This document shows, piece after piece, positions 1 to 64,000 of a DNA stretch of 64,000 nucleotides. A program made the translations under genes and the position numbers. Positions within the stretch are counted from its first letter, which is position 1. Every line of letters starts with the position of its first letter. The notes under the pieces were generated by a model that was not told where the DNA came from, searched no databases, and worked only from the letters and a program-made list of their open reading frames with translations. Origin of the DNA: Pseudomonadota bacterium (GTDB taxonomy: Bacteria; Pseudomonadota; Gammaproteobacteria; Thiohalospirales; Thiohalospiraceae). Location of the stretch: contig JBNJEU010000005.1 in the NCBI GenBank assembly GCA_051746205.1, positions 1,344-65,343 of the forward strand, written 5' to 3'.

Positions 1-1654
1 TGGTCCCAAAGCCCTGCGTATTGATACCGAACAGCCAGAACTCGGCGGTGTCCGGGAACAGGTTCCATCCGGGGATGAACAGGAAGCCCTTGTAGATGAA
101 GATGTAGGCGAGGGTGGTGCCGAGGCCGGCGAGCATGCCGGCGACGGCGCCCTGGCGATTCATCCGCTTGTAGAAGATCCCCATCATCAGCACCGGGAAC
201 AGGGAGGAGGCGGCGAGCCCGAAGGCCAGTGCCACCACCTCCGCCGCGAAGCCGGGTGGATTGAGCCCCAGATAACCGGCCAGCAGGATGGCCAGCGTCA
301 TGGCGATCCGGCCCGCCCGGAGCTCGTGTCGTTCGCTGATGTTCGGCGCGATGATGCGCTTGAGCAGGTCATGCGAGATGGACGACGAGATCACCAGCAG
401 CAGCCCGGCCGCCGTGGAGAGCGCCGCCGCGATGCCGCCCGCCGCCACCAGGGCGATCACCCAGTTGGGCAGGTTGGCGATCTCCGGGTTGGCCAGCACC
501 ATGATGTCACGGTCCACTTCCAGCTCGTTGCCCTGCCAGCCGTACTCCTCCTCGGCGAAGGCGTTGAACTCCTCGTTACTGTCGTTGTAGAAGTTGATGC
601 GACCATCATCGGCCTTGTCCTCGTAGGTGATCAGCCCGGTATCCTGCCAGGTGCGCATCCACTCCGGCCGGTCCTCGTAGGCGAGGGTCGACTCCGTGGC
701 GATCTCGTCACCGGTGTGGACCGTCTTCACCAGGTTGTAGATGGACAGGGCACCGACCGCCGGGGCGGTGGTGTAGAGGATGGCGATGAAGACCAGCGCC
801 CAGCCGGCCGACTTCCGGGCGTCACGCACCCGCGGCACGGTGAAGAAGCGGACGATGACGTGGGGCAGACCGGCGGTGCCGATCATCAGCGCCATGGTCA
901 GCAGGAACATGTTCAGCGTGTCGAACGCGCTGTTGGTGGTGTACTCGGCGAAACCGATGTCCACCATCACCTGGTCCAGCCGATCCAGCATGAACTGCCC
1001 GCTGCCGTCGGCGACGGTGGCGCCGAGGCCGACCTGCGGCAGCAGCCAGCCGGTGAGCTGGAAGGAGATGAAGATCGCCGGCACGGTGTAGGCGAAGATC
1101 ATCACCACGTACTGGGCGATCTGGGTGTAGGTGATGCCCTTCATGCCGCCGAGCACGGTGTAGCTGAAGACCACCGCCATGCCGACGACCATGCCCCAGA
1201 ACAGCTCGATCTCCAGGAAACGGGAGAAGGCGATGGAGACGCCGCGCATCTGCCCGATGATGTAGGTGATGGAGATCACCAGCAGGGCAATGACCGCCAC
1301 GGTGCGGGCCGTCTGCGAGTAGAACCGGTCACCGATGAAGTCCGGCACCGTGAACTTGCCGAACTTGCGCAGGTACGGTGCCAGCAGCAGGGCCAGCAGC
1401 ACATAGCCGCCGGTCCAGCCCATCAGATAGGTCGAACCGCTGTAGCCCATGAAGGCGATGAGACCGGCCATGGAGATGAACGAGGCCGCAGACATCCAGT
1501 CGGCCGCCGTGGCCATGCCGTTGGCGACCGGGTGGATGCCCTTGCTGGCGACGTAGAACTCGCTGGTGGAGCTGGCGCGCGACCAGATGGCGATCCCGAT
1601 GTAGAGCGCGAAGGACGCGCCCACGAACAGCCAGATGAGAGTTTGAAGTTCCAT
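1..1654 (-). CDS. actP: Sodium:solute symporter, ActP (cation/acetate symporter)-like; 3' end runs off the window
   Basis: Read from ATG at 1654: MELQTLIWLFVGASFALYIGIAIWSRASSTSEFYVA...GMATAADWMSAASF, later MIGTAGLPHVIVRFFTVP, which are ActP-subfamily motifs. Preceded by DUF4212. Substrate not proven. Confidence 0.8.
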   Translation of the reverse strand, partial: MELQTLIWLFVGASFALYIGIAIWSRASSTSEFYVASKGIHPVANGMATAADWMSAASFISMAGLIAFMGYSGSTYLMGWTGGYVLLALLLAPYLRKFGKFTVPDFIGDRFYSQTARTVAVIALLVISITYIIGQMRGVSIAFSRFLEIELFWGMVVGMAVVFSYTVLGGMKGITYTQIAQYVVMIFAYTVPAIFISFQLTGWLLPQVGLGATVADGSGQFMLDRLDQVMVDIGFAEYTTNSAFDTLNMFLLTMALMIGTAGLPHVIVRFFTVPRVRDARKSAGWALVFIAILYTTAPAVGALSIYNLVKTVHTGDEIATESTLAYEDRPEWMRTWQDTGLITYEDKADDGRINFYNDSNEEFNAFAEEEYGWQGNELEVDRDIMVLANPEIANLPNWVIALVAAGGIAAALSTAAGLLLVISSSISHDLLKRIIAPNISERHELRAGRIAMTLAILLAGYLGLNPPGFAAEVVALAFGLAASSLFPVLMMGIFYKRMNRQGAVAGMLAGLGTTLAYIFIYKGFLFIPGWNLFPDTAEFWLFGINTQGFGT

Positions 1655-1663
1655 GGCGGCCCC

Positions 1664-1930
1664 TTAGTCCTCGTAGACGTTGAACTTGCGATCGAGCTGA
1701 TTCATCTTCCACGCGTAGAAGAAGATCAGGACGATGAACGTGAAGATGGAACCCTGCTGGGCGAACCAGAAGCCCAGCGGATAGCCGCCGAGACTGATGG
1801 TGTTCAGCGCGTCCACCAGAAGGATCCCGAAGCCGAAGGACACGATGAACCATACGACGAGACAGCCCAGCAGAAGGCGGACGTTCGCCTTCCAGTAGGC
1901 CGTCGCCTGTTCATTGTCGATTGTTGTCAT
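1664..1930 (-). CDS. DUF4212 protein, putative small subunit of the solute:sodium symporter
   Basis: 88 aa with two hydrophobic helices and the motif GGYPLGFWFAQQGSI. Strong SD (GAGGA). Directly upstream of the symporter. Confidence 0.9.
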   Translation of the reverse strand: MTTIDNEQATAYWKANVRLLLGCLVVWFIVSFGFGILLVDALNTISLGGYPLGFWFAQQGSIFTFIVLIFFYAWKMNQLDRKFNVYED

Positions 1931-2038
1931 TCCTCTCTCTCCTCTTATGGTCTTGATGTCGTCCCGGAGGACAAACCGTCTTCCCCGTTTTACCGCCGGG
2001 GCGGCGGTGTTCCATCGGCTCCCTGCCGGTTGGAAGTC

Positions 2039-3925
2039 CTAGAGTTGATAGGCCAGGGCGATGCGCGACTGCAGTTTGCGCGCCTGTCGGAACGCCTCCT
2101 TGAGGATGCGGCGGTCCAGTTCGTTGAGGTCGTCCGGGTCGATCCAGTTGTCCAGCGGTTCCCCGGCGCCGGCCTGGCGGCGATGGTGCTGCATGCGCAG
2201 CCACTGGATGAATTCGTAGGCGTCGCGCCAGGCGGCGACGTCCTCGGCCGGTGCCTCGCCGGTGTCGGTCATGGCCTGCAGCCGATCGAGGGTGTTGGTG
2301 GCTGATGACCGGAGGGTCAGTGCCTGCAACCGGGCGGCGTCAACGAACGGGGTCAGGCCCTGGACCTTCAGATCGAGACCGCTGCGGCCCTGGGCGTCGT
2401 GGCTGAGCTTGAAATCGCGGAACAGCCCGAGCGGTGGGCGGTTGCGCAGCACGCTTTCGGCCAGCTGGCGGCGGAACCGATCGTTCTGCGCGGTGGCCCC
2501 GAGCAGCCAGTCACGCAACTCCGTGGCGGGATGTTCTTCGCCCCAGAGCACCCGGAAATCGAAGAAGACGGTGGCATTGAGAAGGTGCTGCGGCGTGCCC
2601 TGTTCCAGCCAGCGCTCGAAACGCGCGCGCCATTCCGACGTGCTCAGGCAGCATTCCGGGTTCGAGGCCATGATGTTGCCGGGACAGAGGGGGAAGCCGA
2701 CCCGCGCCAGGTCATGGTTGATGGCCTCCGCCAGAGAGAGCAGCTCGCGGCGCTGTTCCTCGAGGTCGATCCCGGCCACCGGCTCGAACAGGATGCCGTT
2801 GTCCTGATCGGTCTTGAGGGTCTGTTCGCCCCGCCCCTCGCTGCCGAAGGCAAGCCATGTGAAGGGGGTTCGCGGCCTGCCGTGGTCGGCGAGGTTCAGC
2901 CGGATCACCGCCCGGGTGACGTGGTCGTTGAGGGTCGCGATGAGCCGCGCGCTGGCGGCGGCGCCGGTGCCCTGGGCCAGCAGCTGGTCGATGAGCCGGT
3001 GCAGGTCGCCCTGCAGAGCGATCAGGGTCTCCATGTCCGGGGCATCGTCGATGGCACGGGCGAGGCCGACCACGCTCACCGAGCGCGTGCTGAACAGGGC
3101 CTCCTCGTTGACCACCGCCAGCAGGGCACCGTTGTCCACCACGCAGACATGCTCGCGCCCGTGCTCGGCCATGGCGCGGGCGGCGACCCAGGCCGGCTGA
3201 TCCGCCTCCAGGAGCAGCGGGTCTTCCTCCATCACCTCGGCCAGCGCGGTCCCCAGTGGGCGTTGCGGGAGGACCAGGCGATGGATGACCGCGTGCGTGG
3301 TCAGCAGGCCGCGCGGGGCGCCGGTCTCGTCCACGACCGCGACCGCACCCATGGGAATGCTCGCCAGCCGTTGCAGCGCTTCGGAGAGCGGCGCGCTATG
3401 CGCGACCATGGTGGTGTCGGGGGAGACCAGCTCGCCCAGCGGGGCCTGCAACGAGGTGGAGAAGGTGGCCATGCCCGGCTCTTCGCGGCTGTGGCGGCGC
3501 AGGGCCTGGTCCAGCAGGTTGGCCAGCCGGCGGCCGCAGAAGTCCTGGAAGAGCGGGCTGCGTTCACGCAGGGCGTCGAAATCGTCGCGCGGCAGCTCGA
3601 AGCAGAAGGTGTCCTCCACGGCCCGGTGGCGTGTGTGGACCGGCCGGCGGGAAAGCAGGGCGCCGATGGGAAAGCATTCGCCGGTGACCAGCTCCCAGGC
3701 CTCGGCGTCGCCACCGGCCTCGCCGCGCACGCGACCCTGCTTGATGATGTAGAAGAGTTCCGCCTCGCCCTGTTCCGGAGCGGTCAGCAGCTCGCCTCGC
3801 GGGAAGAAGGTCAGTTTCAGCCGCCGTGCCAGCCACTGGAGATCGGCTCCGCTCATGTCGGCGAAGGGAGCGTGGCGGCGGAGGAAGTCCACCGTGGGCT
3901 GGAGGGGGTCGCTCTCCGTCATCAT
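2039..3925 (-). CDS. cNMP-binding + CBS pair + DUF294 putative nucleotidyltransferase
   Basis: N-terminal cNMP-like domain (FFPRGELL...FYIIKQGRV), central CBS repeats, NTase motif AFGSEGRGEQTLKTDQDNG, DUF294_C region (DLKVQGLTPFVDAAR). Confidence 0.88.
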   Translation of the reverse strand: MMTESDPLQPTVDFLRRHAPFADMSGADLQWLARRLKLTFFPRGELLTAPEQGEAELFYIIKQGRVRGEAGGDAEAWELVTGECFPIGALLSRRPVHTRHRAVEDTFCFELPRDDFDALRERSPLFQDFCGRRLANLLDQALRRHSREEPGMATFSTSLQAPLGELVSPDTTMVAHSAPLSEALQRLASIPMGAVAVVDETGAPRGLLTTHAVIHRLVLPQRPLGTALAEVMEEDPLLLEADQPAWVAARAMAEHGREHVCVVDNGALLAVVNEEALFSTRSVSVVGLARAIDDAPDMETLIALQGDLHRLIDQLLAQGTGAAASARLIATLNDHVTRAVIRLNLADHGRPRTPFTWLAFGSEGRGEQTLKTDQDNGILFEPVAGIDLEEQRRELLSLAEAINHDLARVGFPLCPGNIMASNPECCLSTSEWRARFERWLEQGTPQHLLNATVFFDFRVLWGEEHPATELRDWLLGATAQNDRFRRQLAESVLRNRPPLGLFRDFKLSHDAQGRSGLDLKVQGLTPFVDAARLQALTLRSSATNTLDRLQAMTDTGEAPAEDVAAWRDAYEFIQWLRMQHHRRQAGAGEPLDNWIDPDDLNELDRRILKEAFRQARKLQSRIALAYQL

Positions 3926-3967
3926 CGGCTCGTCGGGTGGCTGCCGGGCATGGCCACGAACGACAAG

Positions 3968-3982
3968 GCAGGATGTGTGCCA
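3968..3982 (-). promoter_or_regulatory. Sigma-54 (-24/-12) promoter for the DUF294 gene
   Basis: Minus strand reads TGGCAC-ACATC-CTGC, with GG-N10-GC spacing matching TGGCAC-N5-TTGC; ends 43 bp upstream of the ATG at 3925. Confidence 0.75.
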
Positions 3983-4031
3983 GAAATTACTTCTCGTTTT
4001 TCAGTAGGTTGAGGAGGGGTTCCCCGGGCAT

Positions 4032-4071
4032 CGTTACGCAGGGTAACATCGAGGTGTTACGGAATGTAACA
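4032..4071. promoter_or_regulatory. Two tandem palindromic enhancer sites, putative CbrB UAS
   Basis: CGTTAC-GCAGG-GTAACA at 4032-4048 and TGTTAC-GGAAT-GTAACA at 4055-4071; about 85 and 105 bp upstream of the predicted sigma-54 start site. Confidence 0.7.
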
Positions 4072-4079
4072 GTACGGTT

Positions 4080-4952
4080 CTACTTGTTACGCCGTTCGAC
4101 TTCCAGCTTGTGGATGTAACGCTGGATCCGGGATTCGGTCCCCCCTCGCAGGTTGTGGAAGGCGCAACCCACGCGGCGAACGGTGCGACTGTTGGTCAGG
4201 GTGGTGTCGAAGACGCCGCGGATCTCCAGATTCAGATGCATCGTGCCTTGTTCCGGCAGATAGAGCTCGGCGCCCTCGACGACCTGGAAGCGTTCCACTT
4301 CGATGGCGCACTCGTGATCCACCAGCCCGATCCCGCCGATTGAAATGTCCTGTACATCCAGTGTGTGCTGCTCGCCGTGAATGTCGCTAATGGTGCAGAT
4401 CGCCTTGTCTTCGATGCCTTGAGGAACGGGCGCGCGAAAGGCCTCGCGACGCTGCAGGCGCAGCACTTCGGTCGGGAGCGGCATTAGAAAGACGGGTTCG
4501 CCCTTGAGGCGAGCGGCCTGGATGTCCGAGGCAACGAACTGGGTGGTGGCGTGGTTGTGCTTGGTGTCGAACAGGACGTGATCGGCTTCCAGCAGGCGCT
4601 GATTCGCCTTCTCGTCGCCCGAACGTTCCATGATCAGCATGTCGCGCTTGGGATCGACATGGATGATCGAAGTCAGCAGGAAATGCCCGGTCTCGTCACT
4701 GTAATAGGCGGAGAACTGGTGGGCTTCCTTCTGCAGCTGGCGCAGCAGGCTGACCCGCTCCATCTGGGAGCGAATCATGAACTTTTCATAGTCGGGGTCG
4801 CCGACCAGGCGCAGGGGCCGCTGTTCCTCCTCGTTCGAGGAGTCGTCCGGCGCCGTCCCTTTCGGGTCTGCGGTCCCTTGCACCGCCCCGTCCAGGTCGT
4901 TCTGCTCCTCGGGGCTGTTGTCGAGATCCGTTGGTTCGACCATAGGTGTCAT
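4080..4952 (-). CDS. ycgR: Flagellar brake protein YcgR (YcgR-N + PilZ)
   Basis: PilZ motifs QRREAFR (RxxxR) and DISIGG (DxSxxG) intact; C-terminal ESRIQRYIHKLEVERR. Confidence 0.85.
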   Translation of the reverse strand: MTPMVEPTDLDNSPEEQNDLDGAVQGTADPKGTAPDDSSNEEEQRPLRLVGDPDYEKFMIRSQMERVSLLRQLQKEAHQFSAYYSDETGHFLLTSIIHVDPKRDMLIMERSGDEKANQRLLEADHVLFDTKHNHATTQFVASDIQAARLKGEPVFLMPLPTEVLRLQRREAFRAPVPQGIEDKAICTISDIHGEQHTLDVQDISIGGIGLVDHECAIEVERFQVVEGAELYLPEQGTMHLNLEIRGVFDTTLTNSRTVRRVGCAFHNLRGGTESRIQRYIHKLEVERRNK

Positions 4953-4970
4953 GTACCACGGTTTCAGGAA

Positions 4971-4997
4971 TGATCGGACGTGGCGTGGTTCGGTTCA
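4971..4997 (-). promoter_or_regulatory. Possible sigma-28 (FliA) promoter of ycgR
   Basis: Minus strand TGAA-N15-TCCGATCA versus consensus TAAA-N15-GCCGATAA; ycgR is FliA-dependent in enterics. Confidence 0.45.
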
Positions 4998-5069
4998 GGA
5001 GTTCACGCGGATGACGCCAATGTTACCGAAAGCCGCGCCCGTTGGATACCATCCGACCATTCTCGGGAA

Positions 5070-6389
5070 TCAGGCCCGGCGTGGGATCCCGAGCCGCTGG
5101 CGTCGTTCCCAGAGGGTCTTGCGGCTGATCCCCAGACGGCGTGCCAGCTCGGTTTCGGTGAGCTGGCCCTCGTGTTCGCGCACGAAATGGACAAAATAGT
5201 CGTCGAGAGAGAGCTCGTCGAGGCTCGGTTGTCGGCTCCGAGCCGTGGTCAGGCCCAGATCGTCGGTGTCCAGTGTCTGGCCGTCGGCGAGGATCACGGC
5301 CCGTTCCAGGGTGTTCTCCAGCTCGCGCACATTGCCCGGCCACGGGTGTGCCGCGATGGTTGCCAGTGCGGAGTCGGTGAGTGTCATCGGCGGGCGGTTG
5401 AGGCGGTGACAGGATCGGTCGAGGAGTTCGCGCGCCAGCGCGGGGACGTCGTCGCCGCGTTCGCGCAATGGCGGCAGACGGATCTCCATGACGTGGAGGC
5501 GATAGTAGAGGTCCTCGCGGAAGTCGCCGGCGGCCACCAGCGACTGGAGGTCGCGATGGGTGGCCGCCAGCAGGCGCACGTCCACGTGCCGGGCCTGGTT
5601 CGCCCCGACCCGACGCACCTCGCCGGCCTGGAGGACCCGCAGTAGCCGCGCCTGAGCCTCCAGCGGCAATTCGCCGATCTCGTCGAGGAAGAGGCTGCCG
5701 CCCTCGGCCGCCTCCACCAGTCCGTGGTGGCGACTGTCGGCGCCGGTGAACGCCCCCTTTTCATGGCCGAAGAGTTCCGACTCGATGAGGCCGGAGGGGA
5801 TCGCCGCGCAGTTGACGTTGATCAAGGGTCCCTGCCTGCGTGGACTCTGTTCGTGGATGGCGCGTGCCACCAGTTCCTTTCCGGTCCCGGATTCGCCGAG
5901 CACCAGCACGGTGGTGTCGGTGGGCGCGACGCGCCGGATGCGATCGAAGACCGTCTGCATCGCGGGGCTCTCGCCGATCATGCCCGAGGTGGGTCGATGA
6001 CGCGCCAGCTCACCACGCAGCGCGGCGTTCTCCCGTTCCAGCTCGCCCTGGCGCAGGGTGCGTTCCACCAGGAGGGTCAGTTCGTCGTGGTCGAACGGTT
6101 TGGCGATGTAGTCCACCGCTCCCTCCTTCATCGACTCCACCGCCGAGCGCACACTGGCGTAGCTCGTGAGGACGATGACCGGGGCCTCGGTACGGGGGAT
6201 GATCGCGGTGCCCTGACCATCGGGCAGGCGCAAGTCGGTGAGGACCAGATCGAAGGTGGCGTCGGTCAGCGCCGCCTCAGCGGTCGCCCGATCCGCCACC
6301 GCAGTGACGCGATGGCCGGCCCGTTCCAGAACCCGGACCAGGCTGTCGCGGGTGATGGCCTCGTCCTCGATGATCAGCAGATGGCTCAT
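5070..6389 (-). CDS. cbrB: Sigma-54-dependent response regulator CbrB (REC-AAA+-HTH)
   Basis: REC (LTDLRLP), Walker A GESGTGKE, GAFTGA loop, and C-terminal LSLDDYFVHFVREH...TETELARRLGISRKTLWERRQRLGIPR typical of CbrB. Confidence 0.88.
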   Translation of the reverse strand: MSHLLIIEDEAITRDSLVRVLERAGHRVTAVADRATAEAALTDATFDLVLTDLRLPDGQGTAIIPRTEAPVIVLTSYASVRSAVESMKEGAVDYIAKPFDHDELTLLVERTLRQGELERENAALRGELARHRPTSGMIGESPAMQTVFDRIRRVAPTDTTVLVLGESGTGKELVARAIHEQSPRRQGPLINVNCAAIPSGLIESELFGHEKGAFTGADSRHHGLVEAAEGGSLFLDEIGELPLEAQARLLRVLQAGEVRRVGANQARHVDVRLLAATHRDLQSLVAAGDFREDLYYRLHVMEIRLPPLRERGDDVPALARELLDRSCHRLNRPPMTLTDSALATIAAHPWPGNVRELENTLERAVILADGQTLDTDDLGLTTARSRQPSLDELSLDDYFVHFVREHEGQLTETELARRLGISRKTLWERRQRLGIPRRA

Positions 6390-9334
6390 GGCATCGTCTC
6401 CATCGCGGTGGTCTGTGGGGCCCCGCTGGCGGCCGGCAGGCTCAGGTGCGCGCGCGTGCCCTCACCGGGGCGGCTCTCGAACTGGATGGTGCCGTCGTGG
6501 GCCTGGATGATGGCATAGACCACCGCCAGTCCGATTCCGGTCCCCTGTCCCGGTGGCTTGGTGGTGAAAAAGGGCTCGAACAGACGCGACATGTCCTCGG
6601 GGGCGATGCCGCCGCCCTCGTCGAAGATGTCCAGCTCGATGCCGGCGGCGGTCCGTTCGGCGGTGACCTCGATGATTCCGCCGTCGGGGGAGGCGTCGGC
6701 GGCGTTGTTGAGCAGGTTGACCAGGACCTGCAGCAGGCGCGGTTCGTCACCGTGGAGGTAGAATCCCTGCGGGATGTCGCGCTGGAAGGCGACCCGGCGT
6801 CCGGCATGGGACAGACTCACCAGCCGGACCGCTTCCTCCACCAGCGGTGCCACGGCCACGGGCGTCGGGTGGTGCCCCTCCCGATCGCCGCCGTGGCTGA
6901 AACGCAGCAGCGACTGAACAATGGCGCCGATCCGCTCGGTCTGGTCGCGGATCTGGCGCAGTCCGTCGCGGCAGCCCTCCGGAGCGGTGGTGTCCAGATC
7001 CTGGGCGAGGCAGGCGATGTTGGTGACCGGGTTGCCGATCTCGTGGGCCACCCCGGCGGCGAGTCGACCGATGGAGGCGAGGCGTTCGTTGTGGGCCAGT
7101 TCGGCCTCGAGACTCTGGAGGTCGGTGAGATCCTCCAACAGCAGCACCGTGCCGGCGCCCTCCACCTCGATGGCGGCCTTGTGCAGGTTGAACCAGCGGG
7201 TCCGGCCGTTATGGGCCACCTGGACCTTGCGCAGCGACTCCTCGTCGGCGCGCAGGAAGCCGCTGAGCAGTCCCCCCCAGGGGGGGCGCAGTTCGGCCAG
7301 AGGACGTCCCACCACGTCATCGGAGGCGAGGCCGGTGAGCGCTTCCAGCGCCTGGTTCCAGTGGATGACCTCGCCGTCGCCACTGATGGTCGCGGCACCC
7401 AGCGGCAGATCGTGCAGCACCTGCCGATGGTAGCGCCGGAGGGCGTCCAGCTGCACCGAGAGGCCCCGGAGTTCGGTGTGGGAATCCTCCAGACGCGCCT
7501 CGATGTGGCGCACGGTGTCGGCCAGCGCAATCTGGGCGCGGGGCTCCAGATGCAGACGCTCGTCGACGATCATCCGTGCCAGTAGTGGCCCCATCAGACC
7601 GGAGAGATTGCGCTCGATCTGGCGACGCAGCCGGGTCAGTGCCTCCGGCTGGTCCTCGTCGGGGGAAAGGTCCAGATCCTTCAGGGCGCGCCGGACCTCG
7701 CGGCGTGCTACATCCTCGCCCACGGCCTCGGCGAGGCGGTCGGCGAACTGGCCAGCGGAGGTGGCGGTGACCACGCCGATTTCCTCGGTCTCGCCGGAGC
7801 GCAGACAGAGACGGGCGCTCTGTTCCTCGGCGGCGGTGGGGCGGGTCAGCAGGCTCAACAGGATGAACAGGGTGCCGTTGACCAACAGGGTCGCGGCGGT
7901 GGCCACGAACCAGGGATCGGCGTCCGCCAGCCCGAGGGCCGCCTGGGCGTCGAAACCCGTGGTCAGGAGTCCGGCGTTTTCCAGCAGCGGGAGCAACAGC
8001 AGTACGGCCCAGACCGTAGCGCCGCCGAGCAGTCCGCCGACAAATCCGTGCCGGGTCGCCCGGGCCCAGAAGAGCAGACCGATGATCCCGGGCAGGAACT
8101 GGGCCACGGCGACGAAGGAGATGAGCCCCATCTCCACCAGCCCCTCGCGATGCTCCAGCAGCCGATAGAAGGCGTAGCCGGCCAGAATGATCAGGGCGAT
8201 GACCACGCGTCGACTCCAGGTCAGCCAGCGGTAGAGGTTACCGCTCTCGGCCGGGCGCTGGGGCAGGCTGGCCGGCAGCAACAGGTGGTTCATCACCATC
8301 GCCGCCAGGGCCAGAGTGGTGACGATGACCATGGCGCTGGCGGCCGAGACGCCACCCATGAAGGCGGCGAGGGTCAGCAGGTCATTGCCCTGGGAGAGCG
8401 GCAGCACCAGCACGTGGTAGTCCGGCGACCCCGGTGCCTCGGTGGCCTGGCCGGCCCAGAGGATCGGCGGGATGGCCAGATTGAGCAACAACAGAAACAG
8501 CGGGAAGCCCCAGGCTGCGGTTCGCAGCGCCCGTTCCGACGGCGCCTCGGCGAAGGCCATGTGGAACTGGCGCGGCAGCAGGAACGCGGCGGCAAAGGCG
8601 AGCAGCAGCAGGCTGGTCCAGGCGCCGTCGTGCATCGGCGTGTACATCGCCTCCAGCGCTTGGGGGTTGGCCTCCAGCCATTCGCCGAGACCGAGCGGTC
8701 CGCCGAAGACTCCGAACAGGGCGAACAGGCCCACCGCCAGCAGCGTCGACAGTTTGACCACCGACTCGAAGGCGACGGCCATGACCAGCCCGTCGTGCCG
8801 CTCGCCGGGGGCAACATGGCGCGTGCCGAACAGGGTGGCGAACAGGACGAGCAGGGCACAGAAGCCCAGCGCCAGGGTCTGTGGCGGCGTCTTCTGGGTC
8901 AGTACCTGGGCCGATTCGGTCACCGCTCGGATCTGCAAAGCCAGATAGGGCAGGGTCCCGACGAGCATGAACAGAGTCACGACCACCCCGGCCAGCTGAC
9001 TGCGGTAGCGGAAGGTGAACAGATCGGCCAGGGAGGTGAGCTGATGCTCCCGGGTCAGGCGCAGGATGGGCAGCAGCAGAACCGGCGTCAGCAGAAAGAC
9101 GAGGGTGGGGCCCAGATAGATGGTCAGGAAATTGAAGCCGTGATCCGCGGCGTAGCCGACGCTGCCGTAGAAGCTCCAGGTGGTGGCGTAGACTCCCAGG
9201 GCGAGGATGTAGATCACCGGATGCTGGACCAGTCGGGGGGGCAGCAGTCCCCGATCGGTGACATGGGCGATCACGAACAGCAGCGACAGGTAGCCGAAGG
9301 CCACTGCGAAGAGCAGGGCGACATCAACGGTCAT
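6386..9334 (-). CDS. cbrA: CbrA sensor histidine kinase (SLC5 transporter domain, PAS, HisKA, HATPase)
   Basis: Start set at MTVDVALL. Multi-TM SLC5-like N-terminus (LALGVYATTWSFYGSVG), H-box GVAHEIGNP, G-box GTGIGL. 4-bp overlap with cbrB. Confidence 0.88.
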   Translation of the reverse strand: MTVDVALLFAVAFGYLSLLFVIAHVTDRGLLPPRLVQHPVIYILALGVYATTWSFYGSVGYAADHGFNFLTIYLGPTLVFLLTPVLLLPILRLTREHQLTSLADLFTFRYRSQLAGVVVTLFMLVGTLPYLALQIRAVTESAQVLTQKTPPQTLALGFCALLVLFATLFGTRHVAPGERHDGLVMAVAFESVVKLSTLLAVGLFALFGVFGGPLGLGEWLEANPQALEAMYTPMHDGAWTSLLLLAFAAAFLLPRQFHMAFAEAPSERALRTAAWGFPLFLLLLNLAIPPILWAGQATEAPGSPDYHVLVLPLSQGNDLLTLAAFMGGVSAASAMVIVTTLALAAMVMNHLLLPASLPQRPAESGNLYRWLTWSRRVVIALIILAGYAFYRLLEHREGLVEMGLISFVAVAQFLPGIIGLLFWARATRHGFVGGLLGGATVWAVLLLLPLLENAGLLTTGFDAQAALGLADADPWFVATAATLLVNGTLFILLSLLTRPTAAEEQSARLCLRSGETEEIGVVTATSAGQFADRLAEAVGEDVARREVRRALKDLDLSPDEDQPEALTRLRRQIERNLSGLMGPLLARMIVDERLHLEPRAQIALADTVRHIEARLEDSHTELRGLSVQLDALRRYHRQVLHDLPLGAATISGDGEVIHWNQALEALTGLASDDVVGRPLAELRPPWGGLLSGFLRADEESLRKVQVAHNGRTRWFNLHKAAIEVEGAGTVLLLEDLTDLQSLEAELAHNERLASIGRLAAGVAHEIGNPVTNIACLAQDLDTTAPEGCRDGLRQIRDQTERIGAIVQSLLRFSHGGDREGHHPTPVAVAPLVEEAVRLVSLSHAGRRVAFQRDIPQGFYLHGDEPRLLQVLVNLLNNAADASPDGGIIEVTAERTAAGIELDIFDEGGGIAPEDMSRLFEPFFTTKPPGQGTGIGLAVVYAIIQAHDGTIQFESRPGEGTRAHLSLPAASGAPQTTAMETMP

Positions 9335-9530
9335 GATCGCCTCGCTGGCGCAGCAGCAGGTAGCCGGCCGCGAGCAGGCCACCCCAGATCAGGTAGGGCG
9401 TGAACCAGCCGGCGGCGGGGCGCGCCCATAACAGCAGCAGCGGCGAGGCGAACAGGGCCAGGCCGAGGAGCAGGGCGATGAGCGCACGGTCGGTGCGTTC
9501 CGGACGGGGGGCCGGCATGGCGTCTACCAT
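9324..9530 (-). CDS. cbrX: Small membrane protein overlapping the cbrA start, CbrX-like
   Basis: 68 aa with two hydrophobic segments and pattern LFASP...W...GWFTPYLIW resembling the Pseudomonas ORF between gluQ and cbrA; overlaps cbrA ATG by 11 bp. Confidence 0.65.
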   Translation of the reverse strand: MVDAMPAPRPERTDRALIALLLGLALFASPLLLLWARPAAGWFTPYLIWGGLLAAGYLLLRQRGDHDR

Positions 9531-9541
9531 GGCTGACGGTG

Positions 9542-9558
9542 TGTTACGGAAAGTAACA
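9542..9558. promoter_or_regulatory. Palindrome TGTTAC-GGAAA-GTAACA, putative CbrB autoregulatory site
   Basis: Matches the 4055-4071 site at 16 of 17 bases; 11 bp upstream of the cbrX ATG. Confidence 0.65.
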
Positions 9559-9593
9559 GAGTGGGCCTTTCGTGAGAAGTGTGCCGGAGGGCG

Positions 9594-10499
9594 TCAGTCG
9601 AGAACTGCTCGGGTTCCGCACGGTATCCGTGACGGTTCCCAGGCCGAAACGGCCCACGGCAGCAGCTCGTCGGGCCCGGCACCATGGAGCTCGGCCGGCG
9701 GATCCTGACCGAGGACGTCCAGGGCTTGCCAGAGTGGTCGTCCGGGGATGGTGTCGTCCACCGGGGGGGCGCCGGTCTGCTTGCTCAGCTTTTCGCCGGC
9801 GGCATTGACCGCCACCGGCAGGTGGCGATAGCCGGGGGTCGACAGACCGAGGGCGTTCTGGAGCAGGATCTGGCGCGCGGTCGAGTCGAGCAGATCGGCG
9901 CCGCGCACCACCTCGGTGATCCCGGCGTCGGCGTCGTCCACCACCACGGCCAGTTGGTAGGCGAACAGGCCATCGGCCCGACGGATGGTGAAATCGCCCA
10001 CTTCGGCCGTGACATCCTGACGTTGGGCCCCCAGGGTGGCGTCGGTGAAATGCACCGGTGGCAGGCCCTGGACCAGGAACCGCCAGGAACGCGCCGGCCG
10101 GCCGCCGAGCCCGGCGCGGCAGGTGCCGGGATAGACGCCGCGCGGCAACCCCATGGCCTCGGCAGCGGCGCGTTCCTCGGCGCGGCTGCAGGCGCAGGGG
10201 TAGGCTCGTTGCAGCTCGATAAGCCGGTCCAGGGCGTGCTGGTAATGTGCTTTGCGGGCACTCTGCCGGACCACCGGCCCGTCCCAGGTCAGCCCGAAGC
10301 GTTCCAGACCGCGCAGGATGGCATCGGCAGCCCCGGGCACGGTGCGCGGTTCATCCAGATCCTCCATGCGCACGAGCCATTCACCACCCGCGCGCCGAAC
10401 GGGCAGATAACTGCCCAGTGCGGCGACCAGGGAGCCGAAATGGAGGGGGCCGGTGGGGGACGGGGCGAAGCGGCCACGACAGACGGGAGCCGGTGTCAT
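9594..10499 (-). CDS. gluQ: Glutamyl-Q tRNA(Asp) synthetase
   Basis: Start set at MTPAPVCRGRFAPSPTGPLHFGS. KLSKQ motif, YQLAVVVDD, no anticodon domain, downstream of dksA. Confidence 0.93.
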   Translation of the reverse strand: MTPAPVCRGRFAPSPTGPLHFGSLVAALGSYLPVRRAGGEWLVRMEDLDEPRTVPGAADAILRGLERFGLTWDGPVVRQSARKAHYQHALDRLIELQRAYPCACSRAEERAAAEAMGLPRGVYPGTCRAGLGGRPARSWRFLVQGLPPVHFTDATLGAQRQDVTAEVGDFTIRRADGLFAYQLAVVVDDADAGITEVVRGADLLDSTARQILLQNALGLSTPGYRHLPVAVNAAGEKLSKQTGAPPVDDTIPGRPLWQALDVLGQDPPAELHGAGPDELLPWAVSAWEPSRIPCGTRAVLD

Positions 10500-10522
10500 G
10501 GGACCGTTTCGCCCGGATGCGC

Positions 10523-10963
10523 TCAGCCGCGCTGGCGTTCGCGCACCTCGTCGAGGGTCTTGCAGTCGATGCAGAGGGTAGCGGTTGGGCGCGCCTCGAG
10601 GCGACGGATCCCGATCTCGACGCCGCACGCCTCGCAGTAGCCATAGTCGCCTTCTTCCAGCTTGTTCAGCGCTTCGTCGATCTTGCCGATCAGTTTGCGC
10701 TCCCGATCGCGGGTCCGCAGTTCCATGGTGAACTCGGATTCCTGACTGGCGCGGTCGTTGGGGTCGGGGAAGTTGGCCGCCTCGTCCTGCATGTGGTGAA
10801 CGGTCCGATCCACCTCCTCCATCAGTTCCCGCTTCCAGCTCTGAAGGATGTTGCGGAAGTGTTCTTCCTGCTGCGGGTTCATGTACTCCTCGCCCGCCTC
10901 TTCCTGATAGGGGGCGATCCCGTTCACCAGGTTTTCTGCATCCTTCTTGTCGGCTTCTGCCAT
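10523..10963 (-). CDS. dksA: RNA polymerase-binding transcription factor DksA
   Basis: DPNDRASQE coiled-coil tip and C4 zinc finger CEACG...CIDC. Confidence 0.97.
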   Translation of the reverse strand: MAEADKKDAENLVNGIAPYQEEAGEEYMNPQQEEHFRNILQSWKRELMEEVDRTVHHMQDEAANFPDPNDRASQESEFTMELRTRDRERKLIGKIDEALNKLEEGDYGYCEACGVEIGIRRLEARPTATLCIDCKTLDEVRERQRG

Positions 10964-11007
10964 GGTCCCCTCCTCGGGTACGTATGCTCGAATTCGAAAG
11001 GCGCAAC

Positions 11008-11037
11008 TCTATACCAGAGAACAGGCCTGTCTGGCAA
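11008..11037 (-). promoter_or_regulatory. Possible sigma-70 promoter of dksA
   Basis: Minus strand TTGCCA-N18-TATAGA with a TG extension, followed by GC-rich GTTGCGCC. Confidence 0.4.
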
Positions 11038-11260
11038 GAAAAGGGGGCATCCATCCGACGGGCTCACGGCCGTTCCCCGACGGAGCCGGAGTGAATCCGC
11101 AGATGGAAACCATCCCGGATGTTTCAGGATGATTGAAGGACCATTGCAGAAAAGCCGACGCCGTGCCACTTGGTCACTAGTCAGCCATTCGGTTCACGAA
11201 CCGGTCAACGCAGCCGGGTACTGCGTTATGATGAACGAAAGGTCCCGAACGATGTGAGAG

Positions 11261-12514
11261 GTGGTACGGATGGAAGCAGGAGGAGAGACCACGGAGGTCA
11301 TGGTGGGACGCCAGCCGATCTACGACCATCGGATGAACGTGCGAGCCTACGAACTCCTCTTTCGGGAAGCGGGTGCGAGCCAGGCCAATGTCGTGGATGG
11401 CAACCACGCCACCAGTCAGGTGCTCTACAACACCTTCATCGAGATCGGTCTGGACTCGATCGTCGGCCGGCACAAGGCCTTCGTCAATCTGACGCCGGCC
11501 TTTCTGATGGGCGAGTATCCGCTGCCGAAGAGTTCCGGTAACCTGGTGCTGGAGATCCTGGAGGACATCGAGCCCACCCCGGAACTGGTGGAATCCATCC
11601 GCAAACTGCGTGAACAGGGCTACACCATTGCTCTGGATGACTTCGTCTACAGTCCCCATCTCCAGCCGCTGGTCGATCTGGCCAACATCATCAAGATCGA
11701 CATCACTCAGATGGACGAGGCGGGCCTGGCCGAGCACGTCCAGCGGCTGCGCAGAGACGATCAGTTGCTGTTGGCGGAGAAGGTGGAGACCTACGGCGAA
11801 TTCGAGTACTGCCAGCACCTGGGTTTCGACCTCTATCAGGGCTATTTCTTCTGCCGGCCCAACATCATCAAGGGAAAACACCTGCCCACCAACCGGCTGG
11901 CCCTGATGCAGCTGCTCAGCGAGCTGCAGCGTGAAGAGGCCGATATCGGTAAACTGGAACAATTGATCAGTCAGGATGTGACCCTTTCCTATCGCCTGAT
12001 CCGGCTGATCAATTCGGCGGCCTTCGCCCTGTCCACTCGCGTGGAATCCATCTCCCGCGCACTGATGCTTCTGGGACTGGATGCGGTGCGCAACTGGGCG
12101 AGCCTGCTGGCGCTGTCGAACATCGACGACAAGCCGATGGAACTGGTGCGCAACTCCGCGGTGCGGGCACGCATGGCCGAGCTGGTGGGTGGCGTCGTGG
12201 ACAGCGGAGTGGATCCCGGAACGTACTTCACCGCAGGCCTGTTCTCGAACCTGGATGCGCTCGTGGACAAATCCATGGACGCCATCCTCGACGAATTGCC
12301 GCTGAGTGAACAGGTCTGCGAGGCGCTGCTTACCGGGCAAGGCAGTGTCGGTGTTGTCCTTCAGGTGGTCCTCGCCTATGAACAGGCGGAATGGGAGGAC
12401 CTGGAACGGCTGAATACCGGGATCCCGCTGTCGACTCTCCGCCAGCATTATCTCGAGGCCATCGGCTGGGCCGACTCCCTGGTCTCCGAAGTGGTTGAAG
12501 GCAAGGCGGCCTGA
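11261..12514 (+). CDS. EAL + HDOD protein (CdgJ/YuxH-like c-di-GMP phosphodiesterase family)
   Basis: RQPI...AYELLFR, FVN, LEILE, ALDDF, KID, AEKVE and QGYFF metal-ligand motifs; C-terminal HDOD (QDVTLSYRLIRLINSA). Confidence 0.88.
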   Translation: MVRMEAGGETTEVMVGRQPIYDHRMNVRAYELLFREAGASQANVVDGNHATSQVLYNTFIEIGLDSIVGRHKAFVNLTPAFLMGEYPLPKSSGNLVLEILEDIEPTPELVESIRKLREQGYTIALDDFVYSPHLQPLVDLANIIKIDITQMDEAGLAEHVQRLRRDDQLLLAEKVETYGEFEYCQHLGFDLYQGYFFCRPNIIKGKHLPTNRLALMQLLSELQREEADIGKLEQLISQDVTLSYRLIRLINSAAFALSTRVESISRALMLLGLDAVRNWASLLALSNIDDKPMELVRNSAVRARMAELVGGVVDSGVDPGTYFTAGLFSNLDALVDKSMDAILDELPLSEQVCEALLTGQGSVGVVLQVVLAYEQAEWEDLERLNTGIPLSTLRQHYLEAIGWADSLVSEVVEGKAA

Positions 12515-12697
12515 GTCGCACTTCCTCCCATCCAGTCGCGGCGAACTTCACGTCTCGTGATTCGAACGCCTCGTCACCGCGTCGTGGTTCACATGCCCCG
12601 GGGGGCGGGCACGGGCCGAACAGTGCCGCTGTTCCCGTTTACGGCCTCGACGACTCTGGGTAAGGTTCACGCTTTCCCTGAACCGGAGAAATGCCGC

Positions 12698-13471
12698 GTG
12701 GAACTCGAAGCCCTGTTGTTCGACGTTGACGGGACACTGGCCGATACCGAGCGTGATGGTCATCGAGTCGCCTTCAACCGTGCCTTTGCCGAGGCCGGTC
12801 TGGACTGGCACTGGTCGGTGCCGCTGTATGGCGAATTGCTGGCGGTGACCGGTGGCAAGGAGCGGATCCGCCGTTATCTGGAGGCCCATCGTCCGGATGT
12901 CCGGCTTCCGGAGGATGCCGACGGGTACATCGCAGAACTCCACGCCGCGAAGACTCGCCACTACACCGGGATGCTTGCCGAGGGCGCCATCCCGCTCCGG
13001 CCGGGCGTCGAGCGGTTGCTGCGCGAGGCGCGGGATGCCGGCCTGCGCCTCGGCATTGCCACCACCACTACGCCGGAGAACGTCACTGCCTTGATGACCC
13101 ATGCGCTGGGTGCGGCGGCGCTGGATTGGTTCGAGGTCATTGCCGCCGGCGATGTGGTCCCGGCAAAGAAGCCGGCGCCCGATATCTACGACTATGCCCT
13201 GGAGCAACTGGGCGTGTCACCAGCGGCCGCACTGGCGGTGGAAGATTCGGATCCCGGTCTGCAATCGGCGCGGGCGGCGGGTTTGACGACCGTCATAACG
13301 GTCAACGACTATACCCGAGCACAGGACTTTACCGACGCCGTGGCCGTGTTGTCCGATCTCGGTGAGCCAGGGCACTGGCCCGTTGAAGAGGCCAGTGGTG
13401 AACGGGTGCCACCTGTGGACCTGGCCAGGCTGCGGAGCTGGCATGCCGATTCCTTGTCACAACGTGGGTGA
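12698..13471 (+). CDS. cbbY: HAD hydrolase, CbbY-like (XuBP phosphatase family)
   Basis: GTG start after GGAG. LLFDVDGTLADTERDGHRVAFN, GGKER, ATTT, KKPAPDIY and VEDS motifs. Confidence 0.75.
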   Translation: MELEALLFDVDGTLADTERDGHRVAFNRAFAEAGLDWHWSVPLYGELLAVTGGKERIRRYLEAHRPDVRLPEDADGYIAELHAAKTRHYTGMLAEGAIPLRPGVERLLREARDAGLRLGIATTTTPENVTALMTHALGAAALDWFEVIAAGDVVPAKKPAPDIYDYALEQLGVSPAAALAVEDSDPGLQSARAAGLTTVITVNDYTRAQDFTDAVAVLSDLGEPGHWPVEEASGERVPPVDLARLRSWHADSLSQRG

Positions 13472-13556
13472 CCCCTTAACCTGCGTATCCTGTGGCGCGA
13501 ACTACAAGTGAAGTGAGTGGCTCCCCTGTTCGGGCCACCCGGAGCGTATCCGACCC

Positions 13557-14738
13557 ATGAAGAAGATAGGCGAGCTGGCAGAGAGCCGTGAAGAACGTCT
13601 TGTGCAGGTGGGCGAGGGTGAAATCCAGACCGGAAAGCCCCTGCCGTGGGATGTCTACGACGCCAAGGGCGTGCTTCTCATGGATGCCGGCACCCTCATC
13701 GAGTCCGAGGAACAGGCCCGGAAACTGTCTTCGGAGGGGAATCAGCGCAAAATCGGGGGGACCCGGCAGGTCAATGTAACCCCGGTGGGCAAGGATCCGA
13801 TGACGGGATCCACCTCCAACCCTTTCGCTCGCGTCGACGAGTTTCTGCGCCGGCTGAACGGCATGCTGAAGGCCCTGATCAAGCCGGACGATCCGAAAGC
13901 GATGGAAAAACGGGTTCTCCGCTTCGCAGAGGGGATCCAGGAGCTCGTGGGTCGCGATGTCGATGCCGCTCTGGGGGCCTGCCATCTGGTGAATCAGGAA
14001 GATTATGTCGTCAACCACACCCTGTACGTGGCCCTGCTTTCCGAGCTCGTCGCCCGCCGCCTGGAAAAGGCGGAACCGGAACGCCGTTCCCTGGTCGCCG
14101 CCTCGCTGACCGCCAACCTTGCCATGCTGGGTCTGCAACGCCGCCTGGTGGCTCAGGCCGAACCCCTGACCGAGGAGCAGCGGCAGGCCATCCACGACCA
14201 TCCCGCACGGGCGGTGAAACACCTCCGGAACCTGGGGGTCGAGGATGATCTCTGGCTCGAGATCATCCTGCAGCACCACGAACGCCTCGACGGCGGGGGG
14301 TATCCCCGGGGCCTCAAGGGCGAGGCCTTCATCGAGGAGGCGCGGGTCATGGCCATCGCCGATCGCTACCATGCCATGATCTCCGGGCGAAAGTATCGCA
14401 AGGGGCTGATGCCGCGCGAGGCGTTGCGCAAGCTGTTCATGGAGGACGGCCAGGTGATCTCGGCCGATCTGGCCCAGCTCTTCATCAAGGAGGTGGGGTT
14501 CTTCCCGCCGGGCTCCTTCGTCAAGCTTGCCAACGGCGAGGCGGGCCTGGTCATCCGGCGCGGCGGCCAGCCGATGACCCCCGAGGTCGCGGCTCTGGCC
14601 AGCGAGCAGGGGCGTTTCTACGCTCAGCCGCTACGCCGCGACACCAGCCAGTCCGAGTTCGCCATCAAGGGGATGGGGCGTCCGCCGAGCCACATCCCGT
14701 TCAATGTCCCCTACCTCTGGGGCTACCGCGAACTCTGA
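13557..14738 (+). CDS. HD-GYP domain protein with a degenerate HD dyad
   Basis: HHERLDGGGYPRGLKG and IADRYHAM present; the expected LHDIGK reads LTANLAM. Confidence 0.85.
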   Translation: MKKIGELAESREERLVQVGEGEIQTGKPLPWDVYDAKGVLLMDAGTLIESEEQARKLSSEGNQRKIGGTRQVNVTPVGKDPMTGSTSNPFARVDEFLRRLNGMLKALIKPDDPKAMEKRVLRFAEGIQELVGRDVDAALGACHLVNQEDYVVNHTLYVALLSELVARRLEKAEPERRSLVAASLTANLAMLGLQRRLVAQAEPLTEEQRQAIHDHPARAVKHLRNLGVEDDLWLEIILQHHERLDGGGYPRGLKGEAFIEEARVMAIADRYHAMISGRKYRKGLMPREALRKLFMEDGQVISADLAQLFIKEVGFFPPGSFVKLANGEAGLVIRRGGQPMTPEVAALASEQGRFYAQPLRRDTSQSEFAIKGMGRPPSHIPFNVPYLWGYREL

Positions 14739-16024
14739 GCGACCAGGGTCGCCGTGCCCGCTGCCGGCTCGGCGTCCGCCACCGCGATCACCGGGATGCC
14801 GAGCACGCGCTGCCGGATGGCCGTCCAGGCCGCGTTGCGCGCGCCGCCGCCCAGGGTAAGGACGCGTCGGGGCGTCGGTGCCCCCCGTTCTGCCAGCCGC
14901 TGGTACCCCGCCGCCTCGATGGCCGCCACGCCCTCCAGCAGCCCCTGGAAGAATCGGCTGTCATCCGCCGGGCGCGGTTCCAGTCGCGGGGCGAGTCCGG
15001 GATCGCGGACCGGGAAGCGCTCGCCCGGCGCGGGCAGGGGGTAGTAGTCGAGACCGGTCGGGGTGGCCGGATCCAGCCGGGGTTCCAGTTCTGTCATGCG
15101 GGCGTCACTGAAGTGTTCGCGCAGCACCGCCCCGCCGCTGTTCGAGGCCCCGCCCATCAACCAGAAGTCGCCGAAGGGCTGGCTGTAGATCCCGGCATCG
15201 GCATCGGCCACCGGCTGTTCGCCGACCACCTTCAGCACCAGGGTCGAGCCGAGGATGGTCACCGCGTCCCCCGGCTCGCGGGCACCGGCGGCCAGCACCG
15301 CGGCGGTGCTGTCGGTGGTCCCGGCGACCACCCTCACGCCCGCCGGCAGACCGAGGCGCTCGGCCACGTCGGCGGGAACCGTGCCCAGGGGCGTACCGGG
15401 GCTGTGGACCCGGGGCAGCCACGCGCTCGGCACCCCCTCGTGCTCGAGCAGCGCCCTCAGCCAGGCGGGCCAGTCGCCGGTGGCCGGGTCCCAGCCCAGT
15501 TTCAGGGCATTGTTGGCGTCGCTGTGGCCGAAGTTTCCGCACAGCCGTCCGGCCAGCCAGTCGGCCTGGTGCAGGGCGTGGGCTGTCGGCCGAGCGGCGC
15601 CGCCGTGGGTATGGAGCCAGAGCAGGCGGGCGAGGGCGGTGGCGGCGCCACGCACGGGGCTGGCAGCCGGGGCCACGGCATCGATGCGCGCCCCCTCGGC
15701 AGTGGCGCGGGCGTCGTTGTAGAGCAGTGCCGGGGTCAGCGGTTCGCCGTCGGCGTCGGTCAGCAGCAGCGTCCCCGAGGTGCCGTCGATGGCGATGCCG
15801 GCCACCGGCGCGCCGTCGAGCTGCGCCATCAGCGCCGCGACCACCTCCTCCAGCGCTGTCCACCAGATCCCCGGCGCCTGTTCCACCGCCGCATCCCGGC
15901 GCTCCGGCTCCGGCATGGCCACGCGCGCCAGTGCGCGGACCGAACCGCTGTCATCCAGGGCGACTCCGCGACACCCGGAGGTCCCGAAATCGAGGCCGAT
16001 GCGCACCCCCGCCACACCGCTCAC
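14723..16024 (-). CDS. FGGY-family carbohydrate kinase (xylulose/ribulose kinase-like)
   Basis: [29 protein letters not shown] and GGGARN motifs. GTG start overlaps the queF TGA. Confidence 0.85.
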
Positions 16025-16419
16025 TCCCGGGGCGGCAGGTTCACCGGCGCGGCGGGCTCCCAGCCGTCGCGACGGTGTTCGCTGGTGACATCGGTGTAGA
16101 TCCCGCCCCGGACGTTGAACCGTCCGGTCACCCGCAGGAAGCGTGGCGCGATGAGATCGACGATGTCGTCGGTGATGCGGTTGGTCACCGCTTCGTGGAA
16201 AGCCCCCTCGTCGCGGAATGACCACATGTACAGCTTCAGCGACTTCAGCTCCACGCAGGTCGCCTCCGGGATGTAGTCGATGAAGAAGGTAGCGAAGTCC
16301 GGCTGACCGGTCTTCGGACAGAGACAGGTGAACTCCGGGACGGTGAAACGGATGAGGTAATCCCGCTCCGGCGTGGGGTTGGGGAACGTTTCCAGTTCCC
16401 GGCTCGGCAGGGTGGCCAT
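16021..16419 (-). CDS. queF: preQ0 reductase QueF (short single-domain type)
   Basis: [31 protein letters not shown] and RGGI motifs. Confidence 0.95.
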
Positions 16420-16520
16420 CTTTCGCCCTCTCGCTGGCTTGGAAAGCCGATCATTTTAACGCAGAATCGGCGGCTCATGAGCAACGTCCCAGCCGCCGTT
16501 ACCGGAAGCCGCCGAAGCCG

Positions 16521-19500
16521 ATGCGCCTGAGCACGATCAAACTGGCCGGATTCAAGTCCTTCGTGGATCCCACTTCCATCCCCATGCCCAGTCAACTGGT
16601 CGGGGTCGTGGGGCCCAACGGCTGCGGCAAGTCCAACGTCATCGACGCCGTGCGCTGGGTGATGGGGGAGTCGTCGGCGCGCCATCTGCGCGGCGAGGCC
16701 ATGGCCGACGTCATCTTCAACGGCTCGTCGTCGCGCAAGCCGGTGGGCCAGGCCTCGGTGGAGCTGGTCTTCGACAACAGCGACGGCGGTGCCGGCGGCC
16801 AGTACGCCCACTACAACGAGATCGCCGTGCGCCGTGTGGTGACCCGCGACGGGCAGTCCAACTACTACCTCAACGGCACCCGCTGCCGCCGCCGCGACAT
16901 TACCGACATCTTCCTCGGCACCGGCCTCGGTCCGCGCTCCTACGCCATCATCCAGCAGAATACCGTCTCGCGCCTTATCGAGGCGCGTCCCGAGGAGATG
17001 CGGACCTTCCTGGAGGAGGCCGCCGGCATCTCCAAGTACAAGGAGCGTCGCCGCGAGACCGAGAACCGCATCCGCCACACCCGCGAGAACATGGAGCGGC
17101 TGGAGGACCTGCGCGAGGAACTGGACCGCCAGCTTGCCCACCTCCAGCGCCAGGCCAAGACCGCCGAGCGCTACAAGGAACTCAAGGCGCGCGAGCGCGA
17201 GCTGCGCGGCCAGCTCCAGGTGATCCGCTGGCGGGTACTGGACGACGAGTGCGCCGAGCACGACCGCGCCGTGGGCGAGAAGGAGACGGAAATGGAGGCC
17301 GAGGTCGCGCGCCAGCGCCACCTGGAGGCGGAACTGGAGACGCGCCGCGGCGAGCAGGGCGAGGCAGCCGACGCCTTCTCCGAGATCCAGGGGCGCTACT
17401 ACGCCGTGGGCTCCGACATCGCGCGGCTGGAGGAGGCCATCCAGCACGCCCGCGAGCGGCGCGAGCAGCAGGAGCGCGACCTGGCCCAGCTCGACACCGC
17501 CTGGGAGGAGGCCGAGGCCCATCTGGGCCAGGATCGCGAGCGTCTGGAGACCACCGACGCCGCCCTGGCCGAGGGCGAGCCCGAACTCGAACAGCTGGAG
17601 GCCGCCGAGGCCGAGGCCCGCGAGGCGGTCACCGAGGCCGAGGAGGCGTTGCAAACATGGCAGACGGAGTGGGAGGCGGTCACTGCCGATCTCGCCGAAC
17701 CGACCCGCACCGCCGACGTGGCGCGCAACACCCTGCACAATCTGGAACGCAACGCCGATGAGGGTCTGCGTCGGCAGGAGCGCCTGGAGGCAGAACAGCG
17801 GGAGCTGGACACCACCGCGCTCGACGAGGAATTGCATACCATCGCCACCGAACGGGCCGAGGCCGAGGCCGGTCTGACGGACCTGCAAAAGGCGCTGGAG
17901 ACCGCTCAGGGAGAGCTGGAGAGCCAGCGCGAAGGCAATCGAGCGGCGGCCCGGGTGCTGGACGAACAGCGCCAGCAATTGCAGCAGTCCCGGGGCCGGC
18001 ACGCCTCGCTGGAGGCGCTGCAGCAGGCCGCGCTGGGCAAGGACAATGGCGCCGTCTCCCAGTGGCTGGAACGTCAGGGCCTCGGCTCGGCCCGGCGCCT
18101 GGCCGAGGGGCTCGACGTGGAGGCCGGCTGGGGACCGGCGGTGGAGGCCGTGCTGGGAGACAGCCTGGAGGCGGTCTGTGTCGACGGTCTCGATCCCCTG
18201 GCCCGAGCGGTCACCGATCTGACCGAGGGCGGCGTGACCCTGCTGGACACGGGCGGCTCCGGTCGCGATGCGGGCCCCGACGGCGCGACCCTGGCCGGGA
18301 AGGTCCATGCCCCGTGGGACGTCGCCCCGCTGCTGGCGGGGGTGCGGGTGGCCGACGATCTGGCGGCGGCCCTGGCCCTGCGCGAGCAGCTCACCCCGGG
18401 CGAGAGCGTGGTCACCCGCGACGGTCTCTGGCTCGGTCCCAACTGGCTGCGAGTGCGCCGGGACCAGGATGAACGCGGCGGCGTCCTCGAGCGCGAGGAG
18501 GCCCTGCGCGAGGTGGCCGCGACGATGGAGCGGCTGGAAGAGCAGCTGGCCAGCGGCGACGAGGCGCTGGAGGCCGGCCGCCACCGCGAGAGCGAGCTGG
18601 AGCAGGAACGCGACCGTCTGCAGAGCGCGAGCAACGAACAGCACCGCCGGGTCAGCGAACTGCGCAGTCGCCAGCAGACCCGGCAGTCACGGCTGGAACA
18701 GCTGCGCAGCCGCGCTGAACAGATCGAGCAGGAGATCGGTGAACGGATTGCCGAACGCGAGGCCAACGCCGAGGAGCAGGAGGCGGTGCGCGAACAGCTC
18801 AACGAGGCGCTGGAGCGCAGCGAGGTGCTGGCTGCCCGTCGCGACGCTCTGGCCGAGCGGCGTGAACCGCTGCAGCGGGCGGTGGAAGAGGCGCGCCAGC
18901 GTCATCGCGAGGCCGGCGAGGCGGTGAATCGGCAGCGACTCCACCTGCAGGGACTGCGCACCGAACGCGCCTCCATCCAGCAGGCCCTGGAGCGGCTGGA
19001 GGGTCAGCGGCAACAGTTTTCGGAGCGCCGCGATGAGCTCCAGCGGGCACTGGCCGAGGAGGACGACCCGGTGGAACATCGCCAGGCCGAACTGGACCGG
19101 CTACTGACCCAGCGCCAGGAGGTCGAGGCGGCCATGGTCGCGGCTCGCGAACGCAGCGAGGCGGTGGACCAGGCCATCCGCGAACTCTCGCAACAGCGCA
19201 CCGAGGCGGAGCAGAACGCCACGCGCCTGCGCGAGGAGGTGGAGCGCGCCCGCATGAGCGCCCAGGAGCTGCGGGTCCGCCGGGAATCCCTGCTCGAACA
19301 GATCCAGGAAGCCGGCCACGACCGCGATGCCCTGCTGGCGGATCTGCCGGAGGACGCCGACGAGGCCCGGTGGCAGCAGAGCCTCCAGGAGGTGGAAACG
19401 GCCATCTCGCGGCTGGGATCCATCAACCTGGCCGCCATCGACGAATACGAGCAGCAGTCGGAGCGCAAGGTCTATCTGGATCAGCAGCGCGAGGATCTGG

Positions 19501-20030
19501 TGGGTGCCCTGGAGACCCTGGAAGACGCCATTCGGAAGATCGACCGCGAGACGCGCACCCGTTTCAAGGAGACCTACGATCGAGTCAACGATGGTCTCAA
19601 GGGCTATTTCCCGCGGCTGTTCAAGGGGGGGCACGCCTATCTGGAACTCACCGGCGACGATCTGCTCGATTCCGGTGTCACGGTGATGGCGCGCCCCCCG
19701 GGCAAACAGAACTCCTCCATCCACCAGCTGTCCGGGGGAGAGAAGGCCCTGACCGCCGTGGCGCTGGTCTTCTCCTTCTTCCAGCTCAACCCGTCGCCGT
19801 TCTGCATGCTTGACGAGGTGGACGCACCCTTGGACGATGCCAATGTGGGACGTTTTTGTGAACTGGTTCGCGAAATGTCCGAACGGACCCAGTTCATTCT
19901 GATTACGCATAACAAGGTGACCATGGAGATGGCGGAACAACTCAACGGCATTACCATGAACGAACCGGGGGTTTCCCGGCTCGTCAGTGTGGATGTCGAC
20001 GAGGCCGCTTCCATGGCGAAGTCCGCCTGA
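16521..20030 (+). CDS. smc: Chromosome segregation protein SMC
   Basis: Walker A GPNGCGKS, long coiled coils, hinge, LSGGE and LDEVDAPLD. Confidence 0.97.
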   Translation: MRLSTIKLAGFKSFVDPTSIPMPSQLVGVVGPNGCGKSNVIDAVRWVMGESSARHLRGEAMADVIFNGSSSRKPVGQASVELVFDNSDGGAGGQYAHYNEIAVRRVVTRDGQSNYYLNGTRCRRRDITDIFLGTGLGPRSYAIIQQNTVSRLIEARPEEMRTFLEEAAGISKYKERRRETENRIRHTRENMERLEDLREELDRQLAHLQRQAKTAERYKELKARERELRGQLQVIRWRVLDDECAEHDRAVGEKETEMEAEVARQRHLEAELETRRGEQGEAADAFSEIQGRYYAVGSDIARLEEAIQHARERREQQERDLAQLDTAWEEAEAHLGQDRERLETTDAALAEGEPELEQLEAAEAEAREAVTEAEEALQTWQTEWEAVTADLAEPTRTADVARNTLHNLERNADEGLRRQERLEAEQRELDTTALDEELHTIATERAEAEAGLTDLQKALETAQGELESQREGNRAAARVLDEQRQQLQQSRGRHASLEALQQAALGKDNGAVSQWLERQGLGSARRLAEGLDVEAGWGPAVEAVLGDSLEAVCVDGLDPLARAVTDLTEGGVTLLDTGGSGRDAGPDGATLAGKVHAPWDVAPLLAGVRVADDLAAALALREQLTPGESVVTRDGLWLGPNWLRVRRDQDERGGVLEREEALREVAATMERLEEQLASGDEALEAGRHRESELEQERDRLQSASNEQHRRVSELRSRQQTRQSRLEQLRSRAEQIEQEIGERIAEREANAEEQEAVREQLNEALERSEVLAARRDALAERREPLQRAVEEARQRHREAGEAVNRQRLHLQGLRTERASIQQALERLEGQRQQFSERRDELQRALAEEDDPVEHRQAELDRLLTQRQEVEAAMVAARERSEAVDQAIRELSQQRTEAEQNATRLREEVERARMSAQELRVRRESLLEQIQEAGHDRDALLADLPEDADEARWQQSLQEVETAISRLGSINLAAIDEYEQQSERKVYLDQQREDLVGALETLEDAIRKIDRETRTRFKETYDRVNDGLKGYFPRLFKGGHAYLELTGDDLLDSGVTVMARPPGKQNSSIHQLSGGEKALTAVALVFSFFQLNPSPFCMLDEVDAPLDDANVGRFCELVREMSERTQFILITHNKVTMEMAEQLNGITMNEPGVSRLVSVDVDEAASMAKSA

Positions 20031-20049
20031 CCGAAGGCCGCGAATTCCG

Positions 20050-21096
20050 ATGGATACACTGCGCTGGACACTGTTGCTGCTGGGAGTGCTGGTGCTCGGG
20101 GGCATCTGGCTCTGGGGCCGCTGGCGTCGTCGTCACGGCGACGACCTGGACGATCTCCTCGACGATACCGACTGGATGGAGCAGGTCGCCCGACGCACCC
20201 GCAAGCAGCGCGGCGATCCGGAGCCCGACACGGAAGAGCTCCAGGACGCCTTCGAAGCGGCCCTGCATCGTGACGCGCCGCAGGAGCCCGGCCGCGGTCG
20301 CCGGCAATCGGGGGAAACCGACGACGCCGCCGTCGCCCGGGAGTCGGATGCGGAGCCGGAGGAGGAACCGGCCACCGACATCCCCGACCCGGCGCGGATC
20401 CGGACCGAGCCGCCCGCTTCACGGGACGTGGTCGCGGAACGGCAGGGCGCGGAGGATGCGTTCGCCCACCGTCCCGGGGCCTCCGGGGACGCTCCCGGGG
20501 AAGACGCGGTAGCGGGGCATGCGGAGGCCGATCGGGAGCCGGCCGGGTTCGAGGTCCCCCGAACGACCCACCCCCCCGGAACCGAGGCCGAGGCCGCACC
20601 CGAAGAACCAGCCTCTCGCCGGCCGGAGAAGGCCGAGGGCGTTGTCCGTCCACCGGGGGAGGAAGATCTCATCCTGGCTCTGTTCGTGATGGCGCCGGAG
20701 GGGTCGGTCTTCCCAGGGGACGCCCTCGGTGAACTGCTGCGCGATGCCGGTCTCCAGTTCGGCGACATGGACATCTACCACTGGTTCCAGCAAATGGAGG
20801 CGGGGCCGCCGGAGGCGGTCTTCAGCGTCGCCAGCATGGTGGAGCCGGGGACCCTGGAGCGCACTGGCGATCCCGACTTCCACACCCCCGGCCTCGCGCT
20901 CTTCCTGCGTCTGCCCGGGCCGGCCCCCGGCGGCGAGGCCTTCGAGGCGATGCTGGCCACCGGTCGCCGCCTGGCCGACGGCCTCGGCGGAGAACTCAAG
21001 GACGAGCGCCGCTCGACCCTGACGCAGCAGACCATCGGTCACATCCGCGATCGGGTGCGCGAGCACGCGCTGCGCCAGCACACCGGCCGCGGCTGA
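20050..21096 (+). CDS. zipA: Cell division protein ZipA
   Basis: Start MDTLRWTLLLLG (TM anchor), acidic/Pro-rich linker, C-terminal GLQFGDMDIYH...FSVASMVEPG domain; smc-zipA-ligA synteny. Confidence 0.9.
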   Translation: MDTLRWTLLLLGVLVLGGIWLWGRWRRRHGDDLDDLLDDTDWMEQVARRTRKQRGDPEPDTEELQDAFEAALHRDAPQEPGRGRRQSGETDDAAVARESDAEPEEEPATDIPDPARIRTEPPASRDVVAERQGAEDAFAHRPGASGDAPGEDAVAGHAEADREPAGFEVPRTTHPPGTEAEAAPEEPASRRPEKAEGVVRPPGEEDLILALFVMAPEGSVFPGDALGELLRDAGLQFGDMDIYHWFQQMEAGPPEAVFSVASMVEPGTLERTGDPDFHTPGLALFLRLPGPAPGGEAFEAMLATGRRLADGLGGELKDERRSTLTQQTIGHIRDRVREHALRQHTGRG

Positions 21097-23704
<2,608 letters not shown>

Positions 23705-23708
<4 letters not shown>

Positions 23709-23992
23709 GTTGGCCGTCGGCCGTACTGGCCGGTCTGGCTCTGATGCTGGTTCTGGGCTCGGTACTGCTGGGGTTGATTCCGGTGGTGCGGGGCAGCGAA
23801 CCGGCCCAGCGGATGCTGGCCGCACAGTTGCTGGGCACTGGCGGCGTCGGAGTGCTGATTGCCCTGGCGGTGCTGATGAATGCCCCGGGACTTGTGGACG
23901 TGGCACTGGTCTTTGCCGGACTGGCGGCGGTGGCTGTGGTCGCCTTCGTCCAGCGGATCTGGCAGGGACAGCGGGGACAGACCGATGACTGA
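23705..23992 (+). CDS. mnhF: Mrp/Mnh antiporter subunit F
   Basis: Three TM helices, RMLAAQLLGT and VDVALVF motifs. Confidence 0.85.
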
Positions 23993-24326
23993 GGGACTGC
24001 CCGAGGCCATGCTCGGCCTCGGGCCGGTGGAGTGGCGCGAGATGCTGGCTGGATTGTTGATGGTTGCCGGCGGTGTCTTTTTCGTCGGTGGTACCCTTGG
24101 ATTGCTGCGTTTCCCCGATATCTACTGCCGCCTCCATGCCCTGACCAAGGCGGACAATACGGGGCTCGGACTGCTTGCCCTGGGCGTGGCCCTCTACTTT
24201 GCCGATCCCTGGCTGGCCATGCGGCTGGTGCTGGTCTGGTTGCTGGTGATGGTGGCCGGGTCGGTAGCCTGCCACCTGCTGGCGCGGGAGGCATGGCGTG
24301 AGGGGCGCGAGCCGTGGCGGCGCTGA
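23985..24326 (+). CDS. mnhG: Mrp/Mnh antiporter subunit G
   Basis: GLLRFPDIYCRLHALTKAD motif. Confidence 0.9.
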   Translation: MTEGLPEAMLGLGPVEWREMLAGLLMVAGGVFFVGGTLGLLRFPDIYCRLHALTKADNTGLGLLALGVALYFADPWLAMRLVLVWLLVMVAGSVACHLLAREAWREGREPWRR

Positions 24327-25234
24327 CCCTCTTTGACCTGGTGCTGGTGGCGGGTATCGCCCTGGTGGCCTGGGTCACTCTGATCGATTGCCGACGCTTC
24401 CGGGTCGTTGTGCTCTATGTGGTCTTCGGCCTGCTGCTGGCCATCGCCTGGGCGCGGCTGGGAGCGGTGGATCTGGCGCTGGCGGAGGCAGCCATCGGTG
24501 CCGGCATCACGGGTGCATTGTTCATGGCGGCCCTGGCGCGGGTACGACGTGCCGGCGGGACGCAGGCAGTGGCGCCGACGGGGTCTCTGCTCTGGGCTGC
24601 CGGCGTTGCGTTGCTCGCCGCCGGAGCCGTGGTCTGGGTCCTTGCCGACTGGCCGGTTCCGGCGTGGCCGCCGGTGGCGAAGCACCTTGACAACAGCGGT
24701 GTCGACCACTCGGTGACCGCCGTTCTGCTTGCCTTCCGCGCCTGGGATACTCTGCTGGAGATCGCCGTGCTGGTGGCCGCCGGCTTCGCCATTCATGCTT
24801 CCGGACCGGCACCGGCGCCACCAGGCCATGAAAGCGGCGCCTTGCAGCTGGCCCTGTTGCGGATCGTGAATCCCTTTCTGGTGGTGCTGGCCGTCTATCT
24901 GCTGTGGAAGGGCGGGCACGCCCCGGGGGGCGCCTTCCAGGCCGGGGCGATGCTGGCCGCCGCCGGAATCTTTCACCACCTCAGCCACTTCCCCGCGCCA
25001 CTCGACCGGCCGTCTCCGTGGCAGCGACCCGCTGCGGTCGTCGCCCTGCTGCTGTTCGCGTTCGCCGGTGCGGCGACCCTGGGCACGGTCCCGCTGGCGT
25101 GGCCCGAGGGCTGGGCCAAAGTGTGGATCCTCACCATCGAGGCGGCGGCCACCCTGTCCATCGGTCTGCTGCTGACCCAGCTGTTTGTCGGAGGACGTCC
25201 CCGTTCGCCCGGGGACAATGAGGAGAAAACATGA
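24314..25234 (+). CDS. mnhB: DUF4040 + MnhB fusion subunit
   Basis: AVDLALAEAAIGAG (DUF4040), VTAVLLAFRAWDTLLE and HAPGGAFQAG (MnhB). Confidence 0.85.
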   Translation: MAALTLFDLVLVAGIALVAWVTLIDCRRFRVVVLYVVFGLLLAIAWARLGAVDLALAEAAIGAGITGALFMAALARVRRAGGTQAVAPTGSLLWAAGVALLAAGAVVWVLADWPVPAWPPVAKHLDNSGVDHSVTAVLLAFRAWDTLLEIAVLVAAGFAIHASGPAPAPPGHESGALQLALLRIVNPFLVVLAVYLLWKGGHAPGGAFQAGAMLAAAGIFHHLSHFPAPLDRPSPWQRPAAVVALLLFAFAGAATLGTVPLAWPEGWAKVWILTIEAAATLSIGLLLTQLFVGGRPRSPGDNEEKT

Positions 25235-25518
25235 CGGGGCTGATCTACGCCGGTCTGGGGGTCTTTCTCTTCGTGTTTGGGCTGCTGGCTGCGTTCCAGC
25301 ACCGCGATACCATGGTGCGCCTGGTGGCCCTGAACATCGCCGGAGCCGGGATCTTTCTGTTCCTGGTCGGTTCCGCTGGGCGCGATGGGGACCCGGAACC
25401 GGTCTCCCATGCCCTGGTCATTACCGGGATTGTGGTGGCGGTCTCGTTGACCGGTGTGGCCCTCGGTCTGCTGGCGCGGCTGGTGGAAGCGGGTGGTCAC
25501 GACGGGGAGGGACTGTGA
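25231..25518 (+). CDS. mnhC: Mrp/Mnh antiporter subunit C
   Basis: RLVALNI...FL and PVSHALVITGIVV motifs. Confidence 0.88.
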   Translation: MTGLIYAGLGVFLFVFGLLAAFQHRDTMVRLVALNIAGAGIFLFLVGSAGRDGDPEPVSHALVITGIVVAVSLTGVALGLLARLVEAGGHDGEGL

Positions 25519-26981
25519 CACTGGTGGCCTGGCCCTTGCTGGCGGCGTTTGCCATGGCGCTTTTGCCGCTGCTGGTGGCGCCGCTGGTCTGGATCTGGCC
25601 GACCATCGCCCGGGTCGCTGGACTGGCCACCAGCGGGATCATGGTGGTGCTGGGAATGGCCGTGGCGGCCGGGATCGAGGGGCATGGCGAACTGGCGCTG
25701 ACCCTGGGTGGTTGGCCCGGGGCGCTGGGGATCGGATTACGTCTGGACGGCATGGCCGCGGCCTTCCTGCTGCTCGGTGCGGTCGTGGGACTGGGGGCCG
25801 GGGTGCATGCAGCCGGCTACTTTGGCCGCGGCGAGATGTTCTGGCCCCTGTGGCTTCTGCTCTGGGCGGCGCTGAATGCACTGTTTCTCAGTGCCGACGC
25901 CTTCAACGCCTATGTGACCCTGGAGCTTCTGAGTCTGGTGGCGGTGGCGCTGGTGGCGCTCCAGGGCGGACGCGAGGCCCTGAGGGCGGCGCTGCGCTAC
26001 CTGTTGATGGCGCTGGCGGCGGCCCTCGTCTATCTGGCCGGGGTGGCCATCCTCTACGCTCGCGACGGCACGCTGTCCCTCGGGGCGCTGGGACCGCTGG
26101 CCGGGGACCCTCTGGCGGCGGTGGCGGCCGGGCTGATCCTGGCCGGTCTGGCGGTGAAGGCGGCGATCTTTCCGCTGCATGCCTGGCTGCCGCCGGCCCA
26201 CGCGCGGGCTCCGGGGCCGGTCAGTGCACTGCTTTCGGCGCTGGTGGTGAAGGGGGCCATCTATCTGCTCTGGCGCTGGCAGGTGGAGGTCTTCGGAGCG
26301 CCGCCGGGGCCGGGCCTGATCCTGGGGGCTCTGGGTGTCGGCGCAGTGCTGTGGGGAGGCTGGCGGGCGTTGACGGTGCCGCGTCTGAAGGCCATCGTCG
26401 CCTATTCGACCGTGGCGCAGATGGGCTATCTACTCGTGGCGCTGGCGTTGGTCTCCGGGGCGCAGGCGGTCGGTGGCGCACGGGGGGGCGAGTCCGCGGA
26501 GCTGGCGCGCACCGGTTTCCTCTATCTCGTCCTGAGCCACGGACTGGCAAAGGGGGCCGCGTTTTTGGCCGCGGCCAATGTGCTTTACGCCGCCGGGCAC
26601 GACCGCTGGCCATCGGCGGCGGGGGTTCTGCGCGGGCGGCCGTTGACGCTGCTGGCCTTTGGACTGGCGGCGGTGAGTCTGGCCGGTCTGCCGCCGTCCG
26701 GCGGTTTCCTGGCCAAGTGGTATCTGCTGATGGCGGCGATCGGGAGCAATCAGTGGTGGGCCGCGATCATTCTGCTGTTCGGCGGGCTGCTGGCGGCGGC
26801 CTATCTCTACCGAATCATCCACCCCGGTCTCGATCCGCGTGATCCGCGTGGAGAAGTGCGGGCTCCTTCCGCCTCCATGGAATGGGCGGCCCTGGGGCTG
26901 GCCCTGTTGAGCCTGCTCATCGGCTTATGGGTCCCCTGGGGGGATGCCCTGCTGATGCCGCGGAAGGAGGAAACGGCATGA
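25515..26981 (+). CDS. MrpD/NuoN-like antiporter subunit 1
   Basis: GTG start overlapping mnhC. GGWPGALGI, YVTLELLS (TM5 Glu), KAAIFPLHAWLP and LAGLPPSGGFLAK. Confidence 0.85.
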   Translation: MTLVAWPLLAAFAMALLPLLVAPLVWIWPTIARVAGLATSGIMVVLGMAVAAGIEGHGELALTLGGWPGALGIGLRLDGMAAAFLLLGAVVGLGAGVHAAGYFGRGEMFWPLWLLLWAALNALFLSADAFNAYVTLELLSLVAVALVALQGGREALRAALRYLLMALAAALVYLAGVAILYARDGTLSLGALGPLAGDPLAAVAAGLILAGLAVKAAIFPLHAWLPPAHARAPGPVSALLSALVVKGAIYLLWRWQVEVFGAPPGPGLILGALGVGAVLWGGWRALTVPRLKAIVAYSTVAQMGYLLVALALVSGAQAVGGARGGESAELARTGFLYLVLSHGLAKGAAFLAAANVLYAAGHDRWPSAAGVLRGRPLTLLAFGLAAVSLAGLPPSGGFLAKWYLLMAAIGSNQWWAAIILLFGGLLAAAYLYRIIHPGLDPRDPRGEVRAPSASMEWAALGLALLSLLIGLWVPWGDALLMPRKEETA

Positions 26982-28486
26982 GCCTCGACTGGATACCCTG
27001 GGCGCTGATCCTGATCCCGCTGGGGGCTGGATTGCTGATCTTCGCCTGTCCCGAAGCGGACCGCCGTACGCGTACCGAGCTCAACCTTGCCGCCGCCCTG
27101 TTGAAACTCTTCCTTGTGGGCGTGATGCTCTGGGGAGTGGCCAGCGGCGTGGTCTTCGAGGCGCGTCTGCCATGGTTGCCGGGGCGGGAACTGGTCCTGC
27201 GCGCCGATCCGATGGCCCTGCTCTTTCTCAGCCTCTCCTCGGTCCTGTGGTTGCTCACCAGTCTCTACGCCATCGGTTATCTGGAAGGCTCGGAGCATCG
27301 CAGCCGCTTCTTCGGCTTCTTCAGCCTCTGCGTGGCGGCCACCGCCGGGATCGCCATGGCCGGCAATCTACTGACTTTCTTCTTTTTCTACGAGTTGCTC
27401 ACCTTGACCACCTATCCACTGGTCGTCCATCGCGGCTCAGCGGTGGCGCGTCGGGCGGGAGTGGTCTATCTGCGCTACACCCTGGGGGGCGGCGTGGCGC
27501 TGTTGCTCGGTATCGTGTGGCTCGAGAGCGGAGTGGGGCCGGTGGATTTCGGCGGCGAGGCGGCGGCCCTGGCCGGTCTCGATCCCGAGCTCTATCCGCT
27601 GGCGGTCGGGGCCTTTGTATTCCTCTTGGCGGGAGTCGGCGTGAAAGCGGCTTTCGTGCCACTGCACGGCTGGCTGCCGAGGGCGATGGTGGCACCGGCA
27701 CCGGTCAGTGCACTGCTCCACGCCGTTGCGGTGGTCAAGGCCGGCGCCTTCGGGGTGGTTCGGCTGCTCTACGATGTCTACGGGCTGGCGCTGGCACAGG
27801 CGCTGCAGCTGACCACACTGGTGCTGGTGGTCGCGTCGGTGACCATCCTCTGGGGCTCCCTGCGGGCCCTGACCCAGGACGAACTCAAAAAGCGCCTGGC
27901 CTGGTCGACGGTGAGCCAGGTTTCCTACATCGCTCTGGGGGTGGCGGTGGTCGGACCGCTGGCGACAGTGGGTGGGATCGTCCATATCATCCACCAGGGG
28001 TTGATGAAGATCACGCTTTTCTTCGGTGCCGGGAATCTCGCCGAGACCCTGGGTGTCCAGCGGATCAGCCAGATGGACGGGGTCGGACGGCGACTGCCGT
28101 TGACCATGGCGGCCTTTACCCTGGGGGCGCTGGGGATGATCGGTATCCCGCCGCTGGCGGGATTCGTCAGCAAGTGGTATCTCGGACTTGGCGCGCTGGA
28201 AACGGGGGGGCTCTGGATCGTGGGTCTGCTGGCCCTGAGCAGTCTGCTCAACGGGGCCTATTTCCTGCCCATCCTCTACCGCGCCTGGTTCCTGCCGCCG
28301 CGTCCGGAGCTCTGGCACGATCGGGGGTGCCAAGGGCGGTTCGAAACAAACTGGTTACTGTTGTTGCCGCCGGTGGCAACGGCGGCTCTGGCACTGGGAG
28401 CCGGTCTTCTGGCGGGTTCCGAGCTGAGTCCGTTGAGCTGGGCAGAGCGGGTGGCTGAACGGATCTACGCAGTGGACGAGAGGTGA
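26978..28486 (+). CDS. MrpD/NuoL-like antiporter subunit 2
   Basis: FFYELLT (TM5 Glu), KAAFVPLHGWLP, ALLHAVAVVKAG, KKRLAWSTVSQ and HQGLMK. Confidence 0.85.
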   Translation: MSLDWIPWALILIPLGAGLLIFACPEADRRTRTELNLAAALLKLFLVGVMLWGVASGVVFEARLPWLPGRELVLRADPMALLFLSLSSVLWLLTSLYAIGYLEGSEHRSRFFGFFSLCVAATAGIAMAGNLLTFFFFYELLTLTTYPLVVHRGSAVARRAGVVYLRYTLGGGVALLLGIVWLESGVGPVDFGGEAAALAGLDPELYPLAVGAFVFLLAGVGVKAAFVPLHGWLPRAMVAPAPVSALLHAVAVVKAGAFGVVRLLYDVYGLALAQALQLTTLVLVVASVTILWGSLRALTQDELKKRLAWSTVSQVSYIALGVAVVGPLATVGGIVHIIHQGLMKITLFFGAGNLAETLGVQRISQMDGVGRRLPLTMAAFTLGALGMIGIPPLAGFVSKWYLGLGALETGGLWIVGLLALSSLLNGAYFLPILYRAWFLPPRPELWHDRGCQGRFETNWLLLLPPVATAALALGAGLLAGSELSPLSWAERVAERIYAVDER

Positions 28487-30141
28487 CCATGGCGCTGGTG
28501 TTCTGGCTCATTCCGGGCCTGCCGTTGCTCTGGGCGCTTGGCTTCATCTGGCCCGCCGCCCGGCCGTGGCTGCGCCGTGGTGCGCTGTTGCCGGTGCTGC
28601 CCGCGCTACTGGCGCCGATGGTCTTCCCGGAAGGGGGCTCGGCGCACTCGGCGGCGCTGCTGTTCGGAGTGGATTGGCGGCTCAGCGGTGATCGTTCGGT
28701 GCTGCTCGGCGTCACGGCCCTGGTCTGGCTCACCGCCGCCTGGTTCGCGCGCGGGTATATGGCGAGGGACCCGCGGCGCCACCGGTTCGAATTCTTCTTC
28801 CATCTGACCATGGCGGGCAATCTGGGCCTGCCGGTGGCCGGTGACCCGGTCAGCTTCTATACCCTCTTCGCCCTGATGAGCCTGGCCAGCTACGGCCTGA
28901 TCATCCACAACGATACGACCGAGGCCCTGCGGGCGGGCAGGGTCTACATCATCCTTGCGCTGGTCGGGGAAGTGGCCCTGTTCGTCGGGCTGGTGGGCCG
29001 AGTGGCCGAGGTGGATGCCCTCTGGCCATGGCTCTGGCTGGGGCTGGCCATCAAGGCTGGTGTGGTGCCGCTGCATGTCTGGTTGCCACTGGCCCATCCG
29101 GCAGCGCCGGTACCGGCCAGCGCGGTGCTCAGCGGGGCGATGATCAAAGCGGGGGTGCTGGGCTGGCTGCTCTTCCCGCCACCGGCGGAGATGGCCGGTT
29201 TCTGGGGGATGGTGATGGTGGTGCTCGGGGTCTTCGGTGCCTTCTATGCCGCTGTCCTCGGGGTGATGCAGAGCCGTGCCAAGGAGGTTCTGGCCTATTC
29301 GTCGGTGAGCCAGATGGGGGTGATCACGGCAGCGGTAGGCGCGGCCTGGGTCCATCCCGTGGCCGCGTCGGCCCTGCTGGCGGCGGTCGTGGTCTATGTG
29401 GTCCACCATGCACTGGCCAAGGGGGCGCTCTTTCTGCTCGTGGGTTGGCTTGAACGCGGCGGCCGGGTGCTGATCTGGCTGATACTCGTTCTCACCGCCC
29501 TGGTCATGGCCGGACTGCCGGTGACCAGTGGCGCAGCGGCCAAGCAGGTACTCAAGGAGGCCCTGGTGGTACTCCCCGCCGATGCAGGATGGGTCGGTGG
29601 ACTGCTGGCGTTGAGTGGTCTCGTCACAACGGTGTTGATGGGGCGGTTGCTGGTGGTCGCACGGGAGATGGTGCGCCCCATCGGGACCGAACAACACCGT
29701 CCCGAACTCCCTCTGGGCGCTGGTCTGGCGGTGCTGCTGATGGTGCTGGCGCCGCTCGTCTGGCCGCCGCTGGGGGCCGGTGCTGTGCCGACAGTGGGCA
29801 AGGGGCTTGTGGATGCGCTCTGGCCGCTACTGGGTGGCGTGGCGGTTGCCGGGTTCCTCGCTCGTCGGTGGGGAGCCGGGCCGTGGGGGAAGGCCGTGCC
29901 GACGGGGGATTGGATCCATCTGTTGCGGCGCTGTCCCGTGGTACTCCCGTTGAAGGCGGGGTTGACCTGGCTGACAGCGGGCCGGGTGCCCACCGGTTCC
30001 CGACTCCTTTTCCACGAGTGGGTCGTTGGCCGGTTGGCACGGCGAAGCCTGGCCCTGGAGACCGGGCTCATGCGGTTGCTGAGCGCGGGGATCGCGATGG
30101 CGGTTCTGGCCGGAATGGTGGCCGTGGCTTTGCTGTTGTGA
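28483..30141 (+). CDS. MrpD/HyfB-like antiporter subunit 3 lacking the TM5 Glu
   Basis: KAGVVPLHVWLPLAHP, LAYSSVSQMG and HHALAKG present; TM5 reads TLFALMS. Confidence 0.8.
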   Translation: MTMALVFWLIPGLPLLWALGFIWPAARPWLRRGALLPVLPALLAPMVFPEGGSAHSAALLFGVDWRLSGDRSVLLGVTALVWLTAAWFARGYMARDPRRHRFEFFFHLTMAGNLGLPVAGDPVSFYTLFALMSLASYGLIIHNDTTEALRAGRVYIILALVGEVALFVGLVGRVAEVDALWPWLWLGLAIKAGVVPLHVWLPLAHPAAPVPASAVLSGAMIKAGVLGWLLFPPPAEMAGFWGMVMVVLGVFGAFYAAVLGVMQSRAKEVLAYSSVSQMGVITAAVGAAWVHPVAASALLAAVVVYVVHHALAKGALFLLVGWLERGGRVLIWLILVLTALVMAGLPVTSGAAAKQVLKEALVVLPADAGWVGGLLALSGLVTTVLMGRLLVVAREMVRPIGTEQHRPELPLGAGLAVLLMVLAPLVWPPLGAGAVPTVGKGLVDALWPLLGGVAVAGFLARRWGAGPWGKAVPTGDWIHLLRRCPVVLPLKAGLTWLTAGRVPTGSRLLFHEWVVGRLARRSLALETGLMRLLSAGIAMAVLAGMVAVALLL

Positions 30142-30253
30142 CAGCGTTCCCGTCCGGCGGTTGTCCGTTGCCTCTCAGAGGCCTCGGGAATCGATATAAT
30201 GACTCCCCTTCGGGAGGGGTCGGTTCACGCATTGATAGTCAGAGGCAATCATC

Positions 30254-31132
30254 ATGACAGAGAAGAAGAAGATGGATACCCGCGAGCTGGGTCTGGTCCT
30301 CGGCAAGGCGCTGTTCGATGTCGATGACCTGCATTACGGGCTGTGGGGCGACGATCTGGACCTGAACATGACCAACCTCCCCGTCGCCCAGCAGCGCTAC
30401 AGCGACAAGTTGCTGGACGCCCTGCCGGCGGTGGGCGAGGAGCCGGTGCGGGTGCTGGACATCGGCTGCGGCACCGGCCATCTGCTCAAGCAGATGCTCG
30501 AGCGCGGTTACGCGGCGGACGGGCTGATCCCGTGTCCCTATCTGGCCGCCGACGTGCGTCAGCGGCTGGTGGACATCCCCGATCACGGGGCCACGGTCTT
30601 CGACATGGGCTTCGAGTCCTTCCCCGCCGAAGCGTACCGGCACTATTACGATGTGGCCGTGTTCAGCGAGAGCTTCCAGTACATCGACATGGAGGCGGCG
30701 TTCGAGCAGCTGTGGGCCATCCTCAAGCCGGGCGGACAAGTGATCCTGTGCGACTTCTTCAAGACCGCCGCCCACGGCGATGGCGGGGTCGGCAGCAAGA
30801 GCTTCGGCGGCGGCCACAAGCTGGCGAAGTTCTACGAGCAACTGGAGGATGGCCCGTTCACGATCCGGGTGGACGAGGACATTACCGAGCCGGTGAGCCG
30901 TAACATCGCCCTGCTGGACGACATCCTGCGCAACCGGATCAAGCCGTCCACTGATGCCGTGCGGCAGTTCCTGCGTGAGAACTACCCCCTGACCAGCAAG
31001 GTGGTCGGCTTCCTGTTTCGCAAGCGCTGGCCCCGGATCGAGTACAAGTATCTCAGTGGCCATCGCAGCGCCGATGTCTTCAGGCGCTACAAGAGCTATC
31101 GTTTCCTGATCCTCGAAAAGTCCGCCGCCTGA
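30254..31132 (+). CDS. Class I SAM-dependent methyltransferase, substrate unknown
   Basis: LHYGLW, VLDIGCGTG, FSESFQY and LKPGG motifs; a perfect TATAAT lies upstream at 30195-30200. Confidence 0.85.
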   Translation: MTEKKKMDTRELGLVLGKALFDVDDLHYGLWGDDLDLNMTNLPVAQQRYSDKLLDALPAVGEEPVRVLDIGCGTGHLLKQMLERGYAADGLIPCPYLAADVRQRLVDIPDHGATVFDMGFESFPAEAYRHYYDVAVFSESFQYIDMEAAFEQLWAILKPGGQVILCDFFKTAAHGDGGVGSKSFGGGHKLAKFYEQLEDGPFTIRVDEDITEPVSRNIALLDDILRNRIKPSTDAVRQFLRENYPLTSKVVGFLFRKRWPRIEYKYLSGHRSADVFRRYKSYRFLILEKSAA

Positions 31133-31161
31133 TGGGGGGGCGGCGGCGAAGGAGTTCGGCG

Positions 31162-32139
31162 ATGTCTTCCGGAACGAGTGGTGGACCAACGCGGCGCGAT
31201 TTTCTGGCCGGTCTGGGGCGCTGGGGTGTCGCCGTGCCGGTGGCCGGGGTTTCCGGTATGGCGGTGGCCTCCGGTGGCTCGCCGCTGGAATCCGGCCGTC
31301 CGGCGGAGGGGCCGGGCGCGGGGGACGGCATCGGTCTGGCGCTGGGTTCCGGCGGCGCCTCCGGTCTGGCGCACATCCGCGTCTTCGAGGTCCTCGACGA
31401 GCTGGGGGTGAAGCCGGATCGCATCGTCGGCAGCAGCATCGGCGCGTTGCTGGGATCCCTGTATGCCGACGGCTACAGTGGACGCGAGATCCGCGAGCTG
31501 ATGGCCGACCTCTTCCCCGATGATGCTCGAGGCTGGCTCGAAAACTTCACCAGCGGTGGCTGGCGCCGGTTGACCGGCCTGCTCAACGTCAACCTGCTCG
31601 AGATCCAGCTGCTGGACGTGGACGATACCCGCGATTTCCTCGCGAACCACCTGTCCGCACGGCGTTTCGAGGAGCTGAGTATCCCGTTTCAGGCCGTCAC
31701 CGCCGAACTCTGGGAGCGTGGCGAGCGCCTGTTCGACGAGGGCCCGCTGCACGACGCCATCCTTGCCAGCATGGCGCTGCCGGGCCTGCTGCCGCCGATC
31801 CGGATCGACGGGGTGGAGCTGCTCGACGGTGGAATGGTGAACCCGGTGCCCATCGACCACATCCGGGGTGCCGAATTCACCATCGGGGTCGACGTCAATG
31901 GCCGGAGTACGCCCGGTGACGACAGTCCCGGCTTCTTCGACAGCCTCTTCAACACGTTCCAGATCATGCAGGCCTCCATCGCTCGGGAAAAGCGCCACCA
32001 CGAGGAGCCGGACATCTACCTGCAACCGCCCATCGAAGGAGTGCGGGTCCTCGACTTTCACAAGGCGAGTTCGGTCTATGCACAGTCGGAGCCGGAGATG
32101 GAACGGCTGAAGCGCGCCCTGGAAGAGTACCTTGGCTGA
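31162..32139 (+). CDS. Patatin-like phospholipase with twin-arginine signal
   Basis: AAGGAG SD. TRRDFL Tat motif, GSGGASG oxyanion loop, GSSIG nucleophile, DGG. Confidence 0.85.
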   Translation: MSSGTSGGPTRRDFLAGLGRWGVAVPVAGVSGMAVASGGSPLESGRPAEGPGAGDGIGLALGSGGASGLAHIRVFEVLDELGVKPDRIVGSSIGALLGSLYADGYSGREIRELMADLFPDDARGWLENFTSGGWRRLTGLLNVNLLEIQLLDVDDTRDFLANHLSARRFEELSIPFQAVTAELWERGERLFDEGPLHDAILASMALPGLLPPIRIDGVELLDGGMVNPVPIDHIRGAEFTIGVDVNGRSTPGDDSPGFFDSLFNTFQIMQASIAREKRHHEEPDIYLQPPIEGVRVLDFHKASSVYAQSEPEMERLKRALEEYLG

Positions 32140-32187
32140 AGGCGTCGGTCGGCGGTGGCGGGCCGCGGCCCGATCCGGGGAAGACGA

Positions 32188-34023
32188 ATGGTGAAGTGGC
32201 TGCGTTCGCTCTGGCTTCCCGCCACCCTGCTGATCCTGGCCGGTGGGTTCTGGGCGAGTCCCGATTTCAAAGGGGTCGCCGGCGGCATCGCCCTCTTCCT
32301 GTTCGGCATGCGCTCGCTGGAGGAAGGTTTCAGGACCTTCACCGGCGGGACCCTGGAGCAATTGTTGCGTCGTTCCACCGATCGGCTGTGGAAGAGCCTC
32401 GGTTTCGGACTGGTGGCGACGACCCTGATGCAGTCCAGCACGCTGGTCTCGCTGATCACCATCGCCTTTGTCAGCTCCGGGATGATCACGCTGGCCGGCG
32501 GGATCGGGATCATCATGGGGGCGAACCTCGGCACCACCACCGGGGCGTGGCTCATCGCCGGCCTCGGTCTGCGGGTGGACATCGCCGCCTATGCCATGCC
32601 CTTTGTGGTCTTCGGGGTGGTGTTGCTGTTCCAGCGCACCGTTCACATGAAAGGGTTCGGCTATCTCTGCCTCGGCGTTGGCTTCCTCTTCCTCGGGATC
32701 CACTACATCAAGGAGGGGTTCGACGCCTTCTCCGGGGATCTCGACCTGGCCGCCTTCGCCATGACCGGGTTTGCCGGGGTGCTGGTCTATACCGCCGTGG
32801 GCCTGGTCGCCACGGTGATCACCCAGTCCAGCCATGCCACCCTGCTGCTGGTGATTACCGCGCTGGCCAGCGGGCAGATCGGCTACGAGAATGCCCTGGC
32901 GGTGACCATCGGCGCCAATCTGGGCAGCACCACATCGGCGCTGCTGGGGGGGGTGACTGCCAACCTTGGTGGCAAGCGGTTGGCCATTGCCCATGTGATC
33001 TTCAATGTCACGACGGCGGTGCTGACCATTGCGCTCATTGTCCCGATGGTCTGGATCGTGGAGGTGGTCAGCTCATCCATCGGCATCGCCCCCGGCGACT
33101 ACATGCTTCAGCTGGCGGTCTTCCATACTCTCTTCAACCTCATGGGCGTTGTACTCATGGCCCCCTTCGTCAGGCAGCTGGAGGGCCTGTTACTGAGCCA
33201 TGTGACGATTTCCCGGGGGGATGTGGAAACGCCCCGGTATCTCTATCCAGAGGCGCTGGGGACACCGGACACGGCGGTCAGCGCGGTGCGCAGCGAGGTC
33301 GGCCGACTGTTCGAAAACGCCTACGGTCTCATCGCCCATGGTCTCGGCCTCCGCCGGGTGGTCATCGAATCGGAACAGTCTCTGAGTGACGCGGTGGCGA
33401 ACACCCGCCGGATCATGCCGCTGGATGTGGACAACCTGTACGAGGCACGGGTGAAGTCGCTGCACAGCAGCATCGTCGCCTTCATCAGCGAGGCCCAGCG
33501 CCACAACCTTTCGGAAGGGGCCATCAACGAACTCTTCGCGTTGCGCCAGGCCAGCCAGGACGTGGTCGAGGCGGTCAAGGCGATGAAACACCTCCACAAG
33601 AATCTCCTGCGGTACGGGGTCTCGGGGGATCCGGCCATCCGCGACCGGTACGACGCCATGCGATTGCAACTGGCGCGGCTCCTGCGAGAGATCCGTCAAT
33701 TGCAATCGGAATCGCCCGAGGACGTCACCGGTCTGTCACTGGATGCCCTCAAGGTGGAACTGGAAAAATCGACTCACCGGCAGATGAACGCGATCGATGA
33801 GCAGATCCGCCGACGCCAGATCAGCCCCGAGGTTGCCACCTCGATGATGAACGACGAGGGCTACGCCCGCGCCATCGGGAAGCGACTGATCCGGGCGGCG
33901 CGCTCGCTGGTACCGCCGCGCGCCCAGGCGGAGCGGGATGCCGAGACACAGCTCAGTCTGGATGACGACGCCATTGCCGAACTGGTGGAAGAGGAATCGT
34001 CGGGGGGGGAGAGCAAGCGATGA
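32188..34023 (+). CDS. Na/Pi cotransporter family protein
   Basis: Repeated MQSS...GANLGTT and TQSS...GANLGST motifs; helical cytoplasmic C-terminus. Confidence 0.9.
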   Translation: MVKWLRSLWLPATLLILAGGFWASPDFKGVAGGIALFLFGMRSLEEGFRTFTGGTLEQLLRRSTDRLWKSLGFGLVATTLMQSSTLVSLITIAFVSSGMITLAGGIGIIMGANLGTTTGAWLIAGLGLRVDIAAYAMPFVVFGVVLLFQRTVHMKGFGYLCLGVGFLFLGIHYIKEGFDAFSGDLDLAAFAMTGFAGVLVYTAVGLVATVITQSSHATLLLVITALASGQIGYENALAVTIGANLGSTTSALLGGVTANLGGKRLAIAHVIFNVTTAVLTIALIVPMVWIVEVVSSSIGIAPGDYMLQLAVFHTLFNLMGVVLMAPFVRQLEGLLLSHVTISRGDVETPRYLYPEALGTPDTAVSAVRSEVGRLFENAYGLIAHGLGLRRVVIESEQSLSDAVANTRRIMPLDVDNLYEARVKSLHSSIVAFISEAQRHNLSEGAINELFALRQASQDVVEAVKAMKHLHKNLLRYGVSGDPAIRDRYDAMRLQLARLLREIRQLQSESPEDVTGLSLDALKVELEKSTHRQMNAIDEQIRRRQISPEVATSMMNDEGYARAIGKRLIRAARSLVPPRAQAERDAETQLSLDDDAIAELVEEESSGGESKR

Positions 34024-34298
34024 AAACCCGTACCTTGCTGGAACGCCTGGCCACGTTGCTCGGTTCTGACAGTCCGGCCCTGTGGCGGGAACGCCGGGCC
34101 ATCCTGGAGGTGTTGGGCCGGCTTCGGGCCAAGGAGCGCAAGTTCCAGCGCCAGCTAGCCGAAAGCAGTGACGACGAGGAACGCGAGGCACTGCAAGGAC
34201 GGCTGCGGGTGGTCCATGCCCAGCGGCGCAAGGGGGTCGAGCGGCTGCTCGAAATCCGCCGATACCGTCGGGAAAAAGGGGGCCGATCCCGGCTCTAG
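34020..34298 (+). CDS. Small charged helical hypothetical protein coupled to the Na/Pi gene
   Basis: 92 aa, ATGA overlap with the upstream stop; coiled-coil-like composition. Confidence 0.65.
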   Translation: MKTRTLLERLATLLGSDSPALWRERRAILEVLGRLRAKERKFQRQLAESSDDEEREALQGRLRVVHAQRRKGVERLLEIRRYRREKGGRSRL

Positions 34299-34891
34299 CG
34301 ACGATCCATGAGGGCACTTCCGATCCGGAAGCCCAGCAGCACTCCGAACACGACCGCGTAGTACGTGAATTCCCGATAATCGGCCCGGATCTGCATCCAG
34401 TAATGGAGCAGACCGAGGGCGAGGGCGGGGTAGATGAGCCGGTGCAACCACTGCCAGGTTTGCCGCTTCATGCGCCGTTTCACCATCGCGGGCGAGGTCA
34501 GCGCCAGCGGGAGCAGCAACAGCAGTGCCGCCAGTCCCGTGGCGAGGTAGGGGAGGTCCAGCACTTCCTTCCAGGCCCACCCCCACGCCCATCCCTGTAT
34601 CACTCCGAGCCAGATCAGGGCGTGGCCGAGCAGCCAGGCCCAGGCCCAGAGTCCCAGCCGGCGTCGCACCGCCATGAATCCCGACCAGCGGGTCAACCGG
34701 AAGGCGGGGCCCAGGGACAGGGTCGCGAGGAGCAGGAACAGGCCGGTGGTTCCGGCGAAGTGCATCGCCGTCTCTTCCGGAATGATCCCGAGCGCGCCCC
34801 GGCGCCACGCCCACGCCAGCCAGAGGGCGGGCACCACCCCGGCGGCGGTGATCAGCAGGCGGAGGGCGATGACGAGCCGGGGGTGGCGCAT
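34295..34891 (-). CDS. msrQ: Protein-methionine-sulfoxide reductase heme subunit
   Basis: RRRLGLWA, LALTS and WQWLHRLIY...LLHY heme-His motifs; follows msrP. Confidence 0.92.
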   Translation of the reverse strand: MRHPRLVIALRLLITAAGVVPALWLAWAWRRGALGIIPEETAMHFAGTTGLFLLLATLSLGPAFRLTRWSGFMAVRRRLGLWAWAWLLGHALIWLGVIQGWAWGWAWKEVLDLPYLATGLAALLLLLPLALTSPAMVKRRMKRQTWQWLHRLIYPALALGLLHYWMQIRADYREFTYYAVVFGVLLGFRIGSALMDRR

Positions 34892-35850
34892 CAGAAGTGC
34901 TTCGTCAGATCCATGTCCGAGTAGAGGTGGGCGACCTCTTCGCCGTAGCCGTTGAACATTTCCGTCTCCCGCTTGCCCGATTCACCGATGCGTCGCTCCC
35001 GCGCCTGGTTCCAGCGCGGGTGGGAGACCTCCGGATTGACGTTGGCGTAGAAGCCGTACTCGTTCGGCGCGGCCTCCTCCCAGGTGGTGGTCGGCCTGTC
35101 CTCCTGGAGATGGATCCGGACGATGGACTTGATGCTCTTGAAGCCGTACTTCCACGGGACCACCAGCCGCAGCGGCGCGCCGTTCTGGTTCGGCAGTTCC
35201 CGGCCGTAGAGACCGACGGCGAGGAGGGTCAGCGGGTGCATGGCCTCGTCCATGCGCAGCGCCTCGCGGTACGGCCAGTCGAGGATGTCGCGCCGCTGAC
35301 CGCGCATCTGTTCCGGGTCGTGCAGGGTCTCGAAGACCACGTATTTCGCCCGCGAGGTCGGCCCGTGGCGCTTCAGCAGCGCGCCCAGCTCGAAGCCGTT
35401 CCACGGGATGACCATGGACCACGCCTCCACGCAGCGCAGCCGGTAGATCCGCTCCTCCAGGGTCTGCGGACGAACGATGTCCTCGAAGGCGAAAGTGCCC
35501 GGTTTCTCCACCTCGCCGTCGATGGTGACCGACCAGGGGTCGGTGTCGAGCTGGTGGGCCCAGTCGGCCGGGTCGCGCTTGCGGGTGCCGAATTCGTAGA
35601 AGTTGTTGTAGCCGGTGACGGCGTCGTGATCGGTGAGCGCTTCGTCGGTGGTGTGGGGACCGGTCCCGGCGGCCTCCAGCGACTCCTCGAGCCAGTCCGC
35701 GCGGGCCGGGATGCCGTATCCGGCGAGTCCTCCGCCGAGCGCCGCCCCGAGGAGCAGACCGCTGCTCTGGCGCAGGAATCGGCGGCGATCCCGGTACACG
35801 GATTCGGGGGTGATGGGGCCGGGAGGGAGGGGATACCGGTAGCGCGTCAT
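34891..35850 (-). CDS. msrP: Protein-methionine-sulfoxide reductase catalytic subunit
   Basis: Tat motif [42 protein letters not shown]. Confidence 0.96.
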
Positions 35851-35957
35851 TGGGCTCTCGCTTGCTGCGTGGCCCCGATACTGGATGGGTCCAGAGGGGG
35901 CGTAGATTGATCCGGATCATGGGCTCAAGGGTCAGTCCCGGCATGGGGTGGTTCCGC

Positions 35958-35986
35958 TTGCCGAGTTTGTAGACCCAGTCTAGCTT
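35958..35986 (+). promoter_or_regulatory. Putative sigma-70 promoter with no annotated long ORF downstream
   Basis: TTGCCG-N17-TAGCTT. Confidence 0.45.
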
Positions 35987-36067
35987 GGATTGAGAATAAA
36001 TACAGAGGCCCCGGTTACTGAATCGATGAAGACTGATGGTATTCCGACAACCCTTGGGGAGAACAAC

Positions 36068-36100
36068 ATGCGATGCACGACGTTCCGTATGTCGCCATGA
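36068..36100 (+). CDS. Candidate 10-aa small ORF MRCTTFRMSP (24 aa if started at 36026)
   Basis: GGGGAG SD then AACAAC then ATG; lies between the putative promoter and terminator. Not recognised as any family. Confidence 0.35.
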   Translation: MRCTTFRMSP

Positions 36101-36118
36101 CCCGCCGAGGCCGTGGCG

Positions 36119-36142
36119 TTCGGGAGAGCCCGGATTCGTTTT
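36119..36142 (+). terminator. Possible weak intrinsic terminator
   Basis: TTCGGG-AGAG-CCCGGA stem followed by TTCGTTTT. Confidence 0.4.
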
Positions 36143-36156
36143 CCGACGTCGCGCGA

Positions 36157-36762
36157 TCAGTCGGGCGATTCGAAAACCGGACCGCCCACCGTGTGGCTGG
36201 TATAGCGCTCCAGGCGCGCCCGTTCCAGCGGGAAATCCGGTGGCAGACCGGCCTTCCGGCGCAACTGGCGCAGAAACTCCGCCGGGTCCGGCAGGCTCTC
36301 CCAGACCGCCGGCAGGAAGGTGCCCCGGTGGCCGTCGGCCTCGAGCACCAGGCCGTCCTCGCCGGGGCGGAGCTTCGACAGCAGATCCGCCTCCGAGGCG
36401 AAGGCCAGCGGTTCCGGCGGCGTCAGCACGGCCACCGAGACATCGAGCCCCTCGAGTTCATCCGGCGTGACCGGCGGAAAGCGCGGGTCCCGGGCGGCGG
36501 CCGCGGCGGCGTTGTGAATCACATCGGCCGCGAGCGGCCGCACCGCCTCCAGTGAACCGATGCAGCCCCGCAGTCCGTCCGCCGCTTCCCCGGCTTGTCG
36601 CTGTTTCAGGGTGACGAAGCTCGCCCCGGGGCGAGCGAGTTCGTCCGGCTCCCGAGGGGGTTCCGGCAGCGGCTCGGCGCGAGCGGTGGCGATCACACCG
36701 GCCCGTGCCAGTGCGAGCAGCGCTTCGCGGGCGGCCGGGGAAGGGCCTTCGGACGCGTTCAT
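36157..36762 (-). CDS. amrA: AmmeMemoRadiSam system protein A (AMMECR1 domain)
   Basis: ASFVTL, LRGCIGS, AARDPRFPPV and GTFLPAVWE motifs. Confidence 0.92.
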   Translation of the reverse strand: MNASEGPSPAAREALLALARAGVIATARAEPLPEPPREPDELARPGASFVTLKQRQAGEAADGLRGCIGSLEAVRPLAADVIHNAAAAAARDPRFPPVTPDELEGLDVSVAVLTPPEPLAFASEADLLSKLRPGEDGLVLEADGHRGTFLPAVWESLPDPAEFLRQLRRKAGLPPDFPLERARLERYTSHTVGGPVFESPD

Positions 36763-37574
36763 GCCGCCACCTCGGAGGTGCCCGGTTCGATGAAGGCGTA
36801 GGCCCCGTAGCCGACCACCTGTTCCGGGCTCCCGGCGGTGTCCGCCGAGGTGCGCCGATCCAGGGTCTTCGCGACCAGGCCGCGTCGACGGGCCACGGTC
36901 AGCAGGCCGTTGAGGGGGGTGCGGCCACAGGCGTTGTCGAAGCCGATGGCGTCGGGGCGCAGCTCCTCGATGGCGCGGGAGGTCGCGCCGTCCAGTTGCC
37001 GGGCGGTGGACTCGTCGTGGAAGTGCGAGAGGTCGGAACTGATCACCACCAGCGTCTCCGGTCCGCCCCACAGGCGGTCGAGGACCTCGGCCACCTCGTC
37101 CGGTTCGGCCTCGCCGACCACCAGCGGCACGATCCGGAACTCGCCGAGGACGCGCTGGAGGAACGGCAACTGGACTTCGAGACTGTGTTCCCGGGCGTGG
37201 GCGACGGCCAGGTTGCCCACCTGGGGCAGGTCGGCGATGGCGGCGATGCCGTCGGTGTCCACGGGGATGTCGCCCAGCGGCGTGCGCAGGGCGTCGACAT
37301 CCGGCAGCGCGAGGCCGCGGAAGGGGACGCGGTGCGCCGGCCCCAGCAGTATGACCCGGCGGATCGATTCGCGCCGGGGGGCCACGGCGCGGTAGACGCT
37401 GGCGGCCACCGGGCCGGAATAGGGGTAACCGGCGTGCGGGGCGACGATGGCCTTGGGTGCCGGGCCTTCGCCGGGCGCCGCCGCGGCCAGATAGTCGTCC
37501 ACCATCCGGCCGAGGGTGCCGGCGTCGGCGGGGTAGAACATGCCCGCCACGGCGGGCTGGCGGATCGCGGTCAC
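36759..37574 (-). CDS. amrB: AmmeMemoRadiSam system protein B (MEMO1 family)
   Basis: IRQPAVAGMFYP, APHAGYPYSG, EHSLEVQLPFLQ, SSDLSH and VVGY motifs. Confidence 0.93.
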   Translation of the reverse strand: MTAIRQPAVAGMFYPADAGTLGRMVDDYLAAAAPGEGPAPKAIVAPHAGYPYSGPVAASVYRAVAPRRESIRRVILLGPAHRVPFRGLALPDVDALRTPLGDIPVDTDGIAAIADLPQVGNLAVAHAREHSLEVQLPFLQRVLGEFRIVPLVVGEAEPDEVAEVLDRLWGGPETLVVISSDLSHFHDESTARQLDGATSRAIEELRPDAIGFDNACGRTPLNGLLTVARRRGLVAKTLDRRTSADTAGSPEQVVGYGAYAFIEPGTSEVAA

Positions 37575-37631
37575 TGTCGTGCTCCCGGACCCCGACGGGA
37601 TCCCATGACGGTCTGAATGATCTATACCTCC

Positions 37632-37660
37632 AATGTAGGATCGAACATGCGACATTCCAA
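37632..37660 (-). promoter_or_regulatory. Putative sigma-70 promoter for amrB-amrA abutting the inverted repeat
   Basis: Minus strand TTGGAA-N17-TACATT; its -35 shares base 37660 with the repeat arm. Confidence 0.5.
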
Positions 37661-37840
37661 GCCGTTCGAGCCCGGGTGGGTGCGGCGGCGCGGGGGATCG
37701 GGTGGGAGGCTCGATCCGGGGGCGTCAGCGGCCATGGATGGCCGCTGTCGAGCTTACATGGATGTATTCATGGCGTCCCCCGGGTCGACGCCCCCCACCC
37801 GATCCCCCGCGCCGCCGCACCCACCCGGGCTCGAACGGCT
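37660..37840. repeat. 181-bp long inverted-repeat element with perfect 47-bp arms
   Basis: 37660-37706 (AGCCGTTCGAGCCCGGGTGGGTGCGGCGGCGCGGGGGATCGGGTGGG) is the exact reverse complement of 37794-37840. Imperfect pairing continues inward for about 20 bp. Confidence 0.95.
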
Positions 37841-37862
37841 GAACAGACCTCGGAGGATGCTG

Positions 37863-38996
37863 ATGACCGACCAGCCCATTCGAACGCCCGGCGAGAGTGA
37901 CCGGCCCGACATCGTGCCGACGCAGTACTGGCATGTGCTCGACGACGGTCGAGTGCAGTGCGATCTCTGTCCACGCTTCTGCAAGTTGAAGGAGGGGCAG
38001 CGCGGCCTCTGCTTCGTGCGCGGCAACGATGGTGGTCAGGTGGTGCTGGCCACCTACGGTCGATCCAGCGGCTTCTGCATCGACCCCATCGAGAAGAAGC
38101 CGCTGAATCACTTTCTGCCCGGGTCGCCGGTGCTGTCGTTCGGGACCGCCGGCTGCAATCTGGCCTGCAAGTACTGCCAGAACTGGGACATGACCAAGGC
38201 GCGTGAGACCGATATCCTGGCCGACTACGCCTCGCCGGAAACGGTGGCACGCACCGCCGAGGCGTATGGTTGTCGGAGCATCGCCTACACTTACAACGAC
38301 CCGATCATCTTCCACGAGTACGCCATCGACATCGCGAAGGCGTGCCGGGAGCGTGGCATCCGCTCGGTGGCGGTGACCTCCGGCTACGTCTCTCCGGAAC
38401 CTCGGGCCGAGTTCTATCGGTACATGGACGCCGCCAACATCGACCTGAAGGCGTTCAGCGAAGAGTTCTATCGCACGCTCACCGGCGGCGAGCTGCAGCC
38501 GGTTCTCGATACCATCCGCTATATTTATCACGAGACCGATGTCTGGCTGGAGCTGACGACCCTGGTCATCCCCGGTCACAACGACAGCGCCGACGAGATC
38601 GCCGAACTCAGCGCCTGGGTGCGTGATGAACTGGGTCCCGAGGTGCCGCTGCACTTTACCGCCTTCCATCCCGACTGGAAGATGACCGATACACCGCCGA
38701 CGCCGCTGGCGACCCTGCGCGACGCTCGCGCCATTGCCCGGGAAGCGGGGTTGCACCATGTCTATCTCGGCAACGTGCTCGAACCGGAGGGCGGGGTGAC
38801 GCGGTGCCACGCCTGTGGTGCCGAGGTCATCCGGCGCGACGGCTATACCCTGACCCACTGGGGGCTGGAGAGCGGTGGTCGTTGTGCCCAGTGCGGGGCG
38901 GTGGTGTCCGGGGTGTTCGAGGCGGAGCCCGGCGACTGGGGGAGTCGGCGGCAACCTGTGCGCCTCGCCTCGGAAAAAGGGGACAGTCCCGTTTAA
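37863..38996 (+). CDS. amrS: AmmeMemoRadiSam system radical SAM enzyme
   Basis: [33 protein letters not shown] (CxxxCxxC) and LHFTAFHP motifs. Confidence 0.93.
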
Positions 38997-40138
38997 CCGA
39001 GAAGCCGCCGCAGCAGGGCCTGATGGACGAGATGGAGCTGGTCAAGGTGGGCCGCCTCGACCCGCTCGTCCACCTGGTGGATGGTGGCGTTGAGCGGACC
39101 CAGCTCGACCACCTGCGCCCCGGTCGGGGCGATGAAGCGCCCGTCCGAGGTGCCGCCGGAGGTCGACAGCGCCGGTTCGCGGCCCAGCACCTCGGCCACC
39201 GCCGCCCGCACGCCGTCGACCAGTGTCCCCGGCTCGGTGACGAAGGCCTCTCCCGAGAGCACCCATTCCAGCTCGTAGTCGAGCCCGTGGCGTTCGAGGA
39301 TCGCCTCCACCCGCGCCTTCAGCCCCTCCGCCGTCGACGCCGTGCCGAAGCGGAAGTTGAACATCACCTCCAGGGTGCCGGGGATGATGTTGGTCGCCCC
39401 GGTGCCGGCGCTGATGTTGGCGATCTGGAAGCCGGTGGGCGGGAAGAAGTCGTCGCCCCGGTCCCACTCGGTGGCGGCCAGCTCCGCCAGCGCCGGCGCG
39501 GCCCGGTGGACCGGATTGTCGGCCAGATGGGGGTAGGCGACATGGCCCTGGCGCCCCTTCACGGTCAGATACCCGCTCAGGGAGCCGCGCCGGCCGTTCT
39601 TCACGGCGTCGGCCAGTTGCTCGGCGGAGGAGGGCTCGCCCACCAGACACCAGTCGATGGTCTCACCGCGCGCCACCAGGGTGTCGATTACCCGTTTGGT
39701 GCCGTTGACCGCCGGCCCTTCCTCGTCGCTGGTGAGCAGGAAGCCGATGCGCCCCCGGGGGCTGGTGCCGCCGGCGAGATAGGCCTCGACGGCGGTGACC
39801 ATGGCCGCCACCGAGCCCTTCATGTCGGCGGCGCCGCGCCCGCGCAGCAGGCCGTCGGCATCGATGGTCGGTACGAACGGCGGCGTCGACCACGCCGACT
39901 CCGGCCCGGTCGGCACCACGTCGACGTGGCCGGCAAAGACCAGCAGCGGGCCGCTGTCGCCGTACACCGCCCAGAGGTTGTCCACCTCCTCGAACGGCAT
40001 CGATTCGACGGTGAAGCCGACGGCGGCCAGCCGCTCGCCGATGAGCGCCAGACAGCCGGCATCGTCCGGGGTCACCGAGCGCCGGCCGATGAGGTCGCGG
40101 GCCAGCGCCAGGGTGGCCGATTCGCCGTTCGCCGCCAC
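38993..40138 (-). CDS. dapE: Succinyl-diaminopimelate desuccinylase
   Basis: GTG after [32 protein letters not shown] and NATIH motifs. Confidence 0.95.
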
Positions 40139-40142
40139 CTCC

Positions 40143-40973
40143 TTACTCCGCGGTGGCTTCGCGCAGCAGTTCGTTGAGGCCGACCTTGCCCCGGGTCTGC
40201 GCGTCCACCTGTTTGACGATGATGGCGGCGTAGAGGCTGTGGCTGCCGTCCTTGCTCGGCAGGGAGCCGGGCACGACCACGGCGCCGGCCGGAACCCGAC
40301 CCCGGATGATCTCGCCGGTCTCGCGGTTGTAGATGGGGGTGCTCTGGCCGATGAAGACACCCATGGAGAGCACCGCGCCGGTCTCGACGATGACGCCCTC
40401 GACGATCTCGGAGCGGGCGCCGATGAAGCAGTCGTCCTCGATGATGGTCGGCGCGGCCTGGAGCGGCTCCAGTACGCCGCCGATGCCGACGCCGCCGGAG
40501 AGATGGACGTTCTTGCCGATCTGGGCGCAGGAGCCGACGGTGGCCCAGGTGTCGACCATGGTGCCGGTGTCGACATACGCGCCGATGTTGACGTAGGAGG
40601 GCATCAGAACGACGTTGGGGGCGATGTAGGAGCCCCGGCGCACCGCCGCCGGCGGCACCACGCGCACGCCCTCGTCGCGGAAGTCGCGGGAGTTGTGGTC
40701 GGCGTACTTCGGCGGCACCTTGTCGAAGTAGTTGGTGAAGCCGCCCTTCATGAACTCGTTGTCGTGGATCCGGAAGGAGAGCAGAACCGCCTTCTTCAGC
40801 CACTCGTTGACCACCCACTGGTCACCCGGCTTCTCGGCGACTCGGCTCTCGCCACGGTCGAGCCGGCCCATGGCCTCCTCGACGGCGTCGCGCACCAGCG
40901 TGTCGACGCTGCGCGGGGTGATGTCGGCGCGCTTTTCGAACGCCTCTTCGATGATGCTCTGGATGTCGCTCAT
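40143..40973 (-). CDS. dapD: Tetrahydrodipicolinate N-succinyltransferase
   Basis: [42 protein letters not shown]. Confidence 0.97.
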
Positions 40974-40999
40974 GCTCGGTTCTCCGTGGTCGGTTGAGT

Positions 41000-42196
41000 T
41001 CAAAGTGTCTCGATGAAGGCGCGGACGCGGTGGGCGGCCTCGACGCAGCGTTCAGTCTCGGCCACCAGCGCCAGGCGCACGCGGTTCTCGCCGGGGTTGG
41101 GGCCGGCGTCGAGGCCGTGGCGTTCGCGGCCCAGATAACGGCCGGGCAGGACGGTGACGTGCTGCTCGGCGAACAGTCGGCGGGCGAATTCGGTATCGTC
41201 GATGGGCGTGCGCGGCCAGAGGTAGAAACCGGCGTCGGGGCGCCGCACCTCGAGCACCGGCTCCAGGATCGGGAGCACGGCGTCGAAACGCGCCTGGTAG
41301 TCGGCGCGGTTGGCGGCGACGTGCCCCTCGTCGTTCCAGGCGGCGATGCTGGCGGCCTGCACCGGCGGCCCCAGGGCGCAGCCGTGGTAGGTGCGGTAGC
41401 GCAGGAAGGCGTTCAGCACCTCGGCGTCGCCGGCGACGAAACCGGAGCGCAGCCCCGGCAGGTTGGAGCGCTTGGACAGGCTGTGGAAGACCACGCAGCG
41501 GCGGAAATCGGTGTTGCCGGCGGCGGCGGCCGCCCCCAGCAGCCCCTCCGGCGCCGGCCCGTCGGCGGCGTATATCTCGGCGTAGCACTCGTCGCTGGCG
41601 ATGATGAAGTCGTGGCGCTCGGCGCGCTCCAGCAGTCGGGTCAGTTGCTCGCGGTCGAGCACCGCGCCGGTGGGGTTGCCCGGGGTGCAGATGTAGAGCA
41701 GCTGGCAGCGGTCCCAGACGGCATCGGGCACGGCGTCGAAGTCGGGTCGGCCGTCCTCGCCCAGCGGCAGGTAGCCCGGCTCGGCCCCGGCCAGCAGCGC
41801 AGCACCCTCGTAGATCTGATAGAACGGATTGGGCAGCAGCACCAGCGGCCGGGCGTGGCGGTCCACCACCGCCTGGGCGAGGGCGAAGAGCGCCTCGCGG
41901 GTTCCGGCCACCGGCAGGCAGTGGCGTTCCGGATCGACGGCGTCGGCGGGCAGCCCGAAACGGCGCGTCAGCCAGCCCGCGATGGCCTGGCGTAGCGCAG
42001 GCTCGCCCCGGGTGGTGGGGTAGCGCGCCAGCATCTCCAGGTGCCCGGCGAGGGCCTCGCGGACGAACGCCGGGGCCGGGTTGCGCGGCTCGCCGATGGA
42101 GAGCGGGATCGGGTCCGGTTCCCCGGGCGGCTCGCCGAGCAGGGTCGCCAGCTTCTCGAACGGGTAGGGATGGAGGTGGTCGAGATCGGGGTTCAT
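41000..42196 (-). CDS. dapC: Succinyldiaminopimelate transaminase
   Basis: [26 protein letters not shown] and [14 protein letters not shown] (PLP Lys). Confidence 0.93.
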
Positions 42197-42232
42197 GGGG
42201 CGGTGCCGTAAGTAGGCTCTTCGAGATTGTGC

Positions 42233-42266
42233 TGAAGGCCGGAACCGTGGCGGTGTCCGGCCTTCA
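42233..42266. repeat. Strong hairpin in the predicted dapC 5' leader
   Basis: TGAAGGCCGGA / TCCGGCCTTCA 11-bp perfect arms with an inner ACCG-TGG-CGGT stem. Confidence 0.8.
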
Positions 42267-42293
42267 AGCCCGGCGTGAATCCGTTTGCGCGCC

Positions 42294-42322
42294 ATTGTAC
42301 GACAACGAACCCCTCCGGAGAA
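42294..42322 (-). promoter_or_regulatory. Putative sigma-70 promoter of dapCDE
   Basis: Minus strand TTCTCC-N17-TACAAT followed by a GC-rich discriminator GGCGCGC. Confidence 0.55.
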
Positions 42323-42437
42323 CAGTGAAAACCGGAACGGATAATCTATGGGCAGATCCGCGCCGTCCCCTGCGTTATCATTGGTCCCATCAGCCACCTG
42401 GCACTCCACCCAGAACAACCACCGGAGGACTCGAACC

Positions 42438-43265
42438 ATGGCCGTGGATATCGCCACGCTGTCACTGCCCGCCCTCTCCCCGGAAGGGATGAAGGTCCTG
42501 GAAATGGTCGAGGCCCCCGATGCGGAGGTGGGGCCGGTTTCCGAGGCCGTCGCCCATGACCCATTGCTGAGCAGTACCCTGCTGAGCATCGCGAATTCAC
42601 CGGCCTACCGGCGGCGCACCGAGCTGACCAACGCCCGCCACGCGGTGAGCATGCTCGGGCTGAAGAAGGTGCGCATGGCGGTGATGGTGGTGGCCATGCG
42701 CCAGTCGCGCCAGCAGGGCGGGGCGATTCTGGAGGGACTCTGGGAACACGCCTTTGCCATGGCGGCGCTGATGCGCCGCATCGCCGGACGGGGGCCATCG
42801 ACCCTGGCCGACGATCTGGAGTTTACCGGATTGATGCACGACATGGGCGCGCTGGTCCTGGCGGCCAATTACCCCGATGCCTACCGCACCCTGTTCCAGG
42901 AGGCGGCCGCCGAGGAGGCCGATATTCTGGCCGCCGAGCGAGCCGTATTCGGTGTCGATCGCAGCACCGTGCTCGCCGGCATGGGGGAACGGTTGCACCT
43001 GCCCGGGATCATCCTCGAGGCGGAGGCCGCCTTCCGTGCCGGGGCCGATGTCGGCTCCGCCGAGGGCGAGGTGGAGACCCATCACGCGGTGCTCGCCCTG
43101 GCCCACCATCTGGACCGCATGGCCCACGCCGGCAGTCAGCGACCCCGCGAGCCTGTCGGGCCGAAGGCGGAGACCCTTCGGCGTGCCCTGAACCTCGGCG
43201 CGGAGGACATCGACGACCTCGTGGATGAATTCGAATCGCTGCTCGACGAGAGCCTGAGTATCTGA
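42438..43265 (+). CDS. Stand-alone HDOD domain protein 1
   Basis: GGAGG SD. HDPLLSSTLLSIANSPAY, AVSMLG and GLMHDMG motifs. Confidence 0.88.
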   Translation: MAVDIATLSLPALSPEGMKVLEMVEAPDAEVGPVSEAVAHDPLLSSTLLSIANSPAYRRRTELTNARHAVSMLGLKKVRMAVMVVAMRQSRQQGGAILEGLWEHAFAMAALMRRIAGRGPSTLADDLEFTGLMHDMGALVLAANYPDAYRTLFQEAAAEEADILAAERAVFGVDRSTVLAGMGERLHLPGIILEAEAAFRAGADVGSAEGEVETHHAVLALAHHLDRMAHAGSQRPREPVGPKAETLRRALNLGAEDIDDLVDEFESLLDESLSI

Positions 43266-43274
43266 GGAGTCTCC

Positions 43275-44108
43275 ATGAATTCCGAATTCATTTCGGTGAA
43301 GATGCCGAGCATCGCCCCCAGTGGACGCCAGGTCCTGGCGATGCTGGAAGAGGACAATCCCGACATGCTGCGGCTTACCGAGGCCATCGTGCATGATCCG
43401 GTGCTGGCCAGTGCGGTGTTGAAGTACGCCAATGCGCCGATGTACCGGCGCATGGTGGAGGTCACCAACGTCCGGCAGGCGATCAGCATCCTCGGTCTGC
43501 GCAACGTGCGCCTGGCGGTGATGGTGGCGAGCATGCGCAGCTTCTCCGATCCTTACGCACACAGCCCCATCGCCGAGGCGCTGTGGACTCACAGCTTTGC
43601 CATGGCCGGGCTCACCAAGGCCATCGCCCAGATGGCCGCGCCGCAGATGGCGGAAGATCTGGAACTCACCGGCCTGCTCCACGAGATGGGCGGCCTGATC
43701 CTGCTGACCAACTTTCCCGAAGAGTATCAACAGGTGGTGCGCGAGGCGCTGGCGGAAGGCGCCTACATCGAGGACCGCGAGAAGGATTTCTTCGGGGTGA
43801 CCCATAACGAACTGGTGTCGCGTCTCATCGACGAGATCCGCCTGCCCGACGTGACCCTGGGGGCGATTACCGACTTTCCCTTCATGCGCGACATCCAGAT
43901 GGTTGAACGGGAGGTGGACTACCACATCGCCATCCTGGCCCTGGCCCATCACATCTACGAGGCCAGCGGCCGGGATCCGGACCATCCGCTGGAACGCTAT
44001 CCCGGTCAGCGCGAGGAACTGATGGCTCTGCTCGAACTGAGCGAGGAAGACATGGTCTCCCTGAGCGAGCAGTTCGACGCCATTCAGGCCGATCTGCTAT
44101 CCCGCTGA
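43275..44108 (+). CDS. Stand-alone HDOD domain protein 2, paralog of protein 1
   Basis: HDPVLASAVLKYANAPMY, AISILG and GLLHEMG motifs; 3' end overlaps the glnD stop. Confidence 0.88.
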   Translation: MNSEFISVKMPSIAPSGRQVLAMLEEDNPDMLRLTEAIVHDPVLASAVLKYANAPMYRRMVEVTNVRQAISILGLRNVRLAVMVASMRSFSDPYAHSPIAEALWTHSFAMAGLTKAIAQMAAPQMAEDLELTGLLHEMGGLILLTNFPEEYQQVVREALAEGAYIEDREKDFFGVTHNELVSRLIDEIRLPDVTLGAITDFPFMRDIQMVEREVDYHIAILALAHHIYEASGRDPDHPLERYPGQREELMALLELSEEDMVSLSEQFDAIQADLLSR

Positions 44109-46793
44109 GCGCTGCTGCGTCTCCGCGCCATTGTCCACGGCGGCGCGGATCCGTTCCGCCAGCCCGTTGATGAGCCCGGGATCCTTGAGGGGACGACCCT
44201 GGTCGTCGGTGACGAAGAAGATGTCCTCGGCGCGCTCGCCCAGGGTGGTGATCTTGGCGTTCTGGATCCGCAACCCGGCGTCGAGGAGTTCGGCGCCGAT
44301 GAGGGCCAGCAGTCCCGGTCGATCGGCGGTTTCCACGCGTAGCACGGTACGCTGATTGCCCGGATCCTCGCGCAGGTCCACCCGGGTGGCCAACGGAAAG
44401 TGCTTGAGCTGGCGCGAGATCCGGTGGCTCGGATGGACCATCTCCTCGATCGGACGAGCCAGTCCGTTCCGCAGTGCGGCCTCGATTTCGGTGATGCGCT
44501 CACCGCTGCTGATGGATTCGCCGTTCTCCTCGAGGATGGTGAAGCTGTTGAGGGTCTGGCCGTCGCGGGAAGTGACGATGCGGGCGTCGGCCACTGTCAG
44601 CCCCAGCTGTTCCAGCACCGAGGTGGTGCGCACGAAGATGGTCGGGTCGACGGGGGCGTGGATGAACAGTTCGGTGCCCCCGCGCTGGGTCTTCTGGCGG
44701 AACTGGATAAGAGGCCCCTCCGGATGGCCGCGCTGAAGGATGGCCTGGGCGTGCCAGACCAGTTCGTCGGCGCTGTAGCGGCGGAAATACTCATCGTCGA
44801 AGTTCTGCCACAGCGCCTCCAGGGCGTCGGGAGCCAGGGCATGGTGGTGTAGCTGGGCGCGCGCCTCTTCCTTGTGCTGTTCCACCATTTCCGCCTGATC
44901 CAGTCGGTTGTCCAGACCACGCTCCAGGGCATCACGGGTGGCGTGGTAGAGTTCCGCCAGCAGGGCGTCCTTCCAGTCGTTCCAGACCGTGGGGCTGGTG
45001 GCGCGCATGTCCGCCACCGTCAGCAGATAGAGACCGTCCAGGTGGCGGCGATCGCCGACCCGCGCGGCGAAGGCGTTGATGACCTCCGGGTCGCTGATGT
45101 CCTTGCGCTGGGCGGTGGTGGAGAAGAGCAGATGGTGGCGGACCAGCCAGACCACCAGCTCCGTCTCGGACGCCGAGAGGCCGTGGGCGGTGCAGAAGTT
45201 CTCGGCGTCCTCGGCCCCCAGTTCCGAGTGGTCGCCGCCGCGCCCCTTGGCAATGTCGTGGAACAGCGCCGCAAGATAGAGCAGCTCCGGTTGCGTCTGC
45301 TCGGCGATGAGCGAAGAGCTGAGCGGAAACTCGTGGGCGAAGTCGGGTACCGTGAAGCGGCGCAGATTGCGCACCACGAACAGGGTGTGCTGATCCACGG
45401 TGTAGGCGTGGAAGAGATCGTGCTGCATCTGGCCGACGATCTCGCCGAAGGCGGGAATGTAGGCGGCCAGCACGCCGTAGCGATTCATCCGGCGCAGCTC
45501 GTGGGTGACCCCGCGCGGCTGGCGGAGGAACTCCAGGAACAGCGAGCGGGCGCGCGGATCGGCGCGGAAATCGGCGTCGATGAGGTGGCGGTGGTCGCGC
45601 ACGAGGCGGATGGTATTGGCGCGTACCCCCTGGAGTTCCGGATGGCGCGCCTTGACCAGGAAGAGTTCGAGCAGCGCGGTCGGCTCCTCGGTGAAAACCC
45701 CCGAATGGGCCACTTCGATGAAGCCGCGCTGCGCCTGGAAACGGCTGTTGAGCGGGCGCGGCTCCTCCGCCGGTTCGTCGGTCAGCAGGATCTCCTCCTG
45801 GAAGAGCTGCAGCAGGAGTTCATTGAGCCGGCGCAGCTCGGTGATGGTGCGGTAGTATGCTTTCATGAAGTGTTCCACCGCCAGCCGCCGCGTGTCATCG
45901 GTATAACCGAATTCCCGGGCCAGTGCGCGCTGGTGGTCGAACAGCAGCCGATCCTCGCGCCGACCGGTGAGGACATGGAGACCGAATCGGACCCGCCAGA
46001 GGAAGGCCTGACCCTCCGCCAGGGCCGTGTATTCGTGCTCGGTGAGGAAGCCGTGGCCCACCAGCGAGTACAGGGTGTCGGCATTGAAGTGGCGCTTGGC
46101 CACCCAGCCGATCATCTGGATGTCGCGCAGGCCGCCGGGGCTCTCCTTCACATTGGGTTCGAGGTTGTGGGCGGTGTCGTGGTACTTGCGGTGGCGGGTG
46201 ATCTGTTCCCGCCACTTGGCTTCGAAAAAGGCGCGGCTGTTCCAGAGCCGATCGGGGCCGGTACGCGCCCGCATCCCCTCGAACAGGCCGGTATCGCCGG
46301 CGATGCGGCGTGCCTCCATCATGTTGGTGGCCACGGTGATGTCGCGGCGCGATTCCATTTCGCAATCGGCCACGCTGCGCACGCTCTGGCCGACCTCCAG
46401 TCCGATGTCCCAGAGGAAGGTCAGGAAGGCGCTCAGCGCCTCTTCCGGCGGTTCCTCGGTCTCGGGCAGCAGGATCATGATGTCGACGTCGGAGCCGAGA
46501 TGGAGCTCGCCGCGGCCATAGCCGCCGACCGCGATCAGGGCGAGGCGCTCTGCGACCCCGGTCGGGAGCCAGTGCGCCCAGGCACGCCGAAGCAGGGCGT
46601 CCGCTACGGCCGCACGGCCATGCACGAGTTCGGTGATCGGCCGTCCTTCGTGGAAGGCCTCGGCGAGGGTGGTGCGAGTGCGATCCAGGACCTCCCGGAA
46701 CAGCGCATGGGGAGGCTCGCCGGCGGCCAGTCGCCGGTCCAGAGCCGCCTCGTTCAGCAGCCAGGGAACCGGAGAGGGATCCGGCTGGGTCAA
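44097..46793 (-). CDS. glnD: PII uridylyltransferase/uridylyl-removing enzyme
   Basis: TTG start overlapping the map stop (TTGA) with GGAG SD. AVGGYGRGEL, KESPGGLRD, LFHDIAKG and two ACT domains. Confidence 0.95.
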   Translation of the reverse strand: MTQPDPSPVPWLLNEAALDRRLAAGEPPHALFREVLDRTRTTLAEAFHEGRPITELVHGRAAVADALLRRAWAHWLPTGVAERLALIAVGGYGRGELHLGSDVDIMILLPETEEPPEEALSAFLTFLWDIGLEVGQSVRSVADCEMESRRDITVATNMMEARRIAGDTGLFEGMRARTGPDRLWNSRAFFEAKWREQITRHRKYHDTAHNLEPNVKESPGGLRDIQMIGWVAKRHFNADTLYSLVGHGFLTEHEYTALAEGQAFLWRVRFGLHVLTGRREDRLLFDHQRALAREFGYTDDTRRLAVEHFMKAYYRTITELRRLNELLLQLFQEEILLTDEPAEEPRPLNSRFQAQRGFIEVAHSGVFTEEPTALLELFLVKARHPELQGVRANTIRLVRDHRHLIDADFRADPRARSLFLEFLRQPRGVTHELRRMNRYGVLAAYIPAFGEIVGQMQHDLFHAYTVDQHTLFVVRNLRRFTVPDFAHEFPLSSSLIAEQTQPELLYLAALFHDIAKGRGGDHSELGAEDAENFCTAHGLSASETELVVWLVRHHLLFSTTAQRKDISDPEVINAFAARVGDRRHLDGLYLLTVADMRATSPTVWNDWKDALLAELYHATRDALERGLDNRLDQAEMVEQHKEEARAQLHHHALAPDALEALWQNFDDEYFRRYSADELVWHAQAILQRGHPEGPLIQFRQKTQRGGTELFIHAPVDPTIFVRTTSVLEQLGLTVADARIVTSRDGQTLNSFTILEENGESISSGERITEIEAALRNGLARPIEEMVHPSHRISRQLKHFPLATRVDLREDPGNQRTVLRVETADRPGLLALIGAELLDAGLRIQNAKITTLGERAEDIFFVTDDQGRPLKDPGLINGLAERIRAAVDNGAETQQRSAG

Positions 46794-47557
46794 ACGGGGT
46801 CTCCGTCGCGCCGGGTCAGGATCTCGTGGCCGTCCTCGGTGACCAGCAGGGTGTGTTCCCACTGGGCGGAGAGGCTGCGGTCCTTGGTGACCACGGTCCA
46901 GTCGTCCTTGAGGACCTTCACATCGCGCTTGCCGAGGTTCACCATCGGCTCGATGGTGAAGGTCATGCCCGGCTCCAGGGCGAGACCGGTGCCCGCCTCG
47001 CCGTAGTGGAGCACCTGCGGCTCCTCGTGGAACTTGCGCCCGATCCCGTGGCCGCAGTATTCGCGCACCACGGTGCAGTCGTTCTTCTCGGCGTGGCGCT
47101 GGATGGCGTGGCCGATGTCGCCCAGACGCACACCGGGGGCGACCATGTCGATGCCGACCACCAGGCACTCGTGGGCGATGCGGCAGATCCGCTCGCCGCG
47201 CACGGTCGGCTTGCCCACCTGGTACATCTTGCTGGTGTCGCCGTGGTAGCCGTCCTTGATCACGGTGACGTCGATGTTGACGATGTCGCCGTCCTTGAGC
47301 TTCTTGTCGCCCGGGATCCCGTGGCAGACCACGTGGTTCACCGAGGTGCAGACCGACTTCGGGAAGCCGTGGTAGTTGAGCGGCGCGGGGATGGCGTCCT
47401 GCTCGTTGACGATGTAGTCGTGGGCCAGGCGGTCCAGCTCGTCGGTGGTCACCCCGGGCTGCACACGGGGTTCCAGCATGGCCAGAACGTCGGCGGCCAG
47501 TCGGCCGGCCACGCGCATCTTCTCGATCTCGTCGGCGGTCTTGATGGATACGGTCAT
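46790..47557 (-). CDS. map: Type I methionine aminopeptidase
   Basis: VCHGIP, IDVTV, GDTS, GHGIG, FTIEPM and QWEHT motifs. Confidence 0.97.
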   Translation of the reverse strand: MTVSIKTADEIEKMRVAGRLAADVLAMLEPRVQPGVTTDELDRLAHDYIVNEQDAIPAPLNYHGFPKSVCTSVNHVVCHGIPGDKKLKDGDIVNIDVTVIKDGYHGDTSKMYQVGKPTVRGERICRIAHECLVVGIDMVAPGVRLGDIGHAIQRHAEKNDCTVVREYCGHGIGRKFHEEPQVLHYGEAGTGLALEPGMTFTIEPMVNLGKRDVKVLKDDWTVVTKDRSLSAQWEHTLLVTEDGHEILTRRDGDPV

Positions 47558-47598
47558 TGTGGGAGGGTTCCTGGAACCGCGTGAAAGCGGTCTGTGGT

Positions 47599-47637
47599 TT
47601 GTCGTGCAAGGACGTTCCATGGTATAAATCGCGCGCC
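47599..47637 (+). promoter_or_regulatory. rpsB extended -10 promoter with GC-rich discriminator
   Basis: TTGTCG...TGG-TATAAA-TCGCGCGCC, resembling the enterobacterial rpsB promoter. Confidence 0.75.
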
Positions 47638-47687
47638 GTTTAGGCAAATCACTCCCACCATGACGCCCGTGCGGCCCGTGGGGGAAA

Positions 47688-47766
47688 TACACACACGCAC
47701 CGATAGAAACGCCCGCCAGGGTGCTCCGCAAGGGGTTGGTGGTCGGGGTGCGTGGAGGCTCAACCC
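47688..47766 (+). ncRNA. rpsB 5' leader (t44 / S2 autoregulatory element)
   Basis: ACACACACGCACCG...GGGTGCTCC...GGGGTTGGT...GGTGCGTGGAGGCTCAACCC matches the conserved blocks of the gammaproteobacterial rpsB leader. Confidence 0.8.
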
Positions 47767-47784
47767 TGAAAAAGGAAATCAACC

Positions 47785-48594
47785 ATGTCCGATATCTCCA
47801 TGCGCAACCTGCTGGAGGCCGGTGTCCATTTCGGCCATCAGACGCGCTACTGGAACCCGCAGATGGCTCCGTACATCTTCGGCGCCCGCAACAAGATCCA
47901 CATCATTAACCTGGAAAAGACCCTGCCGCTCTTCCAGGAGGCCCAGAACTTCGTCGGTAGCCTGGCCGCGCGCAAGGGCAAGATCCTCTTCGTCGGCACC
48001 AAGCGCGCCGCCCAGGACGTGGTCCGCGACGAGGCGCTGCGCTGCGGCATGCCGTATGTGAACCATCGCTGGCTCGGCGGCATGCTCACCAACTTCAAGA
48101 CCGTGCGCCAGTCCATCCGCCGCCTGAAGGAACTCGAGACCATGCGCGACGACGGGACCTTCGACCGCCTTCGCAAGAAGGAAGCGATGATGCTTTCCCG
48201 CGAACTGGACAAGCTCGAGCGCGGTCTCGGCGGCATCAAGGACATGGGCGGTCTGCCCGACGCGATGTTCGTGGTCGACGTCGGCTACGAGAAGAACGCC
48301 ATTGCCGAGGCCAACAAGCTCGGCATCCCGGTCATCGGCATCGTCGATACCAACAACAGCCCCAAGGGCGTCGATTACGTGATCCCGGGCAACGATGATG
48401 CCCTGCGTGCCGTGCGCATCTACGTCAAGGGCATTGCCGACGCCATTGAAGACGGTCGCCGTTCCAGCGGCCACGCCGTCGCCGATGATTTCGTCGAAAT
48501 GGACGAGACCGAGACCACCGATGAGGCCGCCGAAGCCGCCGCCACCGCGCCGGAGACCGAGGCGGTCGTCGAAGCATCCGAAGCGAGGACTTGA
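47785..48594 (+). CDS. rpsB: 30S ribosomal protein S2
   Basis: [32 protein letters not shown]. Confidence 0.98.
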
Positions 48595-48598
48595 ACCG

Positions 48599-49483
48599 AT
48601 GGCAATTTCCGCAGCACAGGTTAAGGAACTGCGTGAGCGCACCGGCGCCGGCATGATGGAGTGCAAGAAGGCACTGACCGAGACCGAGGGCGACATGGAG
48701 GCGGCCATCGAGCACATGCGCAAGAGCGGGCTGGCGAAGGCCGACAAGAAGGCCGATCGCACCGCCGCCGAGGGTCGCATCGCCGTGGCGTACAGCGGTG
48801 ACGGCAAGGCCGGCGCCATTGTCGAGGTCAACTGCGAGACCGACTTCGTCGGTCGTGGTGACGAGTTCGCCGACTTCGTCCAGGGGATCGCCCAGCGCAT
48901 CGTCGACGAGCGCCCTGCCGACGTCGATGCCCTGCTGGCCCTGCCGTCGAAGGGCGAGGGCGAGACCGTGGGCGACGCGGTCAAGCACCTCATCGCCAAG
49001 ATCGGGGAGAACATGAACGTGCGCCGCTTCGAGATCTTCGAGACCGGGACCGGGAGCCTCAACCATTACCTCCACGGCGAGCGCATCGGCGTTCTGGTGG
49101 AGCTGGAGGGCGGCGACGCCGATCTGGCTCGCGACATCGCCATGCACGTGGCGGCCAGCAACCCGGCCTGCATCAACGAGTCCGAGGTACCCGCCGATCT
49201 GATGGAGAAGGAAAAGGCTGTCTTCAAGGCGCAGGCCGAAGAGAGCGGCAAGCCGGCCGACATCATCGAGAAGATGATCGACGGCCGGATGAAGAAGTTC
49301 CTGAAGGAGGTCACCCTGCTGGGTCAGCCCTTCGTCAAGGACCCGGATCAGACCGTGGAGCAGCTGCTGGAGGCCAAGGGCGCGAAGGCCGTGCGCTTCG
49401 TCCGGCTGGAAGTCGGCGAGGGCATCGAGAAGGAAGAGGTGAGCTTCGCCGAAGAGGTCATGGCCCAGGTTCAGGGCAGCTGA
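48599..49483 (+). CDS. tsf: Elongation factor Ts
   Basis: [19 protein letters not shown] and EVNCETDFV. Confidence 0.98.
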
Positions 49484-49493
49484 GGGCGGCGGG

Positions 49494-50237
49494 ATGGGAG
49501 ATGACCACGGTGGTACACCAGCCGGTCCCCGCATCCTGCTGAAACTCAGCGGGGAGGCCCTGATGGGGGAACGACCCTTCGGGGTCGACCCCGACGTCAT
49601 TGAACGGATCGCCGCCGAGATCGCCGAGGTCGCCGCGAGCGGCGTCCAGATCGGTCTGGTCATCGGTGGTGGCAACATCTTTCGCGGTGTCTCTCTGGCC
49701 GCCTCGGGGATGCACCGGGCCACCGCCGACAAGATGGGCATGATGGCCACGGTCATGAACGCCCTCTCCATGCAGGATGTTCTGGAACGTCAGGGCCAGA
49801 AGGTCCGGGTGATGTCCGCCCTGCAGATGCACGAGGTCTGCGAGGACTACATCCGTCGGCGGGCGATCCGCCATCTTGAAAAAGGCCGGGTGGTGATCTT
49901 CGCTGCCGGTACCGGCAATCCCTTCTTTACCACCGACAGCGCGGCCAGTCTGCGCGGGGTCGAGATCGACGCCGACCTGGTCCTCAAGGCGACCAAGGTC
50001 GACGGGGTTTACGATGCCGATCCGGTGGAGAATCCCGAGGCCCGGCGCTACGAGCGCCTGACCTACGACGACGTTCTGACCCGGCGTCTCAATGTCATGG
50101 ATGCCACGGCCATCGTGCTGTGTCGTGACCACGACATGCCGTTACGGGTCTTCAACATCAACAAGCCCGGGGCCCTGATGCGCATCGTGCGCGGCGAGGA
50201 CGAGGGGACCCTGGTGGAACGAGGTGACTCGGCATGA
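49494..50237 (+). CDS. pyrH: UMP kinase
   Basis: [25 protein letters not shown]. Confidence 0.97.
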
Positions 50238-50791
50238 TCGATGATATCCGGAAGGATGCCGAACAGCGCATGCAGAAGTCCGTGGAGGCCTTTCGCGGCG
50301 AGCTGGCCAAACTGCGGACCGGGCGGGCCAATACCAGCCTGCTGGATCACGTGACCGTCGAGTACTACGGCAGCGAGATGCCGCTCTCGCAGGTCGCCAA
50401 CATCGGGGTGGAGGATGCCCGAACCCTGACCGTGAAGCCGTGGGAAAAGACCATGGTGCAGAAGGTGGAGAAGGCCATCATGAACTCCGATCTGGGGCTG
50501 AATCCGGCCACCGCCGGCGAGGTCATCCGAGTGCCGCTGCCGCCTCTCACCGAGGACCGGCGTCGCGAGATGGTGAAGCTGGTGGGCAGCGAGGCGGAGA
50601 AGGCGCGGGTCGCCATCCGCAACATCCGGCGCGACGCCAACTCCGATTTCAAGGCCCTGCTCAAGGAGAAGGAGATCACCGAGGACGATGAACGCGGGGC
50701 CGAGGAGGCGGTGCAGAAGCTGACCGACAAGTACATCGCCGAGGTCGAGAGCGTGGCCGAGGAGAAGGAACAGGACCTGATGTCCATCTAG
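50234..50791 (+). CDS. frr: Ribosome recycling factor
   Basis: LRTGRAN and [11 protein letters not shown]. Confidence 0.97.
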
Positions 50792-50810
50792 GCCGCCGGG
50801 CCTGCAACGA

Positions 50811-51611
50811 GTGAGTGACAACATGTCCGAGGGGGAGGGGAGCGAGGCTCGCTGTTCGGTGCCTCGACACATCGCGGTTATCATGGACGGCAGCGGTCGC
50901 TGGGCGCGCCAGCGCCACATGCCGCGCGTTGCCGGTCATCGCGCGGGCGTCGGCCGGGTGCGTTCCCTGGTGGAGTCGTGTGGTCGTTACGGGGTCGAGG
51001 CCCTGACCCTGTTCGCTTTTTCCACCGAGAACTGGCGCCGGCCCCGCGCCGAGGTCGGGGCGCTGATGGAGCTCTTCATGCAGGCGCTCAAGCGCGAGGT
51101 GCGGGAACTCCACCGCAACAATGTGCGACTGCGCGTCATCGGGGATCGCGAGGCCCTGTCGCCGGCGCTCCAGCAGCGCATCGCCGAGGCCGAGGAACTC
51201 ACCGCCGGCAACGAGGGGCTCGCCCTGAATGTCGCCGCCAACTATGGCGGGCGCTGGGATCTGGCCCAGGCCTCGCGTGCCATGGCGCGCGAGGTCGCGG
51301 CGGGCCGGCTGGATCCCGAGAGCGTCGACGCCGATGAAATCGGAAGCCGGCTGGCGCTTTCGGACCAGCCCGAACCGGATCTGTTCATCCGCACCGGCGG
51401 CGAACAACGGGTCAGCAACTTCCTGCTGTGGCAGCTGGCCTATACCGAACTCTATTTCACCGATACCCTGTGGCCCGATTTCGACGAGGCGGCACTGGAA
51501 CAGGCGCTGGATTCATTCCGGGGCCGGCAGCGCCGTTTCGGCCAGACCGGGGAACAGGTGGAGCAGACCGGGACGAGCGAGTGCTTGGAAAACGCATCCT
51601 CACCGCGCTGA
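50811..51611 (+). CDS. uppS: Undecaprenyl diphosphate synthase
   Basis: [35 protein letters not shown]. Confidence 0.95.
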
Positions 51612-52375
51612 TCCTGGCCCCGGCGGCCATTGCGGCCATCCTGCTGCTGCCGTCCACGGTCTTTGCCCTGGTGGTCGCGGCGCTGTTGCTGCTCGGGGCC
51701 CGGGAATGGGCGGATCTGGCCGGCGTCGGGCGCCTTGGCGGTGGTCTCTATCCGGCCCTTCTGCTGGTCTTCGGCGTTTTCTGGGTGCTGGAGCCGGCAC
51801 GGCCTGGCGCCATGACCCTTCTCACCGTCGCGGCGGCCTGGTGGGCACTGGTGCTGCTGCTGGTGGTAGCCTACCCGGCGGGACGGCGGGTCTGGAGCGG
51901 TCTTCCGGCGCTGGGTGCCGGGTTCCTGGTGCTCTTCCCCGCCTGGGTCGCGCTGGGCACCCTCCACGGCAGCGAGGGACCTCGCTGGCTGCTGGTTTTG
52001 ATGATCCTGATCTGGGGCGCGGATACCGGCGCCTACTTCGCCGGGCGCGCCTTCGGGCGCCACCGTCTGGCACCGGCGGTGAGCCCCGGCAAGACCTGGG
52101 AGGGGGTCCTCGGTGGCATGGCCCTGGGTATCCCGGTGGCCGCGATCCTGGCGTGGGCGCTGGAGCTTGCACCGCCGCCGCTGTTCTGGCTGCTGGCCGT
52201 GGTAACGGTGGCGGCATCGATCCTCGGGGATCTGGCCGAATCCCTGCTCAAGCGCGTGGCCGACCGCAAGGACAGCGGGACACTCTTCCCCGGCCATGGC
52301 GGGGTGATGGACCGCATCGACAGCGTGACCGCCGCCGCGCCGATCTTCGCCCTCGGTCTGGAGGTGCTGACATGA
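51581..52375 (+). CDS. cdsA: Phosphatidate cytidylyltransferase
   Basis: [18 protein letters not shown] and [12 protein letters not shown]. Confidence 0.95.
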
Positions 52376-53562
52376 ACCGGCCCACGGGTCTCACCGTCCT
52401 CGGCTCCACCGGCAGCATCGGGACCAGTACGCTCGATGTGGTGGCGCGCCACCCCGAACGCTACCGGGTGGTGGCGCTGGCCGCCGGTTCACGCGAGGAA
52501 CCGCTGTTCGACCAGTGTCGTCGTTTCCACCCCGACTATGCGGTACTCCAGGACGAGGCGGCGGCGGAGCGGCTGCGGCGCTTGCTGGCGGAGGCCGGGG
52601 AAGAGACCACGGTGCTGGCCGGCGCCGACGGCATGGCGCGCATCGCCGTCCTGCCGGAAGTGGCGCAGGTCATGGCCGCCGTGGTCGGCGCGGCCGGGCT
52701 GCCACCGGCGCTGGCGGCGGCTGAAGCCGGGAAGCGGGTGCTGCTGGCGAACAAGGAGTCGCTGGTGATGGCCGGCGCCCTGTTCATGGAAGCCGTGGCG
52801 CGCGGCGGGGCCGAGCTGCTGCCCATCGACAGCGAGCATAACGCCATCTTCCAGTGCCTGCCGTGGCAGCGGACCGACCTGGCCGCCGCCGGGGCCGAGC
52901 GCATCCTGCTCACCGCTTCCGGCGGCCCGTTCCGCCAGCGCTCCGCCGCCGACCTGGCGGCGGTGACCCCCGAGCAGGCGTGCGCCCACCCCAACTGGGA
53001 CATGGGCCGCAAGATCTCGGTCGACTCGGCGACCCTGATGAACAAGGGGCTGGAGGTCATCGAGGCGTGCTGGCTCTTCGATGCCGCACCGGACCGGATC
53101 CAGGTGGTGGTTCACCCCGAGAGCATTATCCACTCCATGGTTCAGTACCGCGATGGATCCACCCTGGCCCAGCTCGGCAATCCGGACATGCGGACCCCCA
53201 TCGCCCATGCCATGGCGTGGCCCGAACGCATTGACGCCGGGGTCGAGCCACTGGACCTCCTGGCCACGGACCGGTTGAACTTCGAGGCCCCGCGTCCGGA
53301 TGTCTTCCCCTGTCTGCCACTGGCCTATCGTGCCATCCGAACGGGCGGTACGGCGCCGGCAATCCTCAATGCCGCCAATGAGGTGGCGGTGGCCGCCTTC
53401 CTGGACGGGGCACTGGACTTCCCGGGGATCCCGCGGGTGATCGCCGCGGCCCTGGATGCCGTGGAAGTGGCGTCGGCCGACGATCTGTCCACCGTGCTCG
53501 ATGCCGATGGCGCGGCACGCGAGCGGGCCATGCAACTTGTCGAAGCCCACGGTGGTCCATAG
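52372..53562 (+). CDS. dxr: 1-deoxy-D-xylulose-5-phosphate reductoisomerase
   Basis: [39 protein letters not shown]. Confidence 0.97.
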
Positions 53563-53565
53563 AAC

Positions 53566-54930
53566 ATGACCGGTTTCCTGTTTACCCTCGCCGCCTTCGC
53601 CGTGGCCATCGCCATCCTGGTGGCGGTGCACGAGTACGGCCATTTCCAGGTGGCGCGCTGGTCCGGGGTGCGGGTGCTGCGCTTCTCCATCGGCATGGGC
53701 CGGCCCGTCCTGCGGCGTCAGGGGCGTGACGGCACCGAATACGTGCTCGCCGCGCTGCCCATCGGGGGCTACGTGAAGATGCTCGACGAGCGCGAGGGCG
53801 AGGTCGCCGAGGAGGAGAGCCATCGCGCCTTCAATCGCCAGCCGCTGAATCGGCGCTTCGCCATTGTCGCCGCGGGGCCGGTGGCCAATTTCCTGTTCGC
53901 CATTGCCGCCTATGCAGTGATGCTGATGATCGGGGTCGGTGGGCTCCAATCGACCATTGAACATGTCGCCGCCGACTCCCCGGCCGCCGAGGCCGAACTG
54001 CGGGCCGGGGACCGTCTGGTCAGCATTGATGGCCGCGAGACCCCGACCTGGAACAGCGCGGTGCAGGCATTGTTGCCGGCAGCTCTGGACGGGCGGACCG
54101 TGCCGGTCACGGTGGACCGCGGCGGGACGCCGGTGACCACCGAGCTGAGTGTGCCCCGCATGGTCGATACCGCCGAAGGTGGCGGGGACCTGGGGGGCTG
54201 GGTGGGTCTGAGGCCTGAACGACCGGCCATCCCGCCCGTGCTCGGCGAGATCGTCGCCGGTTCGCCCGCGGCCGAGGCCGGTTTGCGGGCCGGGGACCGC
54301 ATCCTGGCCATCGATGGCCGCGCGATTGCCGACTGGCGGGCCCTGGTGGAAGTCGTGCGGTCGCGGCCGGGCGAATCCATGCGCGTGGCGTTCGAGCGTG
54401 ATGGCGAGCGGCGGGAGATCGCCCTTCGGCCGGAGCGGATCGAAGGGGCCGACGGCACCACGCATGGACGCATGGGCGCGGCCGTGGAACCCCCGGGGCG
54501 GCTGCCGGACGAGTACCGCGCGGTTCTCCGTCAGGGCCCGGTGTCTGCGTTCATCGATGGGGGGGCGCGGACCTGGGAGACCGCGACCATGACCCTGAAG
54601 ATGCTCGGTCGCATGGTGACCGGTCAGGCGTCACTGGAGAATCTCAGCGGCCCGATCACCATCGCGCAGTATGCCGGTCATACCGCCGGCGGTGGCCTTG
54701 TCCAGTTTCTGGCCTTCCTTGCGGTGGTGAGCATCAGTCTCGGGATCATCAACCTGCTTCCCGTGCCGCTCTTGGATGGGGGGCATCTGATGTATTACTG
54801 TGTCGAGTTCGTCAAGGGCAGCCCGGTCTCGGAGCGGACCGAGGCCATCGGCCAGCAGATCGGCATCGCCGCCATCATCGGGCTGATGACCCTGGCCTTC
54901 TACAACGATCTGGCGCGCCTGTTTCAATGA
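53566..54930 (+). CDS. rseP: RIP metalloprotease RseP
   Basis: HEYGH, two PDZ domains, NLLPVPLLDGG. Confidence 0.96.
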   Translation: MTGFLFTLAAFAVAIAILVAVHEYGHFQVARWSGVRVLRFSIGMGRPVLRRQGRDGTEYVLAALPIGGYVKMLDEREGEVAEEESHRAFNRQPLNRRFAIVAAGPVANFLFAIAAYAVMLMIGVGGLQSTIEHVAADSPAAEAELRAGDRLVSIDGRETPTWNSAVQALLPAALDGRTVPVTVDRGGTPVTTELSVPRMVDTAEGGGDLGGWVGLRPERPAIPPVLGEIVAGSPAAEAGLRAGDRILAIDGRAIADWRALVEVVRSRPGESMRVAFERDGERREIALRPERIEGADGTTHGRMGAAVEPPGRLPDEYRAVLRQGPVSAFIDGGARTWETATMTLKMLGRMVTGQASLENLSGPITIAQYAGHTAGGGLVQFLAFLAVVSISLGIINLLPVPLLDGGHLMYYCVEFVKGSPVSERTEAIGQQIGIAAIIGLMTLAFYNDLARLFQ

Positions 54931-54965
54931 GGCGCCGGTCCGGCAAACACTTCAGCGGGATTTCA

Positions 54966-57248
54966 ATGAGAAAATGGCTTCTGGCGGCCGTTCTGTACGG
55001 CCTTCTGACCCCGATTGCGGTGGCCGTCGAGCCGTTCACCGTGGATGACATCCGGGTCGAGGGCCTGCAGCGCATCTCGCTGGGCAGCGTGCTCAATCGC
55101 ATGGAGTTCGAGGCCGGGGAGACTCTGGAGGCGGATGACGCGGCGGCGGTGGTTCGCAACCTCTTCGCCACCGGGTTCTTCCACGACGTGATCCTGAGCC
55201 GTGACGGCGACACTCTGGTGGTGGACGTGCGCGAGCGACCCTCCATCGGGGAACTGACCATCGAGGGCAATCAGGACATCGGTACCGATGAGCTGTCGGA
55301 CAGTCTGGAGTCCATCGGCCTGGCCGAAGGGCGGATCTTCAATCGTTCCGTGCTCGAGCGGGTGGAGCAGGAACTGCGGCGCCAGTACTATTCCAACGGC
55401 AAGTACGGGGTCACCATCGAGACCACGGTGGAGCCGTTGCCGCGCAACCGGGTCGCGGTGCGGGTGGACATCCACGAAGGCGACGTGGCACGTATCCGCC
55501 AGTTGAACCTGGTGGGCAATCGCGCCTTCGAGACCGACGAGCTGCTCGACAATTTCGAACTCGGTCCTCGACGGCCGCTGGCGCTGTTCAGCAGTCGCGA
55601 CAGTTATTCCCAGCAGCGCCTGACCGGGGATCTGGAGACGCTGCGTTCCCACTACCTCGATCGCGGCTATGTGGACTTCCAGATCACCTCCAGTCAGGTC
55701 TCCATCACGCCGGAAAAGGACGATGTCTACGTCACCGTCAATGTCAGCGAGGGGAATCAGTTCACGGTCTCCGAGGTGACCCTCGATGCCCGCCGGTTCC
55801 CCGTGGAGCGCGAGGAACTGGAAGGGATGGTGGAGATCGAGCCGGGCGAGATCTTTTCCCGCAGCCGGGTGACCCGGGCCGCCGAGCGGATCAGCGAGCG
55901 CCTGGCTCGGGAGGGTTATGCCTTTGCCGACGTCAATCCGGTGCCCTCGTTCGACCGCGAGGCGCGGGAGGTAGCGCTGCGCTTCGACATTGAACCGGGC
56001 AATCGGGTCTACGTCCGTCGCATCGAGATCAGCGGCAACAACAAGACCCGCGACGAAGTGATCCGGCGCGAGATGCGCCAGCTCGAAGGGGCGCTGCTGC
56101 TGCCGGAGCGAGTCAACCTCTCGCGTCAGCGGCTGAACCGGCTCGGCTTCTTCGAACAGGTGAATGTGGATACCCGTCCGGTTCCGGGGACCGACGACCA
56201 GGTCGATCTGGAAGTGCGAGTGGTGGAAATGCCGTCGGGCTCGCTCTCGGCCGGCATCGGTTATTCCGAGTCCCAGGGCATGCTGGTCAATGCCAGCGTG
56301 ACCCAGCGCAATTTCCTCGGCACCGGGACCCGCAACAGCCTCACCATCAACAACAGCGAGCAGAGCGAGGTCTACGAGCTCTCCTATACCGATCCCTATC
56401 ACACCCGGTCGGGGATCAGCCGCAGCCTGCGGGCGAACTACCGCTCCACCGACACCGATGGCGGGCGCGCCTTCGTGACCCGGTTCGTGACCGACAGCTA
56501 CGGGGCCGGCGTCAACTACGGCTTCCCCATGGGCGAGCGCGAGACACTGCGCTTCGGTGTGGATTACGAGCACACCCACCTGAAGACCACCGGTGGTTCG
56601 CCGAATGAAGTCGACGACTACATCGATACCTACGGCGACCGCTACGGTAACTGGGAGCTCTCCACCGGCTGGACCTATGACAGCCGGGACCGCGGCCTGT
56701 TCCCCCGTTCCGGGGGACGGCTGAAAACCTCCCTCAGTACCACCGGACCCGGCAGCGACCTGGAGTACTATCGGGTGAGCCTCGACCCCCAGTACTACAT
56801 CCCGCTGGGGGAGCGCGCCACCTTCTCGCTCAGCAGCCGCATCGGCTACGGCGACGGCTACGGTGATACCGATGAACTGCCCATCTTCGAACGCTACTAC
56901 AGCGGAGGCACCAACAGTGTCCGGGGTTTCCGCGCCAACTCACTGGGTCCGCGCGACCAGGAGAACGATCGCGCTCTCGGCGGCTCGTTCGTCACCAATG
57001 CCTCGCTGGAGCTGATGTTCCCGCCGGGGGACGGCGAGAGCATGCGGGTCGGGTTCTTCATCGACGGTGGCAACGTCTTCGCCGACATCGATGACTTCGA
57101 TGGCGACGAGATCCGGGCCTCCTACGGGGCCGGCCTCAACTGGTTGACCCCGGTGGGCCTGCTGCAACTGAGCTACGCGCAGCCGCTCATCGCGGAGGAT
57201 GACGACGAGCTGGAAACCGTGCAGTTCAATATCGGGATGCCATTCTAG
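54966..57248 (+). CDS. bamA: Outer membrane protein assembly factor BamA
   Basis: Signal peptide, POTRA repeats, VRGF motif, C-terminal Phe. Confidence 0.96.
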   Translation: MRKWLLAAVLYGLLTPIAVAVEPFTVDDIRVEGLQRISLGSVLNRMEFEAGETLEADDAAAVVRNLFATGFFHDVILSRDGDTLVVDVRERPSIGELTIEGNQDIGTDELSDSLESIGLAEGRIFNRSVLERVEQELRRQYYSNGKYGVTIETTVEPLPRNRVAVRVDIHEGDVARIRQLNLVGNRAFETDELLDNFELGPRRPLALFSSRDSYSQQRLTGDLETLRSHYLDRGYVDFQITSSQVSITPEKDDVYVTVNVSEGNQFTVSEVTLDARRFPVEREELEGMVEIEPGEIFSRSRVTRAAERISERLAREGYAFADVNPVPSFDREAREVALRFDIEPGNRVYVRRIEISGNNKTRDEVIRREMRQLEGALLLPERVNLSRQRLNRLGFFEQVNVDTRPVPGTDDQVDLEVRVVEMPSGSLSAGIGYSESQGMLVNASVTQRNFLGTGTRNSLTINNSEQSEVYELSYTDPYHTRSGISRSLRANYRSTDTDGGRAFVTRFVTDSYGAGVNYGFPMGERETLRFGVDYEHTHLKTTGGSPNEVDDYIDTYGDRYGNWELSTGWTYDSRDRGLFPRSGGRLKTSLSTTGPGSDLEYYRVSLDPQYYIPLGERATFSLSSRIGYGDGYGDTDELPIFERYYSGGTNSVRGFRANSLGPRDQENDRALGGSFVTNASLELMFPPGDGESMRVGFFIDGGNVFADIDDFDGDEIRASYGAGLNWLTPVGLLQLSYAQPLIAEDDDELETVQFNIGMPF

Positions 57249-57277
57249 GAAGAAGCGGTTCGAACGAGGAGGGAAGC

Positions 57278-57823
57278 ATGAAAATGAACAGACAAAAGGG
57301 CCGTTCGGGGAGGGCGCGTCTGGCCGGATTATTGGGGATGGCCCTGCTGTTTCTGGCATCGCTGGCCCAGGCCGAGGACGACCTCCGCATCGGCGTGGTG
57401 GATGTGTCGGCGCTCTTCCAGCAGGCGCCCCAGGCCCAGACGGCGAATTTTCGACTGCAGCAGGAGTTCGGTCAGCGGGAACAGGAGCTGGTGGCCAAGC
57501 AGCAGGAACTCCAGGAGAAGCAGGAGCGACTGGAGAACGAGGGGGACCTGATGAGCGCCGGCCAGCGCCAGGAACTGGAGCAGGAAGCGCAGAACCTGCG
57601 TCGGCAGCTGCGGCGCTCCCAGGAGGCCTTCCAGGAGGATGTCAACGTCCGTCGCAACGAGGAGCTTGGCCGGGTTCAGCGCCAGATCTTCGCCATCATC
57701 GAGGACATGGCCGAGAGCGAGGGCTTCGACGTGATCCTGGGCGAGAACGTGATCTACGCCGCGGATACCGTGGACATCACGCCGGAGGTCCTCGAGCGGC
57801 TGGAGCAGGAGCACGAGGAGTAG
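57278..57823 (+). CDS. skp: Periplasmic chaperone Skp/OmpH
   Basis: Signal peptide, IGVVD, helical core, VDITPEVL. Confidence 0.92.
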   Translation: MKMNRQKGRSGRARLAGLLGMALLFLASLAQAEDDLRIGVVDVSALFQQAPQAQTANFRLQQEFGQREQELVAKQQELQEKQERLENEGDLMSAGQRQELEQEAQNLRRQLRRSQEAFQEDVNVRRNEELGRVQRQIFAIIEDMAESEGFDVILGENVIYAADTVDITPEVLERLEQEHEE

Positions 57824-57831
57824 TCTCCGCC

Positions 57832-58851
57832 ATGGCCGCCCGATCGCTGGAGGAGCTCGCCGGGATCGTCGATGCGCGCATCGAGGGGGAATCCCGTCCG
57901 GCCATCGCCGGACTGGCGAGTCTGACGGGTGCCGGGGCCGGGGATCTGGCCTTCGCCGCCGGTGACTGGGCGGTGCGGGCGTTGCGCGCCACCGGGGCCG
58001 GGGCGGTCGTGGTCGCTCCCGAGCTGCTTGCCGAGGCGCCGACCACGGCGCTGGTGGTGGAGAATCCGCGCGCGGCCTTTGCCCGGATCGCCCGTCTGTT
58101 CGATACCGCCCCGGCTCCGGAGCCCGGGATTCACGCCACCGCGACCATCGATCCCGCTGCGACCATTGCCCCCGATGCCGCCATCGGCCCCCACTGCGTG
58201 GTCGAGGCGGGGGCCGTCATCGGTTCCGGTTGCCGGCTCGGTCCGGGTTGTCTGGTGGGCCATCGGGCACGGCTCGGCGCGGGGTGCCATCTGGTGGCAC
58301 GGGTTACCGTGCTCCACGAGGTGGAACTCGGGGCGCGGGTCGTGATCCATCCGGGGGCGGTGATCGGCAGTGACGGCTTCGGACTGGCGCGTACCGGCGA
58401 CCACTGGGAAAAGGTTCCGCAGCTGGGGCGGGTGGTCATCGGCGACGACGTCGAGATCGGCGCCAATACCACCATCGATCGCGGCGCCCTGGACGACACG
58501 GTTGTTGAACAGGGCGTCAAGCTGGATAATCAGGTCCATATCGCCCACAACGTCCACATCGGGGCGCACACGGTGATGGCTGGTTGCACCGGCATCGCCG
58601 GCAGTGTCCGGATCGGACGGGATTGCGCGCTGGGAGGGGGCGTGGGGGTGGCCAATCACGTCACCCTGGGCGACGCCGTGACCGTGACCGGGATGTCGCT
58701 GGTGAGCCGTTCCCTCACCAGCCCGGGGATCTACTCCGCCGGTCTTCCGGCGCTGGAGAACGACCGTTTCAATCGCAACGCGGTGCGCTTCCGGCAACTG
58801 GACGACATGGCCCGGCGACTGAAGGCGCTGGAAAAAGACTCCGAAAAATAA
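57832..58851 (+). CDS. lpxD: UDP-3-O-acylglucosamine N-acyltransferase
   Basis: Hexapeptide repeats, [25 protein letters not shown]. Confidence 0.96.
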
Positions 58852-58870
58852 CACTGACAGAGGAAAGACC

Positions 58871-59323
58871 TTGGTACAACTCGATATTAACGGCATCATG
58901 GAACACCTGCCGCATCGCTATCCCTTCCTGATGGTGGACCGGGTGCTGGAGCTCGAACCGGGCGAGCGGCTGCTGGGCTACAAGAACGTCAGCTACAACG
59001 AGCCCTACTTCACCGGTCATTTCCCGCAGAAACCGGTGATGCCGGGCGTTCTCATCGTCGAGGCGCTCGCTCAGGCCACCGGCATTCTCGCCTTCCACAC
59101 CACCGGCCGGCGGCCGGAACAGGGCTCCCTCTATTATCTGGTGGGCGTTGACAACGCCCGCTTCAAGAAGCAGGTGGTCCCCGGCGACCAGCTGCGGCTC
59201 GAGGTGCGGGTCGTGCGCTCCAGCCGCGGGGTCTGGAAGTTCAGCGGCGAGGCCTCGGTGGAGGACGGGAGTGTGGCCGCCAGCGCCGACCTCATGTGCG
59301 CGGAACGGGACGCGGCGGAGTGA
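58871..59323 (+). CDS. fabZ: 3-hydroxyacyl-ACP dehydratase
   Basis: [11 protein letters not shown] and GHFP...[12 protein letters not shown]. Confidence 0.97.
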
Positions 59324-60093
59324 AGGTCGACCCCCGGGCCGTCGTGGACTCCTCCGCGACTCTGGCCGAGGGGGTCACCGTTTCGCCGTTTGCCATCGTC
59401 GGGGCCGATGTGACCATCGGCCCCGGCACCTGGATCGGTCCCCACTGCGTGATCCAGGGGCCGTCCACCATCGGAGCCAACAACCGGATCTACCAGTTCG
59501 CGTCGGTGGGGGACGACCCGCAGGACAAGAAGTATCGTGGGGAACACACCACCCTCGAGATCGGCGACGGCAACGTCATCCGCGAATACACCACCATCAA
59601 TCGCGGGACTCGGCAGGGTGGCGGCGTGACCCGGATCGGCCACGAGAACTGGATCATGGCTTACGTCCACATCGCCCACGACTGCATTGTCGGCGACCAC
59701 ACCACCTTCGCCAACGGTGCCTCTCTCGCCGGCCATGTGAACGTGGACGATCATGCCATTCTCGGCGGTTTCAGTCTGATCCACCAGTTCAGCCACCTGG
59801 GCCGGTACACCTTCTCGGCCATGGGGGCGGTGGTAAACAAGGATGTCCCGCCCTTCGTGCGCATCTCCGGCAATCCGGCGGAGCCGCGCGGCCTCAATAC
59901 CGAGGGGCTGAAGCGTGCCGGTTTCGGCGAGGAGAGCCTCGGGCGTCTGCGTCAGGCGTATCGGCGGATCTATCGGGAGGGGCTGACCATCGAGGACGCC
60001 CTGGAACTCCTCGCCGATCTCATCGACATGGACCCCGATGTGGCGGAGTTCTGCCGTTTCGTCAGCGAGAGTCGTCGGGGGATCCTGCGCTGA
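59320..60093 (+). CDS. lpxA: Acyl-ACP-UDP-N-acetylglucosamine acyltransferase
   Basis: PQDKKY, TINRGT, HIAHDC (catalytic His), LAGHV, DVPPF. Confidence 0.96.
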
Positions 60094-61243
60094 TCCGACC
60101 GTTGTCGGCGATGATCTCCACGGCCCATTCGGCCACCGCCTCCGGGGCATCCCCTTCCCCGAGACGGGCGCGCAGCTCGGCCAGTTCCCCCCGGACCCGC
60201 TCGGCGTAGGCGGTGTCGAAGAGCAGCCGCCACAGTTCGTCGGCGATGTTGGCGCCGGTGGCCTCCTTCTGCAGGAATTCCCGGACCACGGGCTTTTCCG
60301 CCACGATGTTCACCAGCGAGACGTGGTCGAGATTGACCAGCATGCGGGCGATCCACCAGGTCAGTGTGGAGACCCGATAGATCACCGTCAGCGGCGTGCC
60401 CATGAGACCGATCTGGAGGGTGGCCGTGCCCGAGGCGCTGGCGATGGCGTCACAGGCAGCGGTCGCGGCGTGGAACTGCCCCCGGACGATGGTGGCCTCG
60501 ATGCCTGCCGTCGCCAGCGGCTCCTCCACCAGGGCCGGGTCGAGACCGTCGGCCAGGGGCAGCAGGAAGCGGATGGTGGGATCGTCCGCCAGTAGCCGGC
60601 TGGCGGCGTCCGCAAGCTCCGGCATCAGCCGCTGCAGTTCGCTGACCCGCGAGCCGGGGAAGAGGCCGACGATGCGTGGTTCCTGCGGCAGCCCGAGAAC
60701 ACGGCGGGCGTGGCCCCGACTCATGTCCACCGGGGTGTCGGTGGCCAGTGGATGGCCGACGAAGCGGACCGGAACACCGACTTCCTCGTAGATGGGCACT
60801 TCGAAGGGGAATACGACGGCCATGGCGTCGACCCGCCGGGCGATGGTCTTCAGGCGGCCCTTGCGCCAGGCCCAGATCTGGGGGCTGATGTAGTAGAGCA
60901 CCGGCACACCCTGTTCCTGCGCGGTCGCGGCCAGGCGCAGATTGAATTCCGGCAGGTCGGTGACGATGAGCAGGTCGGGCTGCTCATCCACCAGCCGCTG
61001 GCGCATCTCCGCGAGCCGCCGCTTGATGTGGCGGTAGTGGCTGAGGACCTCGACGATCCCGACCAGCGACAGTTCCGAGGCGGAGAAGGCCAGTTCCACA
61101 CCGGCGGCCTCCATGGCCGGGCCGCCGACACCGAAGAAGGTGGCGGCGGGCAGGTCCCGGCGGATGGTCTCGACGACGCGGGCGGCATGGGCATCGCCGG
61201 AGGCCTCGCCGGCAATCACCATGATGCGTGGGGCGTGTTTCAT
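60062..61243 (-). CDS. lpxB: Lipid-A-disaccharide synthase, opposite strand to lpxA
   Basis: IAGEASGD, YYISPQIWAWR, LFPGSRVSE, ASGTATL. Confidence 0.95.
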   Translation of the reverse strand: MKHAPRIMVIAGEASGDAHAARVVETIRRDLPAATFFGVGGPAMEAAGVELAFSASELSLVGIVEVLSHYRHIKRRLAEMRQRLVDEQPDLLIVTDLPEFNLRLAATAQEQGVPVLYYISPQIWAWRKGRLKTIARRVDAMAVVFPFEVPIYEEVGVPVRFVGHPLATDTPVDMSRGHARRVLGLPQEPRIVGLFPGSRVSELQRLMPELADAASRLLADDPTIRFLLPLADGLDPALVEEPLATAGIEATIVRGQFHAATAACDAIASASGTATLQIGLMGTPLTVIYRVSTLTWWIARMLVNLDHVSLVNIVAEKPVVREFLQKEATGANIADELWRLLFDTAYAERVRGELAELRARLGEGDAPEAVAEWAVEIIADNGRISAGSPDDSR

Positions 61244-62331
61244 GCGGCGGCGCGGATGGCGTCCACGATGGAGTGGATCTGCTCCTTGGAAAGCTCGGGG
61301 AACATCGGCAGCGACAGGACTTCCGCGGCGGCCTGTTCGGTCACCGGCAGACGGACGCCCCGGCACTCCTCGGCGAACGCCTTCTGCTGATGCAGCGGGA
61401 CCGGGTAGTAGACCGCCGAGGCCGCGCCGGCCTCCTGCAGTGCCTGCTGGATCGCCTCGCGCTTCTCCACCCGCAGGGTGTACTGGTGGTAGACGTGGGT
61501 GCCGCCGGTCTCCGGCGGCGGGGTCACACCGGGGACATCGGCGAGCAGCTCACTGTAGAGGTGGGCGGCGCGGCGGCGCCCCTCGTTGTAGCCGCGCATG
61601 CGCTTGAGCTTGATCCGCAGGATCACCGCCTGCAGCTCGTCCAGCCGACTGTTGTAGCCGACCACGTCGTGGTAGTAGCGTTCGCTGCTGCCGTGGTTGC
61701 GCAGCATCCGGATCCGGTCGGCGACGGCGTCGTCGTCGGTGGTGATCATCCCGCCGTCGCCGTAGCAGCCGAGGTTCTTGCTCGGGAAGAAGCTGAAGGC
61801 GCCGGCGATGCCGAAGCGGCCGGTCATGGTGCCGTCGATGTCGGCGCCGAAGGACTGGGCACAGTCCTCGACCACCTTCAGCCCGTGCTTCTCCGCGATC
61901 GGCATCAGGGCCCCCATGTCGGCCGGCTGGCCGAACAGGTGCACCGGCAGGATGGCGCGGGTATTCGGCGTGATGGCGGCCTCGACGGCGGCCGGGTCGA
62001 TGTTGAAGCCGGCCGGTTCGATGTCGACGAAGACCGGCGTCGCGCCGACGTAGCGGATCGCCTCGGCGGTGGCGATGAAGGTGAACGGGCTGGTGATGAC
62101 CTCGTCACCCGGGCCGATGTCGGCGGCGTCCAGGGCCAGGTGCAGGGCGTCGGTACCGGAGGCGCAGGTGATGGCGTGGCGCACGCCGAGCCATTCCGCG
62201 GCCTCCTGTTCGAAGGCCTGGACGTTCGGGCCAAGGATGTACTGGGTCGCGCCCAGCGCCTCCAGGATGGCCGGTTCGATCTCCTCGCGCAGACTCTCGT
62301 ACTGGCCGCGCAGGTCAACCATTGGGATCAT
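61240..62331 (-). CDS. gnnB: DegT/DnrJ PLP aminotransferase, probable GnnB (UDP-GlcNAc3N synthesis)
   Basis: SGTDALHLAL, EDCAQS, SFFPSKNLG and NSRLDELQA motifs; 4-bp overlap with lpxB. Confidence 0.78.
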   Translation of the reverse strand: MIPMVDLRGQYESLREEIEPAILEALGATQYILGPNVQAFEQEAAEWLGVRHAITCASGTDALHLALDAADIGPGDEVITSPFTFIATAEAIRYVGATPVFVDIEPAGFNIDPAAVEAAITPNTRAILPVHLFGQPADMGALMPIAEKHGLKVVEDCAQSFGADIDGTMTGRFGIAGAFSFFPSKNLGCYGDGGMITTDDDAVADRIRMLRNHGSSERYYHDVVGYNSRLDELQAVILRIKLKRMRGYNEGRRRAAHLYSELLADVPGVTPPPETGGTHVYHQYTLRVEKREAIQQALQEAGAASAVYYPVPLHQQKAFAEECRGVRLPVTEQAAAEVLSLPMFPELSKEQIHSIVDAIRAAA

Positions 62332-62370
62332 GTCTCGTTCCTCGGGTTCGGAGTGGGTCGGTTCGGTTCG

Positions 62371-63342
62371 TCAGTCGGCGAGCTGCTGGAACTCCACCTG
62401 GGAGTAGGTCATCAGCTTCGTGATCTCCAGGGCCGTCTCCAGGGCGCGCAGACCATCCGCGCCATCCACGGTAGGCCGACGTCCCGTGGCGATGGCGGTG
62501 AGGAAGTCGTGGACCTCCTCGCGGATGGCGTCGCCGCCCTCGAAGACCTTCTCGTTGGTTTCGATCTCCGGGATCCCGGCCTCGGTCAGTGTTTCGCGAT
62601 CGCCGACCCGGTGGGCCGCCAGTTTGCGCTGCTGGAAATCCACCGCCATGTAGGTGTTGTGCTCGAATACCCGCATGCGCCGCTGAGCCTCCAGGCTGAC
62701 GCGACTGGCGGTGACGTTGGCGACGCAGCCGTTTTCGAACTTGAGCCGGGCGTTGGCGATGTCGATGGCCTCGGTGATCACCGGGATGCCGTCGGCGCGC
62801 AGTTCGCGGATGGGGGCCCCGACCAGGTCGAGGATCAGGTCGATGTCGTGGATCATCAGGTCGAGGACCACGTTCACGTCGGCGCCGCGCGGGTTGAACG
62901 GTGCCAGTCGGTGGCTCTCGATGAACAGCGGCTGGTGGACCTCCTCGCGCAGGGCCATCATCGCCGGATTGAAGCGCTCCAGGTGGCCGACCTGGAGGAT
63001 GACGCCGTTGGTCTCGGCGCGGGCGACCAGGTCGCGGCCCTCCTCGACGGTGGCGGTGATCGGTTTCTCCAGCAGCACATGGATGCCGGCATCGATCAGG
63101 GTCGCGGCGACCTCGTGGTGGAGCTGGGTCGGCACCACGATGCTGACGGCGTCGACCCGGCCGACCAGTTCACGATAATCGCTCACGGCCTCGACCCCGT
63201 GTTTCTCCGCAATGGCGGCGGCGGTCTCCGGATTGGCGTCGCAGACAGCGACCAGATCGGCTTCGGGCGCGGCGGCGTACTTGTCGGCGTGAAATTTGCC
63301 GAGGTAGCCGACGCCGATGACGGCGGTGCGGATGGCTTCCAT
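62371..63342 (-). CDS. gnnA: Gfo/Idh/MocA oxidoreductase, probable GnnA (UDP-GlcNAc 3-dehydrogenase)
   Basis: IRTAVIGVGYLGKFHA, EKPI, GHLERFNP and DLMIHDID motifs; directly upstream of gnnB-lpxB. Confidence 0.78.
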   Translation of the reverse strand: MEAIRTAVIGVGYLGKFHADKYAAAPEADLVAVCDANPETAAAIAEKHGVEAVSDYRELVGRVDAVSIVVPTQLHHEVAATLIDAGIHVLLEKPITATVEEGRDLVARAETNGVILQVGHLERFNPAMMALREEVHQPLFIESHRLAPFNPRGADVNVVLDLMIHDIDLILDLVGAPIRELRADGIPVITEAIDIANARLKFENGCVANVTASRVSLEAQRRMRVFEHNTYMAVDFQQRKLAAHRVGDRETLTEAGIPEIETNEKVFEGGDAIREEVHDFLTAIATGRRPTVDGADGLRALETALEITKLMTYSQVEFQQLAD

Positions 63343-63374
63343 GTGCTGTGGCCTTGTCGAACGTGTTTGCGTCC

Positions 63375-63403
63375 ATGATCGCACCATGGGGGGACGGGAT
63401 CAA
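63375..63403 (-). promoter_or_regulatory. Putative sigma-70 promoter for gnnA-gnnB-lpxB
   Basis: Minus strand TTGATC-N17-GATCAT with a TGn extension. Confidence 0.45.
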
Positions 63404-63430
63404 TTTTCTCGATCCGGCGCACCCACCGAA

Positions 63431-64000
63431 TCAACCGGACCCGAAGCCCCCACCCCCCGGCGTCCGGATGACAAAGGCATCGCCGACCCCCATCTCCGCC
63501 CGATCGCACCCGGCCAGCGGCTCCACCGTACCGTCGGCCCGCTCCACCCACTGCTCGCCAACCCCGCCATCGCCGCCGCCGTTCAGCCCGCTCGGCGCCA
63601 CTCGCCGACTATTGGCCAGCAGCGCCACGCTCATCGGTTCGAGGAAGGTGAGCCGCCGTTCGATGCCGTCACCACCGCGCCAGCGCCCCCCGCCGCCGGA
63701 GTCGCGCCGGATGGCGAACGAGTCCAGCCGCACCGGGAAGCGCGTCTCGAGGATCTCCGGATCGGTGAGGCGGCTGTTGGTCATGTGGACGTGGACGGCG
63801 TCGGCGCCCGGAAAGCCGTCACCGGCCCCGGCGCCGCCGCACAGGGTCTCGTAGTGCTGGTGGTCGCGATTGCCGAAGGTGACGTTGTTCATGGTTCCGG
63901 GGCCGTTGGCGAGCACGCCGATGGCGGCGAAGAGGGCGTCGGTGACCACCTGGCTGACTTCGACGTTGCCGGCGACCACCGCCGCCGGCGGCCGGGGGTT
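63431..64000 (-). CDS. 5-oxoprolinase / hydantoinase B C-terminal part; 5' end outside the window
   Basis: AVVAGNVEVSQ, GTMNNVTFG, MTNSRLTDPEILE and TPGGGGFG motifs. Confidence 0.9.
   Translation of the reverse strand, partial: NPRPPAAVVAGNVEVSQVVTDALFAAIGVLANGPGTMNNVTFGNRDHQHYETLCGGAGAGDGFPGADAVHVHMTNSRLTDPEILETRFPVRLDSFAIRRDSGGGGRWRGGDGIERRLTFLEPMSVALLANSRRVAPSGLNGGGDGGVGEQWVERADGTVEPLAGCDRAEMGVGDAFVIRTPGGGGFGSG

Follow-up and report, generated by a model that had tools for sequence, protein, structure and literature searches.

Gene content and promoter elements of the locus

The window, which is the whole stretch of 64,000 nucleotides that was analysed, comes from a Thiohalospira-type gammaproteobacterium, a sulfur bacterium with a genome of 2.06 Mb and a GC content of 67%. 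The features of the locus are given below in the order in which they would be transcribed.

10523..10963, minus strand: dksA, an ORF of 146 aa and the first gene of the conserved dksA-gluQ-cbrX-cbrA-cbrB block
9594..10500, minus strand: gluQ, tRNA glutamyl-Q34 synthetase (NCBIfam GluQRS, 372 bits; start codon approximate)
9542..9558, no strand: third dyad, TGTTACTTTCCGTAACA, between gluQ and cbrX-cbrA; predicted CbrB autoregulatory operator
9324..9530, minus strand: cbrX-like small membrane ORF of 68 aa, overlapping the cbrA start in another frame
6386..9334, minus strand: cbrA orthologue, a sensor kinase of SLC5-STAC-PAS-HisKA-HATPase architecture that lacks a receiver domain
5070..6389, minus strand: cbrB orthologue, REC, sigma-54 AAA+ (GAFTGA) and Fis-type HTH (Pfam, NCBIfam)
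4080..4952, minus strand: PilZN-PilZ (YcgR-like) gene, 290 aa (Pfam PilZN 2.5e-22, PilZ 4.9e-7)
4055..4071, no strand: UAS1 dyad, TGTTACATTCCGTAACA, centre near -107, conserved in 12 loci
4032..4048, no strand: UAS2 dyad, TGTTACCCTGCGTAACG, centre near -84, conserved in 12 loci
3999..4011, minus strand: weak candidate for an IHF site, CAACCTACTGAAA, within the A/T-rich stretch of the spacer, two mismatches to YAANNNNTTGATW
3968..3982, minus strand: sigma-54 promoter of the -24/-12 type, TGGCACacatcCTGC; transcription predicted to begin near 3956
2039..3925, minus strand: DUF294a, operon gene 1 (Pfam cNMP-binding, CBS, DUF294 nucleotidyltransferase and DUF294_C)
1664..1930, minus strand: DUF4212, symporter small subunit (Pfam PF13937, TIGR03647)
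1..1654, minus strand: VC_2705-family sodium/solute symporter, large subunit (TIGR03648); the gene exceeds the window

The dksA product is 73% identical to Thiohalomonas DksA, and the gene in the equivalent position is annotated as DksA in loci L039 and L040. An in-frame search placed gluQ immediately 5' of cbrX-cbrA in 29 loci, including one from Pseudomonadaceae. ORFs of 64-66 aa were called at the cbrX position in L039-L041; CbrX itself has been described previously (PMC8871633, PMC13022988). The RRxxxR and DxSxxG motifs are readable in the translation of the pilZ gene, which also adjoins DUF294a in genome G179 and in two genera, g1 and g2. The pilZ gene, which the earlier note missed, is probably outside the CbrB-driven operon.

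The sigma-54 promoter proposed in the earlier note was found ahead of DUF294a, reading TGGCACACATCCTGC from 3982 to 3968 on the minus strand. The window has three matches to the pattern TGGCAC-N5-YTGC where 0.41 would be expected, and the genome encodes rpoN and IHF alpha. At the -12 position this locus reads CTGC and the sister genus TTGA or TTGT, the consensus being TTGC, and this was counted against the main reading. The two 17-bp palindromes of the TGTTAC-N5-GTAACA type were likewise present in front of DUF294a, 23 bp apart from centre to centre. The spacer between them and the promoter (3983-4031) is A/T-rich as had been claimed, with 51% A+T overall and 67% in the 27 nt nearest the promoter. 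The IHF site suggested there is weak and can only be called possible, because the best IHF-like match carries two mismatches.

Conservation and rarity of the dyads

The dyads are rare. The window contains three copies of GTTAC-N5-GTAAC, compared with 0.00 in shuffled sequences, and the genome-wide scan returned the same three sites, UAS1, UAS2 and the site before cbrX-cbrA, all at this locus. When up to two mismatches were allowed, five more sites were recovered (one with one mismatch, four with two) compared to 23 in the reversed-sequence control.

The layout of two dyads and a sigma-54 promoter is kept in 12 loci from at least five families. The dyad centres are 19-24 bp apart in these loci, and the distance from UAS2 to the GG of the -24 element is either 59-63 or 71-72 bp, so that the two classes differ by about one helical turn. 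A TGGCAY-N5-YTG core is present in nine of the 12; in each of the other three one base of the -24 element differs (TGGTAC, CGGCAC, GGGCAC). Phasing in steps of one helical turn is also a feature of NtrC/DctD-type tandem enhancers, which have the same geometry: a pair of 17-bp dyads, separated by about two turns of the helix, lies approximately 80-110 bp upstream of the -24/-12 element. The recognition word, the sensor and the regulon are different.

The possibility was considered that the dyads are RNA hairpins, acting as a terminator or attenuator of pilZ, or chance repeats rather than protein sites. They start 9 nt past the pilZ stop codon and each can fold into a hairpin of 5 or 6 bp. However, the predicted hairpins have little stability (-3.5 and -4.7 kcal/mol) and terminator calling found none there. 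Conservation in the stems is of the letters themselves, without compensatory changes, while the N5 loop letters vary freely, and in L039, L087 and L088 the same dyads are present with no preceding pilZ. Moreover, base composition predicts only about 0.5 dyads per genome by chance, and no GTTAC/GTAAC pair was found genome-wide at other spacings from 0 to 20. This explanation is therefore very unlikely.

The third dyad, before cbrX, is kept in 28 CbrAB loci, and in 13 of these it lies 4-6 nt 5' of a TGnTAnnnT extended -10 element. Five further CbrAB genomes, in which the cluster is unlinked from cbrAB, contain two to four dyads of the same type each. One stands before cbrX, and one or two precede DUF4212-SSS-DUF294b-RNaseT(-acs) or DUF294a; two of the five genomes have one or two additional dyads elsewhere.

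CbrAB and the predicted target operon

Judged by gene order, sequence identity, HTH conservation and phylogeny, the kinase and the regulator are true orthologues of CbrA and CbrB, and the identification in the earlier note of an SLC5-fused sensor with its regulator as CbrAB holds. The order dksA-gluQ-cbrX-cbrA-cbrB is common to this locus and Pseudomonadaceae. Against the proteins of crcZ-bearing Pseudomonadaceae loci, full-length CbrA shows 47-48% identity and CbrB 54-55%; the cbrX-like product shares 29-33% identity with the small ORF 5' of Pseudomonadaceae cbrA. Pfam found the PAS, HisKA and HATPase_c domains of CbrA. No SSF domain was detected by Pfam in its N-terminal part, which was counted against the main reading; residues 21-608 match PDB 10ed_A with E=1e-167. 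In the tree, the CbrA clade was 100% supported against nine other SLC5 kinases.

An alternative is that another protein, either a different sigma-54 activator or a repressor, binds the dyads and cbrB is merely nearby. The genome encodes at least eight other sigma-54 activators. Furthermore, pilZ lies between cbrB and the dyads with their promoter, and in G002 a 3.3-kb insertion additionally parts pilZ from cbrB. However, the dyad accompanies cbrX-cbrA-cbrB in all 28 loci noted above, even where the cluster is elsewhere. The half-sites are identical to the TGTTAC and GTAACA subsites of Pseudomonas CbrB, which were defined mutationally (PMC6296734, PMC8871633). The HTH of CbrB, LGISRKTLWERRQRLGIPR, is near-invariant between this genome and Pseudomonadaceae and was found in no other activator of the genome. 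A different dyad-binding protein is thus improbable, and CbrB is the favoured candidate.

The earlier note had the promoter pointing into DUF294, DUF4212 and actP. The first two genes are as described, and DUF294a orthologues were found in eight related genomes (51-87% identical). The transporter is not ActP: the ActP models scored far under their cut-offs, and the large subunit belongs to the VC_2705 family (TIGR03648, 792 bits against a cut-off of 321). Homologous DUF4212/SSS pairs are required for the use of lactate or D-alanine according to mutant data (bioRxiv 10.1101/072470). The operon also appears longer than had been claimed, since beyond the window, on contigs C5 and C8, the symporter genes are followed by DUF294b, a gene for an RNase T-like exonuclease (RNase_T) and acs, which ends the cluster. 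Its extent is uncertain because DUF294a and DUF4212 are 108 bp apart, with a GC hairpin in the gap, and the cluster begins at DUF4212 in some genomes. Additionally, in several loci acs lies directly 3' of cbrB with no dyads before it, and in Inmirania another SLC5 kinase is encoded on the far side of acs; adjacency by itself is therefore no proof that acs is controlled. The genus Thiohalospira is described as obligately chemolithoautotrophic, which sits uneasily with an acetate operon there and was counted against the main reading.

From the orthology, site rarity, conservation, phasing and co-occurrence of sites and targets found by computation, we infer the following scheme for binding, activation, the sign of autoregulation, substrate and signal. 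CbrA, probably complexed with the small peptide CbrX, would phosphorylate CbrB, and CbrB dimers bound to the two dyads would assemble an active AAA+ ring. The ring would open the TGGCAC-N5-CTGC promoter by DNA looping, possibly with the help of IHF. The resulting transcript is predicted to span DUF294a, DUF4212, the VC_2705-type Na+/monocarboxylate symporter, DUF294b, the RNase T-like exonuclease and acetyl-CoA synthetase, and may allow the cell to take up and activate acetate or a similar small carboxylate. The dyad before cbrX would serve autoregulation, most likely repression. The neighbouring operon for organic-acid uptake and acetyl-CoA synthetase thus appears to be under direct positive control of the CbrAB orthologues, with no crcZ/Crc branch in the predicted system. 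We are fairly confident that the locus is such a locally wired CbrAB system; direct action of a CbrB-type sigma-54 activator on the DUF294/DUF4212/SSS cluster without crcZ, the central proposal of the earlier note, was supported by every comparative test that was run.

Related systems and the age of the wiring

No crcZ follows cbrB, as had been noted, and neither crcZ nor a Crc-like paralogue was found anywhere in the window or the genome. The CbrAB-crcZ system of Pseudomonas and Azotobacter, which serves Crc/Hfq carbon catabolite control, has orthologous cbrX, cbrA and cbrB behind dksA-gluQ as here, and it shares the dependence on sigma-54 and the hexamers, whereas the target here is a protein-coding operon. 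In PcrcZ the enhancer and promoter lie just 3' of cbrB, as they do in L087, L088 and L095. The Pseudomonas sites, TGTTAC-N12-14-GTAACA-N15-19-GTAACA, are bound by monomeric CbrB (PMC6296734); these subsites are dispersed and non-palindromic, while the 17-bp dyads here are compact and of the dimer-binding type, although the 17-nt gap between their right half-sites matches the R1-N15-19-R2 spacing. In CbrB here, the REC-AAA+ linker is without a 12-aa insert and the linker from AAA+ to HTH is shorter, and the histidine pocket of CbrA has T53, S/T56 and A/S248 instead of S53, A56 and F248. The dyad before cbrX has no counterpart in Pseudomonadaceae, and the predicted regulon has two targets compared with 61 ChIP targets in P. 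putida.

The predicted regulon has the same content as that of CrbS/CrbR (MxtR/ErdR) of Vibrio and Pseudomonas. There, too, an SLC5-STAC kinase governs acs and a carboxylate transporter of the SSS family, together with a DUF294 (cNMP/CBS nucleotidyltransferase) gene that is paired with one for an RNase T-like exonuclease (PMC5715377, PMC9927547). However, CrbS is a hybrid kinase that carries a receiver domain, and its partner CrbR, a LuxR-type activator of sigma-70 promoters, recognises a motif of its own and is not an NtrC-type sigma-54 activator. The genome contains no CrbS/R system and no SLC5 kinase besides CbrA; by hand tally of a 400-genome sample, a CrbS-length kinase and CbrA occur together only in Pseudomonadaceae. 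RpuS/RpuR of Sinorhizobium fredii similarly combines an SLC5/STAC kinase system with an SSS monocarboxylate (pyruvate) symporter, MctP, as its target, but it is alphaproteobacterial with another kinase subfamily, and its response regulator is apparently not a sigma-54 activator (PMC9100948).

On sequence grounds, direct CbrAB wiring is frequent in bacteria other than Pseudomonas, and it probably predates the crcZ-based form. Pseudomonadaceae nest inside the CbrA tree, which makes the direct wiring probably ancestral, and among 401 sampled genomes crcZ scored above the model cut-off only in Pseudomonadaceae; the suggestion of a possibly ancestral wiring is thereby strengthened. It is rather unlikely, if less so than the alternatives above, that the wiring is real but derived, the crcZ circuit or a third arrangement being ancestral and CbrAB having been recruited later to the acetate cluster in sulfur-oxidisers. 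The tree came from a quick search with one protein, was rooted on a long outgroup branch and leaves its deepest nodes unresolved; transfer of the whole locus between lineages may have occurred, and the linked cluster is missing in 14 of 40 loci. However, Pseudomonadaceae stand beside the acs-linked L095 with 99% support, L095 keeps dyads right after cbrB, and all three of the deepest CbrA branches have acs-linked members. Of 400 sampled genomes, about 40 encode a full-length CbrA orthologue, and these represent more than 25 families, compared with a single family for crcZ. Moreover, some loci scored as unlinked have dyads before the cluster elsewhere in the genome.

The CbrAB locus and its proteins

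All genes of the CbrAB locus and of the transporter cluster that follows it lie on the minus strand. The features are given below.

10963..10523, minus strand: dksA
about 10500..9594, minus strand: gluQ
9558..9542: third dyad, 17 bp, between gluQ and cbrX
9530..9324, minus strand: cbrX-like ORF, 68 aa, hydrophobic, overlapping the start of cbrA
9334..6386, minus strand: cbrA, 982-aa PAS-HisKA-HATPase kinase
6389..5070, minus strand: cbrB, 439-aa REC / sigma-54 AAA+ / HTH regulator
4952..4080, minus strand: PilZN-PilZ gene
4071..4055: UAS1 dyad TGTTACATTCCGTAACA, centre near -107
4048..4032: UAS2 dyad TGTTACCCTGCGTAACG, centre near -84
3982..3968, minus strand: sigma-54 promoter TGGCACacatcCTGC
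3925..2039, minus strand: DUF294a, with cNMP-binding, CBS, DUF294 and DUF294_C domains
1930..1664, minus strand: DUF4212
1654..1, minus strand: VC_2705-family sodium/solute symporter, extending beyond the window edge

The 154-bp gap between pilZ and DUF294a holds both dyads and the promoter, which were found at the positions and in the form that the earlier note had described. The promoter target had been read as DUF294-DUF4212-actP. DUF294a, DUF4212 and a symporter were all present, but the transporter belongs to the VC_2705 family: it scored 792 bits against TIGR03648 (cut-off 321) and was rejected as ActP, with 147 bits against TIGR02711 (cut-off 1099) and with DUF4212 rather than DUF485 (yjcH) as its partner. 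DUF4212/SSS pairs homologous to that of the window are required for growth on lactate or D-alanine (bioRxiv 10.1101/072470).

The next gene, DUF294b, is split by an assembly break. Because its two halves sit on the contig ends (C5:1-1193 and C8:53116-53886), contig C8 was taken to continue C5, the contig of the window. On C8, DUF294b is followed by an RNase T-like exonuclease and then by acetyl-CoA synthetase (acs), and the same DUF294b-RNase T-acs run is kept on a single contig in Thiohalomonas. The 108-bp gap between DUF294a and DUF4212 (1931-2038) contains a GC-rich hairpin (CCGCCGccccGGCGG) with no T tail, which may act as an attenuator or a processing site within the operon; in several genomes the cluster begins at DUF4212.

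The kinase was identified by structure and by domain searches. Residues 21-608 of CbrA matched PDB 10ed_A (histidine kinase, 606 aa) with E=1e-167, an entry that presumably corresponds to the CbrA SLC5-STAC structure described in preprint PMC13022988. Pfam detected PAS, HisKA and HATPase_c and no Response_reg; neither SSF nor STAC was found in the N-terminus at E<=1, and the SLC5 assignment of this region was made because of the 10ed_A match. Direct similarity between CbrA and the neighbouring SSS transporter was 23% (E=0.008). The architecture is thus SLC5, STAC, PAS, DHp and CA without a receiver. The cbrX ORF overlaps the cbrA ATG (9334) in another frame and is homologous to the small ORF of Pseudomonadaceae. 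CbrB has a REC domain, a sigma-54 AAA+ domain with GAFTGA and a C-terminal CbrB-type HTH, and one NCBI record already names a CbrB of the window type CbrB.

Full-length identity to the crcZ-bearing loci was 47-48% for CbrA, 54-55% for CbrB and 29-33% for CbrX. The gluQ gene lies directly 5' of cbrX-cbrA in 29 loci, a Pseudomonadaceae locus among them, and the 40 CbrA orthologues form a clade with 100% support in a tree that also contains 9 other SLC5 kinases. Gene context and monophyly with Pseudomonas CbrA therefore both identify the window proteins as orthologues. The CbrA/CbrB system itself is already known; the variant found here is new.

Dyads, promoter and the predicted binding of CbrB

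If the promoter GC is set at -13/-12, transcription is predicted to start near 3956; the -12 element deviates from consensus. The genome carries rpoN, hfq and an IHF alpha gene. An IHF site had been proposed in the spacer, where the best IHF-like match is weak, with two mismatches.

A genome-wide scan of the kind that the earlier note had called for returned three copies of GTTAC-N5-GTAAC in the whole 2.06-Mb, 67% GC genome and none at other spacings from 0 to 20. All three are at the CbrAB locus, two before DUF294a and one before cbrX; about 0.5 per genome is expected by chance from base composition. When two mismatches were allowed, five extra sites appeared (one with one mismatch, four with two), whereas the control on the reversed sequence gave 23.

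The possibility was considered that the dyads are RNA structures. Hairpin formation is predicted to be weak (-3.5 and -4.7 kcal/mol), the terminator scan found none at the dyads, and the arms show no paired compensatory substitutions among the compared loci. The dyads are therefore regarded as protein sites.

Eight genomes from two genera share the order gluQ-cbrX-cbrA-cbrB-...-pilZ-DUF294a-DUF4212-SSS-DUF294b. Two dyads and a -24/-12 promoter precede DUF294a in 12 loci that span five or more families, Thiohalomonas denitrificans among the carriers, with conserved GTTAC/GTAAC arms, free spacers and centres 19-24 bp apart. In these 12 loci the second dyad lies either 59-63 or 71-72 bp from the -24 GG, about one helical turn apart. 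These two distance classes are the signature of a face-of-the-helix constraint. Several loci in which acs adjoins cbrB have no dyads before acs.

In Pseudomonas, the TGTTAC/GTAACA hexamers were assigned to CbrB by mutagenesis and footprinting (PMC6296734, PMC8871633). The CbrB HTH (LSLxDYF..FV..H..TETELARxLGISRKxLWERRQRLGIPR) is almost invariant from the window genome to Pseudomonadaceae, which fits the finding that the window half-sites are the same hexamers. No other activator with a CbrB-type HTH was found in the window genome. The hexamers are present and conserved, and CbrB is their predicted binder.

The dyad scan was also applied to ten CbrAB genomes in which the transporter cluster lies elsewhere than cbrAB. 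Genomes with dyads had only 2-4 each, one of them always before cbrX. Two further dyads precede DUF4212-SSS-DUF294b-RNaseT(-acs) in Inmirania thermothiophila and in two other genomes (G230 and G401), and one precedes DUF294a in genome G343 and in a Solemya symbiont, the latter also with a TGGCACaacccTTGC promoter before this gene. Away from the cluster there was one more dyad in G401 and two more in G343. No dyads were detected in two Pseudomonadaceae genomes or in genomes G024 and G290. That dyads accompany cbrXAB as well as the cluster argues most strongly for CbrB as the predicted binder.

The observation of the earlier note is thus confirmed, and its interpretation, that CbrB directly drives the cluster in a different and possibly ancestral wiring, is supported once the transporter is renamed and the pilZ gene, which had been overlooked between cbrB and the otherwise correctly described palindromes, is added.

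The dyad before cbrX is kept in 28 loci. In 13 of these, the dyad is followed after 4-6 nt by an extended -10 (TGnTAnnnT) and, 6-7 nt further on, by the cbrX ATG, a spacing from which a leaderless cbrX message is predicted, with CbrB bound over the -35 zone. CbrB is therefore likely to repress its own expression at cbrX, as judged from this arrangement. The sign of autoregulation in the window genome is one that we infer, because no recognisable -10 was found at the cbrX dyad in its own genus.

Searches for crcZ and comparison with Pseudomonas

The earlier note had seen no crcZ near cbrB, and it had suggested searching for crc and crcZ elsewhere. The crcZ model (RF01675) had no match in the window (Rfam) or in the whole genome. 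The sole genome relative of the Pseudomonad query protein, which we take to be Crc, was the XthA gene at 26% identity, so that no Crc-like paralogue was found; NCBIfam has no Crc-specific model. Output through an sRNA and Crc/Hfq was accordingly not recovered, Hfq itself being present. Among 401 sampled genomes of the class, only two, both of one family, had a crcZ score exceeding the cut-off of the model; the family was taken to be Pseudomonadaceae because the loci read dksA-gluQ-cbrX-cbrA-cbrB-crcZ-pcnB.

Several candidates were rejected. The 570-bp cbrB-pilZ gap of the sister genus seemed to have room for an sRNA but was found to contain a conserved 145-aa ORF. Genome G024, the nearest relative of Pseudomonadaceae in the tree, is not an intermediate: crcZ and dyads are both missing from it, and its cbrB is followed by a protein-coding gene. 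The system is also not CrbS/CrbR, since the kinase lacks a receiver domain and the regulator is NtrC-type, not LuxR-type; CrbS-like proteins form the outgroup in the CbrA tree, and no second SLC5 kinase was found in the window genome.

CbrAB has been called 'exclusive' or 'unique' to Pseudomonadaceae and its activating signal stated to be unknown (PMC6296734, PMC8871633). Full-length CbrA orthologues occurred in about 40 of 400 sampled genomes of the class, in more than 25 families, and this tenth of the sample contradicts the stated restriction. In 24 of the 40 loci, cbrB is followed within about 10 kb by acs or the cluster. Pseudomonadaceae are nested in the CbrA tree with 99% support, their next relatives being G024 and then locus L095, which has two dyads and acs directly after cbrB, and acs-linked members occur in all three deep CbrA branches. 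On this quick single-protein tree, the nested position and the acs-linked deep branches suggest that the direct wiring is probably ancestral and crcZ derived.

The proteins differ as well. In Pseudomonad CbrB the REC-AAA+ linker is extended by a 12-aa insert and the AAA+-HTH linker is longer than in non-Pseudomonad CbrB. Pseudomonad CbrB is reported to be a monomer whose subsites are dispersed and non-palindromic (PMC6296734); compact dyads with a short linker here, against dispersed subsites with a monomeric CbrB there, provide a structural correlate. Six of the nine residues of the histidine pocket of the CbrA SLC5 domain (Y51, S53, W55, A56, F71, Y75, K196, F248, F406) are kept in the window CbrA. 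The other three positions (53, 56 and 248) carry T, S and A, as in nearly all non-Pseudomonad orthologues: S53/A56/F248 occur in Pseudomonadaceae and G024, and T, S or T, and A or S in 36-37 of 38 non-Pseudomonadaceae orthologues.

The Pseudomonas PcrcZ occupies the same place after cbrB as the enhancer in loci L087, L088 and L095, and the two right half-sites before DUF294a in the window are separated by the same distance as R1 and R2 in PcrcZ (R1-N17-R2). In Pseudomonas and Vibrio, acs, an SSS carboxylate transporter, DUF294 and RNase T-like genes are targets of CrbS/CrbR (MxtR/ErdR) (PMC5715377, PMC9927547). This regulon content (acs, symporter, DUF294, RNase T-like) matches that of the cluster here, a likeness of function only.

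It is quite possible, if somewhat doubtful as a whole, that CbrAB originated as a local sigma-54 switch governing an operon for monocarboxylate uptake and acs, a role that it would still have in many Gammaproteobacteria. In the Pseudomonadaceae lineage, on this view, CrbS/R took those genes and the post-cbrB enhancer and promoter then came to drive crcZ; in the course of these changes, linker insertions cost CbrB its binding to compact dyads as a dimer, and the pocket of CbrA became one for histidine. The long-sought signal of CbrA would then be expected to reflect the status of small carboxylates or acetyl-CoA, and PcrcZ would be the positional descendant of the acetate-operon promoter. Such a history would be a testable account of a local regulator becoming global and suggests an origin for the Pseudomonas global regulator. 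In the sampled genomes that carry these orthologues, the predicted regulon is tiny and readily interpreted, consisting of the cbrXAB genes and one carboxylate uptake/acs operon, and it offers a simple model in which to study CbrA signalling and the CbrX-CbrA complex. Furthermore, a predicted regulator is assigned to the widespread DUF294/DUF4212/VC_2705 cluster.

Other features of the locus and its relatives

The PilZN-PilZ protein is YcgR-like, with intact RRxxxR and DxSxxG motifs. Its gene, between cbrB and the enhancer, adjoins DUF294a in two genera and is present in two copies in genome G179; the placement hints at a link of carboxylate sensing with c-di-GMP/flagellar control.

A GTAACA half-site in the 117-bp cbrB-pilZ gap (5026..5021) was rejected as a CbrB site, as it belongs to another conserved palindrome, CGGTAAATTACCG in relatives. 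This palindrome lies just 3' of cbrB in the window's genus (TCGATAAATTATCGA / CGGTAAATTACCG in loci L021 and L027), and the window version is TTTCGGTAACATTGG (4990-5045).

In genome G002 (locus L022), a 3.3-kb insertion with a long opposite-strand ORF splits cbrB from pilZ but leaves the DUF294a promoter and its two dyads intact. In G179 (locus L073), about 17 tandem 8-mers (AAGTGGCA/AAGTGACA) followed by TTGAAAC repeats lie directly 5' of the two dyads, about 160-330 bp upstream of DUF294a.

The 145-aa protein, which has no Pfam family, is encoded directly after cbrB in Thiohalomonas (L039:11413-11850), in the sister genus and in at least five other families. Its homologue in the window genome (contig C43:11672-12100, 51% identity) is away from cbrB.

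Inmirania thermothiophila has a second, shorter SLC5-type kinase of 914 aa (L040:13451-16784) on the far side of acs from cbrB. A CbrX-like ORF of 66 aa precedes this second kinase, and a separate receiver gene accompanies it; kinases of this third SLC5 type are found together with CbrA in about nine of the sampled genomes. Elsewhere in the window, 47672-47764 (plus strand) is an ordinary match to the Rfam t44 RNA (RF00127, 61.7 bits), unrelated to CbrAB.

Follow-up and report, generated by a model that had tools for sequence, protein, structure and literature searches.

The divergently oriented genes amrB and amrS, in the stretch of 64,000 nucleotides analysed here (the window), are separated by a 181-nt near-perfect hairpin (37660-37840), which raises the question of whether this structure belongs to the AmmeMemoRadiSam system encoded on both sides of it or has some other identity. 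We conclude that it belongs, as an ordinary member, to a widespread repeat/RNA family already known and is unrelated to AmmeMemoRadiSam function. That it is a TwoAYGGAY-type repeat without specificity for the amr genes seems to us very likely; taken as a whole, the explanation that we prefer, a copy of a high-copy dispersed element of this type, is probable. The parts of the locus, in window coordinates, are the following:

36759-37574, minus strand: amrB, MEMO-like AmmeMemoRadiSam protein B (TIGR04336, 245 bits, 8e-73)
37575-37659, no strand: portion of the amrB/amrS spacer to the left of the element, sharing ~88% identity with the closest congener (G004)
37660-37840, plus strand: whole element, one copy of the dispersed repeat, of probable TwoAYGGAY type, with its core in plus orientation
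37660-37722, plus strand: 5' strand of the basal stem, G-rich and copy-specific, its outer 47 nt perfectly paired
37723-37750, plus strand: core hairpin 1, with the terminal loop AUGGAU at 37734-37739 (alignment A2)
37752-37774, plus strand: core hairpin 2, with UUACAUGGAUGU at 37754-37765 and a second AUGGAU at 37758-37763
37777-37840, plus strand: 3' strand of the basal stem, C-rich, complement of 37660-37722
37852-37865, plus strand: amrS Shine-Dalgarno sequence GGAGGA (37852-37857, starting 11 nt past the hairpin) and ATG (37863)
37863-38996, plus strand: amrS, AmmeMemoRadiSam radical SAM enzyme (TIGR04337, 619.6 bits, 1.3e-186; PF04055)

The hairpin itself is as the original prediction had described it. 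An inverted-repeat search delimited two arms of 51 nt (37660-37710 and 37790-37840) that are 98% complementary, and the perfect 47-bp arms that had been claimed were recovered by BLAST, in which the left arm found its partner over 47 nt with 100% identity (contig C5, 39137-39183, corresponding to window 37794-37840). A 33-mer from the arm is present exactly on both strands and otherwise absent from the window (0 expected). The proposed folding of 37645-37865 with RNAfold gave -183.5 kcal/mol, against -104.6 ± 5.2 for shuffled sequences (z = -15.3, with 0 of 200 shuffles folding equally well), and the opposite strand folded about as strongly. The inward extension of the stem was also confirmed: it runs on to 37722/37777, interrupted by few mismatches, and within it lie two small hairpins, which both the MFE and the centroid folds of the window copy place in sequence on a single basal stem, the second of them with a UUCAU bulge at 37767-37771. 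The edges of the element carry no target-site duplication, as had been noted before (TTCCA and GAACA flanks), and no direct repeat is present between the flanks ...CGACATTCCA on the left and GAACAGACCT... on the right. In Rfam, the window copy matched plant and animal miRNA-precursor models, VA RNA and the like, all far below their thresholds; we discarded these matches, which are expected of any long hairpin.

Is the hairpin unique to this locus? The source genome (G000; 2.06 Mb, 67% GC, 125 contigs, 99% complete) yielded about 30 further matches to a query with the whole element, centred on its apical part, and the ~67-nt core was found in 58 copies by sensitive blastn and iterated nhmmer and in 57 by R1, a covariance model that we built from 106 copies (alignment A2). 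R1 recognizes the window copy at 37696-37801 (83.8 bits, E = 3.7e-22), and exact-match and R1 searches of the window found a single copy of the core, the one in the amr spacer. The copies are spread over more than 40 contigs, and about a quarter of them lie at contig ends, so the element evidently breaks the assembly and the true copy number may be higher. Contigs that end inside an element include C65 (26-102), C77 (7178-7250), C61 (40-112), C96 (7-78), and C82 (3-69); since loci L154 and L155 of the closest congener bridge C77 to C65 and C61 to C96, respectively, the members of each pair are probably adjacent in the genome.

This dispersal bears directly on the novel reading that the original prediction favoured, namely that the hairpin is a leader or substrate RNA specific to the AmmeMemoRadiSam enzymes, a cognate structured RNA of the system. 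In its favour, the element lies between amrB and amrS, in the orientation of amrS and, as predicted, with a gap of 22 nt between its end (37840) and the amrS ATG (37863). However, a search for dispersed copies had been set beforehand as the test of the amr link, and only one of the 57-58 copies found adjoins amr genes, the remaining ~56 lying beside unrelated genes. Furthermore, in three congeners (G001-G003) amrB and amrS are arranged in the same divergent way, the spacer being ~175 bp shorter (170-184 bp) and devoid of the element, and the family occurs across Gammaproteobacteria irrespective of amr genes. Because of the copies beside unrelated genes and the element-free amr spacers of these congeners, the amr-specific reading is unsupported; as a general association it is already refuted, and we consider it very improbable as an explanation of the hairpin. 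What is thereby removed is a tempting but wrong lead, a structured RNA dedicated to the uncharacterised AmmeMemoRadiSam system.

What all copies have in common is their design. We folded the 45 copies with full flanks, and in 44 of them the core caps a long stem with almost perfect pairing (medians of 47 arm pairs and a span of 156 nt). The cores share a mean pairwise identity of 0.86, in contrast with arm identities of 0.49-0.55, close to those of shuffled arms (0.45-0.47), and a single arm pair out of 946, the window copy against C8:40564, exceeds the shuffled maximum. No two copies share arms, and in BLAST searches with all arms each one matched itself and its partner arm and nothing else in the genome, for which reason we rejected the idea that the arms are guides or captured sequences. 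Thus, the arms are not conserved terminal inverted repeats, and the conserved part of the element is its asymmetric tip. Its most conserved block, GAGCCUACAGGGAYGUAUUCACGGCGU, lies in the hairpin 2 region, and the loop sequence that reads AUGGAU twice in the window copy is AGGGAU or AGGGAC in most other local copies. The G-rich arm (with more G than C) is 5' of the core in 40 of the 45 copies. When the genome was scanned, palindromes of similar length that lack the core were absent, apart from a second repeat family that has a core of its own, and ordinary terminators have stems of 14-20 bp; an insertion of the core into pre-existing long palindromes was discarded on these grounds.

These features allow two of the classes proposed for the hairpin to be judged. 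The term MITE, the nearest of five options in the original prediction, is only partly right, since the arms vary from copy to copy and conservation is confined to the apical core. The invertible segment is unsupported, the polarity of core to arm being the same in 40 of 45 copies. This fixed polarity applies also to the broader proposal that the hairpin is either an invertible segment or an artefact of assembly: long inverted repeats can mediate inversion, chimeric assembly can make palindromes, and many copies are found at contig ends, but 45 internal copies have unique flanks, and an element is present at the same junction of an independently assembled congener, with orthologous copies at six other loci. 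We regard this proposal as the least credible of those considered here. Two pairs of copies are arranged divergently ~50-75 nt apart (C2:18198-18358 on the minus strand with 18410-18556 on the plus strand, and C10:24723-24875 on the minus strand with 24952-25067 on the plus strand), resembling the divergent TwoAYGGAY doublets of Pseudomonas (10.64898/2026.09.22.753630).

Is it the DNA palindrome or an RNA fold that is being maintained? Across the 106 aligned copies, the three-helix structure has 83.9% of its cells paired, against 57.8% after shuffling. The covariation check that had been suggested revealed changes on both sides in 24 of 24 modelled pairs of the basal stem and in 7 of 10 pairs of hairpin 1 (alignment A2, 106 copies), with a covariation score of 0.619 against 0.168 for column shuffles (0 of 500 reach it) and 0.12-0.21 when the partners are slid; this covariation concerns the basal stem and hairpin 1 and not hairpin 2, since the class-wide copies were chosen by a pattern that spans the latter. 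Arm mismatches are also unequal between the strands. Class-wide, those on the core strand comprise 136 of the G:U type and 41 of the A:C type (p = 4e-13), an excess not expected of a palindrome maintained at the DNA level, so that pairing appears to be selected in the RNA of the core strand; in the source genome alone, the figures are 29 and 18, which is not significant (p = 0.14). The aligned copies thus indicate that the fold is kept by compensatory change in a strand-specific, RNA-like manner.

The opposite position would be that the element is selfish DNA, a MITE or cruciform-forming palindrome devoid of RNA function, whose arms are kept complementary by DNA template switching in quasi-palindromes. 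Several observations agree with this: the two strands fold equally well, assemblies are interrupted by copies at contig ends, presence and absence vary between congeners, and the G:U bias over A:C falls short of significance in the source genome taken alone. However, DNA correction does not predict the class-wide strand asymmetry, the asymmetric core is 90-99% conserved while the arms drift, and the G-rich arm has a preferred side. Nor do the copies have conserved terminal repeats, a target duplication at the amr copy, or a cognate transposase (we found no transposase associated with the copies and no Y1 transposase gene in the genome). A purely selfish palindrome is therefore, in our view, rather improbable.

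How the arms came to differ so much can be followed at six loci that carry the element in both the source genome and its closest congener. There, substitutions and even indels in one arm are mirrored in the partner arm, and the two genomes share identities of 0.90-0.99 (core), 0.52-0.86 (arms), and 0.61-0.84 (300-nt flanks). Because the arms diverge about as much as the flanks, age and maintained pairing suffice to explain the differences among arms, and we abandoned the notion of an exotic, fast arm turnover or of a special arm-generating mechanism. The simplest account would be that the copies are old, that their stems drift at about the local background rate and yet stay paired, and that the tip is under purifying selection. 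Loci filled in one of these two genomes and unfilled in the other are too diverged to define insertion boundaries. At C19:21287-21323, a plain hairpin with a 14-bp stem lies downstream of a gene, and the orthologous spot of the congener (L149:552-744) is occupied by a full element with unrelated arms, a difference that may stem from replacement, from loss, or from an independent gain. Near another copy, at C3:68007-68102, we observed a hairpin made of long G- and C-runs, CCGGTG(18-20)...C(18)ACCGG, and at the amr locus the arm of the congener also consists almost entirely of G; both may reflect slippage-prone arm evolution.

At the amr locus, the amrB start is most likely the GTG at 37574, from which the translation begins ...V-TAIRQPAVAGMFYP, and the spacer part to the left of the element (37575-37659) is the likely seat of both the amrB and the amrS promoters. 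A simple scan of 37450-37950 for the sigma-70 consensus found 0 sites, and the previously suggested CTGAAT-N17-TAGGAT (37613-37641) did not pass it, which is weak evidence either way. In the closest congener, the contig contains amrB and the 85-nt left spacer at ~88% identity up to the junction between TTCCA and AGCCG, where it enters a G-rich left arm, similarity drops, and the contig ends; an element at the same junction of an independently assembled genome means that it is present at the same site in both assemblies. Given its absence from the other three congeners, the amr-locus element was presumably either gained in the ancestor shared by the source species and its closest congener or lost from G001-G003, and in the scenario that we favour it would have entered the spacer in that ancestor. 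The spacers of G001-G003 are about as long as the window spacer minus the whole hairpin, and not minus the core plus one arm, which led us to reject an origin of the arms from local target DNA. A search of metagenomes for an empty-site allele with an exact 22-mer of the left flank gave 0 matches. If the amrS promoter does lie in the conserved spacer, the amrS mRNA starts with the hairpin; the amr copy, with its core on the amrS strand, after the conserved spacer and before the Shine-Dalgarno sequence, may thus form a local dsRNA leader, and amrS mRNA probably carries it as a structured 5' leader.

We examined the gene context of the copies with our own GC-frame gene caller, which is crude at gene starts. 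Of the 38 that have a gene on each side, 15 are in convergent spacers, 20 in tandem ones, and 3, the amr copy among them, in divergent ones. At least one gene ends upstream of the copy in 35 of the 38, and the tandem copies are mostly within ~30 nt of the upstream stop codon or overlap it. Therefore, the element usually sits against the 3' ends of genes, which recalls where REP elements and other hairpin repeats are located (PMC3733652; PMC2229807). According to the same crude gene calls, 7 of the 20 tandem copies are co-oriented with their genes and 13 are opposed, so that simple read-through of 3'-UTRs cannot supply sense RNA everywhere. Such a distribution invites the view that the element is a REP-like 3'-end module, in which the long hairpin halts transcription or acts as a barrier to 3' exonucleases, the GGA loops being incidental, the more so since related MITE/REP families are reported to stabilise or destabilise upstream transcripts (PMC3733652; PMC2229807). 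However, the strongest constraint falls on the two loops and hairpin 2 and not on the stem, whereas a plain terminator needs no conserved tip; in addition, a scan of the amrB/amrS spacer found no terminator consensus and no U-tract, and the amr copy is located upstream of a gene. As a full explanation, the 3'-end module appears unlikely to us, but it is compatible with a TwoAYGGAY-type element and does not exclude it.

Two other sets of repeats were observed in the genome. The second family already mentioned follows the same design, with a different conserved core of ~125 nt (...GGCGCACCGAGCAGCGCAGG...GGGCACCCGAAGGGTGCGCC...) on perfect, copy-specific arms of 33-44 bp. It has six full copies (C62:4064-4279, C8:52881-53095, C9:50324-50555, C16:30654-30850, C52:9950-10150, and C46:10979-11195) and a short form (C13:26889-27007), has no match in Rfam, and at locus L148 of the closest congener is found directly beside a copy of the family described here. 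A short palindrome, AAAGGGGAC(A)GTCCCCTTT, recurs at C41:8156-8233, C41:4013-4068, C54:8256-8306, C19:30463-30497, and C65:1179-1223 and may be a terminator-like small repeat.

Beyond the source genome, the core is present in five of five genomes of the genus and absent from all 12 genomes sampled in two sister genera. A 27-nt degenerate pattern derived from the most conserved block (GAGCCTRCANGGANGTATTCACGGCGT) was found at at least 120 loci in named genomes, nearly all of Gammaproteobacteria; among the matches listed are Methylotuvimicrobium, Marinobacter, Stenotrophomonas, Lysobacter, Shewanella, Halopseudomonas, Oceanimonas, Aquisalimonas, and Nitrococcus. In almost all of the matches listed, the core caps a perfect stem whose sequence is unique and follows the base composition of the host.

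The family that this architecture recalls is TwoAYGGAY (RF01731), listed for gamma-Proteobacteria, Clostridiales, and the human gut (Weinberg et al. 2010, PMC2864571) and defined by two consecutive hairpins, each with an AYGGAY loop, that share one basal stem (10.64898/2026.09.22.753630; PMC2864571). It has been described as multi-copy and mobile-like, of unresolved function, with its loops proposed as Csr/Rsm sites (bioRxiv 10.64898/2026.09.22.753630). At E ≤ 10, the RF01731 model gave no match in 37300-38200 of the window or in the whole genome, its gathering threshold of 43 bits thus not being reached. The same model matched six of eight other genomes carrying the core pattern, with four matches over threshold, in Pseudomonas saudimassiliensis, and of the 12 RF01731 loci that we fetched, seven have a core-HMM match at the RF01731 position and sequences of the same plan. 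Our model R1 connects the two sets: L166 and L172, two loci over the RF01731 threshold, score 56.5 and 52.4 bits with it, respectively, and sub-threshold RF01731 loci score 64-101 bits. Judging from these matches, we assign the element to a predicted GC-rich, long-stem form of TwoAYGGAY in the broad sense, its link to RF01731 running through R1 as a bridge model, while the threshold of RF01731 itself was not reached. AYGGAY motifs occupy both terminal loops in the window copy and only partly so family-wide. One consequence is that the RF01731 model of Rfam misses GC-rich members of the family.

What might such an element do? The predicted unit is a rod-like RNA with a long basal stem, a three-way junction, and two small hairpins with A(Y/R)GGAY loops. 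When transcribed, its two GGA loops would act as a two-site clamp for a CsrA/RsmA dimer, and its long stem would protect or terminate the transcript. The CsrA SELEX consensus is RUACARGGAUGU (cited in PMC4347634); hairpin 2 agrees with it at 10 of 12 positions in the window copy (UUACAUGGAUGU) and at 11 of 12 in the family consensus (CUACAGGGAUGU), hairpin 1 reads CA(U/G)GGAUG, and the GGA motifs of the two loops are ~23 nt apart. The genome has one csrA gene (96.8 bits). Based on this motif match and on the presence of csrA, binding by CsrA is a tentative mechanism, to which we give somewhat less than even credence, although a two-site clamp for the CsrA dimer on a nuclease-resistant rod, already proposed in the literature, would be the best-supported model of function. 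A further extension is speculative and appears improbable: in this genus the element would have become a dsRNA rod of ~65 bp, a portable two-site CsrA clamp in the 5' leader would subject amrS to regulation by Csr or RNase III, and the ~57 copies would together constitute a genome-wide CsrA buffer. In any case, this small genome offers a clean TwoAYGGAY data set, with ~57 long-stem copies, drifting but paired stems, and tips 90-99% identical, and it lends itself well to testing the proposed CsrA/RsmA binding directly.

Like the Csr/Rsm sponge sRNAs (CsrB, RsmY/Z/W), the element has GGA motifs in hairpin loops, but those sRNAs are single-copy regulated genes with many GGA sites, whereas here ~57 dispersed units have two sites each; an RsmW-like match scored 14.8 bits, far below its threshold of 52 bits. 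From classical MITEs, whose terminal inverted repeats are conserved between copies, it is separated by arms that resemble one another hardly more than shuffled ones do. With REP/REPIN sequences it shares a high copy number, a palindromic structure, and a location mainly after genes and between convergent genes (PMC3733652), and the antisense strand of its core reads GTAG followed by a palindrome, as in REPs; however, REPs are 20-40 bp long and have a conserved stem, whereas in our element the stem varies between copies and conservation lies in the loop region, and the RAYT transposase (Y1 HUH, PF01797) had 0 matches in the 99%-complete source genome, the control genomes being positive.

The Yersinia palindromic sequence YPAL/RU-2 (~168 bp; De Gregorio 2006, Delihas 2007; PMC2229807) is, like our element, a GC-rich intergenic hairpin repeat of ~170 bp; it is described near dyad symmetry, located next to genes and co-transcribed with upstream ones (PMC2229807). 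YPAL, which we compared by its description only, makes target duplications of 3-26 bp, and none is visible at the window element; the Ysr224 model (RF02770), whose gathering score is 70 bits, reached 20.9 and 29.1 bits over the element, these weak matches being antisense to the core. The closest agreement is with TwoAYGGAY, in the two hairpins on an elongated basal stem, the AYGGAY-type loops of the window copy, the multi-copy nature with varying copy number, and the occurrence in Gammaproteobacteria. The differences are that most local copies have AGGGAY loops, that the basal stem is about twice the class-wide length (median ~47-49 bp against ~25 bp), and that the extra 3' hairpins, the pseudoknot, and the flanking arrays of 5-6-mers of Pseudomonas TwoAYGGAY are not seen here. 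The TwoAYGGAY-type element of the amr spacer appears to belong to a family related to the YPAL/RU-2-like hairpin repeats described earlier.

Follow-up and report, generated by a model that had tools for sequence, protein, structure and literature searches.

The element upstream of amrS

The window, that is, the whole stretch of 64,000 nucleotides analysed here, carries between a MEMO-like gene and the divergently oriented amrS gene a long inverted repeat, at whose apex lie two short hairpins with GGA in their loops. The features of this intergenic region, in window positions, are as follows.

36759–37574, minus strand: MEMO-like gene, divergent neighbour, with its start at 37574
37575–37659, no strand assigned: A+T-richer spacer from the start of the MEMO-like gene to the element
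37660–37840, no strand assigned: whole palindromic repeat element, 181 nt (inverted repeat, folds of both strands, family copies)
37660–37724, plus strand: G-rich 65-nt arm on the 5' side of the basal stem (arm alignment with 63 pairs; conservation profile)
37725–37773, plus strand: asymmetric conserved core, 49 nt, T–hairpin 1–TCGAGCT–hairpin 2–TTCATGG (alignments A1 and A2; purifying selection at shared loci)
37726–37747, plus strand: hairpin 1, 9-bp stem, TGGA loop, CANGGANG at 37733–37740 (fold; 99% paired, compensatory stem variants)
37755–37766, plus strand: hairpin 2, UAC/GUA stem, displaying A-N-GGA-N (fold; pair counts)
37774–37840, plus strand: C-rich 67-nt arm on the 3' side of the basal stem (arm alignment, pair counts)
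37852–37856, plus strand: amrS Shine-Dalgarno sequence GGAGG, 11 nt 3' of the element
37857–38996, plus strand: amrS (AmmeMemoRadiSam radical SAM enzyme), neighbour, outside the element

Hairpin 1 reads CAGCGGCCA-TGGA-TGGCCGCTG (37726–37747) and hairpin 2 reads TACA-TGGA-TGTA (37755–37766), positions and sequences that agree with those given in an earlier sequence-only reading of the locus. As that reading also had it, the same loop motif, CATGGATG, occurs twice with an offset of 24 nt (37733–37740 and 37757–37764); in hairpin 2 it is an instance of CANGGANG at 37757–37764, contained in ACATGGATGT at 37756–37765. The placement of both hairpins at the apex of a long stem is likewise borne out by the near-perfect palindrome of 181 nt, whose arms extend over 51 nt at 98% complementarity when no bulge is allowed, and over 65 and 67 nt with 63 pairs when one bulged T is accepted (anchored arm alignment). 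A bulged T beside the core, on the 3' arm, recurs in most copies of the family described below, and the 5' arm of the window element is copy-specific outside its inner ~17 nt, as judged by comparison of arms. The minimum free energy of the palindrome is -186 kcal/mol, compared with -108 ± 5 kcal/mol in shuffled sequences (z = -16), and is similar for each strand. Neither a sigma-70 consensus nor a U-tract terminator was found at 37450–37950; the spacer at 37575–37659 is presumably the site of divergent promoters. Two in-frame ATG codons are present at the beginning of amrS (37857 and 37863), with GGAGG directly against the first of them, and because of this abutment, and because relatives start at ATGACCGAC, translation more likely begins at 37863.

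A dispersed repeat family of one genus

The hairpin repeat is present once in the 64-kb window, and it belongs to a family dispersed over the whole genome. In the assembly from which the window comes (G000; 2.06 Mb, 67% G+C, 125 contigs), a search with the element returned 30 matches, chiefly to its centre, and a more sensitive BLAST search with the 87-nt centre gave 58 core matches, several of them at contig ends. A covariance model (R1), built from 46 copies (alignment A1), recognises 55 copies in this assembly and 43, 20, 78, and 28 in four congeners; outside the genus, it finds 0–2 in each of 12 genomes from other genera of the same taxonomic family, and 3 matches in 24 other genomes of the class. 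Some copies are arranged as divergent doublets ~170–215 nt apart, as on contigs C10 (24755 on the minus strand and 24969 on the plus strand, spanning 24755–25053) and C2 (18234 minus and 18442 plus, spanning 18234–18527) of G000, and in locus L166 of the congener G001 (1501 minus and 1672 plus, spanning 1501–1759).

The family core is ~47–49 nt long and asymmetric (T–hairpin 1–TCGAGCC–hairpin 2–TTCACGG), and is bordered on each side by ~17 nt of semi-conserved stem. Beyond this border, the outer arms of the G000 copies are copy-specific, with a median of 49 bp and ~95% of the aligned positions complementary, and the 5' arm is G-rich whichever strand the copy lies on. In the congeners G001 and G003, on the other hand, the main subfamily has conserved 32-nt arms and a conserved outer stem, forming a ~190-nt unit that recurs from locus to locus. 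Since this subfamily shares its arms between loci, the arms must be counted as part of the repeat unit. The homogeneous ~190-nt subfamily looks like a young one, the product of a recent burst, and the diverse arms of G000 look like those of older, diverged copies. Two further observations concern relatives of G000. In the main G001/G003 subfamily (loci L145–L183), the 5' side, unlike the 3' side, contains a conserved stretch that is unpaired, C(C/T)CGAAAAGGCC(C/T)GGCGG, and the inner stem is separated from the outer one by an asymmetric internal loop of 17 nt versus 5 nt. In G016, which belongs to a neighbouring genus (contig C195; L029:1501–1588 and 2721–2808; local G+C ~51%), two repeat copies in direct orientation have identical inner arms and enclose, in a cassette-like arrangement, a RelE/ParE-like toxin and Phd/YefM-like antitoxin pair identified by eye from the translations.

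Of 111 copies taken from 7 genomes, 107 have both loops in the form C-A-N-G-G-A-N-G, with variation at the N positions alone and each of the six fixed positions conserved at 98% or above; this recurrence is well beyond chance. The two GGA triplets stand 23 nt apart in 100 of these copies and 24 nt apart in the remaining 7, and in hairpin 2 the octamer is preceded by A and followed by U, i.e., ACANGGANGU, in ~90% of the copies. The position after A is G in most copies, so that the loops are chiefly AGGGAY. Considering A-N-GGA-N, the second position is Y in 29/107 copies for hairpin 1 and 38/107 for hairpin 2, and the last position is Y in 107/107 and 93/107, respectively. The loops are constant on stems that are not: about a dozen perfectly complementary variants of the hairpin 1 stem were found (for example CGGCCG/CGGCCG, CGGCAG/CTGCCG, and CGACGG/CCGTCG), together with four of the hairpin 2 stem (TAC/GTA, GAC/GTC, CAC/GTG, and CCC/GGG). 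Among the 46 aligned copies, the paired fraction is 99% for hairpin 1 and 81% for hairpin 2, and 92% of the cells of the basal stem are paired, compared with 35–48% when the partners are slid against each other; 17 of the first 20 basal pairs show changes on both sides. Used as a test of which strand acts as RNA, counts of G-U against A-C mismatches are 31 versus 16 in the basal stems of alignments A1 and A2 and 28 versus 15 over the complete arms of copies from G000; since these copies are not independent and the hairpin counts are confounded by a loop position, the excess is no firm indication of the strand.

Gene context, orientation, and the supposed link to amrS

The gene contexts given here rest on a home-made codon log-likelihood gene caller (1996 genes, 92% coding). 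The flanking genes of the 41 resolved G000 copies are convergent in 19 cases, tandem in 18, and divergent in 4, and 37 of the 41 copies adjoin at least one gene 3' end. In a sample of 26 copies of G001, the corresponding contexts are 4 convergent, 12 tandem, and 10 divergent. No bias of orientation relative to the neighbouring genes was seen in the tandem contexts of three genomes, in which 16 copies have the GGA strand in the sense direction and 21 in the antisense direction, nor is there any relaxation of constraint in the antisense copies, the motifs being equally intact in both. Orientation also flips between species, and this frequent flipping weakens orientation as a test of RNA function. 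A weak trend in the same three genomes places gene starts nearer on the 3' side of the GGA strand (13/37 within 65 nt, versus 4/38 on the 5' side), with an estimated Fisher p of ~0.01 that becomes weaker once the asymmetry of the element itself is allowed for.

The sequence-only reading had proposed that the element might act as a Csr-responsive leader of amrS, whose Shine-Dalgarno sequence also contains GGA; in the model considered here, CsrA would link the apical hairpins to this GGA. The local arrangement is compatible with this proposal, as the GGA strand is the sense strand of amrS, the element ends 11 nt before GGAGG, and the trend in gene starts just mentioned goes in the same direction. 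However, no element lies upstream of amrS in the congeners G001, G002, and G003, nor in the neighbouring-genus genomes G006 and G016, and the upstream spacer of amrS measures ~100–115 nt in three congeners versus 282 nt in the window (in the closest relative, G004, the contig breaks off within amrS). The ~55 other copies of G000 adjoin unrelated genes, and an A-form stem of 63 pairs would put the apex at an estimated ~18 nm from the Shine-Dalgarno sequence, a span unlikely to be bridged by a single CsrA dimer. A leader evolved for amrS is thus very improbable and was rejected on account of the five amrS loci without element; the window copy is one member of a dispersed repeat, its link with amrS is incidental, and any effect on this gene would be a by-product of the place where this copy was inserted. 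Conservation of the two loops, which had been proposed as a check at orthologous loci, is found in more than 100 copies with covarying stems, but not in association with amrS, whose other loci examined are without the element.

Evolution at shared loci

The closest relative, G004, allowed 16 of its loci to be compared with G000, mostly at 82–90% nucleotide identity. At eight loci that the two genomes share, only 8 of 346 sites differ at the non-N positions of the core (2.3%), compared with 11 of 32 at the four N positions (34%; Fisher p = 1e-8). The flanks, chiefly coding, are ~10–18% different in most alignments, and the inner and outer arms are ~20% and ~37% different, respectively. Because the divergence of the non-N positions is far below that of the N positions and of the flanks, the tip is under purifying selection at each locus and is not just young. 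Homogenisation by gene conversion would not account well for this pattern, as the N positions would be homogenised too.

The arms at the shared filled loci change in concert, as in the case of a 3-nt indel mirrored in both arms, and the core is flipped relative to its flanks in 5 of the 8 loci. At five further sites, G004 has a copy where G000 has none; here the unit of insertion or deletion is the entire palindrome, including both arms, and no clear target-site duplication is seen, in flanks too diverged for certainty on this point. The possibility that the arms are pre-existing terminator stems or inverted target duplications was also considered, and was excluded by the empty sites, which are without both arms, and by the arms shared within the G001/G003 subfamily. 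To earlier descriptions of related repeats, the present analysis adds that purifying selection on the tip at shared loci is position-specific, that the arms evolve in concert, and that flipping is frequent.

Relationship to known repeats and RNAs

The closest described counterpart is TwoAYGGAY (RF01731), a motif with two sequential hairpins, AYGGAY loops, and a common basal stem (Weinberg et al., 2010; PMC2864571), for which binding of CsrA has been predicted (PMC4333381). In Pseudomonadota, TwoAYGGAY has been described as multi-copy, with elongated stems, divergent doublets, and a mobile-like variation in copy number, its function being unresolved according to the same report (bioRxiv 10.64898/2026.09.22.753630). 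Divergent doublets, upstream arrays of 5–6-mers, and a 3' pseudoknot have been reported for the TwoAYGGAY elements of Pseudomonas. The present repeat resembles this class in being multi-copy and intergenic, in its variable number among close relatives, in its elongated basal stem, in the proposed binding of CsrA, in the two-hairpin-on-basal-stem fold found in the 46 copies, and in the divergent doublets ~200 nt apart. It differs in the loop position after A, mostly G here and Y in the motif, and in its basal stems of 49–65 bp, which are copy-specific in the window species. The RF01731 model gave no match to the window copy at E <= 10, none to 20 copy-bearing loci or anywhere in G000 at E <= 1, and none above the gathering score of 43 bits across four genomes of the genus; the only two sub-threshold matches in the genus, at 35.6 bits in G003 and 35.9 bits in G001, both coincide with R1 copies on the same strand.

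Another relative is the YPAL (RU-2) repeat of Yersinia, a ~168-bp intergenic palindrome whose sites can be occupied in one sister species and vacant in the other (PMC2229807). Shared features are the intergenic palindromes of ~120–190 nt that are not A+T-rich, the internal inverted repeats, the occurrence of sites that are filled in one sister species but empty in another, and co-transcription with neighbouring genes, which for the present repeat is a prediction; the arms of the present repeat are, in contrast, far more variable. The model of a Yersinia small RNA, Ysr224 (RF02770), scores 21–37 bits in nearly every copy tested, against a gathering score of 70, and in the copies checked the match lies on the strand opposite to the GGA strand. 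At a permissive threshold, Rfam returned spurious miRNA-hairpin matches and this sub-threshold Ysr224, and nothing else. Judged from sequence and predicted fold, the family is probably a divergent relative of the TwoAYGGAY/YPAL type that falls below the Rfam threshold and is distinguished by loops that are mostly AGGGAY and by very long copy-specific stems.

The REP and REPIN sequences are also short, GC-rich intergenic palindromes and genus-specific; they are frequent at gene 3' ends and where two genes converge, and sometimes form inverted pairs, all of which is seen here as well. Nevertheless, in the present repeat the centre is conserved and the arms are variable, the reverse of a REPIN, and neither a cognate transposase nor a conserved GTAG/CGTC tag beside the palindrome was found. 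The Y1/RAYT transposase domain (PF01797) is absent from G000, G002, and G003, and in the main G001/G003 subfamily the minus-strand GTAG is replaced by GTCG, which belongs to a compensatory change of the hairpin 2 stem. An identity with REP/RAYT was rejected on these grounds, and also because the Y1 gene of G004 is accompanied by another repeat. This second repeat family, AAAGGGGAC-N-GTCCCCTTT (AAAGGGGACNGTCCCCTTT), has 31 copies in G000 (for example at C3:73353, C8:11820, and C13:505) and none in the window; in G004, five of its copies flank the only Y1 (RAYT-like) gene of that genome (L185:478–2100, G004:C132), which is absent from G000, and this is a classical REP–RAYT arrangement.

Correia/NEMIS elements of Neisseria are palindromic repeats within mRNAs that form long hairpins cleavable by RNase III and contain a central protein-binding site. 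A long transcribed hairpin, RNase III cleavage, and a central protein site are all predicted for the present repeat (PMC2229807 for the comparison), while Correia elements differ from it by their conserved terminal repeats of 24–26 bp, TA duplications, a central DNA site for IHF, and the lack of GGA loops. Finally, the sponge RNAs CsrB/CsrC and RsmX/Y/Z share with the repeat the presence of GGA in the loops of short hairpins matching the CsrA/RsmE consensus; however, each of them is the product of a single-copy gene that has a GacA/UvrY-dependent promoter of its own, and contains 5–22 GGA sites, whereas the repeat has two sites per unit, a long stem, and dozens of dispersed copies, for which neither a promoter nor a GacA box was found. 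Elsewhere in G000, outside the window, an intergenic region (C4, ~41500–41820; L142:300–620, minus strand) has dense GGA motifs, several of them in predicted hairpin loops (such as CCC-GCAGGA-GGG and CCGGAGA-ACGGAAC-GTCTCCGG), and looks like a candidate sponge RNA of the Rsm/Csr type; it gave no Rfam match and contains no GacA box.

A putative CsrA clamp and its alternatives

The sequence-only reading had called for a csrA gene in the genome, and one is present in G000 (96.8 bits, C1:16646–16801) with a tRNA gene next to it (L144:195–283), csrA followed by a tRNA gene being the usual gammaproteobacterial arrangement. The consensus of CsrA/RsmE sites, derived from SELEX and from RsmE–hcnA studies, is (A/U)CANGGANG(U/A) with the GGA in the loop of a short hairpin, and one CsrA dimer can bridge two sites separated by roughly 10–63 nt. 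At the level of sequence, the loops of the repeat fit this consensus as had been claimed, with GGA in hairpin loops 23–24 nt apart in 107 of 111 copies, and the pattern of fixed and free loop positions is that of the consensus; the two sites of each copy fall within the ~10–63 nt range of one dimer. A two-site platform for CsrA is a reasonable structural inference, and the same inference is already in print for the parent class; the accompanying idea of a minimal Csr sponge likewise accords with the published TwoAYGGAY proposal (PMC4333381; bioRxiv 10.64898/2026.09.22.753630).

The explanation that we favour, with a confidence only somewhat above even, is that the GGA hairpins form the conserved tip of an intergenic palindromic repeat found throughout the genus, a divergent relative of TwoAYGGAY and YPAL, and that this tip clamps a CsrA dimer when the GGA strand is transcribed. 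Part of this explanation is observed directly: the palindrome with its arms is gained or lost as one unit, the arms differ among copies and keep their complementarity by concerted changes, and the asymmetric core switches orientation between species while staying under strong purifying selection in place, except for the four N positions flanking the GGA triplets. When the GGA strand is transcribed, a long rigid RNA stem capped by two CANGGANG hairpins 23–24 nt apart would be produced, which in the window, given an amrS promoter within 37575–37659, would belong to the 5' leader of amrS. The two hairpins would jointly clamp one CsrA dimer, the copies would collectively act as dispersed CsrA tethers or sponges, and small apical RNAs might be released through RNase III cleavage of the stem. 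Several observations count against this explanation. Stems of 49–65 bp are not required by CsrA, and the distribution, with presence or absence between species and a young G001/G003 subfamily, looks like that of mobile DNA. In addition, the lack of orientation bias, the intact antisense motifs, and the 5 of 8 flipped cores make a selection acting solely via read-through mRNAs hard to reconcile with the data, and neither a promoter belonging to the element nor, near any copy, a GacA box within 2 mismatches was found.

That orientation-independent selection is left unexplained by simple read-through CsrA sites keeps alive another explanation, possible but rather doubtful in our view, in which the element acts at the DNA level, its tip being read in single-stranded or cruciform DNA by a transposase, a recombinase, or a host protein, and its likeness to CsrA sites is a coincidence. 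Such an element would resemble REP hairpins with their RAYT, or the ends of IS200/IS605. A cruciform exposes the tip in any orientation, which suits the absence of bias relative to genes and the flipping of the core between species with motifs intact either way round; insertion or deletion of the entire palindrome between sister species, 20 to 78 copies per genome within one genus, and the burst-like ~190-nt subfamily all point the same way. Yet the Y1/RAYT gene expected from this comparison went undetected in the three genomes named above, the sole Y1 gene of G004 is flanked by the AAAGGGGACNGTCCCCTTT repeat, no R1 copy lies near any Y1 gene, and the opposite-strand GTAG is not conserved. Idle copies should moreover decay neutrally, whereas the non-N core at shared loci is ~15 times more conserved than the N positions; as DNA, a hairpin of 3 bp closing 6 nt of loop would be weak; and the exact CANGGANG with only N free, in two different hairpins, would be an improbable coincidence. 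A purely structural role seems improbable: here the palindrome would terminate transcription without a U-tract, stop 3' exonucleases, or mark a site of supercoiling in the manner of REP/BIME, and the tip would be just a spacer that makes so long a palindrome viable. Such a role would be independent of orientation, both strands fold equally well, and the predominance of gene 3' ends in G000, with 19 copies between convergent genes, agrees with it, but the ≥98% conservation of the tip, the covarying hairpins, and the free N positions would be left without explanation, no U-tract is present, and 10 of the 26 sampled G001 copies lie between divergent genes.

Biological significance

Hairpin repeats of the TwoAYGGAY/YPAL type are widespread in Gammaproteobacteria, and this genus offers unusually clean comparative evidence that their tip is functional. 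At shared loci, the six putative CsrA-contact positions of each loop, together with the hairpin stems, surpass the pair of N positions next to each GGA ~15-fold in conservation, and this holds in spite of the freely diverging arms and the flips of the tip. The published CsrA-sponge idea thereby becomes directly testable on a defined 90-nt RNA. For the annotation of the window, the regulatory connection once supposed between Csr and the AmmeMemoRadiSam system falls away. The puzzle posed by the family is a selection that acts on an asymmetric tip, yet independently of the orientation of this tip. One speculative solution, which we regard as unlikely, is that each copy is a mobile palindrome carrying as cargo a high-affinity clamp for one CsrA dimer, which purifying selection maintains at every locus. 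Frequent inversion of the tip, mediated by the palindrome and seen in the 5 of 8 loci that differ between the sister species, would then toggle each locus between GGA and UCC loops on its transcripts, giving reversible CsrA tethers; if true, a genome-wide set of tethers would couple the free CsrA pool to bulk transcription.
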